A program made the translations under genes and the position numbers. Below are positions 1-64,000 of a stretch of 64,000 nt of DNA, piece by piece. The stretch is taken from positions 256,001-320,000 of the forward strand of contig CBDCFW010000005.1 in assembly GCA_965216465.1 (NCBI GenBank), in the 5' to 3' direction. This DNA comes from Bacteroidia bacterium. GTDB lineage: Bacteria > Bacteroidota > Bacteroidia > NS11-12g > UBA9320. The notes below the pieces were generated by a model that did not search any database, was not told the origin of the DNA, and saw only the letters and a program-made list of their open reading frames with translations. Position 1 is the stretch's first letter. Every line of letters begins with the position of its first letter.

Positions 1-40
1 TGGTTAACAACAGGGCTCCTAGTAATGTGGTGAATTTCAC
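1..40 (-). CDS. 5' end of a secreted protein running off the window (MKFTTLLGALLLT...)
   Basis: Minus strand reads GTG AAA TTC ACC ACA TTA CTA GGA GCC CTG TTG TTA ACC from 40, open to the edge; typical Sec signal peptide n/h region. Not in the ORF track. Confidence 0.55.
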   Translation of the reverse strand, partial: MKFTTLLGALLLT

Positions 41-46
41 ATTGCA

Positions 47-93
47 ATGTTATTGAGACTATGTTATGTTTATGTTAAGTGAATACTAAGTTA
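47..93 (-). promoter_or_regulatory. TAACAT direct repeats, candidate OmpR/PhoB-family site
   Basis: atgtta at 47-52, 61-66 and 72-77 (last two 11 bp apart), aagtta at 88-93. Confidence 0.4.
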
Positions 94-132
94 ACCTAGA
101 TAAAATTTCAAAATTTAGCTTCAATTAAATTC

Positions 133-140
133 TAAATTTG
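133..140 (+). promoter_or_regulatory. Bacteroidota -7 promoter element
   Basis: TAAATTTG matches TAnnTTTG; ATG follows after 5 nt. Confidence 0.7.
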
Positions 141-145
141 CCTTC

Positions 146-1792
146 ATGAAATATTTAGCTGTGGTTTTGTTGTTTTTATTGGGATGTTCTAACAACAACA
201 CCCCAAACAAAAACAACTTTGCTGATGAAAAGCTGGTTCACATTTATGAACTTCAGGATCAAAGAGATGCACAGGCATTAATACCATTTCTTAAAGCTAA
301 AAAAGAAAGTCATCGCATAGCGGCTGCTCTGGCCTTTGCTAGTATGAAAGATACAGTTGCAATTCCTTATCTCAGTCAGATGTTGCAGATTGATCAAGAC
401 GAATTGCCTCGACGTGCTGCAGCTCAAGCCTTGGGTCAAATAGGACACATAAAAGCATTGCAAATATTAAAGCCAGCATTTGACTCAGAATTATCTAAAA
501 TCAATCAACGCTATATTCTCGAAGCAATAGGAAAATGTGGAGATGAATCGACCCTCGCTCTATTTGAACAAACTAATTACCAAGACCCTACTCTTCGATC
601 GGGGTGGACTTATGGCGTTTTTAGGTTGAGCTTAAAAAGACATATCTCGGATAGTCTAGCAGAGCGCATGCTAACCACGCTAGAAAAAAATGAATCGGAA
701 CAAGACCAAATTTTAGCTTCGCATTACGTGTACAGGGCGAGTAGACTAGGTAACATAGATTCGACTCGAATTCAAAAGATAATTGACCAAGCAACTTCAA
801 ACCATGTTAAGGAGCGACTTAGCCTGATTTTCAAATCACCTTCAAATAGTGGGGAAACATTTAGCAAGCAATGGCTGATTGAATATGGCAAACTAAACGA
901 CTACGAAAAAGCAGAAAAGATTTCGCGAATTGAAGAGCTAGAAGGCAATGCATCACTGTTTTTACACAACGTCGCTTTAACAGATAGCATGCCCCCTATG
1001 ATTCGAAATGCGGCGTTACAAAAGTTTTTCGATCTGTTTCCGAAAAGGAAGTGGGAAATGGTATACAAAGCCCTAAATTCAGGAGATATGGCAATGCAAA
1101 GTATTGCATGCTACCAAATTCATCAAACCGATAAACTGGTATTCGATTATGATTGGGCCAGCGAACCTTACTTTCAAAAGATTTTTGACGCTTGTCGATC
1201 AATAAGAGATAGCTTAGAACTTCCACGTGAGGCTGAAACATACATCGATGTCTCAAAAGCAATTGAACTTTTAAGCACCAGATTTACATATAGATCTGCC
1301 CCTCCCTTTAAGTATAATCCAGAATACAATCACCCTATCAACTGGGAGCTCACCAAAACCATACCTTCAGATCAAAAGGTTTTAATCAAAACTTCAAAGG
1401 GTGACATTACTTTGCAGTGCTTCGTGAATGATGCACCCGGCACGGTGACTAATTTTATTGCATTGGTCGATTCTGGCTTTTATGATGGTAAGTTCTTTCA
1501 TCGGGTAGTTTCACAGTTTGTAATTCAGGGAGGATGTCCTCGCGGAGACGGATGGGGAAGTTTAGATTGGAGCCAACGCAGCGAGTTTTCAAACTACCAA
1601 GAATACAGTGAAGGAACCGTAGGAATAGCATCCTCTGGAATGGACACCGAAGGCGTTCAATTTTTTATAACGCATTGCCCTACCCCACACCTCGATGGCA
1701 GATACACCATTTTTGCACGAGTTACTGAAGGTATGGATGTTGTAAATTCCATTTCAGTAGGTGATCAAATAATATCGATAAAACGGCTATAA
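146..1792 (+). CDS. Lipoprotein: HEAT-like repeats plus C-terminal cyclophilin-type peptidyl-prolyl isomerase
   Basis: Lipobox LLGC; HEAT-like RIAAALAFA and RRAAAQALGQIG; cyclophilin motifs FHRVVSQFVIQGG, QFFITH, HLDGRYTIF. Confidence 0.9.
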   Translation: MKYLAVVLLFLLGCSNNNTPNKNNFADEKLVHIYELQDQRDAQALIPFLKAKKESHRIAAALAFASMKDTVAIPYLSQMLQIDQDELPRRAAAQALGQIGHIKALQILKPAFDSELSKINQRYILEAIGKCGDESTLALFEQTNYQDPTLRSGWTYGVFRLSLKRHISDSLAERMLTTLEKNESEQDQILASHYVYRASRLGNIDSTRIQKIIDQATSNHVKERLSLIFKSPSNSGETFSKQWLIEYGKLNDYEKAEKISRIEELEGNASLFLHNVALTDSMPPMIRNAALQKFFDLFPKRKWEMVYKALNSGDMAMQSIACYQIHQTDKLVFDYDWASEPYFQKIFDACRSIRDSLELPREAETYIDVSKAIELLSTRFTYRSAPPFKYNPEYNHPINWELTKTIPSDQKVLIKTSKGDITLQCFVNDAPGTVTNFIALVDSGFYDGKFFHRVVSQFVIQGGCPRGDGWGSLDWSQRSEFSNYQEYSEGTVGIASSGMDTEGVQFFITHCPTPHLDGRYTIFARVTEGMDVVNSISVGDQIISIKRL

Positions 1793-1855
1793 GTCGCAAC
1801 TTGGTCATTTCTGTTTTTTCTTTTTGCATTTATCTGATACTCTGCCAATAAATTC

Positions 1856-1863
1856 TAACTTTG
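1856..1863 (+). promoter_or_regulatory. -7 promoter element of porQ
   Basis: TAACTTTG 16 nt before ATG 1880. Confidence 0.65.
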
Positions 1864-1879
1864 AGACGTTAAAACATCC

Positions 1880-2920
1880 ATGCGAAAACTAGTTTTACTC
1901 CTCTTTCTGGCTTGCAGTATTTTATCCTTTGCTCAAATTGGAGGATCTACGGCATTTACATTTGCGTTGATTGAAAACAGTGCACGGCATACGGCCTTAG
2001 GAGGCGTATCAATTGCAAATTCTGATCGTGATCCTGCAGCTGGATATCAAAATCCTAGTTTAATAAATCCTGAGATGCACAACAGTGTTTCACTTTCGTA
2101 TGCGAATCATGTAGCAGATCTTAATCACGGTTTTGTTAGCTATGGCTTAGACTTTGATAGCCTCGGAACATTTTTAATAAGCTCGGGCTATTTTGATTAC
2201 GGTGAGTTTGTAAGAACCAATAATGCAGGTGATATTGAAGGTGCATTTCGAGCTGCAGACTATACCTTTCAAATTGGTTATGCGCGACCTCTTAATGACA
2301 AGCTCAGTTTAGGAGCAAATGGCAAGTTTTTATATTCTGCTTACGAAGCATATGTAAGTACTGCAGGAGCCATTGATTTGGGGTTGGCCTATATGGATAG
2401 CTCTAAATTGTTGAGTGCGGGTCTGGTTATTAAGAATATGGGCTATCAATTTATACGATACAGTCCGTCAAGCCCGAGAGAACCGTTGCCTTTCGACATT
2501 CAAGCTAGTGTAAGTAAGAAACTTGAGCATAACCCGCTTCGATTTACATTAACGCTTCATAATTTACATCGCTGGAACAACTCTTATGTTAATATCAATT
2601 CTCGTAATAAAGAAATTGATCTAGAAACAGGAACGATTAAAAACCAAGAGTTATCATTCGGCGACAAGGCAATGCGTCACGTTATCTTTAACACGGAATT
2701 TGTATTTTCAGATAACTTTCAAATTCGTGCAGGATACAACCATCAACGAAGAGCGGAACTTTCCCCTGAGAATAGAAGAGCTTTAACTGGATTTAGCTGG
2801 GGATTTGGTATTGGAATCAAGAAATTCTTCTTGAGTTACGGCAGTGCAGGCTACTTCCCAGGTGTAGCAACTAAGTACTTTTCGGTATCTCGTGACCTCT
2901 CTACCTTCAAGAAGAAATAA
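1880..2920 (+). CDS. porQ: Type IX secretion system outer-membrane protein PorQ (PorV/PorQ family)
   Basis: Signal peptide; SARHTALGG, NPSLIN, RAGYNHQRRAEL and GFSWGFG motifs; position upstream of cmk. Confidence 0.85.
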   Translation: MRKLVLLLFLACSILSFAQIGGSTAFTFALIENSARHTALGGVSIANSDRDPAAGYQNPSLINPEMHNSVSLSYANHVADLNHGFVSYGLDFDSLGTFLISSGYFDYGEFVRTNNAGDIEGAFRAADYTFQIGYARPLNDKLSLGANGKFLYSAYEAYVSTAGAIDLGLAYMDSSKLLSAGLVIKNMGYQFIRYSPSSPREPLPFDIQASVSKKLEHNPLRFTLTLHNLHRWNNSYVNINSRNKEIDLETGTIKNQELSFGDKAMRHVIFNTEFVFSDNFQIRAGYNHQRRAELSPENRRALTGFSWGFGIGIKKFFLSYGSAGYFPGVATKYFSVSRDLSTFKKK

Positions 2921-2970
2921 CCCGTGTGTTAAATCTTTTTCGCAAATCAGGGTAAATTAAAAAATAGTTA

Positions 2971-2978
2971 TATGTTTG
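2971..2978 (+). promoter_or_regulatory. -7 promoter element of cmk
   Basis: TATGTTTG 7 nt before the TTG start. Confidence 0.6.
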
Positions 2979-2985
2979 ATGTGTC

Positions 2986-3681
2986 TTGACACGGAAAATC
3001 AATATTGCCATTGATGGTCACTCAAGCTGTGGAAAAGGAACACTAGCCAAAAACTTAGCTAAAGAACTAGGCTATACTTTTATCGATAGCGGTGCCATGT
3101 ACAGAGCGGTTACACTCTATCTGATTCAGAATGGATATACCTTAGATGATGTTCGAGAAGATCCTGCCCTCTTAGGCAATATCAAAATTTCATTTCATTA
3201 CGACCCCATCAAAGAATTTTACAAAACGCATTTAAACGGTGTTGATGTTGAAACTGAAATTCGAAGTCAAGATATCAATCGAAAAGTAAGTGCAGTTAGT
3301 GCTGTTGAAGAAATCAGAACTTTTTTATTGTCTCAGCAACAAAATATTGGAAAAGACAAGGGTGTTGTTATGGATGGCCGAGATATTGGAACCGCTGTAT
3401 TTCCAGAGGCAGAATTAAAGATCTTTATGACAGCTTCACCTGAAATTAGAGCTAAAAGAAGATATGAAGAGCTTACCAAAAAAGGAGTTCACGTTAATTT
3501 TCAGGAAGTGTTGCACAACATCAGAGAGCGAGACTACCTTGACTCAACCCGTGAGCTTAGCCCTCTAGCTAAAGCAGAAGATGCAATTACGCTCGACAAT
3601 ACTTCAATGACCAAAAAAGAGCAAGCTAAACTCGCCTTACAATGGGCAAAAGGAGTAATACGTGCTTTAGAAGTAATGTAA
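2986..3681 (+). CDS. cmk: Cytidylate kinase
   Basis: IAIDGHSSCGKGT P-loop, DSGAMYRA, VMDGRDIGT, RDYLDSTR. Confidence 0.97.
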   Translation: MTRKINIAIDGHSSCGKGTLAKNLAKELGYTFIDSGAMYRAVTLYLIQNGYTLDDVREDPALLGNIKISFHYDPIKEFYKTHLNGVDVETEIRSQDINRKVSAVSAVEEIRTFLLSQQQNIGKDKGVVMDGRDIGTAVFPEAELKIFMTASPEIRAKRRYEELTKKGVHVNFQEVLHNIRERDYLDSTRELSPLAKAEDAITLDNTSMTKKEQAKLALQWAKGVIRALEVM

Positions 3682-3684
3682 AAG

Positions 3685-6600
3685 TTAGCGTAAGATGGTG
3701 ACGGTACCTTTCTTGATGTATCGGCGGTTATCCCAACCTTTATAAATAACAACCCAAACATATACATTGCTGTTATGAAGGTTATCGTTTTTGTATTCGC
3801 CAGACCACTCTATGTTTTTATCTGTAGTTTCAAAAACCTTCTCTCCCCAGCGATTGTAAATTCTCATTTCAAATTCCTTAACAAATACATCACTCCAACC
3901 AAATTCATCGTTGAGGTTATTACCGTCTGAAGTAACTGCATTTGGCACAAACACCAACGGTGGTTGAATCAAGTAGATATCATTACTTCTACTGGTTGCA
4001 TTGTGGCTACCAGGACCTTCATAGGCCATCACACTATACCAATACCCTCCCCAGTCAAAGTCGAGGTTGGAATCGTCATAATCACGAACTCCTGAATTTA
4101 CACGAACAATTGGTCTTAGGTTTCCTGTATCTACCGATCGAAGTAATTCATATTCCGCTACACCCCCGGCCCAGCTTAGATATTCATCCCAATTGAGATC
4201 GAATAAGAATCGTGGCTTTACTTTTTCTCCATTGTCGACACTTTCTCCTCTGATTACGATGTTGCATCCATAATTACTAAGCTTACTCAGATGACCACAA
4301 TCGTCGCTGACTTTTATTTGATAACAGTAAGAGAGGTTATCTACATCAACATCTTCGTCAATGTAAATGGTATCGTTAATATCGTAGATAGATTTAATGT
4401 AGTTCAGTGTAGTCTTACCTCTTTCTGATTTATACAATTCGTAATGCCCAAAGTCATCTTCTTGAGACTTTAACCAGACTACTTTTAGAACGTCTTCTTC
4501 AACAGTAACAGTTTTGAGATATGTTGCTTCAACAGGAACTTCATGCTCCTTAACGCTACTTAAATCATAAGATTTATTGCCAACAATGCCGCATTTGTTC
4601 TCTACTATTAAGAAGTAGGTGTAATTGCTAGACCTCGGACTTATTACATCGAAATCTTCATACAAACCAGCTCCAGATGAATAAAATGTATCCAATACCG
4701 TAGTATTTCCATTTGGATCGACCTTATAAAGATACATTCTATGGAAATAACGCGTAGGGTTGGTTAAGGCTTCCCATTCTAATCGAATTCCATTTTGATT
4801 AATAAAATTGAGACATATTACCTCTGGAGGATCAATCGGAGGAGGTGGAAGTACAACTATTTTAAACAGCGATAAACTGTCTTTAGAACCTGGGCATCCA
4901 ATATCAACTGCATGTGCATAAACAGTAAACGTATCACCAATGTGCTCACAACCTGGATTTACTGTAAAGTTTGCCTCCACTTTTTCGTGGCCAATGTATT
5001 GATCTTGTCGATTTTGAAATGCATCTCTAATCTCATCCTGGTATGAGAAGTTCACGATTATTGTATCTTGATCAGGGTCTGTAATAACATAGGTAAAATC
5101 AAGCGTATCTAATGCTGTAACCGAGTATAATTCTTCTTTTAATCGAGGCTTTCTGTTCAAGTTTCCAAACGCCAATTTAAATGATGCATTACTACATCTC
5201 GGGCTTGGATTGTTTTCAGAGTAAGCACCTGGAGTAGTTGGGAAATCACTTACTCTTGAACTTTGTCCATCTGAAGAAGGTGGACAACTGCTGCAAACAC
5301 TTTGGTAGATAACACCACGCTTATCAAATCTACTCGTTCCTCCATCTACGTGGTCATCCGTTTTATCGCCTCCAAAGTAGGTTGCATATAGCAACTCTTG
5401 CATATCTCTTCTAAAAACACTGAGATGGAAATCATTTCCATCAGTCGTTTTCTGCAGTGCATCTTGCGTTAGTGGCATATCTTTAAGTGGCGATTGTGGC
5501 CCAGTATAAAGGCTGCTTCCCCACCCTGAAACGAAGATCTTTCCGCATTCATCAACCAAAAAGGCATTAACTGTAATGTCTGGGCTATTTCCTCCGCTAC
5601 CATAAACTGTGCTCAGTAAGACTTCGTCAAGATCGCGGTTAAATTTCGATATAAATTGTGAACCGTTGTCGTTGTGATAAACACTGCCATCAATTGGCAT
5701 TTCTCCGTCTGAGTGACCAACAACGAAAATGCTTCCAAACTTGTCGATATCAAGTGAAAGAATCTGGTCGTAAGTTGATGTACCCCAATATGCCGAGCGT
5801 TTTAAAGTTCTCCCGTCGTGACTAATTCGTGCCACAAAACCATCGGCTCTTCCGCCATTATAATTCTCTCCTAATGAATTAGAAACTTCAGGCAGGTTTG
5901 TACTTGTCGTTCCTCCACTGATGTACAAATCTCCATCTTTGGCTACGTCGACACTATAAATTGCTTCAGTACCTGTACCGCCATAATAACTGCACCATTT
6001 TACTTGGTCGATATTGGGAGAAAGACAGAACACTACTCCATCTTGACCTTGATTGTATGTACGCTGAAATACTCCAAGCGTAGTTGGGAAGTCAGTTGAG
6101 CGTGTACAAGTCGCAACGAAGATGTTGCCAGATGAATCTAGATTTACTTCACCTCTAAAGTCATCTGCATAGAAATATCGTGTACTTGCTCGTTCATTAA
6201 GTCCATCGTTTGAAGATCCTCCGATATAGGTTGATCCGATTAAGCTCGTACCTGAAGCATTAAACTTAGTAACTACAATATCAGTCCCTCCAGCATTTCC
6301 CCAATATGGTGCAGTGACTTCTGTAGGGTAGTTTCCAGAGTACGAAGTACCAAATACAATAAGGTTATTTTGAGCATCAACGACTAAACTGTGTGGATAC
6401 TCATCGCTACTTCCTCCGAGATAGGTAGCATACAATAAATTTGACCCAGATGAATCGTACTTACTAATCGAAATATCGCACGCAAGATTTGCCGGTTCAA
6501 AACCAGAACCGCCATTAAAGGTTTGGTCAAAAGCGCCAATTGTTGCAGGATAGCTCCCGGCAAAAGTGGTGGGGCTAGTCACAATTCCTCCTGCATATAG

Positions 6601-7449
6601 ATTTCCGCTGCTATCGAAAGTAGCTGTAAATCCAAAGTTATCTACCGAAGAGCCACTATAGGTTGAGAATATCAGCTCAGGATCAATGACTGTAGTCGAC
6701 CCTTCCAATTTATCAAGTGCTTTAAACCCAATCTTGCCGTCACGCTTTACATACTCCATGCGAACGGTTTGCTTCACTCCATTTTCGATGGTGTAGGATA
6801 TAGGCATTACTTCAGAGAACTTTCCAAATTCAGTTTCTATAGTTAATCGATCTGGTTTTACTTGATAATCTGACGCTCCTAAAATATCGATATTAATATC
6901 GTTGATGTCTGCGCCCTCTTTCAAAATGAAATTGTACTTAAATCGTTGATCTATTGCTTCGAATTCAAGATCGATATGGGGATAGATGTCTGAAAAGAGT
7001 ATGGTCGTGTGTTTTTTAACACCACTTGTCCATTTCGTTCGGTCTTTGCCTAGGTAAAAATTATAGTATTCGCTGTTTGTAGTAGTACCATAATGACGTG
7101 ACAAGTCTGCACCAACAAAATTGAATTTTACATGGTGAAAACGCAGCGTTCTTTCAGAAGCCACTTTTTGTTTAACATGATCGTGTTCGTCGTGATCGTG
7201 GGCATGGTATTCTTCGATCCAAGAAATCCATTTCTCATTGTCGTGTTGCAGGACTGAAAAACCAGTTTGATCAATGTAAATAGTTTGGTGGTCGAAATCA
7301 GCTTTATAGTTTACAATAGGGTTCCATTGACCCTTATTTTCTAAAAAACCAGTTTGACCAAAAACCCCTAAATCGCAAAGAAGAAAGAGAATTACATATG
7401 ACAACCAAGATTTGTACAAAACAGCCTGCTCTATTATACAGACTTGCAA
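3685..7449 (-). CDS. Large T9SS cargo: SBBP beta-propeller repeats, Ig/Fn3-like domains, type B (gliding-associated) C-terminal domain; likely start TTG 7419
   Basis: FLENKGQW N-terminus; repeated YATYLGGS/STYIGGS and SxDFPTT; C-terminal FVPNAVTSDGNNLND...IYNRWGE...KGTVTILR. Confidence 0.88.
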   Translation of the reverse strand: MQVCIIEQAVLYKSWLSYVILFLLCDLGVFGQTGFLENKGQWNPIVNYKADFDHQTIYIDQTGFSVLQHDNEKWISWIEEYHAHDHDEHDHVKQKVASERTLRFHHVKFNFVGADLSRHYGTTTNSEYYNFYLGKDRTKWTSGVKKHTTILFSDIYPHIDLEFEAIDQRFKYNFILKEGADINDINIDILGASDYQVKPDRLTIETEFGKFSEVMPISYTIENGVKQTVRMEYVKRDGKIGFKALDKLEGSTTVIDPELIFSTYSGSSVDNFGFTATFDSSGNLYAGGIVTSPTTFAGSYPATIGAFDQTFNGGSGFEPANLACDISISKYDSSGSNLLYATYLGGSSDEYPHSLVVDAQNNLIVFGTSYSGNYPTEVTAPYWGNAGGTDIVVTKFNASGTSLIGSTYIGGSSNDGLNERASTRYFYADDFRGEVNLDSSGNIFVATCTRSTDFPTTLGVFQRTYNQGQDGVVFCLSPNIDQVKWCSYYGGTGTEAIYSVDVAKDGDLYISGGTTSTNLPEVSNSLGENYNGGRADGFVARISHDGRTLKRSAYWGTSTYDQILSLDIDKFGSIFVVGHSDGEMPIDGSVYHNDNGSQFISKFNRDLDEVLLSTVYGSGGNSPDITVNAFLVDECGKIFVSGWGSSLYTGPQSPLKDMPLTQDALQKTTDGNDFHLSVFRRDMQELLYATYFGGDKTDDHVDGGTSRFDKRGVIYQSVCSSCPPSSDGQSSRVSDFPTTPGAYSENNPSPRCSNASFKLAFGNLNRKPRLKEELYSVTALDTLDFTYVITDPDQDTIIVNFSYQDEIRDAFQNRQDQYIGHEKVEANFTVNPGCEHIGDTFTVYAHAVDIGCPGSKDSLSLFKIVVLPPPPIDPPEVICLNFINQNGIRLEWEALTNPTRYFHRMYLYKVDPNGNTTVLDTFYSSGAGLYEDFDVISPRSSNYTYFLIVENKCGIVGNKSYDLSSVKEHEVPVEATYLKTVTVEEDVLKVVWLKSQEDDFGHYELYKSERGKTTLNYIKSIYDINDTIYIDEDVDVDNLSYCYQIKVSDDCGHLSKLSNYGCNIVIRGESVDNGEKVKPRFLFDLNWDEYLSWAGGVAEYELLRSVDTGNLRPIVRVNSGVRDYDDSNLDFDWGGYWYSVMAYEGPGSHNATSRSNDIYLIQPPLVFVPNAVTSDGNNLNDEFGWSDVFVKEFEMRIYNRWGEKVFETTDKNIEWSGEYKNDNLHNSNVYVWVVIYKGWDNRRYIKKGTVTILR

Positions 7450-7477
7450 GATACTAAAAAGGTTGCTTAGTTACGCT

Positions 7478-9772
7478 CTAATTTTGGTTCGGATCGTAGT
7501 AAAATGTACGAACGGCGTAAGAATATTTACTTCCGTCTGACAATGTAACGTTCACCTCAAAAAGTGATTTGGGTGGAAGAGCGGATTTTTCGTACTGAGG
7601 CTTAAACACCAAAGTAGGCGCCCCATATCCTTCTACTAGCTTTTCAACCTTTACTTCTAAAGGCTTTCCGTCTTGTGAAACCTCAATTACAGCACTATCC
7701 AAATCTCGGTACATTGAGAATGTCCAATTTTCGAATAACATCATTTGTGGGATATCACCTTTTGGCGGCCAACAAACAGGATTTTCCATGTACATTGAAC
7801 TATCCGTTGAACCCGAGTCATCTAATGCCCAAATTACCGCAACATCACGTGTTGATCCATGTCCGTAAATTTGACCATTTGGATATAGCAGCCATCTTCT
7901 GTTTCCTGCACTTGGATTCTTATCATCCATAATGTAAGTCACTGCCAATGAAGTATTTGCATCCTTAATCAACAATGAATGCTTCGCTGCATATGCACCG
8001 TCTGCCGTATAACATCTCCAGCTTTTAGGTGGCTCATGTTCAAGTTTTCTATTTACCGTCATCATAAACGCAGCCTGTTGACAATATTCATTAGTTGCGG
8101 GGTCGAAGAATATTTCAGGAACACCAGCATTTCTTCTAAAATAGTTAATACGATTAGCTACTTTTTGCTGAATATCATCTTCGACAGTTCCGGCTTGGCA
8201 TCTACTGAGATCGCCGTTCCATTCAAAGGCGTCGATTACGTTTCCTTCATCATCTTTTCCTTTTGTTTTAGTTAAGAAATAGTTGTGATAAAAGTCTTCT
8301 TTGGCGATGTAGTGTCTTCTCTCAGAATAATCGGCATCTGGAGCATAGGCCATCTGCTCTGCAAAAACTTGATTTACTTCTGCAAATCGATTCGCTGCAA
8401 CTAAAAGGCCAAGATACTTGTCATTAATTGCCAAAATACGCTCAAGATCGTCTGCTGACTTAGTTGAATCGTATTCGTCTTTCATCAACATATAAATTGC
8501 TCCTTGTTCATCTACAGTGGTTCTTACCACTTCCTTTTCAGCGATAATTTTTCTTCTTAACTCTACTAAGCCAGAATTGTCTGGATAGCGCTTAATAGCC
8601 TGTTTTAAGATAAAGGTTGCAAAAGATAATCCCTTCGTTTTATATGCATAATCTGAAATCACAGCCCAACGTTCTGCTATGTCAGGTGCAGTGTCAGATT
8701 TCGCGGTGTTGTTAATGTATTTGTTAAGTACATGCTCTGCACTGATGTTATGATTATAGGTTTGGAAATACTCGGCAAGTTTCCAAAGCACATTTTCTGA
8801 TTTGGGTTCAACAAAAACATCGGTTCGTTTAATTTTCGATGCATTTTTTGACTTAGAGCGTTCAACTTTCTCACTAACAAATTTGGCAATGAGTTGATTA
8901 GCATCATCATGCAAGTCGTTCATCAGCTTGTGTTTGATTAGAAAGATATAAATAGAATTCTCTTTGTGTAGTAGGTCTTTATCAGCAGGAACGAATTCTA
9001 ACACTTCTTGAACGTAATCTAGCAGTTGCTGAGAAGGAGGCATCGTTTTAGCGATATCAAGTGTGATTCCCTTGTGATAGAAATTTAATTTGGCATGGTT
9101 TCCGAAAAATTCACGGCCATTTGCTATCATCAATTTAGCGCTATCGTATTTTCCTTGCTCCCAGTATTTATTAATGAAATAAATATGAGGCTCGGTTTCA
9201 TACTTATTGTCTTCTAGAACACCATTCTCTAAATCTTCATTATACCAAGCAAGTAAGTCTTTGTATTGCTTTTCGCACTTAGCTGTATCTTCATAAGCAA
9301 GGGCACTCTTAGCAGACATCATATAAGCAAAACGATTGCCATTCAGCATATACGACAAGTCAAACATTGCCGAAGCCTTAGACATTTTGTTAATGTTGTA
9401 TTTTGCCATTGCTTCTTCATTTTGACGTTCCGCTAGCTCATCAACAAATTCTTCAAATTCAGGACCAACTGTGCTGTCTTTATCTTTTTTTCTTGCCTTC
9501 TTAACAGCTTTAACTGCATCTTTTACTAGGTCTGGATCCTTTTCAAATGCCAGCGGATCTTTTGCAAGCTCCAATTGAGCCATTGCAAAGTAGTAATAGA
9601 GTTCTGGCATCTTCTTTAGCTCAGGATCGTCCATGTAAGCTAGACCCAGTTTCTGAGCACGTTTATAATTGCCATCTTCTAAGGCCCATTCCATCTTTTC
9701 TAATTGACCAAAAGATGTTAGGGTTATAACAACCAGTGTCAGGGTAAATAACGGTTTTGTTAATCTTGTCAT
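7478..9772 (-). CDS. Secreted helical-repeat (TPR-like) protein with C-terminal CAP/SCP domain
   Basis: Signal peptide from ATG 9772 (track start 9811); long helical region; CAP motifs RINYFRRNAG, CQQAAFMM, LEHEPP, GNRRWLL. Confidence 0.75.
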   Translation of the reverse strand: MTRLTKPLFTLTLVVITLTSFGQLEKMEWALEDGNYKRAQKLGLAYMDDPELKKMPELYYYFAMAQLELAKDPLAFEKDPDLVKDAVKAVKKARKKDKDSTVGPEFEEFVDELAERQNEEAMAKYNINKMSKASAMFDLSYMLNGNRFAYMMSAKSALAYEDTAKCEKQYKDLLAWYNEDLENGVLEDNKYETEPHIYFINKYWEQGKYDSAKLMIANGREFFGNHAKLNFYHKGITLDIAKTMPPSQQLLDYVQEVLEFVPADKDLLHKENSIYIFLIKHKLMNDLHDDANQLIAKFVSEKVERSKSKNASKIKRTDVFVEPKSENVLWKLAEYFQTYNHNISAEHVLNKYINNTAKSDTAPDIAERWAVISDYAYKTKGLSFATFILKQAIKRYPDNSGLVELRRKIIAEKEVVRTTVDEQGAIYMLMKDEYDSTKSADDLERILAINDKYLGLLVAANRFAEVNQVFAEQMAYAPDADYSERRHYIAKEDFYHNYFLTKTKGKDDEGNVIDAFEWNGDLSRCQAGTVEDDIQQKVANRINYFRRNAGVPEIFFDPATNEYCQQAAFMMTVNRKLEHEPPKSWRCYTADGAYAAKHSLLIKDANTSLAVTYIMDDKNPSAGNRRWLLYPNGQIYGHGSTRDVAVIWALDDSGSTDSSMYMENPVCWPPKGDIPQMMLFENWTFSMYRDLDSAVIEVSQDGKPLEVKVEKLVEGYGAPTLVFKPQYEKSALPPKSLFEVNVTLSDGSKYSYAVRTFYYDPNQN

Positions 9773-9789
9773 TTCTTCTACAATTATAT

Positions 9790-10074
9790 TTACTTTAATT
9801 TCAAACTCCAAGCCATTGCCTTACTTGCAAACAATGCTTTCGTTTTAGGCCAAATAATGGAGAATGCTTCTGAATTTCTATAATTTTCCAAGCTTTCAGG
9901 ATTTAGCCACAAGCTGTGTGTAAAAATGATGTTTTTATCATTTTCATCTTGGTACAGTTTGAGTTTCAATATTCCAGGCATGGATTCAATCTGCGACTTA
10001 ATGGTTTTAAAATAAGCTAAAAAGCTATCTGTTTCTTCCGGGCGAAAATGCATTTTCACTAATCGTAATATCAT
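9790..10074 (-). CDS. Antibiotic biosynthesis monooxygenase (ABM) family protein
   Basis: 94 aa; RLVKMHF, PGILKLKLYQD, FTHSLW, LENYRNSEAF. Confidence 0.85.
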   Translation of the reverse strand: MILRLVKMHFRPEETDSFLAYFKTIKSQIESMPGILKLKLYQDENDKNIIFTHSLWLNPESLENYRNSEAFSIIWPKTKALFASKAMAWSLKLK

Positions 10075-10838
10075 CGTTTTTCAATAATAAGCGGTTTGTA
10101 TTTTCGTAAATTTAATAGCTGCTGAGCACTACTTTTCTTAATGGCCACAACTAAATAATCGTGATCAGAAAAGTAGCAAAGAGGATCTCCTTCTTGAACA
10201 TCTGCAAAGTTCTTGGAGATTGAATTGATACTTGAATGTCTACTCAGATTAATGGTGTATGGGTGCGATTGAACAAAGGTCTCAAATTCGTTCCGCGACA
10301 CATTGGTATAAGCGTTTCCAAAGTGATCTACAAACAGCACTGTTCCTCGTAATTCATTCTCATCTCTAACGGGAATAATCTTACTTTTGGTATTTACTTT
10401 ATCTGTCTTTTGAGCTACTTGGTCTAAATTGTAATTGGCGTTTACGAGCTTTTCAATAAACGGCAAATACACATTTTGAATCTTTACTTCGTAGTGCTCA
10501 GTGGGCAATAAATAGTAATCCATAAAATCTTCGCCAAAAATTAAACTTAAGATTCCGTTATCAGGAGCGATGAAAAAATGACCGTTATACTTAGCTGCAA
10601 GATGGCCTTCAAACGAGGTAGCAACTACATTGGTAGCCAGTATATGAACGCTTCCCTGTTCAAAGTCTTGATACACCATAGAAGACAAATACGCAGCTTC
10701 TACAATATCAAATGGTTCAATTCTACTTGTTATCTCAATAAAGGGCATTTTGACGTTCATTTGATCCATTGCACCTCTAAACGAGGCCAAATAATGCGAA
10801 TCAGCACCAAAATCACTTAAAAATGTAAGTACAGACAA
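10071..10838 (-). CDS. SAM hydrolase / SAM-dependent halogenase (DUF62) family protein
   Basis: TFLSDFG, FIAPDNG, VDHFGNAYTN. Confidence 0.88.
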   Translation of the reverse strand: MSVLTFLSDFGADSHYLASFRGAMDQMNVKMPFIEITSRIEPFDIVEAAYLSSMVYQDFEQGSVHILATNVVATSFEGHLAAKYNGHFFIAPDNGILSLIFGEDFMDYYLLPTEHYEVKIQNVYLPFIEKLVNANYNLDQVAQKTDKVNTKSKIIPVRDENELRGTVLFVDHFGNAYTNVSRNEFETFVQSHPYTINLSRHSSINSISKNFADVQEGDPLCYFSDHDYLVVAIKKSSAQQLLNLRKYKPLIIEKR

Positions 10839-10902
10839 GTTAAAATTTACTTAATTTAGCCGACGAAAATAAGCACTGTACCTAACATTTTTATAAAATA
10901 CC

Positions 10903-11841
10903 TTGGCAGAAAGAAAATATTTAATTGAAGACATAAATCCATCTCGATTTTTTGGTCCGTACAACAGTTATTTTAAATTGTTTAAGGCCAAATATGAAAC
11001 CTTAAAAATCTCTTCTCGTGGAAATCAGATCACCATCAAAGGTGAAGATAAAGACATCGACGAGTTTATTACCGCCACCGAGTCAATTGTGAAATACCTA
11101 AAACTAAACGAAAATGTAAGTTTGGGAGATATAGAACGCGTGGTTGAAGGCGAAGAGAATACAGAGAAAAAAGAAAAGGGAATTATTATTCACGGACAAA
11201 GTGGAAGAATCATTTCTGCTCGAACGAAGAACCAGCAAGAATTAGTGGCAAAGGTTGAAAAAAACGACTTGGTATTTGCTATCGGACCGGCTGGAACAGG
11301 AAAAACATATACTGCTGTAGCTCTGGCAGTTAGAGCATTAAAAAACAAGGAAGTAAAACGTATTGTTTTGTGTAGACCTGCCGTTGAAGCTGGAGAGAGT
11401 TTAGGTTTTTTACCAGGAGATCTAAAAGAAAAAGTTGACCCTTATTTACGCCCCTTATACGACGCATTATTAGACATGCTTCCTGCCGAAAAATTTAGAG
11501 CCTATATGGAGAAAGGCATTATCGAAATAGCACCGATGGCCTTTATGCGAGGAAGAACACTGAACAACTGTTTCACCATTTTAGATGAAGCTCAAAATGC
11601 AACCGAAACACAACTCAAAATGTTCTTAACGCGTATGGGTCCAATCTCAAAAGTAGTGGTTACCGGAGACCTCAGTCAAATTGACCTTCCTCCAAAGGCC
11701 AAAAGTGGTTTAGCGACTGCTTTAGACATCCTTAAACCTGTAAAAGATATTGGCATCGTTCGATTAAACGAAAATGATGTCGTACGTCACCGACTAGTTA
11801 AAGACATCATTAAAGCTTACAACAAAAAGAAAAAGGATTAA
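10903..11841 (+). CDS. phoH: PhoH family ATPase
   Basis: GPAGTGKT, RPAVEAGESLGFLPGD, RGRTL, DEAQN, GDLSQIDLP. Confidence 0.96.
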   Translation: MAERKYLIEDINPSRFFGPYNSYFKLFKAKYETLKISSRGNQITIKGEDKDIDEFITATESIVKYLKLNENVSLGDIERVVEGEENTEKKEKGIIIHGQSGRIISARTKNQQELVAKVEKNDLVFAIGPAGTGKTYTAVALAVRALKNKEVKRIVLCRPAVEAGESLGFLPGDLKEKVDPYLRPLYDALLDMLPAEKFRAYMEKGIIEIAPMAFMRGRTLNNCFTILDEAQNATETQLKMFLTRMGPISKVVVTGDLSQIDLPPKAKSGLATALDILKPVKDIGIVRLNENDVVRHRLVKDIIKAYNKKKKD

Positions 11842-11955
11842 TGCGTTGAGTAAAAAGTTGCGATGGGGCATTTTTTGTACTGCTATAATTTGCAAAAAAG
11901 CGAATAAGTATCAATAAAAATAATCCACGCTCCTTTAGTACATCATCCTTCACAA

Positions 11956-11996
11956 AATCAAGCAGTTACATCGTTATTTGTATAGTTTCTAAATTA
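11956..11996. promoter_or_regulatory. IHF-like consensus plus imperfect AT-rich palindrome upstream of the act operon
   Basis: AATCAAGCAGTTA (WATCAAnnnnTTR) at 11956-11968; TTATTTGTATAGTTTCTAAATTA at 11974-11996. Confidence 0.3.
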
Positions 11997-12039
11997 ACAA
12001 ATTGTGAATATCTGAATCCAGTCGATTTTATGAGTCGTC

Positions 12040-12047
12040 TATATTTG
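12040..12047 (+). promoter_or_regulatory. -7 promoter element of the act operon
   Basis: TATATTTG 29 nt before ATG 12077. Confidence 0.7.
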
Positions 12048-12076
12048 CAGCCGCATAGATATATGCATATAATTGT

Positions 12077-13009
12077 ATGTACAAACCAAAAACCAACATA
12101 GTCCTAGTACTAATTTTTACATCAATAAGCACCTTATCATTTTCAAATAATAATATGTCATCATTTTATTCAGATTCTACGTTTCTCGCGTTAATGATTT
12201 TATCGCTAGTGTTAGTAGCCATCTCAGCCTTGTTGTTTGGGATTCAAAAACACTTGAAAACATTAAATCGTGAAAAGTATCCAGAGGAAGCAGAGCCTTC
12301 TTTGTACGAAAGAAAAATCAAGCCGGTTATTTCAAAATGGAATCCTACCGTAGCTACTTTGGTGATTACAGGAATTCTTCTTGTATTCTTCATTGGGCCT
12401 ATGGGTTACATGTATGGAATGAACGAGGTTGGTGTTCAGCAAGGATATGCTCCAGAACAACCAATCAACTTCTCGCATGAGATTCACGCTGGCCAGTATG
12501 AAATCGATTGTAAGTATTGCCACAGTACGGTAGAAAAGTCAAAATCAGCAAGTATTCCTTCATTGAACACCTGTATGAACTGTCACAAGTTTGTGAAAGC
12601 TTCTGACAAGTACAATGGAAATACTTCTCCAGAGATACAAAAAATCTATGATGCAATCGGATATGATGGTGAAAACATGGAGTACATCGAAGGTGCGGTT
12701 CAAAAACCAATTAAATGGGTGAGAATTCATAACCTTCCTGATTTGTCTTACTTCAATCACTCGCAACACGTTGTTGTTGGTAAGGTAGAATGTCAAACTT
12801 GTCACGGACCAATTGAAGAAATGGAAAGAGTTTACCAATTCTCTTCTCTTCAAATGGGATGGTGTGTTGATTGTCACCGCGAAAGAGGTATCGATTCAGA
12901 AAACAATAAGTACTATGAAGAAGTACATAAGAATATGAAAGCCGAAGGTAAGGACTACATTACCGTTGCTGAGAACGGGGGATTAGAATGTAGTAAGTGT
13001 CACTATTAA
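12077..13009 (+). CDS. actA: Alternative complex III pentaheme cytochrome c subunit
   Basis: Five CxxCH motifs (CKYCH, CMNCH, CQTCH, CVDCH, CSKCH); GYAPEQPINFSHEIHAG; N-terminal TM helices. Confidence 0.95.
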   Translation: MYKPKTNIVLVLIFTSISTLSFSNNNMSSFYSDSTFLALMILSLVLVAISALLFGIQKHLKTLNREKYPEEAEPSLYERKIKPVISKWNPTVATLVITGILLVFFIGPMGYMYGMNEVGVQQGYAPEQPINFSHEIHAGQYEIDCKYCHSTVEKSKSASIPSLNTCMNCHKFVKASDKYNGNTSPEIQKIYDAIGYDGENMEYIEGAVQKPIKWVRIHNLPDLSYFNHSQHVVVGKVECQTCHGPIEEMERVYQFSSLQMGWCVDCHRERGIDSENNKYYEEVHKNMKAEGKDYITVAENGGLECSKCHY

Positions 13010-13034
13010 TTAAAAGTCTAGAGAATATACATAA

Positions 13035-16000
13035 ATGAAGTCTTCAAATAAATACTGGAAAGGAATCGAAGAGCTGGAGCAAACTCCTGATTTCGTTGAC
13101 GCAAATGTTAACGAATTTTCAGAAGGATTGCCGTTAGACAAAGTTTTCGGAAACGATGATGATGTTAGAGCGAATCGAAGAGACTTTCTTAAATTTTTTG
13201 GTTTCAGCCTTGGTGCGGTAACCTTAGCTGCGTGTAATAGAACGTCAGTTAAAAAAGCAGTTCCATATGCTGTTAAACCTGAAAACGTAACTCCTGGAGT
13301 ACCTTTATACTATGCTAGCTCATCGGTTAGCAACAGCGAAGGTTTCCCAATGCTTGTTAAAGTTAGAGAAGGACGACCTATTAAGTTCGAACCTAACAAA
13401 GAAGCGAGTTACTACGGTGGTGGTTTAGATGGTCTTGCACACTCTGCAATTCTTTCTTTGTATGACACCAACCGATTACAAGGTCCAATGCTTGCTGGAA
13501 ATAACCAATCAGTTGCATGGGATGAATTTGACAAAAACGTTGTTGCTGCTTTAGACAAAACTGCAGCCAGCGGTAAATCAATTGCTATTGTAACTGGATC
13601 AAATACTAGCTTAGTAAACAATCAAGCTATTGCCGATTTCAAAGCAAAATATGCAAATACCAACACGGTTGCTTATGAAGCGATTTCATACTCTGGAATC
13701 ACTCGAGCAAATAACAGCTCTTTTGGAAAAGCAGTTATTCCTGCGTACAATTTCGACAAAGCAGAAGTTATCGTAAGTTTTGGAGCTGATTTCTTAGGGA
13801 CTTGGATTAGCCCAGTAAGATTCTCTTCAGACTACGCTAAGAACAGAGTTCCTAAAAATGGTAAAATGTCTAAGCATTACCAATTTGAAGCCTTGATGTC
13901 TTTAACTGGGTCAAATGCTGACAGCCGTGCTCCAATGAAGATGAGTAACGTTGGTCAACACCTTATCGCATTGTACAATGCGCTTGGTGGATCTAGCTCA
14001 AGCAAAGGAATGGAGCTTGCCGGTAACGCAATTAAGAAAGCAGCCGCTGACTTAAAATCTGCACAAGGTAAATCGCTAGTTGTTTGTGGAAGCAATAACG
14101 AAGCTGACCAAATGTTGGTTAACGAAATCAATATGATGCTTGGTAACTATGGATCGACTATCGATCTTACCAACTATTATAAAGGTCAAAGTGCTGACGA
14201 AAGAGATTTCGCTCAGTTTGCTAAAGATGCAAAAGCTGGAAAATATGGTGCCGCAATCTTTGTAGATTGTAATCCAGTTTATTCTCATCCTCAAATTGCT
14301 GATGCTCTTGCTAAGATTGGTACAAAAATCAGTACAGCAATTACTATGGATGAAACAGCTAAAGGATGTTCGCACGTTGCTACCAACTTGCACGCTCTTG
14401 AAAGCTGGGACATTAAAGAGCCATACAACGGCAGATATGTATTCAACCAACCTACAATCTCTCCAGTATTTAACGGAAGACAGGCAGCTAGTTCACTAGT
14501 AGCTTGGGCAGGAGGTAATGTTGCTGACAATGGCGAATACACCCATGGATACAGCTACATGAAGTCTGTATTCGCTGACCAAATTGGCGGAAACTTCATC
14601 AAAACTATTGAGCAAGGATTTAAAGACAACGTAGGTGTTGCCTCTACTCCTGCCCTAGTTGGAAATGTAAACTTCGGTGACATTGCTAAGAAGTCTGACC
14701 AAACTGAAATTATCCTTTACCAAAAAGTGGGTGTTAGAGATGGTGCTTTTGGAAACACTCCTTGGGCACACGAAATGCCAGATCCAATCACTAAAGTAAC
14801 TTGGGATAACTACTTAACCGTTTCAATGCCAGACGCAAAAGCAAACGGATGGGTAGATGGAGACCTTGTTAACATATCAGCAGGTTCAGGTTCAATTGAA
14901 GCTCTACCTATCTTAATTCAACCAGGACAAGCTAAAGGTACATACGGTGTTGCTCTAGGATACGGAAGAGAATTACCTGATACCGTTAAGAATGACCTTA
15001 AAGACTTAGGTAAGAATGCCTTCCCTCTTGTAAATTACAAAGGAGGATCTGCTTCTTATACTATTTCAAACCCAAGCTTCGAAAAAGCAGAAGGTAGACG
15101 TCATGAGTTTGGACAAACACAAACACACTACTCTATTGAAGGTAGAGATATTGTAAGAGAAGCTAGCTTAGAAGAATACCGTAAAGATCCTCATGCTGGT
15201 GGACACTTCCATAAACCAAAACCAATTTCGTTGTGGGATGATCATGATTATAGCAAAGGTCACCACTGGGGTATGGCCATCGACCTAAACAAGTGTACAG
15301 GTTGTAGTGCTTGTATTGTAAGTTGTTCTATTGAAAACAACGTACCAATTGTAGGAAGAGATGAGGTTAGAAGAAGAAGAGAAATGCATTGGTTGCGTAT
15401 TGATAGATACTACAGCTTTGAAGTACCTGAAACTAAAGACTTGAGCTTAAGTCTTGTTAACGGTGGAGATCAGCACGTAGAAAAAGGTGACTACATGACT
15501 CAGGAGAAGGTAATGGAAGAATATTCTTCAGTAACAGATTCTACTGATTACTACCAAAATGTAAAAGTAGTTCACCAACCGATGTTATGTCAGCATTGTG
15601 ATAATGCTCCTTGTGAGACTGTATGCCCGGTACTAGCAACCACGCACAGTTCCGAAGGTCTTAACCAAATGACATACAACAGATGTATTGGAACTAAGTA
15701 CTGCGGAAATAACTGTCCGTATAAAGTAAGAAGATTTAACTGGTTTAAATACAATAACAACTCGAAGTTCGATTACCACTTCAGCAACGATCTAGGTAAA
15801 ATGGTTATTAACCCTGATGTTACTGTAAGATCAAGAGGTGTAATGGAGAAATGTAGTTTCTGTGTTCAAAGAATTCAAACTGCTAAGCTTACAGCTAAGA
15901 AAGAGAATCGTACGCTAGAAGCTAATGAGTTTACCACAGCATGTGCTCAAACTTGTCCTTCAGGAGCTATCGTATTTGGTGACATGAATGATCCAAACAG

Positions 16001-16130
16001 CGACATCTCTAAATTGTACAAAGACGAAAGAGCATATCACGTTATTGAAGAGTTAGGTACTAAGCCAAGTGTTAAGTACATGACTAAGATCAGAAATAAA
16101 GAAGCAAACACTAACCATAACGCGCATTAA
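13035..16130 (+). CDS. actB: Alternative complex III subunit ActB (molybdopterin-oxidoreductase-like domain plus Fe-S domain)
   Basis: Tat motif RRDFLK, lipobox LAAC; CTGCSACIVSC, CQHCDNAPCETVC, CIGTKYCGNNCP, CSFC...CAQTCP. Confidence 0.95.
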   Translation: MKSSNKYWKGIEELEQTPDFVDANVNEFSEGLPLDKVFGNDDDVRANRRDFLKFFGFSLGAVTLAACNRTSVKKAVPYAVKPENVTPGVPLYYASSSVSNSEGFPMLVKVREGRPIKFEPNKEASYYGGGLDGLAHSAILSLYDTNRLQGPMLAGNNQSVAWDEFDKNVVAALDKTAASGKSIAIVTGSNTSLVNNQAIADFKAKYANTNTVAYEAISYSGITRANNSSFGKAVIPAYNFDKAEVIVSFGADFLGTWISPVRFSSDYAKNRVPKNGKMSKHYQFEALMSLTGSNADSRAPMKMSNVGQHLIALYNALGGSSSSKGMELAGNAIKKAAADLKSAQGKSLVVCGSNNEADQMLVNEINMMLGNYGSTIDLTNYYKGQSADERDFAQFAKDAKAGKYGAAIFVDCNPVYSHPQIADALAKIGTKISTAITMDETAKGCSHVATNLHALESWDIKEPYNGRYVFNQPTISPVFNGRQAASSLVAWAGGNVADNGEYTHGYSYMKSVFADQIGGNFIKTIEQGFKDNVGVASTPALVGNVNFGDIAKKSDQTEIILYQKVGVRDGAFGNTPWAHEMPDPITKVTWDNYLTVSMPDAKANGWVDGDLVNISAGSGSIEALPILIQPGQAKGTYGVALGYGRELPDTVKNDLKDLGKNAFPLVNYKGGSASYTISNPSFEKAEGRRHEFGQTQTHYSIEGRDIVREASLEEYRKDPHAGGHFHKPKPISLWDDHDYSKGHHWGMAIDLNKCTGCSACIVSCSIENNVPIVGRDEVRRRREMHWLRIDRYYSFEVPETKDLSLSLVNGGDQHVEKGDYMTQEKVMEEYSSVTDSTDYYQNVKVVHQPMLCQHCDNAPCETVCPVLATTHSSEGLNQMTYNRCIGTKYCGNNCPYKVRRFNWFKYNNNSKFDYHFSNDLGKMVINPDVTVRSRGVMEKCSFCVQRIQTAKLTAKKENRTLEANEFTTACAQTCPSGAIVFGDMNDPNSDISKLYKDERAYHVIEELGTKPSVKYMTKIRNKEANTNHNAH

Positions 16131-16139
16131 TAATAAAGC

Positions 16140-17486
16140 ATGTATCAAGCAGAAATTAGACAACCATTAGTAACCGGAGGTAAAACGTACTCCGATGTAA
16201 CTGAAGACATCTGCAGGCCAATTGAAAACAAGCCAACTAAATCTTGGTGGCTCGGATTCACCATTGCTCTAATATGTTTATTCATCTTAGTAGCAACACT
16301 TACTTGGACTGTATGGGAAGGTATCGGAACGTGGAACGTAAACAAAACGGTAATGTGGGGTTGGGATATCACCAACTTCGTATTCTGGGTTGGTATTGGT
16401 CACGCCGGTACTTTGATCTCAGCTATCTTATTACTATTTAGACAAAAATGGAGAATGTCCATTAACCGATCTGCAGAAGCAATGACAATCTTTGCGGTAT
16501 TCTGTGCTGCAATATTTCCATTGTTTCACATGGGTAGAGTTTGGTTAGGCTACTGGCCTTTACCACTGCCAAATGCATTTGGTTCGTTATGGGTAAACTT
16601 TAACTCTCCTCTTCTTTGGGACGTATTTGCAATCTCTACTTATCTATCGGTTTCTTTAGTATTCTGGTACTTAGGTTTGATTCCAGATATAGCTACAGTA
16701 AGAGATAGAGCTAAAACTAAAGCTAGAAAATTCTGGTACGGATTCTTTGCAATGGGCTGGAACGGTTCAGCAAAGTCTTGGGCACGTTATGAAGTTGTTG
16801 CTTTGATTCTTGCGGGTATTTCTACCCCACTCGTACTTTCGGTACACACAATTGTATCGATGGACTTCGCGACATCTGTAATTCCTGGATGGCACACCAC
16901 CATCTTCCCTCCATACTTCGTTGCCGGTGCAATTTTCTCTGGTTTCGGTATGGTATTAACCCTTCTTTTAATTGCTCGTCACGTAATGAATTACCAAAAC
17001 TACATTACCACTGAGCATTTAGAGGCCATGTGTAAGGTAATCTTGCTTACAGGGTCATTAGTAGGTTTGGCATATATCACTGAGTTCGTTATTGCAGCAT
17101 ACTCAGGATACCAATATGAACAATACGCGTTCGCAAACAGAATGTTTGGACCTTATGCTTGGGCATACTGGACCATGATGTTCTGTAACCTCGTTGCTCC
17201 TCAAGTATTCTGGAGTAAATGGGCAAGAACTACACCATGGTTCATCTTCATCGTTTCGATCGTTGTAAACATTGGAATGTGGTTTGAGCGTTTCGTAATT
17301 ATCGTAACATCTCTACACAGAGACTTCCTACCAAGTTCTTGGGTAATGTACCACGCAACTTGGGTTGAGGCAGGAATCTTTATTGGAACATTTGGATTAT
17401 TCTTCACTTGTTTCTTCTTATTTGCCAAATTCCTTCCGGTAATCAACATGGCAGAGGTTAAAACAATTATTAAAGACAAAGAGTAA
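16140..17486 (+). CDS. actC: Alternative complex III quinol-binding membrane subunit (NrfD/PsrC family)
   Basis: [44 protein letters not shown]. Confidence 0.96.
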
Positions 17487-17487
17487 A

Positions 17488-18084
17488 ATGGTAGATAAAA
17501 GTATATTATTAGACGATAAGAAGTTTACCCTTGGAATCTTCGATGATTCAGATAAACTTTTACACGCGGTTGAAACCTTGCGTAACAAAGGGGTTAAAAT
17601 CTTTGATTGCTACACTCCATTCCCAGTTCACCACTTAGATAAAGCTTTGGGTTATGAAAGAACTAACTTAACAATAAGTGCATTTCTATGTGGGTTATTA
17701 GGTGCATTGTCAGGGTTTACCCTTGCCTACACCATGAACGTTATGGACTGGCCAATGATCATCGGTGGTAAACCAACAACACTTAACATGTTTACCAGTT
17801 TTATTCCGGTAATCTTTGAGCTTACCATTCTATTTACAGCATTTGGTATGGTAATCATGTTCTTCGCGAGAAGTCGAATGATTCATGGCATTAAAGAAGA
17901 TATCTTAGATGTTAAACAAACCGATGATAAGATGATTTTAGCCATTGACAATAGTGTTGATCAATCAATCGCTAACGCAGAAATCATTTCTACCTTACAA
18001 AGCGAAGGAGCTATTGAAGTGCGTGAGCAAGCTGAAGCATTTAACACTTCACATACAATGGAAGATGAGCAAGTTAACAATTAA
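17488..18084 (+). CDS. actD: Alternative complex III subunit ActD (DUF3341)
   Basis: YTPFPVH, DWPMIIGGKP, FELTILF; operon position. Confidence 0.93.
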   Translation: MVDKSILLDDKKFTLGIFDDSDKLLHAVETLRNKGVKIFDCYTPFPVHHLDKALGYERTNLTISAFLCGLLGALSGFTLAYTMNVMDWPMIIGGKPTTLNMFTSFIPVIFELTILFTAFGMVIMFFARSRMIHGIKEDILDVKQTDDKMILAIDNSVDQSIANAEIISTLQSEGAIEVREQAEAFNTSHTMEDEQVNN

Positions 18085-18096
18085 TGAATTAGACCA

Positions 18097-18777
18097 ATGA
18101 AGCTTAACAATATAATAAAAGTAGGATTAGTACTAGCACTTCCATTAGCAGGAATGATGTCTTGTACAAGCTCTGGTGATAATCCAGGTATTGAGTACGC
18201 TCCTCAGATGTATGTATCTGATGCTTATGAGCCATTTTCTCAAGAGGCAGATGCACCATATGAATACAACGAGCATGGAATGACTATGCGACTTCCTGTA
18301 AACGGAACAGTTGCTAGAGGTCAAGTAAACTTTGTTTATCCGCATGCTAACAACAGCGAAGGATACGAAGCAAGTGCATCTTATACTTCATGGATTGCTG
18401 CTACAGAAGAAAATGTAGCCGAAGGAGAAAGATTATACAACATCAACTGCTGGCATTGTCACGGTAAAAAAGGTAAAAACGACGGACCGATTTTTAAATC
18501 TAAGAAAATGCCTGGTCCAAGTTGGCCTAGTTACAGTGCTGATTACATTAAGACCTTAGCTGATGGTAAAATGTATCACTCAATTACTTACGGTAAAGGT
18601 TTAATGGGGCCTCATGCTCCAATGCTTACACCAGACGAAAGATGGCAAGTAATTCACTACCTTAGAAAACTAAGCTTAGGCGATGATTTTGTTTATGCCT
18701 CTGAAGATGCTGTAATCGAGCCTGCTGAAGAAGTTGAGGAAGCTCAAGAAGAAACAAACGATAACGCAACACACTAA
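18097..18777 (+). CDS. actE: Alternative complex III monoheme cytochrome c lipoprotein
   Basis: Lipobox MMSC, single CWHCH, GTVARG, DERWQVIHY. Confidence 0.93.
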   Translation: MKLNNIIKVGLVLALPLAGMMSCTSSGDNPGIEYAPQMYVSDAYEPFSQEADAPYEYNEHGMTMRLPVNGTVARGQVNFVYPHANNSEGYEASASYTSWIAATEENVAEGERLYNINCWHCHGKKGKNDGPIFKSKKMPGPSWPSYSADYIKTLADGKMYHSITYGKGLMGPHAPMLTPDERWQVIHYLRKLSLGDDFVYASEDAVIEPAEEVEEAQEETNDNATH

Positions 18778-18782
18778 TTGAA

Positions 18783-20177
18783 ATGGGACATCATATAATT
18801 AAAGAAGTAACACAAGAAACATTTCAGTTCACTGGAAGATCAAAAATGATTGCTATCCTACTTTTTGTAGTAGGAGCTATTATGGCCGGAGTAGGTGCCA
18901 TGCAAGTACAAAACAACTGGGACAAGCCTGCACATGAAGAAGCAACTGAAGCTACTCACGAAGAAGCGGCTGTTGAAGAACACCATGCTACGCTTACTTC
19001 TGCTGAGTCTCCGTCTGAAGGAGCAGCAGAAGCAGATGGTCACCATGTAGAAGGAGAACACCATGAAACTACTTTTATGAGTAGAGTATGGGCTAACTTG
19101 CTTATGAATAGCTATTATTTCTGGCTATTTGCAATTGCATCTTTATTCTTCTTGGCCGTTAACTACGTTGCGAACGCTGGATGGGCAACCATGATAAAGC
19201 GTATTCCAGAGGCAATCAGTAGTTATACCTTAGTAGGATTTGTTATCTTATTTGCTGTAATTTTACTAGGACGTCACGATATGTATCACTGGGTACAATA
19301 TTTTGGAAGTTCAGCAGCAGGTGATGCAAATAGTGCTGGTTACGATGCCATTTTGGAAAGTAAAAGCTGGTTACTGAACAACGGTACCATCTTCTTCTTT
19401 ATTCCATTTGTATTCATCGTATGGTACTTTATCAGACATAAGTTAAGAACAAACAGTATTAAAGAAGATAAAGAAGGTGGTTTGAGCTTCTTCAGAAACT
19501 CAACCAGATGGTCTGCAGGATTCATCTTCTTCTTTGCATTTTCTTTCTCTGCTTTATCTTGGGTAATCATTATGAGTATTGATGCTCACTGGTACTCAAC
19601 CATGTTCTCTGTATACAACTTTGCAATCACCTTCGTTACAGGTCTTTCTGTAATGATGCTGGTATTGCTTTACCTTAAGTCAAAAGGTTACATGGAAATG
19701 GTTTCTGACGAAGTTGTTCACGATTTAGGTAAGTTCATGTTTGCGTTCTCTATTTTCTGGGGATACATTTTCTTAGGACAATGGTTACTTATTTGGTATA
19801 CCAACCTTCCTGAAGAAACTGTGTACTTTAACGCAAGACTTTCAGAATACTACAAGCCAATGTTCAGATTGAACATCGTTCTTAGCTTCTTAGCTCCTTT
19901 CTTAATCTTAATGATGAGAAACGCGAAGAGAAGTCCTAAGATTATCTTACTAGCGGCTGCAGCGATCTTAATTGGTCACTGGGTAGATGTTTATCTACTA
20001 GTTATGCCAGGTGTTGTAGGAGATCATGCAGGAATCGGAATGTTAGAAATTGGTACTACAATGGCATTTGCAGGATTGTTCATTTACATTGTGCTTAACT
20101 CGTTGAGTAAAGCCAACTTGTATCCAGCAAATCACCCTTACTTGTTAGAATCTGCTAACCACGATGTTGGACCATAA
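18783..20177 (+). CDS. actF: Alternative complex III membrane subunit ActF
   Basis: AGWATMIKR, HWYSTMF, HDLGKFMFAFS, QWLLIWYTNLPEE; His/Glu-rich loop. Confidence 0.93.
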   Translation: MGHHIIKEVTQETFQFTGRSKMIAILLFVVGAIMAGVGAMQVQNNWDKPAHEEATEATHEEAAVEEHHATLTSAESPSEGAAEADGHHVEGEHHETTFMSRVWANLLMNSYYFWLFAIASLFFLAVNYVANAGWATMIKRIPEAISSYTLVGFVILFAVILLGRHDMYHWVQYFGSSAAGDANSAGYDAILESKSWLLNNGTIFFFIPFVFIVWYFIRHKLRTNSIKEDKEGGLSFFRNSTRWSAGFIFFFAFSFSALSWVIIMSIDAHWYSTMFSVYNFAITFVTGLSVMMLVLLYLKSKGYMEMVSDEVVHDLGKFMFAFSIFWGYIFLGQWLLIWYTNLPEETVYFNARLSEYYKPMFRLNIVLSFLAPFLILMMRNAKRSPKIILLAAAAILIGHWVDVYLLVMPGVVGDHAGIGMLEIGTTMAFAGLFIYIVLNSLSKANLYPANHPYLLESANHDVGP

Positions 20178-20196
20178 GTTCAACAGGAATAAATTT

Positions 20197-20228
20197 AAAA
20201 GCCACTGCTTGTCAGTGGCTTTTTTTTT
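20197..20228 (+). terminator. Intrinsic terminator closing the act operon
   Basis: AAAAGCCACTG-cttgt-CAGTGGCTTTT followed by a T run. Confidence 0.9.
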
Positions 20229-20285
20229 GACCATTTGTTTTTATTCGTTCAAAACCCTACCCCTTCTTCAGCCTACCTTTGAGTT

Positions 20286-20684
20286 GTGAAAAAGAAATTC
20301 AGGCGAAGTTTAATTTTAGTTATTATTCTTTTGGTTGTTGCAATTCTGTATGCTCCTGCCCAATGGAAAACAACAGTACTTAGTGACAGTATAACAGAGA
20401 ATGGTATTGTGTCTCGCATAATGCCTGAAAACCAAATTTATCAGGAGCAATTGACGGCACGAAAAGGTTTAACTGGAGATTGGATTATCAATGGATGGTT
20501 AATTAATAGAAATGATTTTGTCGTTGAGGAGATTAAGATTCGTTTTTACTTCAGCAACGGAGTTGAACACCGTACAATATCGAAAGTGCTTAATCCTGGA
20601 GGTGCTGGGAAACCCTTCCGAATTGAAATTGCCGGTCATGAGGGTGCTGAATTTAAGCGATTCGAAGTCTACAGAGCTCGATAG
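20286..20684 (+). CDS. Hypothetical membrane-anchored protein with small beta-sandwich (FxLYD-like) domain
   Basis: N-terminal TM; GWLINRNDFVVEEIKIRFYF; own -7 box TACCTTTG at 20274-20281. Confidence 0.6.
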   Translation: MKKKFRRSLILVIILLVVAILYAPAQWKTTVLSDSITENGIVSRIMPENQIYQEQLTARKGLTGDWIINGWLINRNDFVVEEIKIRFYFSNGVEHRTISKVLNPGGAGKPFRIEIAGHEGAEFKRFEVYRAR

Positions 20685-21908
20685 CTACTTTTTTTTCTTC
20701 TTCTTGGGCTTAAGGTCTAATTCCATTAAAGCCTTCCAATTGTCTTGCCCATCGTCGGCAAGTTCTATCGTTTCCGAATAATCGGCTTTAGTCAACATGG
20801 CACGCGTAATAGGAACCGTGGTATAGGCTTCAATTGATTCTAACAATTCTTTTTCTCCTTTACTACAAAATGATAGGGCCTGACCTTTGTTTCTTCCACG
20901 TCCTGTACGCCCTACTCTATGCACATAGTTTTCTGGTTGCTCAGGAAGGTCATAATTCACCACATAGTCAACATCTGGAATGTCAATTCCTCGTGCACTT
21001 ACGTCAGTAGCAATTAGTACAAGGCATTCGCCAGATCTGAAGTTGCGCATGGTATTTTCTCTATCTTGCTGATCCTTATCTCCATGTATAGTTTTGGCAA
21101 TAATTTGAAGACGCTCAAGTGCTGCTTTAACACGTTCAGCTCGAATCTTTGTTCTCACAAAGACCAAGAATTTCAAACTATCATTTTCATTAATTAATCG
21201 TTGCAAAAAGAATCGCTTATCGTCCATCTCTACAAAAATTACCTGGTGATCTACATTCTTGCTAACCGGGTCTTTAGGAGAAATTTGAATGCGAATAGCA
21301 TTACGCACTAAGCTATATGCCAGTTTCTTTATTTTTTTATCGATAGTAGCAGAGAAAAACAGGGTTTGTCTACGCTTAGGCAGAAAGCGAATAACGTCTT
21401 GAATATCCTTATAAAAACCAAGATCAAGCATGTGGTCTGCTTCATCAAGAATAAGGGTCTCTACTTTACCCAGGTCGATATATCCTTGATGAACTAAATC
21501 AAACATTCTTCCTGGTGTTGAAACAAGTATATCAACTCCTTTTAATAAGCGCACGATTTGAGGATTTTGATCAACACCTCCATAAACACTCAAAGTTGCA
21601 ACCTTCGTGTTTTTACCGATTTGGTTAAAAACAGAAGTAATTTGCACTGCAAGCTCTCGAGTTGGCACCATAACTAATGCCCGTATGGCCTTAGTTTTGG
21701 TCTTACGTTTAATTTGCTGAATCTTATCGATAACAGGTATGGCAAATGCCCCTGTTTTACCAGTTCCTGTTTGTGCGATGGCAAGAAGGTCCTCTCCTCG
21801 TTGAATATGCGGAATACATTTATATTGAATATCTGTTGGCTTTCGAAACGCCAATTCGAAAAGATTGCGTTTTATTTCTTCAGATAGTCTGTACTCCGTA
21901 AACTTCAT
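20685..21908 (-). CDS. DEAD-box RNA helicase (RhlE-like)
   Basis: AQTGTGKT, PTRELA, TPGR, DEAD, SAT, ARGID, HRVGRTGR. Start moved to ATG 21908 because the track GTG lies in the -7 box at 21917-21924. Confidence 0.95.
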   Translation of the reverse strand: MKFTEYRLSEEIKRNLFELAFRKPTDIQYKCIPHIQRGEDLLAIAQTGTGKTGAFAIPVIDKIQQIKRKTKTKAIRALVMVPTRELAVQITSVFNQIGKNTKVATLSVYGGVDQNPQIVRLLKGVDILVSTPGRMFDLVHQGYIDLGKVETLILDEADHMLDLGFYKDIQDVIRFLPKRRQTLFFSATIDKKIKKLAYSLVRNAIRIQISPKDPVSKNVDHQVIFVEMDDKRFFLQRLINENDSLKFLVFVRTKIRAERVKAALERLQIIAKTIHGDKDQQDRENTMRNFRSGECLVLIATDVSARGIDIPDVDYVVNYDLPEQPENYVHRVGRTGRGRNKGQALSFCSKGEKELLESIEAYTTVPITRAMLTKADYSETIELADDGQDNWKALMELDLKPKKKKKK

Positions 21909-21939
21909 TCTGCTCACAAAGGTAGGCCATTATAAAAGA

Positions 21940-22218
21940 TTATAGTTCAGATGGTTTGTATGTTATCTTACAATTGTTGCAAACTACTTCGCTTCCCTTT
22001 TCCACCAATGCAATTTTATAGAGGTGTTTGTCTGCATAGTCCTGAATCCACCCTTTTTTATGATCAACTTGATCAATACTAACATTATTGTTTTTGGCCG
22101 CCTCATAAAAGTGCTTTCCATACTCTTGCCGGCCCCAACAATTTGGACAAAGACCTTCAGGTGTTTCAGTGCTGTTGTTAGTTTTTTTCAGTGCTGAGAG
22201 TAAATCATTTAAGTTCAT
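21940..22218 (-). CDS. Small four-cysteine protein (CPNCWG...CNNC), probable metal ribbon
   Basis: Two CxxC pairs in 92 aa; divergent from Rrf2. Confidence 0.75.
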   Translation of the reverse strand: MNLNDLLSALKKTNNSTETPEGLCPNCWGRQEYGKHFYEAAKNNNVSIDQVDHKKGWIQDYADKHLYKIALVEKGSEVVCNNCKITYKPSEL

Positions 22219-22327
22219 AAGTTAACCCTTTAAACGAATGTAAGTTCTATTTCTGACAGATGCATAATATTGACCTAGACTTGATTATTCAAAACAATAA
22301 TTAATGTATCTTTATCGGCGATTTTCT

Positions 22328-22753
22328 ATGTTAAATAAAGCTTCAGAGTATGCAATAAAAGCAATGATTTACTTGGCCACACATCAAGACCATCAACGTT
22401 ACATTCGTATTCCTGAGGTGGCAGAAGCAATCAATTCTCCGGCCGCATTTACCTCCAAAATCCTCCAACAATTAAGAAGTAACGGCTTAGTTTTATCAGC
22501 TAAAGGAGCTAAGGGAGGTTTTAAGATAAATGCTGAAAAGAAAATTAGTCTTCTGCAAATTGTTCAATCCCTAGAAGGAAAAGAAGTCTTTACACGATGT
22601 ATTCTTGGACTCGACGAATGCTCATCTTCAAAACCATGTCCTGTGCACGAGCAATATAAATCCGTTAAGGCCCAGCTGCTTGAAATTATGACACGATCAT
22701 ACATCGATGACTATATCCCTGAAGTCGTTAGTAGAGCAATGAATCTAAAATAG
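22328..22753 (+). CDS. Rrf2 family transcriptional regulator, Fe-S ligand type
   Basis: EYAIKA, SAKGAKGGF, C-x6-C-x5-C-PVH; likely start ATG 22328 (track 22304). Confidence 0.92.
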   Translation: MLNKASEYAIKAMIYLATHQDHQRYIRIPEVAEAINSPAAFTSKILQQLRSNGLVLSAKGAKGGFKINAEKKISLLQIVQSLEGKEVFTRCILGLDECSSSKPCPVHEQYKSVKAQLLEIMTRSYIDDYIPEVVSRAMNLK

Positions 22754-22903
22754 CATCCGTTGCTCGACATACTTGATCTCAGGAGAGAATATAATTGTTA
22801 GATTGGTACAAATCCGAATTGTCTAACCCGTATGCTTTTTGATTAACAATTGTTTTTTTCTGGTCAGAAACAAAGAAATAGCTCTGCCCAATTTCTTGAT
22901 AGT

Positions 22904-22911
22904 TATATTTG
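22904..22911 (+). promoter_or_regulatory. -7 promoter element of the copper-oxidase operon
   Basis: TATATTTG 20 nt before ATG 22932. Confidence 0.7.
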
Positions 22912-22931
22912 TTGCATAAAAGAATTAAATC

Positions 22932-23624
22932 ATGAAGTTATTATTTACCTCATTAGCCCTTTGTATGTTTTTAATTGGTTCTGCACAAAACTTTGTATAT
23001 AGTACTGATCAAGATCTTCGACTAGAAGAAACCAACTCTAACTACCTTGGCGGTGAAGTTAAATTCACTACACCTGAACCTGAAGATATTACCTTCAAAT
23101 GGAGAAAGTTGAAAACAGATGTACCTGCAGAATGGTCATTTTCTCTTTGTGGTTATGGTACTTGTCATGTTGGGTTGCCTAGTAGTGGAACGTTCCTTCC
23201 AATTACAAAAACGCAAATGGAAGATGGTAAAGAAGCTTACTTCATCTTAAACACAAGTCCAAAAACTTTTGACTCAGCTTACCTGCAGCTTTATGTTTAT
23301 GATCAAAATGACCAAGATCGTGGTGATACAGTATCTATAACGCTTGTAAACAAAGGTGTATCGAGTATTTCAATTGCACCTAATAAAGCTATTTCAATCT
23401 ACCCAAATCCGGCTAAAGACCTAATCAACATCCGTATTCCAAACGATGGACAAACGTATACAGCATCTATGAGTAATCTTTTGGGAGAAACCATCCTAGA
23501 AATTGGTCAACTTAATTCAGGTGTTAACGGTGTTGATGTTTCTACGCTTAGTAAAGGAATTTACTTTGTTCAGCTATCTTCGACCGATGGAAGTACAAAG
23601 ACCCAAAAAGTAATTGTAGAATAG
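22932..23624 (+). CDS. Small T9SS cargo protein with CxxxxC motif
   Basis: Signal peptide; WSFSLCGYGTCH; type A CTD IYPNPA...LSKGIYFV...KVIVE. Confidence 0.85.
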   Translation: MKLLFTSLALCMFLIGSAQNFVYSTDQDLRLEETNSNYLGGEVKFTTPEPEDITFKWRKLKTDVPAEWSFSLCGYGTCHVGLPSSGTFLPITKTQMEDGKEAYFILNTSPKTFDSAYLQLYVYDQNDQDRGDTVSITLVNKGVSSISIAPNKAISIYPNPAKDLINIRIPNDGQTYTASMSNLLGETILEIGQLNSGVNGVDVSTLSKGIYFVQLSSTDGSTKTQKVIVE

Positions 23625-23627
23625 CCA

Positions 23628-24503
23628 ATGACCACCACTTTGGGTAGAAGCTTATCGCTATTTTTTACCTTCATTCTTCTTGGTTGTTTATGCAATGTGC
23701 ATGCAAGCCAGCAAACGATTTATATTAATAAAGGACATTTAATCACCAGTGATAGCCTATCACTGCCTTACTACACATACAATTCTTCTAGCAATTTTGA
23801 ATCAAGTAATACATTAATCAAGCTTGCTGTTAATGACAGCTTGTACCTCACAATTGTAAATAATGATAGCTCAGATCATGGCTTTACTATCAAAGAAATG
23901 TCACTAGGTGACACTATTTCGGCCTTTGATTCGATAACAATTGGACTGAAATTTAATGAAATTGGAACGTTCATCATGTTTGACCATTTGAACAATTCTC
24001 GATGTGCAAATATGGGCCTCTCTGCAATTCTGCATGTTTATGATCCTAACGCAGAACTTCCTTCATTTTATTGGAATATTAAAGACCATCAAAAAGAGGT
24101 TTATCATCAATTAGAAAATGAATTAGTAGTGGACTGGTCTCAATACTATCCCCAATATTTTACACTAAACGGAAGGCATAATCCGCATATCAACAAAGAC
24201 TCAATAGCTCGAGTTACAGGAAGCGTTGGTGACAGCATTCTTATTCATATGGTAAACACAGGAAACTCAACACATTCCATTCATTATCACGGATATCATG
24301 CTGAAATTGTTCAGTCTTCAAAATACCCGAGCCATGTTAAAAGAAAGAAAGACACTTTTGCCGTTCTGCCTTTTGAAGTTGTTGTCGTTCTCTTGGTTCC
24401 TGATCAAGTTGGAGAATATCCGGTTCACGATCATAATCTAGTGGCTGTAACAGGTGGAGGAATATACCCCAACGGAATGTTTTTGACCCTAAAGATTCAA
24501 TAA
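23628..24503 (+). CDS. Two-domain multicopper oxidase subunit A (copper histidines in domain 2 only, no type 1 Cys, no CTD)
   Basis: Signal peptide; YFTLNG, HSIHYHG, KDT, YPVHDH...GM. Confidence 0.85.
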   Translation: MTTTLGRSLSLFFTFILLGCLCNVHASQQTIYINKGHLITSDSLSLPYYTYNSSSNFESSNTLIKLAVNDSLYLTIVNNDSSDHGFTIKEMSLGDTISAFDSITIGLKFNEIGTFIMFDHLNNSRCANMGLSAILHVYDPNAELPSFYWNIKDHQKEVYHQLENELVVDWSQYYPQYFTLNGRHNPHINKDSIARVTGSVGDSILIHMVNTGNSTHSIHYHGYHAEIVQSSKYPSHVKRKKDTFAVLPFEVVVVLLVPDQVGEYPVHDHNLVAVTGGGIYPNGMFLTLKIQ

Positions 24504-25714
24504 TGAAGTACTATTTAATCCTGATTATATCGCTCTTTTCGAGCTTGTCTTATGCTCAAGATGATGTGGATGTATTTCTTATTGCTCGAAATACTGGAGA
24601 GAAAGTTTTGGCCAATAACGACACTATTCGTGTTTTTGGATTTGCAGAAGATCTTTCTTCCCACCCTAGTATTCCTGGACCTACTATTTATGCAAAGGAA
24701 GGAGACTCAGTGCACATCGATCTTTGGAATGTATCGCAAGGTGCTCCGCATACTATTCACTTGCACGGATTAGATGTTGATCAACAAAACGATGGTGTTC
24801 CTCATTTATCATTTGAAGTTGAACACATGGATCATGGATTCTACCACTTCAAAGCACCGCATGCAGGCACCTACTTGTACCACTGTCATGTGGCATCTAC
24901 AGTTCATGTGCAGGCGGGTATGTATGGTTTGATTATTATTAAGCCCACAGATGGAACCAAGCAGACTTGGAATGATGGATATACCTATGCCAATGAGTTT
25001 GCTTTTATGACTTCTGAAATTGACACCGTTTGGCATCATGACAGTGTTTTGAATCACGGGCACGGACCGAATAGCGATCCAGTTAAGATTCCTATTTACA
25101 ACCCACAATTTTTCTTAGTAAATGGCCACTCAGACCAACAAATTATTGACCAAGATGTAAAAGTAAAATCTGGCCAAAATCAAAATAGCTATTTGCGTTT
25201 TGCGAATATTGGTTTTTTCGCCAATGAGGTAATTTTCCCTTCGTCACTTAATGCAAAAATTGTTGCTTCCGACGGACGGCCTCTGCCCGAAGTGGAGGTT
25301 TCTGACACCTTGACCTTATTTCCAGGAGAACGTTATGGGGTTCTGATAAACAATCCGGCAATAGGCACTGATAGTATTCTTTTGAATTTCAGAGATCTGA
25401 ACACCAATAGGCTTTGGAACACGCAGTTTATTCCCTATGAAAATGTTGAAGTCCTGAACATCGAACAAACTTTTGATTCTGAACTAGTGGTTTATCCCAA
25501 TCCATTCACAAAAACAATCGATGTGGTGAGCAAGGTGGTGTTTGATGCCATCACCGTAATTGATTTAAACGGGAGAATGGTGTTTGAACAAAAAATTGAA
25601 AGCAAAGTCTCAACGCTTCAACAAATTGATTTGGCTTTATCACCAGGATTGTACAATCTCGTACTGTGGAACAACGACTTACAAGTTGGCCAAAAGAAAA
25701 TAGTGCGACTTTAA
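24503..25714 (+). CDS. Two-domain multicopper oxidase subunit B (type 1 site in domain 1) with T9SS type A CTD
   Basis: IPGPTI, HTIHLHG, YLYHCHVASTVHVQAGMYG, ASDGRPL, PGERY; CTD VYPNPF...GLY...KKIVRL. Confidence 0.9.
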   Translation: MKYYLILIISLFSSLSYAQDDVDVFLIARNTGEKVLANNDTIRVFGFAEDLSSHPSIPGPTIYAKEGDSVHIDLWNVSQGAPHTIHLHGLDVDQQNDGVPHLSFEVEHMDHGFYHFKAPHAGTYLYHCHVASTVHVQAGMYGLIIIKPTDGTKQTWNDGYTYANEFAFMTSEIDTVWHHDSVLNHGHGPNSDPVKIPIYNPQFFLVNGHSDQQIIDQDVKVKSGQNQNSYLRFANIGFFANEVIFPSSLNAKIVASDGRPLPEVEVSDTLTLFPGERYGVLINNPAIGTDSILLNFRDLNTNRLWNTQFIPYENVEVLNIEQTFDSELVVYPNPFTKTIDVVSKVVFDAITVIDLNGRMVFEQKIESKVSTLQQIDLALSPGLYNLVLWNNDLQVGQKKIVRL

Positions 25715-26625
25715 AAACTGAATGTTCCTTTAAACTCTTGCAACACTTTTCGAACGTCGGGTTGACTTACGTTCATCATCTGAGAAAGTTTCGTAGGAAC
25801 ATGAACATTTACGCTTTGTAGCGTTGAATTTTGCTGCAATGTAACAACCTCCAAATTGGGGTACAGTTCGTAGTACATATCAATAATCTCATTGATTTTA
25901 AAATTGGTATCGGCCAAATTATAAACCCCAGGGTGTACATCGCCAAACAGAACAAATGCTAGCTGGCTACTAAAACTTTCTAAACTGATAAACGCCCTTG
26001 ACTGCTCCCCATCTCCTATTCGCTTGATCTTACCCTTGTGATGGGCCTCAAACATAAACCGGTTAAATACAGAATCTATTCGCATTGTGGGTGAATAGCC
26101 GTATGCGTTAGCACAACGCAATACATAAACATCTTTACCATCTATCCGCTGAAAATGCTTTTCTCCATGCAGTTTTGACTGCCCATACGAGGTTTGAGGA
26201 TCGGGATTACTCTGTTCTGTAACCATCTGATCGTGAGAACCGTATACCGTCATTGAACTTATGTAAATTGCTGTTTTAACGTCACTATCTTGAATGGCAT
26301 CAGCCACATTAGAAGAACCCCAATTGTTGATTTGATCAAACTGATGCAGTTCAATATCAGAATAAGGCTTTATAATTTTTGCTGCCATATGAATAACAAC
26401 ATCAATTCCTTCCAAAGCCTTGAGTAGGTTCCTTCGGTCTAGAATATCATGTTGAGACAGGGTAATTCTTGCCTTTCCAAGTTGCTGACCAAATAGAAAG
26501 GCCATATCGCCTCTCGACAAATTATCATACACTCGAATTTCTTCAACCTCTGGATATTTTTGGCTGAGGTATTTGATGAAATATCCTCCTAAATATCCGC
26601 AACCGCCTGTTATTAATATTTTCAT
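25711..26625 (-). CDS. NAD-dependent epimerase/dehydratase (extended SDR)
   Basis: TGGCGYLG, HMAA, SSMTVYG, YGQSK, LRCANAYG. Confidence 0.9.
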   Translation of the reverse strand: MKILITGGCGYLGGYFIKYLSQKYPEVEEIRVYDNLSRGDMAFLFGQQLGKARITLSQHDILDRRNLLKALEGIDVVIHMAAKIIKPYSDIELHQFDQINNWGSSNVADAIQDSDVKTAIYISSMTVYGSHDQMVTEQSNPDPQTSYGQSKLHGEKHFQRIDGKDVYVLRCANAYGYSPTMRIDSVFNRFMFEAHHKGKIKRIGDGEQSRAFISLESFSSQLAFVLFGDVHPGVYNLADTNFKINEIIDMYYELYPNLEVVTLQQNSTLQSVNVHVPTKLSQMMNVSQPDVRKVLQEFKGTFSF

Positions 26626-27287
26626 TTCTTGACTAAATCAATATGAAGTCCGCATTCGTCTTTATTTTGACCGGCCCAGCGTGCCGATCTTTCTGAACTC
26701 AAGAATTTTGAAGTGCACGGTTCACATCCAATACTTAGATAGCCTTCTTTCTCCAATGGATGAAATGGCAGGTCAAATTTCTTTTGGTATTCCAAAACCA
26801 TCTTGCTGTCCCAGCTTAATATGGGATGATATCTTTTTGTACCATAAGGTCCATCCATTATCTTATCAAAACCACTTCTTGTAGCCGTTTGACCCTTTCT
26901 AACGCCCACTATCCAAACATCGCTCATTTTAAGTACATCGTCCATTGGAAGTACCTTGTTTATATGACAGCACGTTCCGGGATCACTGGCAAACAGAAAA
27001 TGATCACTCGAATCCTTTTGGTGAAGCTTATCAATGTTTGAAGTAAGGCTGAAGGTGTTTAATCCCAATTTCTTTGTAACTTCATTCTTAAAAGATATAC
27101 TCTCAGGAAAATGAAATCCCGTATTTAAAAAATACACCGGTATATCATGATTCATTCTGCTGATGACATGAAGAAGTGGAATGCTGTGAGATTGAAAAGA
27201 AGACGAAGTCACAACCACCTTACCCGCATCAAGAAATTCCTTAATTTCAGCATGTATACGTTCTATTTCTGATTCTATCCAATCCAC
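26622..27287 (-). CDS. cysH: APS/PAPS reductase, [4Fe-4S]-type (probably APS reductase)
   Basis: SSFQ, FLNTGFHFPE, CC pair (TCCHINK), SIGCEPCT, C-terminal ECGLH; -7 box at 27293-27300. Confidence 0.9.
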   Translation of the reverse strand: MDWIESEIERIHAEIKEFLDAGKVVVTSSSFQSHSIPLLHVISRMNHDIPVYFLNTGFHFPESISFKNEVTKKLGLNTFSLTSNIDKLHQKDSSDHFLFASDPGTCCHINKVLPMDDVLKMSDVWIVGVRKGQTATRSGFDKIMDGPYGTKRYHPILSWDSKMVLEYQKKFDLPFHPLEKEGYLSIGCEPCTSKFLSSERSARWAGQNKDECGLHIDLVKK

Positions 27288-27378
27288 GTCAACAAATTTA
27301 GAATAAATGGGGAACCGCGATTATGATATTGCACCAAAATAAGGCAATAGTTACATAAAATTAACGTTATTGCAACCG

Positions 27379-28368
27379 ATGAGAATACTCTGCATCTTGC
27401 TACTCATAGTTGGCTTCTTTAATCTATCTGCTCAAAACAATTTGCAGGTATCGCTTGATAGCTTGATTAAAGAGATTGAAGCCCGAAAAAATCTGCACGG
27501 AGTGGTTAGCATCAAGCATCAAAATGAAGTAGTGTATAGCTCACCCATCGGCTATAGCAACATTAAACTAAAGCAAAAAGCAGATACCTCTACCCTCTTT
27601 GCAATTGGTTCAATAACAAAAACGTATATAGCTACTATCATTCTTCAATTGGTAGAGGAAAAAAGCATTAAGCTTACCGATAAGCTTGTCAAATTTCAAC
27701 CCGATATTCCTTTTGCAAGTGACATTACGATTAATGACCTCCTAAAGCATCAAAGTGGAATAAGTGACAACAATTATTTTAAATGGAAGTATGGCGGTAA
27801 ACGTTTTAAACGGGTAGATAAGCCAACATATTCTAATGTTAACTATGGTCTGCTTGGTTTAATCATCGAACAATTGGAAAACAAAACACTAGACCAAGTA
27901 TTACAAGAGAGAATTGTTGACCCACTCGGTTTGCATCACACCTATTACTTAACTCAAGGTCAAGACTCTTTGATTGCCAAGAGTTACAGTTTTCAAAACA
28001 AGAAATGGACCGAACAAAGCTTTGGGAATTTAGAAAATGCGGGAGGTGCAGGTGGTATGATAAGCTCAGCTGAGGATGTCAATCGTTTTTTTAGCGCCTT
28101 GTTTCAGGCAAAATTGATTTCTCAAGAATCATTGGATATAATGCGTTCTATGGATGCACATTACGCCATGGCCTTGTTCCCAGGAAACTTCTTTGCACAT
28201 CAAGGGTATTGTAACTCAGGTCAATATGGCCATTACCATTCTACGGTCGTGTACTTTCCTAAGAGTGAGCTATCAATTACCATTCTGAGCAATGGAACAA
28301 ACACATCACTCAATTTAGTGCTCAGGCAGGTACTTGACATTCTTGATGCAGAAGGCAGTTTAATCTAA
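27379..28368 (+). CDS. Secreted serine hydrolase, beta-lactamase/AmpC-like family
   Basis: Signal peptide; IGSITK (SxxK), LLKHQSGI, YSN, GAGGMISS. Confidence 0.9.
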   Translation: MRILCILLLIVGFFNLSAQNNLQVSLDSLIKEIEARKNLHGVVSIKHQNEVVYSSPIGYSNIKLKQKADTSTLFAIGSITKTYIATIILQLVEEKSIKLTDKLVKFQPDIPFASDITINDLLKHQSGISDNNYFKWKYGGKRFKRVDKPTYSNVNYGLLGLIIEQLENKTLDQVLQERIVDPLGLHHTYYLTQGQDSLIAKSYSFQNKKWTEQSFGNLENAGGAGGMISSAEDVNRFFSALFQAKLISQESLDIMRSMDAHYAMALFPGNFFAHQGYCNSGQYGHYHSTVVYFPKSELSITILSNGTNTSLNLVLRQVLDILDAEGSLI

Positions 28369-29633
28369 AGTTTAATGTCCAATCCAAATGTAAGACGATC
28401 AATTTTGGGCGTTTGGTTATAAGCATTGAGCAATGAATTGTGATAATACAACTGACCAAAGGACACATTCAATCCAATTCTTCTATTTACATCATAACCT
28501 AGACCTACATCGGCAGATGACCTAAATAAAACTTTATTAAGGTCCTGATTTCCAGCTATTCGCGGATAAGGTAAATTCTCACTAGATGGTTGATCAAATA
28601 CATAATTCCCGCTGTTGCGTTGAAGTATCGACACCCCTAATCCTAACTGCACGTAAGGTCTAAACCTTCCATATCGAATTGACCGTTTAAGATTTAGAGG
28701 AATATCGACATACGTAAAACTAACCTGCTGATTTGGTTGCCTCACCAGTCTTGTTGTATCTATTTCTGTATCAATAATTCGTTCAACTTGGGCCGTAACT
28801 TTTCCGTGCTCCGTTATTTCGTAGTTTCTAGTGATTAACCTATAACTTGTATCGTAACTATAGTTAAATCCCTCTTCAAGATAGTTTGTAAGTTCTTTTA
28901 AATTAAGAATTTGTAATCCTGAAGATACCTCCCAATTTTTTCTGGCAGCCGATAGACTAATCCCATATGCCATACTGTTTATAGTCTTTTCTTGTTCAGA
29001 GTAATACGGTTTTGTTCGAGAATAATCAAGCACAGACAAGTAGGGTTGAATAGACCATTGAACAAATTTTTGGTCTTGCTCCAGATCGGCTAGTAAATTG
29101 CTTTCAACATTAATCGTATATGGAATCGCATACAACCCTAAAGAGTATGGTGCCCCAATAAATTCCGGTTTGCTTATAGCTTCAAAAGGCTCTACCATCA
29201 TTTCAACAAGCGAATCTACTTGAGAAGTTTCAACTTCAAGCAACTGGGGAAGAGCCTCTTCGACTCTTCTGGGTGAGTAAAATTCTTGAACTGCGTACAC
29301 TTCTTCTGACACCTCAGGTCTCGCTATAGGTTGTTCAACCTCGACTTGTTCTGCATCATTAGGCTCTATTTCAGTTTTTTCATCTGGAAACGTAGCAACT
29401 AGATTTGATTGACTTTTATCAGGTGAGTTTTGACCCAAAAAGACCCATAACGATGCAGACAGTCCGAACAACAGTAAAAGCAGTATATAATATTTTCTTC
29501 TAGCCCAAAATCCTACAGGTTCATTCTGATCTAAGAGGGCTTCCATTTTTTCCCAATCTTGTGCGTGATCGGCTTTTTGATAAGTCGAAAACGAATCTTT
29601 AAAATACTGATCTATGTTCTTCATGTCTTTCAT
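28365..29633 (-). CDS. Putative anti-sigma factor with TM helix, linker and C-terminal outer-membrane beta-barrel
   Basis: IDQYFK...DWEKMEALLD N-domain; TM YYILLLLLFGLSASLWVFL; E/P/Q-rich linker; barrel strands YVDIPLNL and terminal LTFGLDIKL; 4-nt overlap with the ECF sigma. Confidence 0.75.
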   Translation of the reverse strand: MKDMKNIDQYFKDSFSTYQKADHAQDWEKMEALLDQNEPVGFWARRKYYILLLLLFGLSASLWVFLGQNSPDKSQSNLVATFPDEKTEIEPNDAEQVEVEQPIARPEVSEEVYAVQEFYSPRRVEEALPQLLEVETSQVDSLVEMMVEPFEAISKPEFIGAPYSLGLYAIPYTINVESNLLADLEQDQKFVQWSIQPYLSVLDYSRTKPYYSEQEKTINSMAYGISLSAARKNWEVSSGLQILNLKELTNYLEEGFNYSYDTSYRLITRNYEITEHGKVTAQVERIIDTEIDTTRLVRQPNQQVSFTYVDIPLNLKRSIRYGRFRPYVQLGLGVSILQRNSGNYVFDQPSSENLPYPRIAGNQDLNKVLFRSSADVGLGYDVNRRIGLNVSFGQLYYHNSLLNAYNQTPKIDRLTFGLDIKL

Positions 29634-30196
29634 TTCGCTAATTCAATCGTTTTTTTTTCCTCATTGGCCTTGAGTACAAGAATTTCTTGTAGTCTCTTTC
29701 TGGCTGAGTTTAAGTGCCAACGGCTAGTACTTGGGTTGATGTTCAGCATCTCTCCTATCTCGTTATGACTAAACCCATCAATAGCATAGAGATTAAATAC
29801 CGTTTTAGCCATAGCAGGGAGTTCGTTTAAAATAAGCAACAAGTCTCGTTGTTCGAGGTGCCTGAGCCCGTCATTGTATTCTACTTCTACTGGAACTTCT
29901 TGTAAATCTTCCATGTGAACATCCCATATGCGCCTCTGAGATTTTCTAAACTCATCGATGCAGTTATTAATGACTACATTTCTGATCCAGGTAGCTAAGC
30001 TGTACTTCTTATTGTATTTCGTGATGTTTTTAAGCACCTTATAAAAACCAGAATTGATAAGCCTAGACTTATCATCTTCTTGGAATTCATACCGAGAAAC
30101 AACATTCTTCATCAACGGATAATAGGCCTCATACAAAGCACTCTGACATCGCCTGTCATTCTTTTTACAGCCTGCTATGATTTCTTTTTCCGTCAT
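29630..30196 (-). CDS. ECF RNA polymerase sigma factor
   Basis: CQSALYEAY, WIRNVVINNCIDEFRK, VFNLYAIDGFSHNEIGEML, STSRWHLNSARKRL. Confidence 0.95.
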   Translation of the reverse strand: MTEKEIIAGCKKNDRRCQSALYEAYYPLMKNVVSRYEFQEDDKSRLINSGFYKVLKNITKYNKKYSLATWIRNVVINNCIDEFRKSQRRIWDVHMEDLQEVPVEVEYNDGLRHLEQRDLLLILNELPAMAKTVFNLYAIDGFSHNEIGEMLNINPSTSRWHLNSARKRLQEILVLKANEEKKTIELAK

Positions 30197-30199
30197 GTT

Positions 30200-30220
30200 A
30201 AAAGGGGAGCATTGCTCCCC
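30200..30220 (-). terminator. Hairpin plus short U tract directly before the ECF start codon
   Basis: Minus strand GGGGAGC-AAT-GCTCCCC-TTTT-AAC-ATG. Confidence 0.7.
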
Positions 30221-30240
30221 TATATATTCAAGAGCTTGTC

Positions 30241-32172
30241 CTAGTTCTCAATGTTTATTTTTCTTACCGTTGTATAGCCATCAATCGTAATTTTTGCGAT
30301 ATACATCCCTTGCATTTGGTTGTTTAATTCAACCTGTAATTCCGATCCTGTACCTTCAGCGTTGTGTACTAACATACCTAAGGTGTTGTACACCTGAACG
30401 TTTATGTCATGATTTTGTGCATCGTTCATGCTCACTTTGAAGTTTCCATTGTTTGGATTCGGGAATACCTGAATTTGTCCTTCAATTCGTTCTTGAATAC
30501 TTAGAATGTCTCGTTCGTCTAAGACATTGATACTGAAGCCATCTGCCTTGTAGTACTTTCCATTCTCATCCATGCCAATGGTATCACAATATTGGCTGTT
30601 ACAGCTCGATGCCTCATCAGTAATGGTTAAACACAACTCATAATTTCCGAAATCAGCATAATGGTGCTCAGGAGTCGGAGATGTTGATGTAGACCCATCA
30701 CCAAATTCCCATAAGTACTTAGCCTTTTTTGCTACTTTGGTACTATTGTTCACAATAAACATGGTGAATTTAATTGAGGTATCTTTTGCTACATAATAAG
30801 AAGCAGAACAGAAGTTGGCTTCGTTCGTACTTATCTCTTTACAGAGTGAATCGCACACCACTCCGTCTGCATTCAGCACATATAAGCATGCTGTAAATGT
30901 TGAAGCACTAGAATAAGTATGACTAACACTGTTTGAAGTAGTGGTGTCTCGTGAACCGTCACCAAAGTCCCAAATTCTTGAACCACCAGCACCAACAGAG
31001 TCGGTAAACGTTACCTGTGTTCCATTCACTTGAGCAGAGAAAGCTGGTGTTGGACAAGGAAGTATATTGATGCATAATGGTAATGCATTGGTCAGGTAAC
31101 CGGAATAGTCAACTAGACCATAAACATTGATATTATCAGCATAATCAGAGATAAATGAATCAATTTTTGAGGTATCGGTAGTATTCCAGTAGTTTGAAGT
31201 TAGGTCAATAGAAACATGCGTCGCAGGATCTGAATTGTATCCATAAACACGCACTTTTTGATCGCCAACTAAGAAATTATTATTGCTAATATTCAGCGTA
31301 GGGTTTACACTTCCGTTTCCAAAGTTTTGAATGGTAAGCATGTGATCATAGCTGATTCTAGCTGTAAATGAATCGAGAGTATTGTCTGTAAAGTCAAGCG
31401 TATAACTGTTGCTATTACCTCTCAAATCAAGAACAATACCACTTCTGATGTGCTCATAAAGATTACAAGATATTTCAGCGTCTTTTTGTTGCATGTAAAC
31501 AATATCTTCTAAATGCAGATAGTGATTTTTGTGCACATAATAAGTCCCTCCCCGAATATCGGCGGCACGAGCATAACTTAGCTCAGAATTTGTAATATTG
31601 GTATGTGTAAGATTACCAGATACATGCAATATCGTGCCTTGATAATAGTTGCCAGATCCAATTACTCCAGATAGTGTAGAGTTATCGATGTCAAGTGTAT
31701 TCGCTTCTGTACTCGACCCTCTAAAGTATATCGCATAGTAGCCATTATACAAATAAGAGTTTGTCACTTTTAGAGATGTAGTAGTTACGTCGATTGTCAT
31801 TTTTGCAACCCCTTCTCCTTTAATGTCAGCATAATTGATAAACGCTCCTTCACCAGTAGCAGAATTATAGTCGACTGCCTCTTTAGTATACTTTATCAAT
31901 AAGCCAGACACGTATACAATAGAATCTGCGTTACCAAGTAGCTGAAACTCTCCATCAACTTGAAGTTGAACACTGCTTCCTTGAATTTCTGCCCCTGGCA
32001 TAACTTTTACAGACACACCAGAGTCGATTAAGGTATTATTACTAATTAGATAGGGACTGCCAGCAGCTGTCCAAACCTGATCAGTTGAAATGATAGGTCC
32101 AACCGTTGTTTGGGCCGTTGTGGTAAACGTAATAGATAAAGCCAGATAAAAGAGTAAATTTTTAATTTTCAT
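30241..32172 (-). CDS. T9SS cargo: beta-helix-like N-terminus, two PKD domains, type A CTD
   Basis: WTAAGSPYLI, NYWNTTD, WDFGDG and WEFGDG, VFPNPNNG...GMY...RKINIEN. Confidence 0.88.
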   Translation of the reverse strand: MKIKNLLFYLALSITFTTTAQTTVGPIISTDQVWTAAGSPYLISNNTLIDSGVSVKVMPGAEIQGSSVQLQVDGEFQLLGNADSIVYVSGLLIKYTKEAVDYNSATGEGAFINYADIKGEGVAKMTIDVTTTSLKVTNSYLYNGYYAIYFRGSSTEANTLDIDNSTLSGVIGSGNYYQGTILHVSGNLTHTNITNSELSYARAADIRGGTYYVHKNHYLHLEDIVYMQQKDAEISCNLYEHIRSGIVLDLRGNSNSYTLDFTDNTLDSFTARISYDHMLTIQNFGNGSVNPTLNISNNNFLVGDQKVRVYGYNSDPATHVSIDLTSNYWNTTDTSKIDSFISDYADNINVYGLVDYSGYLTNALPLCINILPCPTPAFSAQVNGTQVTFTDSVGAGGSRIWDFGDGSRDTTTSNSVSHTYSSASTFTACLYVLNADGVVCDSLCKEISTNEANFCSASYYVAKDTSIKFTMFIVNNSTKVAKKAKYLWEFGDGSTSTSPTPEHHYADFGNYELCLTITDEASSCNSQYCDTIGMDENGKYYKADGFSINVLDERDILSIQERIEGQIQVFPNPNNGNFKVSMNDAQNHDINVQVYNTLGMLVHNAEGTGSELQVELNNQMQGMYIAKITIDGYTTVRKINIEN

Positions 32173-32289
32173 TTGTTAAAGTTTTTCTACTTACATATAC
32201 GTAGGTAAATATACCATGTGTTTGGTTGATTTAATTTTTTTTTGAATTGAATTCTATTTCTTGCTGAATTATATTGGCTGTCCCCTAAG

Positions 32290-32865
32290 ATGAGATACAA
32301 AGAATTTAACGTTAATCGGGTACTAGATAAATGCATTAATCAATTTTGGATTGACGGCTACGAGAACACCTCAATTCAGCAATTGGTTGATGTAACAAAT
32401 GTCAACCGATTCTCATTGTACAATGAATTTGAGAACAAACATGGAATTCTGTTGGCTACTATTGATCGTTATCGTCAGCAAGTCGTGATTAATCGGGTAG
32501 CTATACTAGAGTCTGCCAGTGAATCTGCACTTGAGCAAAGCCGAAAATTCTTTTATGCTCACATTGAAGATCAAACTGATCATCCCGAAGGTTGCTACTT
32601 ATTTACCGTTGCAACCGAACTAGCAGACAAAGATGCTGAGGTTCATAAAATTCTTCAGCAATACTTAAAAATATTGGAAGAAGCATTTCTTAAAGCTTTC
32701 CTTGCTGAATTTGAGACCAACGACGCTGAATTTATTACTAGACATCTGGTTGGACTTTTTTGTGCTTCCATGTGTTTCTGTCTGATTCAAGACTATGGCG
32801 AAAGAAAAACATTAATTGACAATGGTCTTAAAGTAATAACCAATAAATTTCCTGTACATGCCTAG
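32290..32865 (+). CDS. TetR/AcrR family regulator (first of pair)
   Basis: FWIDGYENTSIQQL...SLYNEFENKHGI HTH; EGCYL. Confidence 0.93.
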   Translation: MRYKEFNVNRVLDKCINQFWIDGYENTSIQQLVDVTNVNRFSLYNEFENKHGILLATIDRYRQQVVINRVAILESASESALEQSRKFFYAHIEDQTDHPEGCYLFTVATELADKDAEVHKILQQYLKILEEAFLKAFLAEFETNDAEFITRHLVGLFCASMCFCLIQDYGERKTLIDNGLKVITNKFPVHA

Positions 32866-33433
32866 AAAAATTAATAGCTCATACGAAGATTTAGTGTTGA
32901 AAGCGCAAAACTTATTTTGGGTTAATGGTTACAAAGCTGTTACCCCTGAGCAGCTTGCAAAGCATCTTGACGTTAGTGTTTCTTCGATTTATAATAAGTA
33001 TACCAAAGAACTCCTTTTTGTTGATTCACTGGATGCTTATATTAAGTTTAGTTCCGACCCTGTTCTTCAACAAATCAGAAATACTGACCTTGGTATTGAG
33101 TCTTTCAGGTCTTTCTTCTATTTATTAATTGATGCACTACTGGATGGCAGCTTCCCTCGTTCTTGCTTGGTTGTAAATACCGTAGTAGAAATACGTAAAG
33201 AAAGCGATCGTGTTTGCGATTTTTACGAGAAGTACTTTGGCAACATGGAAGAAAGTTATCGGATGGTTCTTGAACGAGCAGTAAAGCTTGGAGAAATTAA
33301 ACACCCTGAACGATTGCAAGAATATAATGAGTTTCTTCAAAACATAATTTTTAGCATGAGCATTCTTTATCGCGTAAAAAGTAAAGAAGAACTTCGCTCC
33401 TATGTTGATGAACAATTGTCTATGATTGTTTAG
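32858..33433 (+). CDS. TetR/AcrR family regulator (second of pair)
   Basis: FWVNGYKAVT...SSIYNKYTKELLF; RSCLVVNT; 8-nt overlap with the first. Confidence 0.92.
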   Translation: MPRKINSSYEDLVLKAQNLFWVNGYKAVTPEQLAKHLDVSVSSIYNKYTKELLFVDSLDAYIKFSSDPVLQQIRNTDLGIESFRSFFYLLIDALLDGSFPRSCLVVNTVVEIRKESDRVCDFYEKYFGNMEESYRMVLERAVKLGEIKHPERLQEYNEFLQNIIFSMSILYRVKSKEELRSYVDEQLSMIV

Positions 33434-33504
33434 TTTCTGAACGCTTTTTTTTAAAGGACTTTTTTCAGCTTCTACTTTCGCTTTAGAATTTAGAAATACA
33501 AAAC

Positions 33505-33927
33505 ATGGAAAAAGTAAATGTAACAAAAACAATCAACGTTTCAGCTCAAGCTGCTTGGAAAACCCTATCATCATTTAGAGATATTGAGAACTTCTCACCT
33601 ATCGCTCGTTCAGTAGTAACTGGAGAAGGTGAAGGAGCAAAAAGAGTATGCTATATGCCTGATAATGCAGAAATCAATGAAGTCTTGAGCGTAGTTGACA
33701 ATAGTAATATGGAGTTTCAATACAAGATTATCACGGGACCATTTCCCGTAACCAATTATCTAAGTACAGTACGCGTAAAAGAAGTATCTGAAAACTCATG
33801 TGAAGTATCTTGGGGATCGCAATACGAAACATCAGAAGAAAATGCAGCTGCAATGAAAGAACTCTTTGCAGGATTTTATAATGTAATTATTGACAGCCTT
33901 CCTGAGTATATCAGCTCATTAAACTAA
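33505..33927 (+). CDS. SRPBCC / polyketide cyclase-like ligand-binding protein
   Basis: INVSAQAAWKTL, GEGAKR, YKIITGPFPVTNY. Confidence 0.88.
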   Translation: MEKVNVTKTINVSAQAAWKTLSSFRDIENFSPIARSVVTGEGEGAKRVCYMPDNAEINEVLSVVDNSNMEFQYKIITGPFPVTNYLSTVRVKEVSENSCEVSWGSQYETSEENAAAMKELFAGFYNVIIDSLPEYISSLN

Positions 33928-33948
33928 GAAACAATTAATTTAAGGATT

Positions 33949-33976
33949 AAGGGTCTCTGAAAGGAGGCCCTTTTTT
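33949..33976 (+). terminator. Intrinsic terminator
   Basis: GGGTCTCT-GAAA-GGAGGCCC-TTTTTT. Confidence 0.85.
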
Positions 33977-34009
33977 ATGCACCCATATATTTCGCTACAT
34001 TTGACAATT

Positions 34010-34513
34010 ATGCAAAAAGTCCAAATTCTATTCTTGCTATTCGGCCTATCTTTTTATTCGTATGCTCAAGACAGTGCTTGTGCGTGCTGCAGTGAAAACT
34101 ATCAGGACTTCAGTTTTTGGATTGGAGATTGGAATGTTTATGATACCTCCGGAAATCTAATAGGCGAAAATTTAATAACACTTGAAGAGAATGGATGTCT
34201 TATGAAAGAGCTATGGAAGTCAACATCAAAGTACACCGGACAAAGTATAAATTATTTCAATCGGAAAGACAGCACTTGGAACCAAGTTTGGGTTGATCAA
34301 GTGGGCATAGTTCTAGTACTTAAGGGACAAAAAAAGAACAATCAGATGATTATGAAAAGTGGTTTAGTTGAAGGCGAAAGGATTGATTTCTTTTACAACC
34401 AAATAACGTGGACCGATAATGAAGATGGCACAGTAACCCAACAATGGGATATTCTTGACAAATTTGGAAGTGTGCTGACTACCAGCTTCATAGGAATTTA
34501 TAAAAGAAAATAA
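34010..34513 (+). CDS. Secreted hypothetical beta-barrel-fold protein (FxFWIGDW family)
   Basis: Signal peptide from ATG 34010, 6 nt after TACATTTG; FSFWIGDWNV, WNQVWVD, DGTVTQQW. Confidence 0.75.
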   Translation: MQKVQILFLLFGLSFYSYAQDSACACCSENYQDFSFWIGDWNVYDTSGNLIGENLITLEENGCLMKELWKSTSKYTGQSINYFNRKDSTWNQVWVDQVGIVLVLKGQKKNNQMIMKSGLVEGERIDFFYNQITWTDNEDGTVTQQWDILDKFGSVLTTSFIGIYKRK

Positions 34514-34723
34514 ATGAGTGAAAAGTTATCCGGTAAATACCGAAAGAATATTCAGATAGAAAGTGAAGTTGAAATTGTACAAAAACATCATCAACGCAGT
34601 GGTGAACTCACTTCAGGATTTGTAGCTAAAATCTTAACCAAATCACCGCAACATCCTCATGGCATAAAAGTACTGCTTGAAACTGGTGAAGTAGGTCGAG
34701 TAAAATGGGTGATTGAAGACTAA
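34514..34723 (+). CDS. YwbE family protein (DUF2196)
   Basis: QRSGELTSG, ILTKS, HPHGIKV, GEVGRV. Confidence 0.88.
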   Translation: MSEKLSGKYRKNIQIESEVEIVQKHHQRSGELTSGFVAKILTKSPQHPHGIKVLLETGEVGRVKWVIED

Positions 34724-35082
34724 GAATTGGTCCAATGCCTATTATGATTATGCTTAGCCCATACAGTCGTAATTAGCGTCATAATCAGAAATAATGCAGA
34801 TGCATAACCCACGGTTGGTGATATAGAAATATCAATTGATGCTTCAGGAAGGTAAGATTTGCCAGAACCTAAAACGGATCCAATCACCGTTAAACTAATC
34901 ATAACAATTCCTATAACAAACCACCCTGTTTTTGAAATTAAAGGCTCAGGTTGTGAAGCAACACTTTGACGTGCTTGCTGTAACACCTTGCTTGTAAAAT
35001 TTGAGCTCGGTGACTCTAATCCCTCGTCCTTAAATAAGGATGCTAAAACTTCATCTAATTTATCTTCTTTCTGCTTTGTCAT
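34720..35082 (-). CDS. Putative small membrane anti-sigma factor (2 TM)
   Basis: LESPSSNFTSKVL, EPLISK, two hydrophobic helices; overlaps the ECF 3' end. Confidence 0.7.
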   Translation of the reverse strand: MTKQKEDKLDEVLASLFKDEGLESPSSNFTSKVLQQARQSVASQPEPLISKTGWFVIGIVMISLTVIGSVLGSGKSYLPEASIDISISPTVGYASALFLIMTLITTVWAKHNHNRHWTNS

Positions 35083-35659
35083 AGGCTTCTAACAATTGAG
35101 GTTCAATTTTATCGATCATCAAATCATGCAGTTTCTTTCTTGAGCGATAGAGCTTAACCTTTACGTTACTAACAGACAGTTTCATAATCTTGCTTATTTC
35201 TTCTATTTTCAAATCTTCATAATAGAAAAAGGTCAAGATTAAGGCGTCTGTTGCCGGCAGTAAATTTAAGCATGTTTTTATACTTTTTGCCAGCTCTTTT
35301 TGCTCTAGTCCAGCAACTATATCATTCGAAACGTCGGCTACAGGCACTTCATCTATATGATCAAGCACTTGATGTTTCTTATTCTTCTTCAGATAATCGA
35401 GTGCTGTATTATATGCAATTCGATAAATCCAAGAAGAAAGTTTGGCTTTTCCATTGTACTTACCCAGCGACTTGAGCACCTTAATAAAGGTGTCTTGTGC
35501 AGCTTCTTCTGCTTCCTCCATTCGTCGTGTAATGCGTAATCCAATTGAATAAACCATCGCTTTGTACTCATCCACTAAAGTTTCAAATGCAGAAAAATCA
35601 CCCTTTTCAACTTGGGTTTTAATCTGATCAATGAGCTCAAGATCTTGAGAGTACTGCAT
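35060..35659 (-). CDS. ECF RNA polymerase sigma factor (SigW-like)
   Basis: AEEAAQDTF, WIYRIAYNTALD, NVKVKLYRSRKKL. Confidence 0.95.
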   Translation of the reverse strand: MQYSQDLELIDQIKTQVEKGDFSAFETLVDEYKAMVYSIGLRITRRMEEAEEAAQDTFIKVLKSLGKYNGKAKLSSWIYRIAYNTALDYLKKNKKHQVLDHIDEVPVADVSNDIVAGLEQKELAKSIKTCLNLLPATDALILTFFYYEDLKIEEISKIMKLSVSNVKVKLYRSRKKLHDLMIDKIEPQLLEAYDKAERR

Positions 35660-35671
35660 TTTGTTGAGTTA

Positions 35672-35698
35672 GACTACTAAATTAGTTATTAGGTTACA
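35672..35698 (-). promoter_or_regulatory. ECF promoter of the sigma gene (autoregulatory candidate)
   Basis: Minus strand TGTAACC-N16-AGTC. Confidence 0.75.
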
Positions 35699-35727
35699 CT
35701 CTAATGGAAGATTTTTTTTAGCTTAGT

Positions 35728-35754
35728 TGTAACCAAACCAATTTACTTGTCGTC
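35728..35754 (+). promoter_or_regulatory. ECF promoter of the divergent membrane protein gene
   Basis: TGTAACC-N16-CGTC. Confidence 0.78.
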
Positions 35755-35777
35755 AAAGCAGTTAAACAACACAAATT

Positions 35778-36122
35778 ATGGAAGAAATAGTATTATTTAT
35801 TAGCATGTTCGGGACAATATTCGGTATCGTATATTTATACCTAAGTACCCGAAACAAAGAACGATTAGCTCTTATTGAGAAAGGTGCTGACGCGAGTCTA
35901 TTTACAAAAGGGAAAAGACTAACTCCAATTTGGAAGGTGATTTTATTAAACCTAGCTCTTCTGGCGATGGGCATTGGTCTTGGTATTTTTATTGGTTCGT
36001 TAATGGTTGATGTGTTTGGTATGGATCAAGATGTTGGATACCCTGGAACTATATTCTTTATGGCAGGACTTTCTGTTTTAGTTGGGTTTTTCATCACTAA
36101 AAAGCTTGAGAAAGATCAATAA
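35778..36122 (+). CDS. Small 3-TM membrane protein (DUF6249-like)
   Basis: RNKERLALIEKG motif and three hydrophobic helices. Confidence 0.82.
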   Translation: MEEIVLFISMFGTIFGIVYLYLSTRNKERLALIEKGADASLFTKGKRLTPIWKVILLNLALLAMGIGLGIFIGSLMVDVFGMDQDVGYPGTIFFMAGLSVLVGFFITKKLEKDQ

Positions 36123-36229
36123 TTTTTCATATGCACAATTCGACCAGCAAGCTAATATTATAGACGTCAGTAGTTTGGCCGTGGTGAAGTTATCACATCT
36201 TCGACTAACTTTGTTCAAAACGAATTATC

Positions 36230-36832
36230 ATGAAAATTAAAATTACACTATTATTATCTCTATTAACTCTCTTCACTTTTTCTTATGCTCAAAATGAAGA
36301 AGGAAGCTCTGTAGTCACCGCAGGTGTTGGATACAGTCTGTTCAACAACATAATTACAACTGGACTAGAGGCGTTTGACGATGTGGAAGTCAGTGGAGTT
36401 CCAACTATCGCTGTTACTTATGACTATGCGATTACTGACAATTTCAGTATAGGACTGGCTGCAGCTCATCAAAGTGCGGGTGGCGAATTCTCAAACACCT
36501 TCCTAAACGACGATTTGAACGAGGTTACTGAGACAGCTAAAACCACCGTCTCAAGAACCAATGTTGCAATTCGCCCTTTGCTTCACTATGGAGGAAATGA
36601 TCAGTTAGACCTTTATTCCGGACTTCGTGTAGGTATGCTATTTAGAAGTATTGAAACCGAATCAACTGATCCAGATATTGATGTCTTAGGAGATTTTAAC
36701 GGTAGCAGATTCTCTTTAGGTTTAGTTGTATTTGGAATGCGTTATTTCTTTACTGACAATGTAGGAATTAATGCTGATTTACAGCTTGGAACTCCTTATG
36801 TTGTGTCAGGAGGTGTTGCAATCAAGTTCTAA
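36230..36832 (+). CDS. Small outer-membrane beta-barrel protein
   Basis: Signal peptide, amphipathic strands, GMRYFFTDNVG, C-terminal F; -7 box TAACTTTG at 36206-36213. Confidence 0.82.
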   Translation: MKIKITLLLSLLTLFTFSYAQNEEGSSVVTAGVGYSLFNNIITTGLEAFDDVEVSGVPTIAVTYDYAITDNFSIGLAAAHQSAGGEFSNTFLNDDLNEVTETAKTTVSRTNVAIRPLLHYGGNDQLDLYSGLRVGMLFRSIETESTDPDIDVLGDFNGSRFSLGLVVFGMRYFFTDNVGINADLQLGTPYVVSGGVAIKF

Positions 36833-36848
36833 TACAAAACGAATTCAT

Positions 36849-36880
36849 AAAAAAAGCCTTCCAAATTGGAAGGCTTTTTT
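36849..36880. terminator. Bidirectional intrinsic terminator (OMP gene / groEL)
   Basis: A7-GCCTTCCA-aat-TGGAAGGC-T6. Confidence 0.92.
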
Positions 36881-36898
36881 GTTTTATAAGGAATAATC

Positions 36899-38832
<1,934 letters not shown>

Positions 38833-38865
38833 TTTTATTTTTTTTAATAAACGTTGTTCTTGCTA

Positions 38866-38882
38866 TTTCACACACCATGCCA
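38866..38882 (-). promoter_or_regulatory. Sigma-54-like -24/-12 promoter of groESL
   Basis: Minus strand TGGCATGGTGTGTGAAA (GG-N10-GA); no TAnnTTTG box faces groES. Confidence 0.5.
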
Positions 38883-38935
38883 CTCTTTTAAAAAAGACAT
38901 TTTTTCACTATCTTTGAGGAACACGGTTTACACAT

Positions 38936-38948
38936 TGCCAGTTTGGCA
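38936..38948. promoter_or_regulatory. Palindromic operator/enhancer TGCCA-N3-TGGCA
   Basis: TGCCAgttTGGCA; weaker copy AGACAtttTTTCA at 38895-38907. Confidence 0.55.
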
Positions 38949-38962
38949 GAGGTATTACTACG

Positions 38963-39655
38963 ATGAAAATTACAGCTGACATATGGAATGAAGGCGATAA
39001 GGAAAAACGACATTTTCTGTGGTCGTTTTATTTGCAGCAGGTTGACCAATCTATTCGCAGCCTGAAGCTGTCTCCTCAATATCGGGAAGTTGTATCAAAT
39101 AAAGACGAAATGAAGCAATTAGTCAACTTCATCGATACTGTTCAAAATAATGACAAACAGTTAGTTGGTCTCGACCTTTCAGCCTTAAAGTTATTGTACG
39201 AGTCAAACCAAACGCAAGAAGGACTTCAGTCTCGACTCGAAGAAATTAAAAACGTCTTTATACCCCAACTCGACAAACGATACCATGAATATGCTCAGCT
39301 CAAAGACTTCCTTTATCAGAATATTACAATTGAACCGGTCGGAATTGAGAATCTGTATTCTAAAGAAGGCTATCTAATGCTTCACAATAAAGATGAGATG
39401 AATATTTATGCATACTCCTATTTCATCTCAAACTATGTAAATAACAAAAAGAGAAGTATCGTAAAGCTTAAACCCGTAAAGGTTATTCGCTATGGGCTAG
39501 AAACCAATCTGATTAATCAAAAGAAACTACTCAACAAGGCTCATCAATATCACCTGAATTGCTATTTCCTTGAAACAAAAATGGATATCCCCTTTCACTC
39601 GACATTTTTGCCGATAGCTAAAGGAAAAATAAGTAGATACTTAAAAAGTGCTTAG
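38963..39655 (+). CDS. Hypothetical cytoplasmic protein
   Basis: 230-aa ORF filling the gap; ITIEPVGI...YSKEGYL; -7 box TATCTTTG at 38909-38916. Confidence 0.75.
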   Translation: MKITADIWNEGDKEKRHFLWSFYLQQVDQSIRSLKLSPQYREVVSNKDEMKQLVNFIDTVQNNDKQLVGLDLSALKLLYESNQTQEGLQSRLEEIKNVFIPQLDKRYHEYAQLKDFLYQNITIEPVGIENLYSKEGYLMLHNKDEMNIYAYSYFISNYVNNKKRSIVKLKPVKVIRYGLETNLINQKKLLNKAHQYHLNCYFLETKMDIPFHSTFLPIAKGKISRYLKSA

Positions 39656-40032
39656 TTTAAGCTTCCGTCGTCAGCACCCTCTTCTTCAGGTCTGATATCT
39701 CCATTTGCAGGAGCACCTTCTTCAATAACGGGTGAAGTTGTTCCTCCTGAATTGAAAGAAGGACCAGAATTTTCAATACGATCTAAGAATTCGTTATCTT
39801 CAGTAACATCATCTGAGTAGATAAATCTGCTGCCTAAAGATAAAACAAGCAATGCTATAGCTAAAGTCCAAGTAGCTTTTTCAACAAAATCATTGGTTTT
39901 CTTAACCCCAGCAATCTGGTTCGCTGCAGAGAAATTAGCAGAGATTCCACCTCCTTTTGAATTTTGAATTAATACGATAAATATTAGGAGTATGGATGCG
40001 ATAATTGCTAAAACTATAAATAGTGTAAACAT
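39652..40032 (-). CDS. secG: Preprotein translocase subunit SecG
   Basis: LIQNSKGGG, GVKKTNDFVEKATW; 2 TM. Confidence 0.95.
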   Translation of the reverse strand: MFTLFIVLAIIASILLIFIVLIQNSKGGGISANFSAANQIAGVKKTNDFVEKATWTLAIALLVLSLGSRFIYSDDVTEDNEFLDRIENSGPSFNSGGTTSPVIEEGAPANGDIRPEEEGADDGSLN

Positions 40033-40038
40033 CTTCTT

Positions 40039-41115
40039 TTATTTTAAATGTGCTTGTTTTTGCTTGATTTCCGTTATTCGGGCGGCAAAATACGCGGATT
40101 TTGAAGGATTTTGCAAACTTAATTTTTCGTAACCTTTTATAGCCAGATCAAAGTGCCCTTGCTTTTCGTAAATCGCCACCAAAGTCTCAGAAATTACCTC
40201 CATATTGTCGGTTTCACTTTCTAGAGCTTTGTCATGAACATTGTAGAATGAACGGGTTTGTATGGGCTTAGATCGTTTCGTCGCTAGAAATTGATCCAAT
40301 AAACCTTGTACTTGATCCGGTGACTTGTCTTTTGGAGCTTCTTTCTTTGGTTCGGCATCATCTCCAACGTGATTTAGCCAATACATAAAGTCTTTATCTT
40401 CACCGCTTTCCGCTTCCTCTTTCTCCTCAATTATTTTTTCTAACTCAACCTCAGGATTGTATACCACACGATCAAAAGGAATTTCCACACGTTCGGTTAC
40501 TTCCTCCTTGGCCTCAGGCTTGAGTTCTTTTAATGGGTCGTATTTTACTACAGCATCAAAGTCAACCTTTAGCCCTTTAGCCTCTTTTTCTAGTTTAGAT
40601 TCAACCGGCTGTATTTCTGACTTTTCTTCTATAGAATCAGGTGTTTTAACCTCCTTTGGTTCTTCTTCTAACTGATCAAGCTTCTCAGGCTCTTCTTCAA
40701 TCGCCTCAACAACTCTTTGTTCTTCCGTCTCTTCTTTTTGGATTTCCTCTTCCTTCACCTCCTCCACTATTTCTTCAACAACATCGTTGATTACAATTTC
40801 GTGAGCTTCAGACTCTTTTTCTGTCAAGGTTTCTTCGGTTGGAAGACCAATTTGTTCCGGTTCTGCAACTACTATATGGTCACTTGAATGTATTAAATCA
40901 AAAAGCAGCTTTCGATCTCCAGCATACATAGCCGCTTGCTTGAGATACTTATTCTTTAAGAATGAATCTTCATTAAAGTGAGCTTTAGCTAAAAGTAGAT
41001 GGTAGGTACTACACCAAGGTTCTTGCTTTATTTTTTGATCGAGCAATGTCGCTTCAGCCTGTTTCAACTCTGAAGGCCGATTTACCCATTGTGCTATGTT
41101 AACCTGCTCTACCAA
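40039..41115 (-). CDS. Protein with helical N-terminus, long acidic linker and C-terminal TPR-like motif
   Basis: AAMYAGDRKLLF; E-rich middle; SETLVAIYEKQG...YEKLSLQNPSKSAYFA. Confidence 0.82.
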   Translation of the reverse strand: MVEQVNIAQWVNRPSELKQAEATLLDQKIKQEPWCSTYHLLLAKAHFNEDSFLKNKYLKQAAMYAGDRKLLFDLIHSSDHIVVAEPEQIGLPTEETLTEKESEAHEIVINDVVEEIVEEVKEEEIQKEETEEQRVVEAIEEEPEKLDQLEEEPKEVKTPDSIEEKSEIQPVESKLEKEAKGLKVDFDAVVKYDPLKELKPEAKEEVTERVEIPFDRVVYNPEVELEKIIEEKEEAESGEDKDFMYWLNHVGDDAEPKKEAPKDKSPDQVQGLLDQFLATKRSKPIQTRSFYNVHDKALESETDNMEVISETLVAIYEKQGHFDLAIKGYEKLSLQNPSKSAYFAARITEIKQKQAHLK

Positions 41116-41615
41116 TTAATTGCAGCTTTATTAAAGATTTTTTGAACCAGCATTTCTGAAATTTCTGATACCAATTGATCTTCAACGGTACTGAAATTTT
41201 CGTTAGCATCAAAATCTTGAAAATTGGTAAATTTCTCTTCAAAGGCAATTTTGGGATCTATTTCACATTCCAATTTAACACTTACCGTTATGGTTAGCCT
41301 ATTTTGTTGTGCGTTATCGGTATTCTGTGCAGATACTGGGGCTATCACAAAGTTTGTGATATTGCCCGAAAAAGAGTAATCTCCGGCTTTTTCAACTATG
41401 CTTAAATTGGTTTCTGAAATAAATTTCTGTTTCAGTTCCTCTGTTAAGGTTTGACTAAGCAAAGGTGAATTTATGGGTGCATTATTTTCAAAAAAAGCAA
41501 CGGAGAATGTCTTAACATCAGGATGAATTGAAGTACCCGAAAATGAATAAAACTTACAACCTTGAAACAAGCTTGCAACCAGAACCAATCCAATAATTTT
41601 ACTTATCAATCTCAT
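41109..41615 (-). CDS. lptE: LPS assembly lipoprotein LptE family
   Basis: Lipobox FQGC, YSFSGTSI, NRLTITV, IFNKAAINW. Confidence 0.82.
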   Translation of the reverse strand: MRLISKIIGLVLVASLFQGCKFYSFSGTSIHPDVKTFSVAFFENNAPINSPLLSQTLTEELKQKFISETNLSIVEKAGDYSFSGNITNFVIAPVSAQNTDNAQQNRLTITVSVKLECEIDPKIAFEEKFTNFQDFDANENFSTVEDQLVSEISEMLVQKIFNKAAINW

Positions 41616-42831
41616 ATTGTTTGATTTTTCTGTACAGCGTTCGTTCCGAAATGCCTAGCTCTTTTGCAGCCTTCTTTCTTCTTCCATTATTCTTAAGCAA
41701 AGCTTTACGGATCAACTCTTCTTCTTTAGCTTCTAAGGAAAGTACTTCATTCTCACTTACCGTATCCTGCTCCTCAATAACAATTGGATGATACTCCTCT
41801 TGATTATCAACAGGAACTATATTGGTTTCCTGAGGTAGGCGCTCTTCTGCTAGCAATTGGGTCACCAACGCTTTGTTAGTTTCAACGTACTCTTCACTCG
41901 GTTGATTGTTCTCAAGCATACCAAACACCACCTTTTTCAGTTCAGAAACATCTTTTTTTAGATCAATAAGAACCTTGTAAAAAATATCGCGTTCTGAAAC
42001 ATCAGAGGAGCCAGTATTTTCTTTGTAAATAGCAGGAAGAGAGCGTTCAGTTCGTTCTGGAAGATACCTTCTGATTACTTCGGCACTGATACCTGGACCT
42101 TGCTCCAAAACCGCAATTTGTTCTGCAATATTTTTAAGTTGTCGAATGTTTCCTGGCCAACGATAATTCATCAGAACCTGTTCTGCATCAAGGGTAAGTT
42201 CTAGTGGATGATTTCTATACTTCTCTGACGCGTCGAATGCAAATTTTTGAAATAATAGCACCACATCTCCAGGTCGTTCTCGCAATGGGGGTACATGAAT
42301 TGGAAGTGTAGACAGCCTATAGTATAAGTCTTCTCTAAACTTGCCTGCTTCAACTTGTGATATTAGGTCTTTGTTTGTTGCCGTGATTATTCGAACATCT
42401 GTTTTCTGAACCTTCGAGCTTCCTACGCGAATAAACTCGCCATTCTCTAATACTCTTAAGAGTCGGCTTTGGGTTTCTAGTGGAAGTTCTCCTACTTCAT
42501 CAAGAAAAATAGTCCCTCCGCTAGCGCTTTCAAAATAACCTTTACGGTTATCAACCGCTCCAGTAAATGCTCCTTTCTCATGTCCAAAAAGCTCAGAATT
42601 TATAGTACCCTCTGGTAATGCTCCGCAGTTTATAGCTATAAAAGTTCCATGCTTTCGGGCGCTAAGTTGATGAATAATCTTCGAAAAAGATTCTTTTCCA
42701 GACCCACTCTCACCCTGCACATAAACGGTTAATTCAGTTGGAGCAACCCGCATCGCAGTTTCAAGTGCATAGTTCAACTTCGGTGAATTACCTATGATCT
42801 CAAAACGTTGTTTTACTTGTTGTAAATTCAT
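41599..42831 (-). CDS. Sigma-54-interacting AAA+ regulator (bEBP) with Fis-type HTH and no sensory domain
   Basis: GESGSGKE, SELFGHEKGAFTGA, FLDEVGE, FREDLYYRL, WPGNIRQL, LGISERTLYRK; likely start ATG 42831. Confidence 0.93.
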   Translation of the reverse strand: MNLQQVKQRFEIIGNSPKLNYALETAMRVAPTELTVYVQGESGSGKESFSKIIHQLSARKHGTFIAINCGALPEGTINSELFGHEKGAFTGAVDNRKGYFESASGGTIFLDEVGELPLETQSRLLRVLENGEFIRVGSSKVQKTDVRIITATNKDLISQVEAGKFREDLYYRLSTLPIHVPPLRERPGDVVLLFQKFAFDASEKYRNHPLELTLDAEQVLMNYRWPGNIRQLKNIAEQIAVLEQGPGISAEVIRRYLPERTERSLPAIYKENTGSSDVSERDIFYKVLIDLKKDVSELKKVVFGMLENNQPSEEYVETNKALVTQLLAEERLPQETNIVPVDNQEEYHPIVIEEQDTVSENEVLSLEAKEEELIRKALLKNNGRRKKAAKELGISERTLYRKIKQYEIDK

Positions 42832-42838
42832 GCTCAAC

Positions 42839-42851
42839 TGCAAAAATGGCA
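42839..42851. promoter_or_regulatory. Near-palindrome TGCAA-N3-TGGCA overlapping the bEBP -7-like box
   Basis: TGCAAaaaTGGCA covers minus-strand CATTTTTG (42841-42848); extra TGGCA half-site at 42868-42872. Confidence 0.5.
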
Positions 42852-42916
42852 GTTATTTTTAAAATAATGGCAGAATTCTAGACTTAGATTGATTTTATTT
42901 AGCTTAAATCAAAATC

Positions 42917-44713
42917 TTATTGTAGGAAATAGTTCTTAACCTGGATGTCGAAGGGCATCATGGCTTGAACATTATGCTTGCTTCCCCACTGCTTAATTTC
43001 AGAAATGTATTTCACATAGGGACCAACAGAAGTTCCTTCCGTAATCTTAGTAAGTTCAGCTTGCATGCTTGTTTTTCCTTGTAGCTTATCTACAAAGAGA
43101 GAAATAGGATCTTGAGCTTTTGGATACTCACTCACCTTATACTCTTCAATTCCTGCTTCTGCTGCAGCAACTTCGATAGCCTTCTCTAATCCTCCTAGTT
43201 CATCAACCAAACCAATTTCTTGAGCCATTACACCGGTCCAAACTCGGCCTTGGGCTATTGAATCAACCCCTTCAATGGTCATGTCTCTTGATTCGCTTAC
43301 TCGTGCCAAGAACGTATCGTAAATATCATCAATTATCTGCTCGATATAAGCACGTTCTTCAGTAGTAAGTGCTCGATCTATTCTACCAATATCTGAGTGA
43401 GAGCCCGTTCCTACATACTCAAAGTTTAATCCGAGTTTTTCGTTAAGCAGTTCTTTTGCATTTGGAATTAAACCAAAAACTCCAATGGAACCAGTTATTG
43501 TAGTAGGTTCAGCAATAATCTTGTTTGAAGCTAATGAAATGTAATAGCCTCCGCTTGCTGCAACATCTCCCATACTAGTAATAAGTGGCTTTTCCTGAGC
43601 TAGCAACTGCGCTTCTCTCCAGATAATGTCTGATGCCAGTGAACTACCTCCTCTTGAATTTACACGAAGAACGACTGCTTTTACTCTATCATTTTCCCTT
43701 ACTTTCTTCAACGTAGCAACCACATCTTCCGCAGCAATTTGTGATCCGTCTCCTTTTCCTCCTACAATATCACCGTCAGCATAAACAACGGCAATTCGAT
43801 CTCTTCCGCTGCTATGAGGCGAATTGATTTTCTTACTGTATTTCAAAGGACTTAGCAATGTTACTTTAGAAGTGGTTTCTAATCCCATTCTTGTTTTCAT
43901 TGCAGCATAAAACTCATCACGGTAAACAGCACCATCGATGTAATTGCCTGCTACAAAATCTTCAATAGATCTCAACTTTAACTCGTCGGCATGTTTTTTA
44001 AGTGTATCAATGCTAATTCCTCGAGTCTCAGCAATTTTCATGAGTGTTTGATCAAAAACAGAATTGATGTACGTTTCAATTTGAAGTCTGTTCTCTGGAC
44101 TTAAACTGGTACGGGTATACGGTTCAACTGCTCCTTTAAACTTCCCTGCTCGAACAACCTGCATGTCAACTCCTAATTTTTCAAGCGTGTTGGCAAAGAA
44201 TGCAATCTCAGCAACCATGCCGGTGAATGCCATTTGTCCTTCAGGATTAATGAAGACGCTGTCGGCAACACTGGCTAAGTAATAGGTTGGATAATAGTAG
44301 TAATCAGCATAGGCATAAACAAACTTACCTGTCGACTTAAAATCTTCAAGCTTGTTTCTTAGCTCTGTTAAACGAGCATAACCCGTTTGCAGTGTTGTAA
44401 GATCAAGAATAATACCCTCAATTTTTGCATCTTCTTTAGCAACCTCTATGCAATCTAACAAATCGCTCAAACCTACAGGCACTTGAACGTTTGGATCTAA
44501 CGCTGATAATGCAGCTAGTGGGTTTTGATTATTCACCCTATCTTTAAGTTCATAGTTCAACTTTAGGTTTAAAACGGTATTCGTTGGAATTTTCACTTCT
44601 GGCTTAGAAGTGGATGCTATACCTATCAACATCACCATAAAAAAACCAACTAGTAATGCAGCGGCTAGTAAATACCCCAGTGCTGATGCTAAAACTACTT
44701 TTAAAAATCTCAT
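42917..44713 (-). CDS. sppA: Signal peptide peptidase SppA, 67K type
   Basis: GKFKGAVEPY, LRVNSRGGS, SMGDVAASGGYY, TGSIGVFG, AQGRVWTG; likely start ATG 44713. Confidence 0.96.
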   Translation of the reverse strand: MRFLKVVLASALGYLLAAALLVGFFMVMLIGIASTSKPEVKIPTNTVLNLKLNYELKDRVNNQNPLAALSALDPNVQVPVGLSDLLDCIEVAKEDAKIEGIILDLTTLQTGYARLTELRNKLEDFKSTGKFVYAYADYYYYPTYYLASVADSVFINPEGQMAFTGMVAEIAFFANTLEKLGVDMQVVRAGKFKGAVEPYTRTSLSPENRLQIETYINSVFDQTLMKIAETRGISIDTLKKHADELKLRSIEDFVAGNYIDGAVYRDEFYAAMKTRMGLETTSKVTLLSPLKYSKKINSPHSSGRDRIAVVYADGDIVGGKGDGSQIAAEDVVATLKKVRENDRVKAVVLRVNSRGGSSLASDIIWREAQLLAQEKPLITSMGDVAASGGYYISLASNKIIAEPTTITGSIGVFGLIPNAKELLNEKLGLNFEYVGTGSHSDIGRIDRALTTEERAYIEQIIDDIYDTFLARVSESRDMTIEGVDSIAQGRVWTGVMAQEIGLVDELGGLEKAIEVAAAEAGIEEYKVSEYPKAQDPISLFVDKLQGKTSMQAELTKITEGTSVGPYVKYISEIKQWGSKHNVQAMMPFDIQVKNYFLQ

Positions 44714-44767
44714 ATTGTTTATTCTGTTTATTGCTTGAACCAAACCTTCTTACAGGTACAGCTTTAT

Positions 44768-44794
44768 AACAACGAATTAAGTTTGAAGGTTACA
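44768..44794 (-). promoter_or_regulatory. Candidate ECF promoter of sppA
   Basis: Minus strand TGTAACC-N16-TGTT, same geometry as the two promoters at 35672-35754. Confidence 0.6.
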
Positions 44795-44868
44795 GGATTA
44801 AGTAGCTTTATCGGTAAATGACAAATATATCTCGTTAAATATTTGGTTTCCATTTACATTTGCCCACC

Positions 44869-45636
44869 ATGCAGGCAAGTGTTGTAATCTCCTACTACAA
44901 AAATGTGGAGGCTTTAGCCCTTCTATTAAAAGCCCTAAATCAACAATCAACCTTGCCTCAAGAAGTTATTATTGCAGAAGACGATAATGACGAGACGACT
45001 TCACAATTTTTATCGTCAAATGTGAAAGCTCACAATTTCAAGCTTGTTCACCTCTATCAAGATGAGAACATCGGATTTAGAAAAAATCAAATGTTAAATC
45101 GAGCAGTGGCTTCTTCTAAAAATGAACTCATAGCATTTTTAGATGGAGATTGTATTCCGCATAAGCACTGGTTAGCAATGTGCATTAAACATACAGAGCC
45201 CAAAAAACCAGTATTTGGAAGAAGAGTAATGCTTGGACCAAAATTTACAGATAAGGTCTACAAACAAAGTATCGATCAGTTTTCGTTTATCAATCTTTTA
45301 TTTTCTGATTCGAAACGCGTTAAGTATGGTTTGTTTCTTCCCTTTTTCGGTATACAAAAACGAAGCGGAATGTGGGGTTGCAATTGGGCAATTTACAAAT
45401 CAGACCTGTTAGCAATAGACGGATTCGACGAACAATACACCCGAGCTGGAATCGGCGAAGATGTAGATGTTGAGTGGCGTTTGAACGAAGCAGGAATATT
45501 CTTCTCGTCAGTGCGGCATCATGCTTTGGTGTACCATTTACATCACGAATCAAACTATTCTGATGATGATGTAAATTTCAACAAAGCCATCTTAGCAAAG
45601 AAGAAAACTGCAAAAGAGAACAACGTCTCAAAGTAG
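44869..45636 (+). CDS. Glycosyltransferase family 2
   Basis: IIAEDD, FLDGDC, GCNW, GFDE, EDVD; ATG 6 nt after TACATTTG (44855-44862). Confidence 0.92.
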   Translation: MQASVVISYYKNVEALALLLKALNQQSTLPQEVIIAEDDNDETTSQFLSSNVKAHNFKLVHLYQDENIGFRKNQMLNRAVASSKNELIAFLDGDCIPHKHWLAMCIKHTEPKKPVFGRRVMLGPKFTDKVYKQSIDQFSFINLLFSDSKRVKYGLFLPFFGIQKRSGMWGCNWAIYKSDLLAIDGFDEQYTRAGIGEDVDVEWRLNEAGIFFSSVRHHALVYHLHHESNYSDDDVNFNKAILAKKKTAKENNVSK

Positions 45637-45727
45637 GTCATACTGTAAAAATCAACGATTTACTACAAATCAACTGAATTGTCACCGTTTGATTTGCTCC
45701 GTAAAAACAGATCTGACCGTTTTAGTG

Positions 45728-46771
45728 ATGAATGATAATTTGGATGCTGCCCTCAGAAAGTTTAAGTACCGATTAAAAGCAGTTATCCCCCCAAATTTAA
45801 ATGTAGCCAGAGAATTGGCACAATTACTTGAAGTAAGCAAAGAAGGTGCTTACCGACGACTAAGAGGGGCCTCTCCTTTTACACTCCAAGAACTCTTGCT
45901 GATTACATCAACCTATGGTGTTTCATTAGACTATTTGGATACCAAACACAATTTAACTCCATTTGCTCACCTTGCACAACTTGGCCAAATGGAAAATTTT
46001 CAAGCCTATTTACAGGTGCTTGATGAACAGCTTGAGTTAGCTGGTCAAGATTCAAATACATCTGTTTACAACCTCTGCGAAGACCTTCCTTTTTTTAGGC
46101 AGCTTGGGTACAATCACCTCAATCAATTTAAAATCTATTATTGGTTAAATTTTTCAGCTTGTTGTGCCAAGCAGAAAGGGCAATTTGAAGCTACTGACTT
46201 AAATTCTGATTTGGCCTATCAATTCACCAATCTACACCACAAATATTTGCATTGCAACACAACCGAAATATGGACTGGTCTGACTCAAAGTAAAACCTTG
46301 AATCAGTTGGAATACTTGCATAAACAAAAACACTTTAGATCTGATGAGGAGTGCTATTATGTTTATCGCGATTTGGTTCACCTTCAGGCCGACCTCAAAA
46401 GAGATTCGTCAGCTTGTGTTAAGTTCTCAAACGATGGTGAAATTGGAGGAGCGTATCACTTGTATAAGAGTGAACTATATTTAGAGAACGGTGGAATCTA
46501 TTTGACAGGGAGCAAACCCCAGTTTCTAGCAATTGGTATGAACGGAAGCGGATCTGTTCAAACCTCTGATCCTATGGTGCTTGAAGAATACCACAGTCGA
46601 CTAGCTAATGTTGTATCCAACTCATTGCTCTTGAGCGGTCACTCATCTTATTTCAGAAAAGATTTCATTCAAGAAAATCTGAATCAAATTTATTACTCCG
46701 CAAAACGTGTACTACCTCCTCCTTTTATGAAGAGACTGCAATCTGAAATGAAACTGCTCGAAAAAAACTAA
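45728..46771 (+). CDS. Putative transcriptional regulator: N-terminal HTH plus large uncharacterised domain
   Basis: ELAQLLEVSKEGAYRRLRGASPFTLQE...YGVSLD; TTEIW motif; likely start ATG 45728. Confidence 0.75.
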   Translation: MNDNLDAALRKFKYRLKAVIPPNLNVARELAQLLEVSKEGAYRRLRGASPFTLQELLLITSTYGVSLDYLDTKHNLTPFAHLAQLGQMENFQAYLQVLDEQLELAGQDSNTSVYNLCEDLPFFRQLGYNHLNQFKIYYWLNFSACCAKQKGQFEATDLNSDLAYQFTNLHHKYLHCNTTEIWTGLTQSKTLNQLEYLHKQKHFRSDEECYYVYRDLVHLQADLKRDSSACVKFSNDGEIGGAYHLYKSELYLENGGIYLTGSKPQFLAIGMNGSGSVQTSDPMVLEEYHSRLANVVSNSLLLSGHSSYFRKDFIQENLNQIYYSAKRVLPPPFMKRLQSEMKLLEKN

Positions 46772-46812
46772 TTTATCGATTCTATTCGTGCAGATAGAAC
46801 TAAATTTGCCCC

Positions 46813-48159
46813 ATGATTTCAGAACTTTCTGCAATAAGCCCAATTGATGGGCGCTATAGAGGTAAGGTTAGTGCATTGGCTCCATATTTTTCAGAATACG
46901 GCCTATTCAAGTACAGGGTTTGGGTTGAAATTGAGTATTTTGTTGCACTGTCGAAGCTAGGTCTTAAACAGTTTCCAGCATTGAGTGATGCTAACACTGA
47001 ATTTCTAAGAAGCTTGTATCTCAATTTTACTGAAAATCATGCACAAGAAATTAAAGACATCGAAAAGGTAACAAACCACGATGTAAAAGCTGTTGAATAT
47101 TTTATCAAAGAAAAAATCAAAGGAACTGAGCTTGAAGAGTTTCAAGAGTTTGTTCACTTTGGTTTAACAAGTCAAGATGTAAACAATACGGCCATTCCTT
47201 TCAGCTTACGTTTAGGAATTCACGAACAAATCATTCCAAGCATTGAAGAAGTAATTGCTCAAATTAGCAACTTTGCAAATGAATGGAAGTCTGTTCCTCT
47301 TCTAAGCAGAACGCATGGGCAGGCTGCAACACCATCTACAATGGGAAAAGAGTTTACCGTTTTTGCAGAACGTTTAACTATCCAGCTCAACACCCTGAAA
47401 CAAACGCCTATAAGTGCCAAGTTTGGTGGGGCAACTGGTGCATACAACGCACATCGATTGGCTTTCCCAAATATTGATTGGCCAAGCTTTGGTGACAGTT
47501 TAGTTGAAGGGCTTGGCTTGGTTAGAAGTTATCCGACTACTCAAATCGACCACTACGATCAGCTCGCTGCAGTATTTGATGCTCTTCGTCGAATCAACAT
47601 CATCCTTATGGACTTTGCGAAGGATGTTTGGCAGTATATCAGCATGGATTTCTTCAAACAAAAAATTGTTAAGGGAGAAGTTGGATCATCTGCCATGCCT
47701 CATAAGGTGAATCCTATTGATTTTGAGAATGCTGAAGGGAATTTAGGAATTGCAAACGCTATTCTTGACCACTTGAGCAATAAACTTCCAATTTCAAGGT
47801 TGCAAAGAGACCTTACAGACTCAACTGTTCTTCGTAACATTGGCGTGCCTTTAGGCCATATTATGATTGCGATTAAGAGCTTGCAAAAAGGCATGGGCAA
47901 GCTCATCCTAAATCAAGAGGCCATTACCCAAGACCTTGACCGCAATTGGGCAGTAGTTGCTGAGGCAATTCAAACAATTCTCAGAAGAGAAAAAGTTGAA
48001 GGTGCTTATGAATTACTTAAAGACCTAACCCGAACCAACGATGGAATAAATGAAGAGTCTATTGCAACATTTGTAAATAAGTTAGACGTTGCAGATGACG
48101 TAAAACAAGAAATCAGCTCGATTACTCCTTTCAATTATTTGGGTTATGCCGCAGACTAA
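46813..48159 (+). CDS. purB: Adenylosuccinate lyase
   Basis: ISPIDGRY, TNHDVKAVEY, RTHGQ, GSSAMPHKVNPIDFEN; -7 box at 46801-46808. Confidence 0.98.
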   Translation: MISELSAISPIDGRYRGKVSALAPYFSEYGLFKYRVWVEIEYFVALSKLGLKQFPALSDANTEFLRSLYLNFTENHAQEIKDIEKVTNHDVKAVEYFIKEKIKGTELEEFQEFVHFGLTSQDVNNTAIPFSLRLGIHEQIIPSIEEVIAQISNFANEWKSVPLLSRTHGQAATPSTMGKEFTVFAERLTIQLNTLKQTPISAKFGGATGAYNAHRLAFPNIDWPSFGDSLVEGLGLVRSYPTTQIDHYDQLAAVFDALRRINIILMDFAKDVWQYISMDFFKQKIVKGEVGSSAMPHKVNPIDFENAEGNLGIANAILDHLSNKLPISRLQRDLTDSTVLRNIGVPLGHIMIAIKSLQKGMGKLILNQEAITQDLDRNWAVVAEAIQTILRREKVEGAYELLKDLTRTNDGINEESIATFVNKLDVADDVKQEISSITPFNYLGYAAD

Positions 48160-48514
48160 GCATACATTGGTAATTGGAGCTACTCCAAATCCTTCACGCT
48201 TCGCAAATATTGCTACCCACATGCTACTGGAGTATGATCATCCGGTGACACTATATGGCATTAAGAAAGGAAGTATTGGACACTTGCCAATTTTAAATGA
48301 GTGGCCAGATTCTGGAGATTTTGATACGATTACCTTGTACATTAACCCGTCTATTCAGGAGCGATACCTTCAACAGATACTTGATTTAAACCCAAAACGA
48401 ATCATTTTTAATCCGGGTACAGAAAACCCAAAATTGGTCGAATTGGCACGTTCGCAAAATATTGAAGCATTAAATGCTTGTACCTTAGTACTTTTGCGTA
48501 CCGGACAATATTAA
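48146..48514 (+). CDS. CoA-binding domain protein (YccU-like)
   Basis: VIGAT, DTITLY, IFNPGTEN, ACTLVLL. Confidence 0.9.
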   Translation: MPQTKHTLVIGATPNPSRFANIATHMLLEYDHPVTLYGIKKGSIGHLPILNEWPDSGDFDTITLYINPSIQERYLQQILDLNPKRIIFNPGTENPKLVELARSQNIEALNACTLVLLRTGQY

Positions 48515-48518
48515 AATT

Positions 48519-49286
48519 ATGCATAAATTCTTAATAATCTGCTTAGCAGTGGTCGTGGCATCATGCCAAAACAGAACAGAACAGCTATTGAGCGAAATTC
48601 AAGAGATTGAAAAATCTGAAAAGCGAGGCACTCCTGAAGGGCTTAAAGAACTAGCAGCTTTGCATGCAGAATATGGCTTAGATAACCATGACTCCATTTC
48701 GAACGAATACCTCTACTCAGCTGGAATGTATTATTTCATGGAAAACGATTATGACCAAGCAGAGACCCTGTTCTTTGAGTACATTTCACGAGATGATAGT
48801 ACTGAGCGTTTTAAAATGGCAACACTATTTCTCGCAAAGGTTTTAGCAAGCGAAAAACGCTACAGCGAAGCCGACGAATTAATCTCTGAGGTTTTAGAGC
48901 AACATTTGCCTAACTACCAACAATGGCATGAAATAATTGCACTCTACGATAACAAAGTCAAAGAAGACCCAAAACCTGCTGATTATGAAAGACTTGCATT
49001 AGCCTACACCGCAGTTGGAAGATTTGATATCGCATTAAAAAAATTAGATACCAGTATTGAGAATTACCCAGACAATGAAAATAGGTCTGACTTAATTTAT
49101 AGAGGTGGATTTATTGCTTGGGAGTATCTAAAAGATGAAGAACAAGCAGCTAGATATTACAATAAGTTTTTGCAAGAATATCCCAATGACCCTAAGGCTG
49201 GCGAAGTTAAAAACATACTCTCTTCAGGTATGCTCTCAATGTCTGACGAAGAAGTTCTTGAAATGTTAAAAGGTAATGCACAATAA
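48519..49286 (+). CDS. TPR-repeat lipoprotein
   Basis: Lipobox VASC; TPR-like helices, YNKFLQEYPNDP. Confidence 0.82.
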   Translation: MHKFLIICLAVVVASCQNRTEQLLSEIQEIEKSEKRGTPEGLKELAALHAEYGLDNHDSISNEYLYSAGMYYFMENDYDQAETLFFEYISRDDSTERFKMATLFLAKVLASEKRYSEADELISEVLEQHLPNYQQWHEIIALYDNKVKEDPKPADYERLALAYTAVGRFDIALKKLDTSIENYPDNENRSDLIYRGGFIAWEYLKDEEQAARYYNKFLQEYPNDPKAGEVKNILSSGMLSMSDEEVLEMLKGNAQ

Positions 49287-49287
49287 C

Positions 49288-50055
49288 ATGGCTCAGAAAA
49301 CAGCACTTATTACAGGTACGACATCCGGAATTGGAGAAGCAACTGCGATACTATTGGCTCAACAAGGCTATAGAATTATTTTAAATGGCCGTAGAGAATC
49401 TAGATTAAATGAGCAGGCTAAGATGTTAAGCGATCAGTTTAACTGCGAAACTTTGATCATGCCAGTTGACGTTCGAAATCAAGAAGATGTTGATTCTTTT
49501 ATTAAGCACTTACCTGAAAATTGGAGTAGCATTGATGTTTTGGTTAACAATGCTGGGCTTGCAGCCGGTTTGGAGTCACTTGAAGATGGTGACATCGACA
49601 ACTGGAATCGCATGATTGACACGAATATTAAAGGTTTACTATTCATGACCAAGAGTATGATTCCTATTTTACGTCAATCAAAAGGACATATCGTAAACAT
49701 TGGCTCTATCGCTGGCAAAGAAGTCTACCCAAATGGTAATGTATACTGTGGCACCAAACATATGGTTGATGCTTTAAATAAAGCCATGAGGCGAGAACTT
49801 GCCGAAGCTGGTATCAAGGTGTCAAGTGTTAATCCTGGAGCTGTAGAAACCGAATTCTCAATCGTACGTTTAAATGGCGATGAAGACAGGGCTAAATCGG
49901 TTTACGAAGGATTTGAAAACCTTGTTGCAGGAGATATCGCAGACGCAATCTGGTACGTAATAAGTAGACCACGTCATGTAAATATTAATGAATTAATTAT
50001 CATGCCAACAGCACAACCCGCTGCTGGTGTTGTTATCAAGAATAAAGGACTTTAA
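49288..50055 (+). CDS. Short-chain dehydrogenase (YdfG-like)
   Basis: TGTTSGIG, NNAG, GSIAG, YCGTK, PGAVETEFS. Confidence 0.93.
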   Translation: MAQKTALITGTTSGIGEATAILLAQQGYRIILNGRRESRLNEQAKMLSDQFNCETLIMPVDVRNQEDVDSFIKHLPENWSSIDVLVNNAGLAAGLESLEDGDIDNWNRMIDTNIKGLLFMTKSMIPILRQSKGHIVNIGSIAGKEVYPNGNVYCGTKHMVDALNKAMRRELAEAGIKVSSVNPGAVETEFSIVRLNGDEDRAKSVYEGFENLVAGDIADAIWYVISRPRHVNINELIIMPTAQPAAGVVIKNKGL

Positions 50056-50864
50056 TATCCTGCGGCCCCTGTAAGTCGAGTATCTCTTGAGTGTACCGAC
50101 ATTACCGGTATTGGACTACTGTTAACAAGTTGCTGCGAGTAAGAATCCATAAATACTCCTGCACTTTCCGTCTCTGTCATAATTAACATTAATCCAGCAT
50201 TTACCTTCTCGCCATACTCTATACAAGTCTCAGGAACCTTAACTCCATACTCATTGCTTACGGTGTATTTAATTCCTCGCTCAGACAAATATCTTTCTGT
50301 TTGTCTGATATAAGAATTAACATGATGCATGGTATCTTTTGATTTACCTTTTGAAACCCCTAGAATATGAACAGTTGACCCAAAAGCTTGAGCTAGCAGT
50401 GAAGCGTAAGGAACCTTTTGACGAGACGCAGACGAATCGGCAAGAGGCAGCAAAATGTTGTCAAATGACATTTCAGATGCCTTTTCTTGAGTACAAATAA
50501 CTGGGCAGGTAGAACTACTAATCACTTTAAACGCGTTGCTTCCCATCCAAAATGGTTGCCAGCCTTTTTTACCGTGAGACCCTACCAAAATAAGATCGTA
50601 ATCCCCTTCTTTCTCCAATTTAATTACTTCGCTATGAACCTTTCCTTGCTTCTCTACAATGCTTAATTCAGTACCTTTTGAAGATGCAAAATCTTCAAGA
50701 AACTTTTTTGAATCTGCAAATTCTGCCTCGTTCCCCGACGATACAAAAAGTGCAGTAATTTCTGACCCGAATTTAGATGATATGTCACATGCTTTTTGCA
50801 ATGCGACTCGTGATGCCTCGCTGTTGTCGAAGGCTAAGAGAATTTTTTTGAAAGCCCTATCCAT
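50052..50864 (-). CDS. Tandem-domain universal stress protein
   Basis: KILLAFDNS, LILVGSHG, GSNAFKV, CPVI; second domain NILLPL...PVMSV. Confidence 0.92.
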   Translation of the reverse strand: MDRAFKKILLAFDNSEASRVALQKACDISSKFGSEITALFVSSGNEAEFADSKKFLEDFASSKGTELSIVEKQGKVHSEVIKLEKEGDYDLILVGSHGKKGWQPFWMGSNAFKVISSSTCPVICTQEKASEMSFDNILLPLADSSASRQKVPYASLLAQAFGSTVHILGVSKGKSKDTMHHVNSYIRQTERYLSERGIKYTVSNEYGVKVPETCIEYGEKVNAGLMLIMTETESAGVFMDSYSQQLVNSSPIPVMSVHSRDTRLTGAAGY

Positions 50865-50912
50865 ATATTATTTTGTTTTAGTTTGCGCTAAAGTTAACAC
50901 TAATTTTCGAAA

Positions 50913-51410
50913 ATGAAAAATTTGAACAAAGCCCTTTTACTACTGATTATAAGTGTTTTATTTCTTAACTGTTCGGGTCCGAAATCTCCATCTTTCAAAA
51001 AACTTGAGAATGTTGAAGTGACCCCAAATGATCAAGAACACATCTCATTAAAAGCGGATGCCATTTATCACAATCCAAATCCTGTTGGTGGCATGCTAAC
51101 CTATTCCGACATAACCATCTCCATCGATGGCGTTGAGGTTAGTCATATTAAACAAGAACACGCAATTGCTGTACCCCAATCTCAAGACTTTGCAGTTCCA
51201 ATCTTGATTGATATAAACGGCAAAAAAGTCTTAGAAGAAAACAAAGGCTTTTTAAAGAATACAATTAAGCAATTCCTCACCAAAAAACTAGAATTGACCT
51301 ACAAGGGGACCGTAACTATTCAGGTAATGAACATCGAATTCGATGTTCCAATCGACTATACTGAAAATGTAAGCTTTGGGCTTAAATACAACGAGGCCGA
51401 AAAAGAGTAA
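50913..51410 (+). CDS. LEA type 2 (WHy) domain lipoprotein
   Basis: Lipobox FLNC; HNPN motif; YKGTV. Confidence 0.82.
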   Translation: MKNLNKALLLLIISVLFLNCSGPKSPSFKKLENVEVTPNDQEHISLKADAIYHNPNPVGGMLTYSDITISIDGVEVSHIKQEHAIAVPQSQDFAVPILIDINGKKVLEENKGFLKNTIKQFLTKKLELTYKGTVTIQVMNIEFDVPIDYTENVSFGLKYNEAEKE

Positions 51411-54400
51411 CTAGTTAAACTTAAATGGCATTTCAAGTGCCTCAAGTTTATTTCGCGTTATCTCGTCCATTTGCAATCGATAACGTTCTGAACTTGCTTT
51501 CACTTCTTTACCATTATCAGTGATCTTAAATGCAAGCTTCACCTTTCCTCTTTCATCAACAAGTTCAAATAAGTTAGCCATCAACTCTTCTGTAATATCA
51601 GCTGCATTAACCTTAATCGTAACCTGTTTCAATTGATTCTCAACGGCATCTGCAAGAAATGAAATGTCTTTAATATTCAAGTCAAGCTTGCTTCGATCTC
51701 GATAGCTTCTCTCTCCTACCGTTGTAATAAATATCTGGGCATTCAATTCTAAGAATCCCTTGAATGATGCATACTTCTCTCCGAACAACATAAACTCACG
51801 CGATCCTGAGAAATCCTCGACGTTTATTATCGCATACGGTTTACCATTTTTTGAGACCGAATCACGAACACTTGTTATAAGTCCCGCTACTTTAATTTCC
51901 TTGTCTAAAAGATCAAATCCAGCATCTTCTAAATCAACCAATTGATGGGTTGTAAAATGATCTATTTCAAATTTGAACTTGCTTAAAGGGTGTCCGGATA
52001 TATAAATCCCGACAAGCTCCTTTTCTCGTTGAAGCTTTTCCATTAAAGTCCAATCGTCAATAGTTGGCAAATCGGGTTCCTTAATTTCTAAATCTGCTGA
52101 GTCACCAAATAAGGAAGACTGACTGTTCAATGTATCGTTCTGTACTTGGTTACCGTACTTTATCGCCATGCTAATTCCAGTACCTTGTTGCACTTCTGTA
52201 ACATAAGATGACCGGTTAGAACCAAATTCATCAAACGCACCCGCTATCGCTAAATTTTCTAATGACTTTTTATTAACTACACGTTGGTTCACACGCTTAC
52301 ACAATTCAAACAAACTGGTGTATTCGCCTGTTTCTTTTCGTTCACGAATAATTTCTTTCGCTGCAGTATCACCTACCCCTTTAATTGCTCCCAAACCAAA
52401 TCGAATAGCTCCATCCTTATTCACGCTAAACTTGCTCGCACTTTCATTAACACTCGGACCTAAAATTGGAATATTCTGACGCTTACATTCATCCATAAAG
52501 AAACTCACTTTCTTTATATCATTCATATTGTGCGTTAATACTGAAGCCATAAATTCTGCAGGATAATGTGCTTTCAAGTAACCAGTATGAAAGGCAAGAT
52601 AAGCATAGCAAGTACTGTGGCTTTTATTAAAAGCGTACGAAGCAAATGCTTCCCAATCCTTCCAAACCTTCTTCAGTGTATCTTCAGCATGCCCGTTACC
52701 AACACCTTGTTCAATGAATAAATCAAAGAGTTTATTCATCTCCTCAATTTTTTTCTTACCCATTGCCTTTCTCAAACTATCGGCTTGACCCTTGGTGAAA
52801 TTTGCCAGCTTTTGGGACAATAACATCACCTGCTCTTGGTAAACTGTAATTCCATAGGTGTCAGAAAGATATTCCTCCATATCAGCCAGGTCATATACAA
52901 TCTCTTCTCTACCATGCTTACGGGCAATAAAGTTCTTAATGTAATCCATCGGACCAGGTCGATATAAGGCGTTCATGGCAATCAAATCTTCAAACTTATC
53001 GGGTTTGAGCATTTTGAGATTTTTCTGCATTCCTGGACTCTCAAACTGAAACACTCCATTGGTATTCCCTTTGGCGAATAGTTCTAAAGTTTTAGGATCG
53101 TCTAATGGAATTTCATCTGGAACAATTTCAACTCCATGCTTGTCTTTTATGATTTCAACAGCATCTTTGATTATGGTTAATGTTTTTAGCCCCAAGAAAT
53201 CCATTTTCAGAAGGCCTGCACTTTCAACAACGCTATTGTCAAACTGGGTTACCAAAAGGTCAGAATCTTTTGCAACTGTAACAGGAATGTACTTGGTAAT
53301 TTCATCGGGAGTAATAATTACCCCACAGGCATGAATCCCGGTGTTTCGAACAGACCCTTCGAGTCGCTTTGCGGTTTGAATCATCTTGCCAATGTCATCT
53401 TTACCCTCGGCTAACTTTCTAAAATCTTCAGCCGCTTGCACATCTTCTGAGTTTAGGTCACCTTTCAACTTAGGATCGACTCCATTCTCAGCTAAAACCT
53501 TATTCAAGTTTGCTTTTAAGTGCTTTGGAAACGTTTTCGCAACTCGATCCACTTCGGGTAAAGGAACATCCAGCACTCTACCTACATCCCTCAGAGAGGA
53601 ACGTGCTGCCATCGAACCATAGGTAATAATTTGTGCAACTTGTTTTTGACCGTATTTATCTACTACATAGTCAATTACCTTTTGTCTTCCTTCGTCATCA
53701 AAGTCAATATCTATATCAGGCATTGACACCCTTTCAGGATTCAAGAAACGCTCAAAAAGTAGATTGTATGCAATCGGGTCAACATTGGTTATACCAAGGC
53801 AATATGCTACGGCTGATCCTGCCGCCGACCCTCTCCCAGGTCCAACCGACACACCCATATCTCTTGCAACGCTAGTAAAGTCCTGTACAATTAGGAAGTA
53901 ACCTGGATAGCCACTGGCTGCAATAACCGATAGCTCAAAGTTAAGTCGCTCTTCAATATCTGCTGTTATCTCTTTATATCGACGTTTAGCTCCCTCGAAA
54001 GTCAGGTATTTTAAATACTCATCTTGGGTTTTAAATCCTTGCGGCAATACATAGTTTGGAAGCAGCACATCCCGGCTTAATTTAGGTGTTTCAATGCTGT
54101 CAACTATGATGTTGGTATTGTCTAAGGCTTCGGGAATATCGGCGAATAATCTTCCCATCTCCTCCTGCGTTTTGAAGAAGAACTCGTTGTTCGGAAAAGC
54201 AAAACGCTTTCCTTTTCCAAAACCTTTCGGGTCGCTGATTTTAGATCCGGTGTTGATACAAAGCAAAATGTCGTGAGGCATTGCATCGTCTTCTTCCATG
54301 TAGTGGGAGTCGTTCGTTGCAATAACATTCAAATTGTATTTGGCCGCGAACTTCATCAACACTTGATTTACATCTTCTTGACTCTTCCCAGTACCATCGA

Positions 54401-54950
54401 TATTCTCTAATCCATGTCGTTGTAGTTCAATGTAGAAGTCTTCACCAAAAATGTCGATGTATTCCTTCAGAAGAATTTCTGCTTCTTCTTCTCCCTTAAA
54501 TAAAATAGCTTGAGGAATTTCAGCACCAATACAACACGAAGTTGCGATAAGACCTTCACTGTATTTCTTTAGGATAGTTTTATCGATACGTGGATATTTC
54601 CCGTATAAGCCTTCGGTATAGCCAAGTGAACACAGCAAAGAAATATTTTCATAGCCTTTTTGGTTTTTGGCAAGAATGAGCTGATGATAGCGCTTATCTT
54701 TTGTGTCTCCAACGAACGATCTTCGTGTTCGGTCTTCGACCATATAGAACTCACAGCCCACAATAGGCTTAACACCATGCTTCAATCCTGAGTTCACAAA
54801 TTTAAATGCCCCAAACATGTTACCGTGATCAGTAAGTGCAACCGCACGCATTCCATCGGCTTTGGCTTTGGCAAACATGTCATCAATTCGAGCCGCTCCG
54901 TCTAAGAGCGAAAATTGGCTGTGGCAATGTAAATGTGAAAATGAAGGCAT
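51411..54950 (-). CDS. dnaE: DNA polymerase III alpha subunit
   Basis: PHP HLHCHSQFSLLDG, GRGSAAGS, PDIDIDF, KMDFLGL, YAFNKSH; likely start ATG 54950. Confidence 0.98.
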   Translation of the reverse strand: MPSFSHLHCHSQFSLLDGAARIDDMFAKAKADGMRAVALTDHGNMFGAFKFVNSGLKHGVKPIVGCEFYMVEDRTRRSFVGDTKDKRYHQLILAKNQKGYENISLLCSLGYTEGLYGKYPRIDKTILKKYSEGLIATSCCIGAEIPQAILFKGEEEAEILLKEYIDIFGEDFYIELQRHGLENIDGTGKSQEDVNQVLMKFAAKYNLNVIATNDSHYMEEDDAMPHDILLCINTGSKISDPKGFGKGKRFAFPNNEFFFKTQEEMGRLFADIPEALDNTNIIVDSIETPKLSRDVLLPNYVLPQGFKTQDEYLKYLTFEGAKRRYKEITADIEERLNFELSVIAASGYPGYFLIVQDFTSVARDMGVSVGPGRGSAAGSAVAYCLGITNVDPIAYNLLFERFLNPERVSMPDIDIDFDDEGRQKVIDYVVDKYGQKQVAQIITYGSMAARSSLRDVGRVLDVPLPEVDRVAKTFPKHLKANLNKVLAENGVDPKLKGDLNSEDVQAAEDFRKLAEGKDDIGKMIQTAKRLEGSVRNTGIHACGVIITPDEITKYIPVTVAKDSDLLVTQFDNSVVESAGLLKMDFLGLKTLTIIKDAVEIIKDKHGVEIVPDEIPLDDPKTLELFAKGNTNGVFQFESPGMQKNLKMLKPDKFEDLIAMNALYRPGPMDYIKNFIARKHGREEIVYDLADMEEYLSDTYGITVYQEQVMLLSQKLANFTKGQADSLRKAMGKKKIEEMNKLFDLFIEQGVGNGHAEDTLKKVWKDWEAFASYAFNKSHSTCYAYLAFHTGYLKAHYPAEFMASVLTHNMNDIKKVSFFMDECKRQNIPILGPSVNESASKFSVNKDGAIRFGLGAIKGVGDTAAKEIIRERKETGEYTSLFELCKRVNQRVVNKKSLENLAIAGAFDEFGSNRSSYVTEVQQGTGISMAIKYGNQVQNDTLNSQSSLFGDSADLEIKEPDLPTIDDWTLMEKLQREKELVGIYISGHPLSKFKFEIDHFTTHQLVDLEDAGFDLLDKEIKVAGLITSVRDSVSKNGKPYAIINVEDFSGSREFMLFGEKYASFKGFLELNAQIFITTVGERSYRDRSKLDLNIKDISFLADAVENQLKQVTIKVNAADITEELMANLFELVDERGKVKLAFKITDNGKEVKASSERYRLQMDEITRNKLEALEMPFKFN

Positions 54951-55087
54951 TAAATCGTTCTGTTTGTACAAGTATAATTAAAATACAAAGTGAATTTCAG
55001 ATAGTTTTATTCAAGATTTTAAGAATTTATAGACGACTACAAATAATTAATTCTTAAACTTTATAATTGTTTCAATTTAAACAATAA

Positions 55088-56029
55088 ATGAAGAAGATTG
55101 TATCGTATATCAAGGCCTACTACAAAGACCACTTCAATTGGTACGAATTCATCTTTGCACTCCTGTTTATAGCAGGATTTGTTTACCTAAATTATGGAAC
55201 ATCTCATATTCGTGATTTATGGAGAGAAAGTTATTGGGATGGACACTATTATCACTTTCAATTTATACTCTATCTTTCACCTATAATCATTGGATACCTT
55301 TCTAGTTCCTTGTTTAACAGGCATTGGGAAATCTGGACCAACTGGAAGTTCTGGCTGCTTATAATTTTAGCTGCTGGTGTTTTTTCTTTCAGAGGAACAG
55401 TTCACTTCATGACTTCATCATGGTTTGAAAGCTTACGAAGCCACGAACATTACAATTGGATTCGATCAGTCATTGGCACCATTATGCGAAGTGCAGCACT
55501 GCTTGTTCCGATAGCGATATACTGGCTCATTTTTGACCGTAAAAAGCGGCGATATTATGGTTTCACTCTGAAAAATTTTGATACAAAACCTTACTTCGCG
55601 ATGCTAGCAATTATGCTGCCCCTTATCGTTTTAGCCAGTACTCAAAGTGACTTTTTAGGTGCATATCCACGTGGTCAAAAGTTTCATTCTTTAGCCATAG
55701 AAAATAGCGAACATTGGAAATATTTTGGTTTGTACGAATTGGTTTATGGCCTTGACTTTATTAGCATTGAGTTTTTCTTTAGAGGATTCATGATTTTGGC
55801 TTTTGTTGCCATTGCTGGACCACGAGCAATTTTACCCATGGCTGTTTTTTACGTTGTAATTCATTGGGGTAAACCAGCTGGAGAATTGGTGAGCTCCTTT
55901 TTTGGTGGGACGCTTTTGGGCATTATTGCTTATTACAGCGAATCAATAATAGGAGGTATTATAGTACATATGGGCATCGCTTGGATGATGGAAATTGGAG
56001 CATTAGTCGGTCATTATTTTAATTCATGA
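55088..56029 (+). CDS. CPBP/Abi family intramembrane metalloprotease
   Basis: Multi-TM; EFFFRG, IHWGKP, VHMG. Confidence 0.85.
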   Translation: MKKIVSYIKAYYKDHFNWYEFIFALLFIAGFVYLNYGTSHIRDLWRESYWDGHYYHFQFILYLSPIIIGYLSSSLFNRHWEIWTNWKFWLLIILAAGVFSFRGTVHFMTSSWFESLRSHEHYNWIRSVIGTIMRSAALLVPIAIYWLIFDRKKRRYYGFTLKNFDTKPYFAMLAIMLPLIVLASTQSDFLGAYPRGQKFHSLAIENSEHWKYFGLYELVYGLDFISIEFFFRGFMILAFVAIAGPRAILPMAVFYVVIHWGKPAGELVSSFFGGTLLGIIAYYSESIIGGIIVHMGIAWMMEIGALVGHYFNS

Positions 56030-58116
56030 CCCCATTTCTAAAAACAGAAATACAATTCCTTAAAGGTGTAGGCCAAGTTCGGGCTGAAATACTCAATAAA
56101 GAATTGGGCATCTTCACTTTCGAAGATCTACTTCTTCACTACCCTTTCAGATATGTCGATCGCCGGCACTTTCAAAATGTTGCTGACTTAACTCATGATG
56201 TTAACGAACTCGTTCAGCTAAAAGGAAGAATAATTCATTTAGAAGAAGTTGGCTTTAAGCATAAAAGCCGACTAGTTGCTACGTTTTACGACGGAACGGG
56301 AGAAATAGACTTGGTATGGTTTAAAGGAACCAAGTGGCTAAAGGCCAACATTGTGATAAATGATGAAATTGTAATCTTCGGAAAGCCAACGTATTTCAAG
56401 AATAAGATTAGCATGAATCATCCAGAGATGGAACCCTTCGCAAAACGTGCTCAAAACATAGCAATGGAACCGGTTTATACCGTGACGGAAACCATGCGAA
56501 ATAGGAGGTTTGAATCGAAGCAACTGAGGCAGGTTATTCAAAATCTTTTAGAACACGAAGCTTTTAATGTTCCTGAGTTTTATACCGATGAAATGCGTAA
56601 GACATACAAATTGGTAGATCGAAGTCAAGCCTTTCGATTTATACATAGACCTCCGAGTCCTCGACACGCTGACGCAGCTCGATATCGTCTAAAATTTGAA
56701 GAACTTTTCTTCTTACAGCTACCATTTTTAAGACAAAAACTGCTAAGAAACGATGCTCACCTTGGAATTCCTTTTGAACCCATTTCTCCTCTTTTTCAAA
56801 AGTTTTGTGAGAAACATTTGCCTTTTGAACTTACAAATGCTCAGGTAAAAGTGCTTCAAGAAATAAAAACAGATCTATGTTCAGGCAATCAAATGAATCG
56901 GCTATTACAGGGTGATGTTGGTAGCGGTAAAACCATTGTTGCTTTTTTATCTGTTCTAATGGCCATTGACAATCGTTGTCAAGCTAGTATCATGGCTCCA
57001 ACAGAGATATTAGCCACTCAGCACTATTTGGGTCTGAAAGAAATGGCAGAAGCAATTGGAATTCAAATCGCTTTATTAACGGGGTCTACTCCGACTTCCG
57101 AGCGAAAGGAACTTCATCGATTATTGAGGCTTGGAGAAATCCATTTACTTATTGGCACCCATGCACTAATCGAAGAAGTCGTTCAATTTCAAAACTTAGG
57201 CTTAGTTATTATTGATGAGCAACATCGTTTTGGTGTGGCACAACGTGCCAAACTTCAGTCTAAAGGACAAAAACCTCCTCACGTTTTGGTTATGACCGCG
57301 ACTCCTATTCCCCGAACGTTAGCGATGAGTTTGTATGGCGATTTGGACTATAGTGTTATTGACGAACTGCCTGCAGGGCGAAAGGCGATTAAAACAGTTC
57401 ATCGTTTTGGATTTGCACGAACCAAGGTTTGGGAGTTTATAAAAGATCAGATAGCCAAAGGCCGCCAAGCGTATATTGTTTACCCTCTAATAGAAGAATC
57501 AGAAAAGCTGCATTATCGTGATCTCAATAACGGCTACGATGATCTGCTACAATTTTTTCCACGACCAGAATATCAGGTAGATATGCTTCATGGCAAGATG
57601 AAAGCCAAGGATAAAGAAGCTGTTATGCAACGCTTTAAAAATGGAGAAAGCCATATTGTCGTGAGCACCACGGTTATTGAAGTGGGTATAAATGTTCCTA
57701 ACGCGAGTATCATGGTCATAGAGAGTTCTGAAAAGTTTGGACTATCACAGCTCCACCAGCTGCGGGGTCGTGTAGGACGAGGTGCTGAACAAAGTTACTG
57801 CATCTTACTCAGCTCCAAAAAACTTAGCGACAATGCCAAAACCAGATTAAAGGCTATGGTAAAAACAAACAGTGGCTTTGAATTAAGTGAAATTGACATG
57901 CAACTCCGCGGTTTTGGAGATATCGCAGGCACCCGCCAAAGCGGTTTAGAACAACTCAAATTGGCATCCTTGGGTACCGATTCTGACATTGCTCAAAACG
58001 CAAGAAAATCATTAATCGAATTGTTGTCCAATGACCCAGAACTTGAAAAAAATCCAAAATTATTAACCCATATTCGCCAGAATAGGGAGTTTAAGGATTG
58101 GATTAAAATTGCATAA
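56026..58116 (+). CDS. recG: ATP-dependent DNA helicase RecG
   Basis: QGDVGSGKT, DEQHRFGV, MTATPIPR, QLRGRVGRG. Confidence 0.98.
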   Translation: MTPFLKTEIQFLKGVGQVRAEILNKELGIFTFEDLLLHYPFRYVDRRHFQNVADLTHDVNELVQLKGRIIHLEEVGFKHKSRLVATFYDGTGEIDLVWFKGTKWLKANIVINDEIVIFGKPTYFKNKISMNHPEMEPFAKRAQNIAMEPVYTVTETMRNRRFESKQLRQVIQNLLEHEAFNVPEFYTDEMRKTYKLVDRSQAFRFIHRPPSPRHADAARYRLKFEELFFLQLPFLRQKLLRNDAHLGIPFEPISPLFQKFCEKHLPFELTNAQVKVLQEIKTDLCSGNQMNRLLQGDVGSGKTIVAFLSVLMAIDNRCQASIMAPTEILATQHYLGLKEMAEAIGIQIALLTGSTPTSERKELHRLLRLGEIHLLIGTHALIEEVVQFQNLGLVIIDEQHRFGVAQRAKLQSKGQKPPHVLVMTATPIPRTLAMSLYGDLDYSVIDELPAGRKAIKTVHRFGFARTKVWEFIKDQIAKGRQAYIVYPLIEESEKLHYRDLNNGYDDLLQFFPRPEYQVDMLHGKMKAKDKEAVMQRFKNGESHIVVSTTVIEVGINVPNASIMVIESSEKFGLSQLHQLRGRVGRGAEQSYCILLSSKKLSDNAKTRLKAMVKTNSGFELSEIDMQLRGFGDIAGTRQSGLEQLKLASLGTDSDIAQNARKSLIELLSNDPELEKNPKLLTHIRQNREFKDWIKIA

Positions 58117-58635
58117 TTACAGAGCCTCTATCATCTGTTTTAGCGTTTCGTATTGAAAATCTGCTCTCGTTTTTGACCCTTCTTTATTGTAAAGATAAAT
58201 TCTCATTAACGGACTTTTAGCTATGATGGTAGTATGTACAATGAGCTTTGATCTTGTGCTATCGATTGCTTCAAAGTGCATTTCTGATTCAATCTCCATA
58301 AAGTCTTTTACTACACCCTTAAATGCATATAACTTTCCTTCCTCATAACCGGTTACCGTTTCTTGCATTACCATCTTTTGGCCTTCTTCATTAAAAGTCA
58401 CTTCATACTTGCTCCCTACTTCTCCATTTCCTTTAACTAATTTGACCGATTCACAACCTTCTAGCCACTCTCCCATTCGATCAGGATCCATTGCAACATC
58501 CCAAGTGCTCGATACTGGAGCATTAATTTCCTTCTTGATATTGTAATGAATATTCTTCGGAGCGAAAACAATCAGTCCTCCAAAAGCCACTACCAAAAAC
58601 AGAACAAAAATTCCTACATATTTCACAAACTTCAT
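58117..58635 (-). CDS. Membrane-anchored SRPBCC family protein
   Basis: N-terminal TM; INAPVSSTW, DPDRMGEW; -7 box at 58640-58647. Confidence 0.82.
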   Translation of the reverse strand: MKFVKYVGIFVLFLVVAFGGLIVFAPKNIHYNIKKEINAPVSSTWDVAMDPDRMGEWLEGCESVKLVKGNGEVGSKYEVTFNEEGQKMVMQETVTGYEEGKLYAFKGVVKDFMEIESEMHFEAIDSTRSKLIVHTTIIAKSPLMRIYLYNKEGSKTRADFQYETLKQMIEAL

Positions 58636-58729
58636 GTAACAAAGTTAGCTTTTTGCCAATCAACGCATTTAACAATATTGATTTTTTTCACTAACTTACA
58701 CCCCAACTAATCTTATAACTATTAACAAA

Positions 58730-61171
58730 ATGCAATTACGTTATTTCTGTATAGCAGTCTTGATAGCGGCTGTTTTTACCTCCAATGCTCAAACCACGTA
58801 TGATGCAAGCCTAGACTCATTAGGTTTCGAATATCAAGAGTATCCCCTTATTCCTCTTACACAAATCGACCCGTTTGATTTTCACGCCAAAGTGAAAAGT
58901 ATAGGCAGTGGGGATGTGACCAACACTAAGGTATATGTTAGCGGAAGCTATAGCGATTCGGTCGTTTTAGGTGATATTGCTTATGGCAACAGCTCGTCGG
59001 GTAACACTACATCTTCATACTCGCCTTCTACAATTGGAAACAAGTCTTTTTATATCAACACTGTCATCAATGAATCGGATATCGACCTTACAAATAATGT
59101 AGACACCATTGGCTTGGAAATAACTCAGAGAACGATGGCACGTGAATACAATGCGGTGACAGGAGGAATTGGCTATAATGGAAGTTCTGGACCCGTAGGA
59201 AATCGATTTAAGATAAAAGGTGATACGGTTACATCTGTCTCGTTTTACATATTTAATCCACCTGCTGGCGATTCTGTAAAAGTTCACATTCACAACTATA
59301 GTAATGGAGTTGGTACGTTGGTTCAAAGCTCGGACCATGTAGTACTTTCTGCAAGTCAGAACTGGTATACTTTACCGCTTAAATGCCCTGCTATTCTTAG
59401 CGACGGTGAATATTTAGTATCTGTTGACCAATTGGTAGTAGGTTCAAACATGAGCTTAGGTTATACTCTCGACTTTTATACCGATTCTTCTGCTTTTTAT
59501 AATGGCGGAGGTGCAGGTTGGAATACGCTCGAAAGTGCTGGATTTGAAGGCACCTTGTTGATACGTGTGAATTTTGGCTCAATAGAAGCGTCTATAAACG
59601 CATCAGCCGATACAATTTGCGAAGGACAATCAGCAGACTTAGAAGCATTTGGTGGTAAGTCATGGACTTGGTCGCCTGCTGGAAGCTTGTCTTCTAGTTC
59701 AGACAAAGTTGTGACAGCTAGTCCGACGACTACAACAAAGTACTACCTTACATCAGACTATGGTTGCTCAAATGTTGCATACGACAGCTTTACTTTAATA
59801 GTTGAAAAAAATCCGACCGGTACGATATCAAGCGATACAACAATCTGTATTGGCGGCACTGCTTCATTGAAGGCAAGTGGTGGCTCTTCATACAAATGGG
59901 GAGGCGGCCCAGCAAATGGCAATTGGAACGTATCACCAAAAGAAACCAAGTTTTATACCGTTACGATAGACAGCACTAATGGTTGCAATACAGAACTAGG
60001 AACTTTTGTTGCAGTGAGTGTTCCAGAAGTTATAGCTTATAAAGACACCATGGTTTGTGCAGGAACCTCTGTTCAGTTTACTGCTGATCGTGCTTCTACC
60101 TACCAATGGGAGGATGGCCCAGCTACATCATCATACAACTATACCGTGAATGGTAAAGATACCTTGGTAGTGTTCGGATATAATCATTTGGGATGTGAAG
60201 CCTCCGATTCAGTATTCTTAGACATTTTGCCATCTCCAAGTGTAGTGCCAATGACCGACACTGGAGCCTGCTTTGCACAATATGTGCATGTAAAAACTCA
60301 ATCGGTTGCTGATGAATATGAATGGAGTAACGGTTCAGATTCTTCATCAGCAGTCATTCATGTACTGCTTAGTAAAAATTACATCCTAAAGCTGACTACC
60401 AATAATGGCTGCTCAGCTTACGATACTGTTTTTGTTGAACGTTATCTTCCTCCAGCAGGATCAATTGACCCTGATACAACAATCTGCTTAAACGAATCGT
60501 TGACCATTTCAGCTTATGGGGGTGCAACCTATGAATGGGATAACGGTGAAACCACTCCGGCGATTACAGTATCTCCAGAAGAAGAAACCACCTATAACGT
60601 GACCATTTATAGCGATAAAGGCTGCACTGATTTTGACGATATTACCGTATCAATAGATCCATTAGCGGAACCAGCATTTAAAGTAAACACATTTAAAGAT
60701 TCTGTGGTGTTCACCAATCAATCTCAAGTAGCAGATAGCTTCCATTGGGATTTTGGAGACGGAAACACTTCAACCGAAGAGAATCCTTACAACATTTACG
60801 ACACTTCGGGTAGTTATACAGTAACGCTTACGGCATTTAACAATTGTGGAGGGGTGGACAGTAGTTTCACCATCAATGTTGTTGTTCCTCAATCTGGATC
60901 GGTTACAGAAAACAGTCAGTTTATTAACTTCAAGGTTTACCCAATACCAACACACGAGTCTGTTAAATACAGCCTTTCAAACCAACTATTCGGAGATTAC
61001 AACATAGAAGTTCAAGACATTTCAGGCCGAACCATTTTCAAGGAGCAAGGATATAAATCTTCTAATGAGTTAAATGGAACCATCAACTTGAGCGAGTATG
61101 CAAATGGGGTCTATATACTAAAAGTACAAATTGGTGAATCAGCCTCATCAAAACGACTAATCAAAAACTAA
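58730..61171 (+). CDS. T9SS cargo with Ig-like repeats, PKD domain and type A CTD
   Basis: Signal peptide; repeated DTTIC...GGxxYxW; WDFGDG; VYPIPT...NGVYILK. Confidence 0.88.
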   Translation: MQLRYFCIAVLIAAVFTSNAQTTYDASLDSLGFEYQEYPLIPLTQIDPFDFHAKVKSIGSGDVTNTKVYVSGSYSDSVVLGDIAYGNSSSGNTTSSYSPSTIGNKSFYINTVINESDIDLTNNVDTIGLEITQRTMAREYNAVTGGIGYNGSSGPVGNRFKIKGDTVTSVSFYIFNPPAGDSVKVHIHNYSNGVGTLVQSSDHVVLSASQNWYTLPLKCPAILSDGEYLVSVDQLVVGSNMSLGYTLDFYTDSSAFYNGGGAGWNTLESAGFEGTLLIRVNFGSIEASINASADTICEGQSADLEAFGGKSWTWSPAGSLSSSSDKVVTASPTTTTKYYLTSDYGCSNVAYDSFTLIVEKNPTGTISSDTTICIGGTASLKASGGSSYKWGGGPANGNWNVSPKETKFYTVTIDSTNGCNTELGTFVAVSVPEVIAYKDTMVCAGTSVQFTADRASTYQWEDGPATSSYNYTVNGKDTLVVFGYNHLGCEASDSVFLDILPSPSVVPMTDTGACFAQYVHVKTQSVADEYEWSNGSDSSSAVIHVLLSKNYILKLTTNNGCSAYDTVFVERYLPPAGSIDPDTTICLNESLTISAYGGATYEWDNGETTPAITVSPEEETTYNVTIYSDKGCTDFDDITVSIDPLAEPAFKVNTFKDSVVFTNQSQVADSFHWDFGDGNTSTEENPYNIYDTSGSYTVTLTAFNNCGGVDSSFTINVVVPQSGSVTENSQFINFKVYPIPTHESVKYSLSNQLFGDYNIEVQDISGRTIFKEQGYKSSNELNGTINLSEYANGVYILKVQIGESASSKRLIKN

Positions 61172-61195
61172 GTTTACGCTAGTATTCTATAAGGG

Positions 61196-61225
61196 GTCCG
61201 GTGGTTAACCACCGGGCTTTTTTTT
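61196..61225 (+). terminator. Intrinsic terminator overlapping the 3' end of the convergent gene
   Basis: GTCCGGTGG-ttaa-CCACCGGGC followed by a T run. Confidence 0.85.
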
Positions 61226-61831
61226 ATAAATTATTAGCTCGGCAATTAGCAAATTGAGCACCCAGCCCAACCATGCCACTATACGATAAGTATCCATCGG
61301 TAAGGGGTCCCATATAAAAACAATCACAAATTTCCAGAGTCTTAAGGTTATTGCAGACAAGGTCAGGGCATAACTTCTTATCATAAAATTTCTGTGCTTG
61401 TTCCATTGCTTTTTTAAGGCATAATACAATGCCATTAATGTAAAAGCTATCCATAATATGGCTAGCAACACAAAAGCGGTTTGGCTGGTCCAACCTCCAT
61501 TCGCGTGAACGCCCAATACAAACCCAGACGGACCCGCCATAAGCAGCACTACTGTAATATACAGATAGCCTAAGTAGCGGTGTACTTTACGAAATCTAGC
61601 TCTCAGCTTTGAGTTAAACTGCGTAAACCCAGCTAAAAGCACAAAGAACGAGGTAAACACATGAAGTTTGAAAAAAGGAATGTAATAGGGTATCTTAACC
61701 TCTTCCGATTTAATTCTTAAAAATGCGGCATCAATTTCAAAAGGTATGTACTGTATTGATATGAGCAACAGCAAATAGGAAAAATAGGCTAGTGCTCCAA
61801 GCAGAAAAAAACCTAAAATCTTTTTAGACAT
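61205..61831 (-). CDS. DUF2306 family membrane protein
   Basis: HRYLGYLY, HRNFMIRSYAL, TLRLW, WLGWV. Confidence 0.88.
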   Translation of the reverse strand: MSKKILGFFLLGALAYFSYLLLLISIQYIPFEIDAAFLRIKSEEVKIPYYIPFFKLHVFTSFFVLLAGFTQFNSKLRARFRKVHRYLGYLYITVVLLMAGPSGFVLGVHANGGWTSQTAFVLLAILWIAFTLMALYYALKKQWNKHRNFMIRSYALTLSAITLRLWKFVIVFIWDPLPMDTYRIVAWLGWVLNLLIAELIIYKKKPGG

Positions 61832-62868
61832 TAGCGTCCGTAATAATCATAATATTCTTCAGCATGCTCCTCATATGCAAGAAGCAGCTGAATATTGGCC
61901 TTCTCGAGGTCAGTTAGCTCAGATCGGATATCTGCAATTACAGGCATATACCACTCCTGTGAATCAAAATAACGACGTAAGAGTTTGTCTTTAAATGAGT
62001 ATCCATGCCGAGCGTAAATTGAATTTCTCAAAACAAAGATGTCTGCCTTTGAAAGGTTTTCAACGAATGAAACAGTCATTGTGTCAACACTTGGATTCAT
62101 TTCAAAAAGCATTGGAGAGGTAGAATAATACTCTTCACTGTACATGTTCATTTCCTCGATAATAATATTTTTATATTTCAACTCTTTAGCTTCATCCCAG
62201 TCCATAGTATCTTCTACTCCTAGAAAATCGAATGCAGCATTTCTAACCGACCCAAAATGAGCTAAAATACTGTCTTCAGTATACTCGTCAGGCACGACCA
62301 CTTTATTTTCATCGAAGTATGGGTAGTTTAAAGAATCCAAAGCATTGTACTCAAATAATCGCTTTTCAAGGGAATAACTTCGTTTGTATACAGGAATATC
62401 TCCAAAGGCTTCCCATTCTCCTTTGATTATAGAATCTTTTTTGCCAACCTTAAAGGTAAACTTGCCATCGTGAGCTCCATTACCCGGCTCAGAACATTCA
62501 AAATGATAAATGTCAAACTCATCCAATTCAACCGTACCTTTAAATGTGGTGTAGTTATTTGCAATCACACTATGACCAAAAACGGAATCGTTTACGAATG
62601 AATCAATTGAAACATTTATCTTATTTCGATGACTCATTTCTCCCCAAACAAACTCATCATCTGGAATAGCTGATTTAAACCAACCAACCCAATACCCTAT
62701 TAAGTCTATACGTTCATCAATTACAAGATTTTCTGTAAATTCAGGCACATATTCTTTAACAATGTTAGTGGTATCGGAAAGAGGTACTTCTTTTTCTTTG
62801 GTCTCTCCTTTTATTGCAGACGAGCATGAAGCCAAAACAAAAATGGCCAATGGGAATAGGATTTTCAT
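61831..62868 (-). CDS. YARHG domain lipoprotein
   Basis: Lipobox LASC; LRNSIYARHGYSF...YF...WY. Confidence 0.92.
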   Translation of the reverse strand: MKILFPLAIFVLASCSSAIKGETKEKEVPLSDTTNIVKEYVPEFTENLVIDERIDLIGYWVGWFKSAIPDDEFVWGEMSHRNKINVSIDSFVNDSVFGHSVIANNYTTFKGTVELDEFDIYHFECSEPGNGAHDGKFTFKVGKKDSIIKGEWEAFGDIPVYKRSYSLEKRLFEYNALDSLNYPYFDENKVVVPDEYTEDSILAHFGSVRNAAFDFLGVEDTMDWDEAKELKYKNIIIEEMNMYSEEYYSTSPMLFEMNPSVDTMTVSFVENLSKADIFVLRNSIYARHGYSFKDKLLRRYFDSQEWYMPVIADIRSELTDLEKANIQLLLAYEEHAEEYYDYYGR

Positions 62869-62899
62869 AGTTACGAATATAACGAAACTACTATTGGTG

Positions 62900-63505
62900 T
62901 TATTTCACCAACTTGGCCACATACTTTCCTAGTACATCCAATTCAATGTTCACTTTTGTTCCTTCAACAAATTTGTGAAAATTGGTATGCTCGAAAGTAT
63001 AAGGAATAATAGATACACCAAATTCTGTGTCTTTTATGTGCGTAACCGTTAAGCTGGTACCATTAATGGTAATTGACCCTTTGTGAATTATCAGATTTTC
63101 AGGTTGTTGCCCTCCTATTGAAGAGAAATCGTCTTCAAGCTTGAACCTAAAATTCCAACTTCCATCTCTATTCTCAACACTCAATACTCTTGCAGTTCCG
63201 TCAACATGTCCTTGAACGATGTGACCATCCAGACGATCCGCAAGTCTTATGCAACGCTCAAAATTGACTACATCTCCAACATTAAGCTCACCAAGATTGG
63301 TTAAACGCAACGTCTCTTCAATAGCAGTTACTTTATACTTTTCTCCTTCCAGTTCTGTTACGGTTAAACAAACGCCGTTATGGGCTATACTCTGATCGAT
63401 CTTTAACTCGCTTGTTATAGCACAACTAAAAGTAAAATGCACATTAGTTCCGTCATGCTCAATGTTGGTAACCTTTGCTAACCGTTCTATAATTCCTGAA
63501 AACAT
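62900..63505 (-). CDS. ribE: Riboflavin synthase (alpha chain)
   Basis: MFSGII, SIAHNGVCLT, GHIVQGHVD, NIELD; -7 box at 63522-63529. Confidence 0.96.
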   Translation of the reverse strand: MFSGIIERLAKVTNIEHDGTNVHFTFSCAITSELKIDQSIAHNGVCLTVTELEGEKYKVTAIEETLRLTNLGELNVGDVVNFERCIRLADRLDGHIVQGHVDGTARVLSVENRDGSWNFRFKLEDDFSSIGGQQPENLIIHKGSITINGTSLTVTHIKDTEFGVSIIPYTFEHTNFHKFVEGTKVNIELDVLGKYVAKLVK

Positions 63506-63534
63506 AATTCAATAGGTTTTGCAAAGTTAATTGC

Positions 63535-63570
63535 AAAAAAAATCTCCTACTTCTAAAGCAGGAGATTTTT
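63535..63570 (-). terminator. Intrinsic terminator downstream of sdhB and the sORF
   Basis: Minus strand AAAAATCTCCTGCTT-tag-AAGTAGGAGATTTTTTTT. Confidence 0.85.
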
Positions 63571-63591
63571 ATAATTCTTATTTAAAAAATC

Positions 63592-63669
63592 TTAAATGAC
63601 TTCGTTAGTCCATTTAAAGTTTTTAAGTCTTGTAAGAAAAAATCTAATTTGTTTAATTTTTTGTGACAT
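63592..63669 (-). CDS. Candidate 25-aa cationic small protein MSQKIKQIRFFLTRLKNFKWTNEVI (or sRNA)
   Basis: ATG at 63669, TAA at 63592, own TAATTTTG box at 63696-63703, terminator directly downstream. Confidence 0.4.
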   Translation of the reverse strand: MSQKIKQIRFFLTRLKNFKWTNEVI

Positions 63670-63733
63670 AAGCGTTGTAGTTTAAAAATTCATACCAAAA
63701 TTAAACATAAAATCTGATATTTCCTAATTTGAC

Positions 63734-64000
63734 CTACTTAATGAGGCTTGATTTTAGGAACTCACGATTCATTCTTGCGATGTTTTCTAAAGAAATTCCT
63801 TTAGGACATTCAATCTCACAAGCGCCTGTGTTTGTGCAGTTTCCGAATCCTTCAGCATCCATTTGAGCAACCATATTCTGAGCTCTTTCTTTAGCTTCAA
63901 CTTGTCCTTGAGGCAAAAGTGCATACTGCGAGATCTTTGCTCCTACGAATAACATTGCACTACTGTTTTTACAGGTTGCAACACATGCTCCACACCCAAT
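63734..64000 (-). CDS. sdhB: Succinate dehydrogenase/fumarate reductase Fe-S subunit, 3' part
   Basis: [10 protein letters not shown] at the window edge; [16 protein letters not shown]. Confidence 0.95.

Follow-up and report, generated by a model that had tools for sequence, protein, structure and literature searches.

The locus occupies part of a 64,000-nucleotide window (the whole stretch of DNA that was analysed) and consists of three contiguous genes in tandem on the + strand, namely C (22932-23624), A (23628-24503) and B (24503-25714). The open reading frames of A and B, and their coupling through a TAATG overlap, had been reported by the first-pass annotation, and both were recovered at these positions when the sequence was reread. 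The features of the trio are:

22932..23624, + strand: gene C, 230 aa, with a signal peptide, a domain of ~125 aa and a T9SS sorting domain
23628..24503, + strand: gene A, 291 aa, with a signal peptide and two cupredoxin domains, and no T9SS tail
23979..23987, + strand: degenerate motif F-D119-H120 in domain 1 of A; Asp replaces the T1 Cys and the His is not conserved
24273..24299, + strand: motif H216-S-I-H219-Y-H221-G-Y-H224 in domain 2 of A; four His in 120/120 relatives, in the predicted interface
24426..24434, + strand: motif H267-D268-H269 in domain 2 of A; 120/120 relatives, D268 and H269 in the predicted interface
24501..24505, + strand: TAATG stop/start overlap, translational coupling of A and B
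24503..25714, + strand: gene B, 403 aa, with a signal peptide, two cupredoxin domains and a T9SS sorting domain
24749..24769, + strand: motif H83-T-I-H86-L-H88-G of B; all three His in 119/119 relatives
24824..24835, + strand: extra His/Met patch H108-M109-D-H111 of B, outside the canonical sites
24881..24922, + strand: motif H127-C128-H129-x5-H135-x4-M140 of B, the T1 Cys, His and Met with two flanking T3 His; 119/119 relatives
25490..25705, + strand: C-terminal T9SS sorting domain (type A) of B; above cut-off for both PF18962 and TIGR04183

The signal peptides of the three proteins were called by eye. Gene C lies upstream of A with a spacing of 3 nt, and a short overlap at the A-B junction recurs in related loci (4 nt in 35/74, 1 nt in 16/74). 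Neither the Rrf2 gene (22304-22753) nor the upstream respiratory-complex genes are conserved neighbours in those loci, and promoter and terminator scans stayed at chance level (13 vs 13.1 and 2 vs 2.6, respectively). The T9SS tails mark the window as part of a Bacteroidota genome; named relatives are mostly Flavobacteriales, Crocinitomicaceae and Saprospiraceae, and one carrier in culture is Lishizhenia tianjinensis (L012).

The conservation of protein A was read from an alignment of the best 120 of the 369 A sequences found, in which H219, H221, H267 and H269 are invariant (120/120). Domain 1, which also reads H84-G-F, has Asp at position 119 in 117/120 sequences (no Cys is among the residues listed there) and His at position 120 in only 33/120. 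A is, on these counts, the supplier of the four putative domain-2 trinuclear His and of no T1 site, as had been proposed from the single sequence. The model of A (pLDDT 92.8) has 2zwn and 3g5w as its top folds (TMq 0.79-0.80). In 118/120 relatives the chain stops no more than a few residues past the last strand, and PF18962 is found on none of the 120 (again the best 120 of 369).

The corresponding set for protein B comprises the best 120 of the 1444 sequences found, minus one (P0230, discussed below), that is, 119 sequences. Each of the ligands H83, H86, H88, H127, C128, H129, H135 and M140 is present in 119/119, with HLH at the first motif in 118/119. Domain 2 of B carries no ligand motif, and its ligand positions are without His across the 119 relatives; this ligand-free domain retains the motifs SDGRP and PGER. 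Residues 330-401 score 37 bits against PF18962 (cut-off 27), which is annotated by Pfam on 109 of the best 120 of the 1444 relatives. Outside the canonical sites, H108 and H111 are each conserved in 119/119 close relatives, and at 0.94 and 0.57, respectively, in a wider set; together with M109, H120, H178 and H185 they form a candidate metal-docking site.

When the two proteins are compared locus by locus, in paired sets made of the window and 76 other loci (77 rows each), the four domain-2 His occur in A in 77/77 rows and the T1 Cys in 0/77, while B carries the full domain-1 ligand set in 76/77 and a domain 2 without HxH in 76/77. The confinement of the B ligands to domain 1, claimed in the first-pass annotation, holds across the family. 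As judged from these alignments, the complementarity of the ligands is a family-wide trait, not chance. A trinuclear site requires two domains that supply four His apiece (PMC3600357, in part), and in two-domain enzymes these domains belong to adjacent protomers (PMC13151041, in part). Since each chain has only four of the eight His, neither would build a trinuclear site alone, and a homotrimer of A or of B could likewise gather only four of the eight.

A dependence of this kind had led to the expectation of strict co-occurrence, and this is what the genomes show. Among 80 loci examined from the 145 A relatives of a species-genome collection, B directly follows A in 78, and in the remaining two the contig stops within A. 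In a reciprocal search of the 191 genomes of the source order, in which the A and B profiles were searched independently, 19 B loci were found (at least 362 bits; next best 79), and also 19 A loci. The two sets come from the same 18 genomes, and A and B lie side by side in 19/19 cases; related genomes are not independent, and no p-value is claimed for this adjacency. The source genome (100% complete) has one A and one B, with no other multicopper oxidase or NirK motif that might supply the missing His and no third two-domain paralogue. Where a cluster among the 81 loci has additional members, these are either a second A-B pair (L041, L054) or a larger oxidase (L043, L081).

Relatives of B in genomes devoid of A were nevertheless found. 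In a sample of 401 genomes of the phylum, A occurs in the source genome only, a B relative in two genomes of genus g31 and ordinary intact type C enzymes in three. Extending the search to 251 genomes of g31 gave a B relative in 11 and no A at E 1e-20, using the same profile that detected A in 18 genomes of the source order. In these B relatives the T1 Cys and every trinuclear His are gone (12/12 loci), and the gene order is dead B, C and a tyrosinase in 12/12, the tyrosinase standing in A's place; the extra His patch (HxxEHG) is retained in 11/12. A B without an A looked like a case against the proposal, but because the loss of ligands is total, it supports the dependence of B on A: the only B relatives seen without A are ligand-dead. 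Ligand-dead copies of A (4 representatives) and dead B persist as intact open reading frames.

Gene C belongs to the same module as A and B. It is directly upstream of A in 67/81 loci and somewhere in the locus in 69, with 73 of the 81 having enough room to show it. Its ~125-aa domain belongs to no known family, has no significant match in the PDB, and contains invariant W68, C73 and C78 (69/69); its best Atlas score, 0.86, is a lead only. The two Cys may form a disulfide with a structural role. C is probably a copper-loading or accessory subunit. Copper-handling genes are neighbours in 28/81 loci (MbnH-like 20, MbnP 18, HYC_CC_PP 11, CopZ-like 4, CusA-like 3, and a further small HYC-like cluster), and are absent from 53/81 and from this window, the source genome having such a cluster on another contig.

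The association of the two proteins was modelled after removal of tails and signal peptides. The B+A complex scores 0.95, with 0.00 for the best of 3 controls, at least 98% contact agreement between runs and a partner pLDDT of at least 94; the mark applied to this score is reached by 116/157 solved pairs and by 2/215 mismatched pairs. All A residues in the modelled interface belong to domain 2 (H216-H224, RxKDT and D268-H269), and on the side of B they meet the H86/H88 region and the invariant SDGRP and PGER. The participation of these two motifs in the predicted interface would explain why the ligand-free domain 2 of B retains invariant residues. In the model, B H86 and H88 face A H219, H221 and H269 (B H88-A H219 being a listed contact), while B H127, B H129 and A H267 are missing from the list of interface residues; these members of the two His sets (B H86, H88 and A H219, H221, H269) are thereby placed against each other, as the first-pass annotation had asked of such a model. 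The pass may show likeness to solved homotrimers (2zwn, 3g5w) rather than binding, and the predicted choice of face, of the two possible, is more telling than the score itself.

A natural counterpart of the modelled pair is the in-frame A-B fusion P0242, of 686 aa, in which a short polar linker joins an intact A to a B that retains its tail, with no second signal peptide. It is one sequence on one contig, and a search for longer A proteins returned 4 matches (P0242 and three long N-terminal extensions), which is weak evidence of rarity. Its model was built on a 19-row alignment, a 132-row version having been dropped for aligning A rows to the B half, and has a pLDDT of 80.6 and a pTM of 0.77, with a disordered linker (pLDDT below 50). 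In Foldseek comparisons it reaches a TMq of 0.51-0.61 against ceruloplasmin, factor V/VIII and Mnx, and of ~0.30 against two- and three-domain proteins; in a second look with VIA, the top 50 were two-domain matches only. The model fits four domains placed as in a six-domain ring. A second candidate, the 689-aa A+B frame P0230 at locus L083, is not a fusion and arises from a one-base slip in a G run; it was rejected because the slip removes the last strand of A and keeps the signal peptide of B.

Among known enzymes, A and B match the type C oxidases best, in sequence as in fold (2zwn, a metagenomic laccase; 3g5w, the blue copper oxidase of Nitrosomonas europaea; and 9cck, the Nmar_1354 protein of N. 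maritimus). These have a T1 site in domain 1, like AB, and a trinuclear site between domain 1 of one chain and domain 2 of the next (PMC13151041 and PMC11761707, both in part), as predicted for AB. In type C oxidases, unlike in AB, all ligands are in one chain, and the enzymes are trimers of one gene product; even the 'heterotrimer' of 9cck contains a clipped copy of the same protein, in contrast with the two genes of AB. Of the features that define the family, two cupredoxin domains per chain are found in both A and B (by Pfam, PDB and fold), and a T1 site in the N-terminal domain only is found in B, A having none. The four copper regions are divided two per chain, and come together only in the pair or in P0242 instead of in each polypeptide; a homotrimer with three sites is contradicted by the sequences and by the poorly conserved unused faces. 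AB would work like a type C oxidase but lacks two defining features of that family, and further differs from it in having ligands spread over two genes, one predicted site per unit and a T9SS tail on B. The six-domain enzymes (MnxG, algal Fox, ceruloplasmin) resemble the proposed AB unit in keeping one trinuclear site among several domains, which in the bacterial and algal members lies between domains 2 and 3 (PMC3600357, in part), as in P0242. Six-domain enzymes, in contrast to AB, are single chains with T1 sites in even-numbered domains; AB has four domains on two chains (A 291 aa, B 403 aa, the fusion also having four domains) and its T1 site in the domain equivalent to 3.

The split extends well beyond the families of A and B described above. 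With a cut-off of E 1e-30, a deep search gave 140 representatives, among them many A-types that lie outside this A family, and a two-gene split is also found in Tat-type or T9SS-less relatives. In a distant A-type clade that is without T9SS (173 relatives, 80 metagenome loci examined), a B-type gene follows A in 68/81 A genes, and the other 13 have less than 500 nt of contig left in 12 cases and 632 nt in one; domain-2 ligands are present in 0/60 complete B-type partners, and the extra His patch is absent from the B genes listed for this clade. A quick tree of 82 rows, in which ligand columns were kept and no solved-structure outgroup was used (it may favour grouping by trait), splits most A-types from B-types and intact enzymes (support 100), groups the B-types among intact relatives (84), and places dead B inside the present B family (98) and dead A inside the present A family (100), with three other A-type halves arising separately from intact enzymes. 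These results support an A/B duplication with reciprocal loss as an ancient event, with a recurrent A-type loss. The duplication and loss invoked by the first-pass annotation are borne out, but as an old event and not a local one. At present the pair is in 18/191 genomes of the source order and patchy in Bacteroidia, and a search of a plasmid collection gave one weak match only.

Taken together, the split of the ligands, the strict coupling of the genes and the modelled A-B interface all agree with the central idea of the first-pass annotation: substrate aside, A and B very probably make up a single, obligately heteromeric multicopper oxidase as its two subunits. Copper binding, catalysis and stoichiometry are inferred. 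In the mechanism that we propose, the ancestor of A and B would have been a type C two-domain enzyme. An electron from the substrate would enter the T1 copper in domain 1 of B (H83, C128, H135, M140) and move via the His-Cys-His bridge to a single trinuclear cluster, made of B H86, H88, H127 and H129 and A H219, H221, H267 and H269, where O2 would be reduced to water. The unit would be an open AB dimer, with four cupredoxin domains and one site.

Other readings of the same ligands have to be weighed against this one. A copper nitrite reductase split over two genes would have much of the same layout, NirK likewise having two cupredoxin domains, a T1 site in domain 1 and an inter-subunit catalytic copper, and many NirK structures stand high in the fold ranking. 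The catalytic motif of NirK is DxH. AB differs in lacking this Asp motif, B having HLH instead, and in its eight conserved His in place of three; moreover, the NirK family TIGR02376 gives 67 and 18.5 bits on the pair against a cut-off of 296, and both sequence and fold ranks place type C oxidases first. We give this reading hardly any credence, in line with the earlier statement that the protein is not NirK. It is also improbable, to a high degree, that the pair binds copper without catalysis, either in surface scavenging or storage or in separate roles (B carrying electrons through its T1 site, A binding copper). MbnP/MbnH neighbours would suit such a role, and the persistence of ligand-dead A and B implies that these folds have non-catalytic uses, but the joint invariance of the eight trinuclear His, the His-Cys-His bridge and the axial Met is hard to reconcile with it, and the strict coupling, the fusion and the modelled interface indicate one shared site. 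The same heteromer might instead form a closed trimer (A2B or AB2, or a ring that C completes) in which a single interface is live and the other two are dead; every two-domain oxidase so far described is trimeric (PMC13151041 and PMC3192119, both in part). In order to compare the faces, we took the positions of the modelled interface and the equivalent unused faces, and counted the share conserved in at least 90% of sequences: in B, 16/41 on the used face vs 3/35 on the unused one, and in A, 18/43 vs 3/37. With ligand columns removed, the difference is retained on A's face (12/34 vs 3/34, p 0.003), while on B's face (10/33 vs 3/33, p 0.10) the contrast is not clear, a weakness that speaks for closure. 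Against closure, A is without the DVxQxNDGV insert and the DGR/PGER motifs of B, B is without the GEYPVHDHNL segment and the HSxHxH face, and the genome is without a third two-domain paralogue. We consider a closed trimer unlikely and, because the unused ring faces have decayed, the open AB dimer is the likelier form; of the A2B or AB2 assemblies put forward for modelling in the first-pass annotation, the AB heteromer stands, whereas its closure into a trimer is less likely than the open dimer.

As to the substrate of the heteromeric oxidase, Cu(I), within surface copper handling, is a tentative choice that we find quite possible, and Mn, Fe or iodide seem distinctly unlikely. The copper neighbours are equally compatible with the loading of whichever cuproenzyme is secreted. 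A laccase-type enzyme that oxidizes phenols or catechols (for pigment, cross-linking or detoxification), with copper genes that only load it, is possible if somewhat doubtful: the tyrosinase found in A's place in g31 (12/12) could mean that one phenol oxidase has been exchanged for another, the structure nearest to the pair (2zwn) goes by the name of two-domain laccase, and SCO1/SenC lies beside the distant pair in 23/80 loci. The link with tyrosinase is equally explained, however, if B and C are a general copper-loading kit, and the extra conserved His and Met of B appear more suggestive of a metal substrate; CusA- and CopZ-like neighbours also occur.

The features of T9SS cargo (a signal peptide with a C-terminal sorting domain) are present in B and C, and not in A. 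The extracellular location claimed in the first-pass annotation is supported for B by its tail, but A has no tail, so that the case for export of the complex is carried by B. We propose that each chain would be carried into the periplasm by its own signal peptide, that A and B would fold and associate in that compartment, and that the pair would get to the surface through the T9SS via the tail of B, with A as a tail-less passenger and C, also T9SS-tagged, helping to load copper. The lack of a tail on A leads to the prediction that its delivery to the surface would need A to travel with B. A more extended reading, which we regard as rather doubtful, would combine an open AB forming two-thirds of a ring, the export of a folded heterodimer by the T9SS, and C with the B patch as a portable copper-loading unit; it would also make AB an intermediate between two-domain homotrimers and six-domain single chains, and have one genus reuse the loading unit for a tyrosinase after losing A and the ligands of B.

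In the open literature (subscription papers and supplements being outside its scope) our search found no heteromeric, split or four-domain multicopper oxidase, and the parts of PMC8556283, PMC7785015 and PMC7036934 that it covered hold nothing on split enzymes; an obligate two-gene heteromer is an architecture that we could not find described for multicopper oxidases. A survey from 2011 removed sequences without four copper regions, and reported that Bacteroidetes seem to lack two-domain laccases (PMC3192119, in part); a filter of this kind would hide the A and B genes. If the heteromer is true, A or B expressed singly would test inactive. AB would represent a testable intermediate in the accepted derivation of six-domain oxidases from two-domain ones and, having a single site, one in which the halves of the trinuclear centre can be altered independently. 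For the T9SS, AB predicts the export of a tail-less subunit as a passenger.

Upstream of the oxidase module (C, the Cys-pair protein, followed by the two-cupredoxin-domain partners A and B), the window holds two gene groups, neither of which is conserved as a neighbour of C-A-B:
window:21940-22753, just upstream of C, a gene for an Rrf2-family regulator, transcribed divergently from one whose 92-aa product has two CxxC motifs
window:13035-20177, a set similar to the genes of alternative complex III, putatively coding for a molybdopterin-like Fe-S subunit, an NrfD-like membrane subunit and a cytochrome c

Another contig of the same genome carries a copper cluster, comprising two HYC_CC_PP-like genes, three MauG/MbnH-like genes, and two MbnP genes, of which one has a T9SS tail; it also encodes a TonB-dependent receptor, a CopZ-like protein and an HMA-MauE protein:
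L126:4922-14348 (G000:C6), own-genome copper cluster
In the distant clade, a conserved protein of ~199 aa, for which Pfam gave no match, lies between the B-type gene and SCO1/SenC (L147:7048-7644 and 22 more metagenome loci).

The A and B genes themselves are found in several unusual arrangements. In some relatives, A forms the C-terminal portion of a ~1100-aa secreted protein, whose N-terminal domains are large and uncharacterised:
L053:3313-6795, L061, L067; P0245, P0390-P0392, A within a ~1100-aa protein
The B partner of this fusion has an insert of ~190 aa ahead of its tail, and a CusA-like gene follows in L053 and L061. A second, divergent A-B pair (L041:10151-12186, L054:3905-5952) shares its locus with the first, and in L041 the two pairs flank MbnP and MbnH-like genes. 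At L083:5941-8010 (P0230 cluster), a one-base slip within a G run merges A and B into a single ORF of 689 aa, which is without the last strand of A. This slipped form was seen in several assemblies (9 of the 15 listed cluster members), and separate 285-aa and 403-aa forms occur alongside it; the slip could be a genuine allele or a case of phase variation, or else a systematic homopolymer error.

Ligand loss was observed within the A family, where P0303, P0324, P0332 and P0379, a single clade adjoining the A half of the natural A-B fusion P0242, have intact ORFs and are missing one or more trinuclear His. In the four-domain proteins P0344 (named 'manganese oxidase' in its source) and P0346, an A-type half and then a C-terminal cupredoxin come after a two-domain half that bears domain-2 ligands; this ligand-bearing half is fully intact in P0344 and cut at its N terminus in P0346. 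The type is an independent partial-loss intermediate.

The C family extends beyond the oxidase module. The window's own genome has a second C paralogue (L127:6888-7562, G000:C6), with the Cys pair and T9SS tail, which has an Nfu-like gene on one side and acetyl-CoA carboxylase genes on the other. Six loci (L017, L018, L020, L021, L035, L074) have an additional short, tail-less C relative (~140 aa) directly downstream of B, together with the upstream copy. In genus g31, a C relative belongs to a three-gene operon with a ligand-dead B relative and a tyrosinase, kept in 12/12 loci and present in 11 of 251 genomes:
L116, L117, L211-L220; L124:5275-8169; L125:7255-10147, g31 operon
This B relative has lost every copper ligand and retains the HxxEHG and WH motifs, the C relative is tail-less and carries WDCSMCQHGAC, and the tyrosinase has a signal peptide; dead B and the C relative are a candidate copper-loading kit for the secreted tyrosinase.
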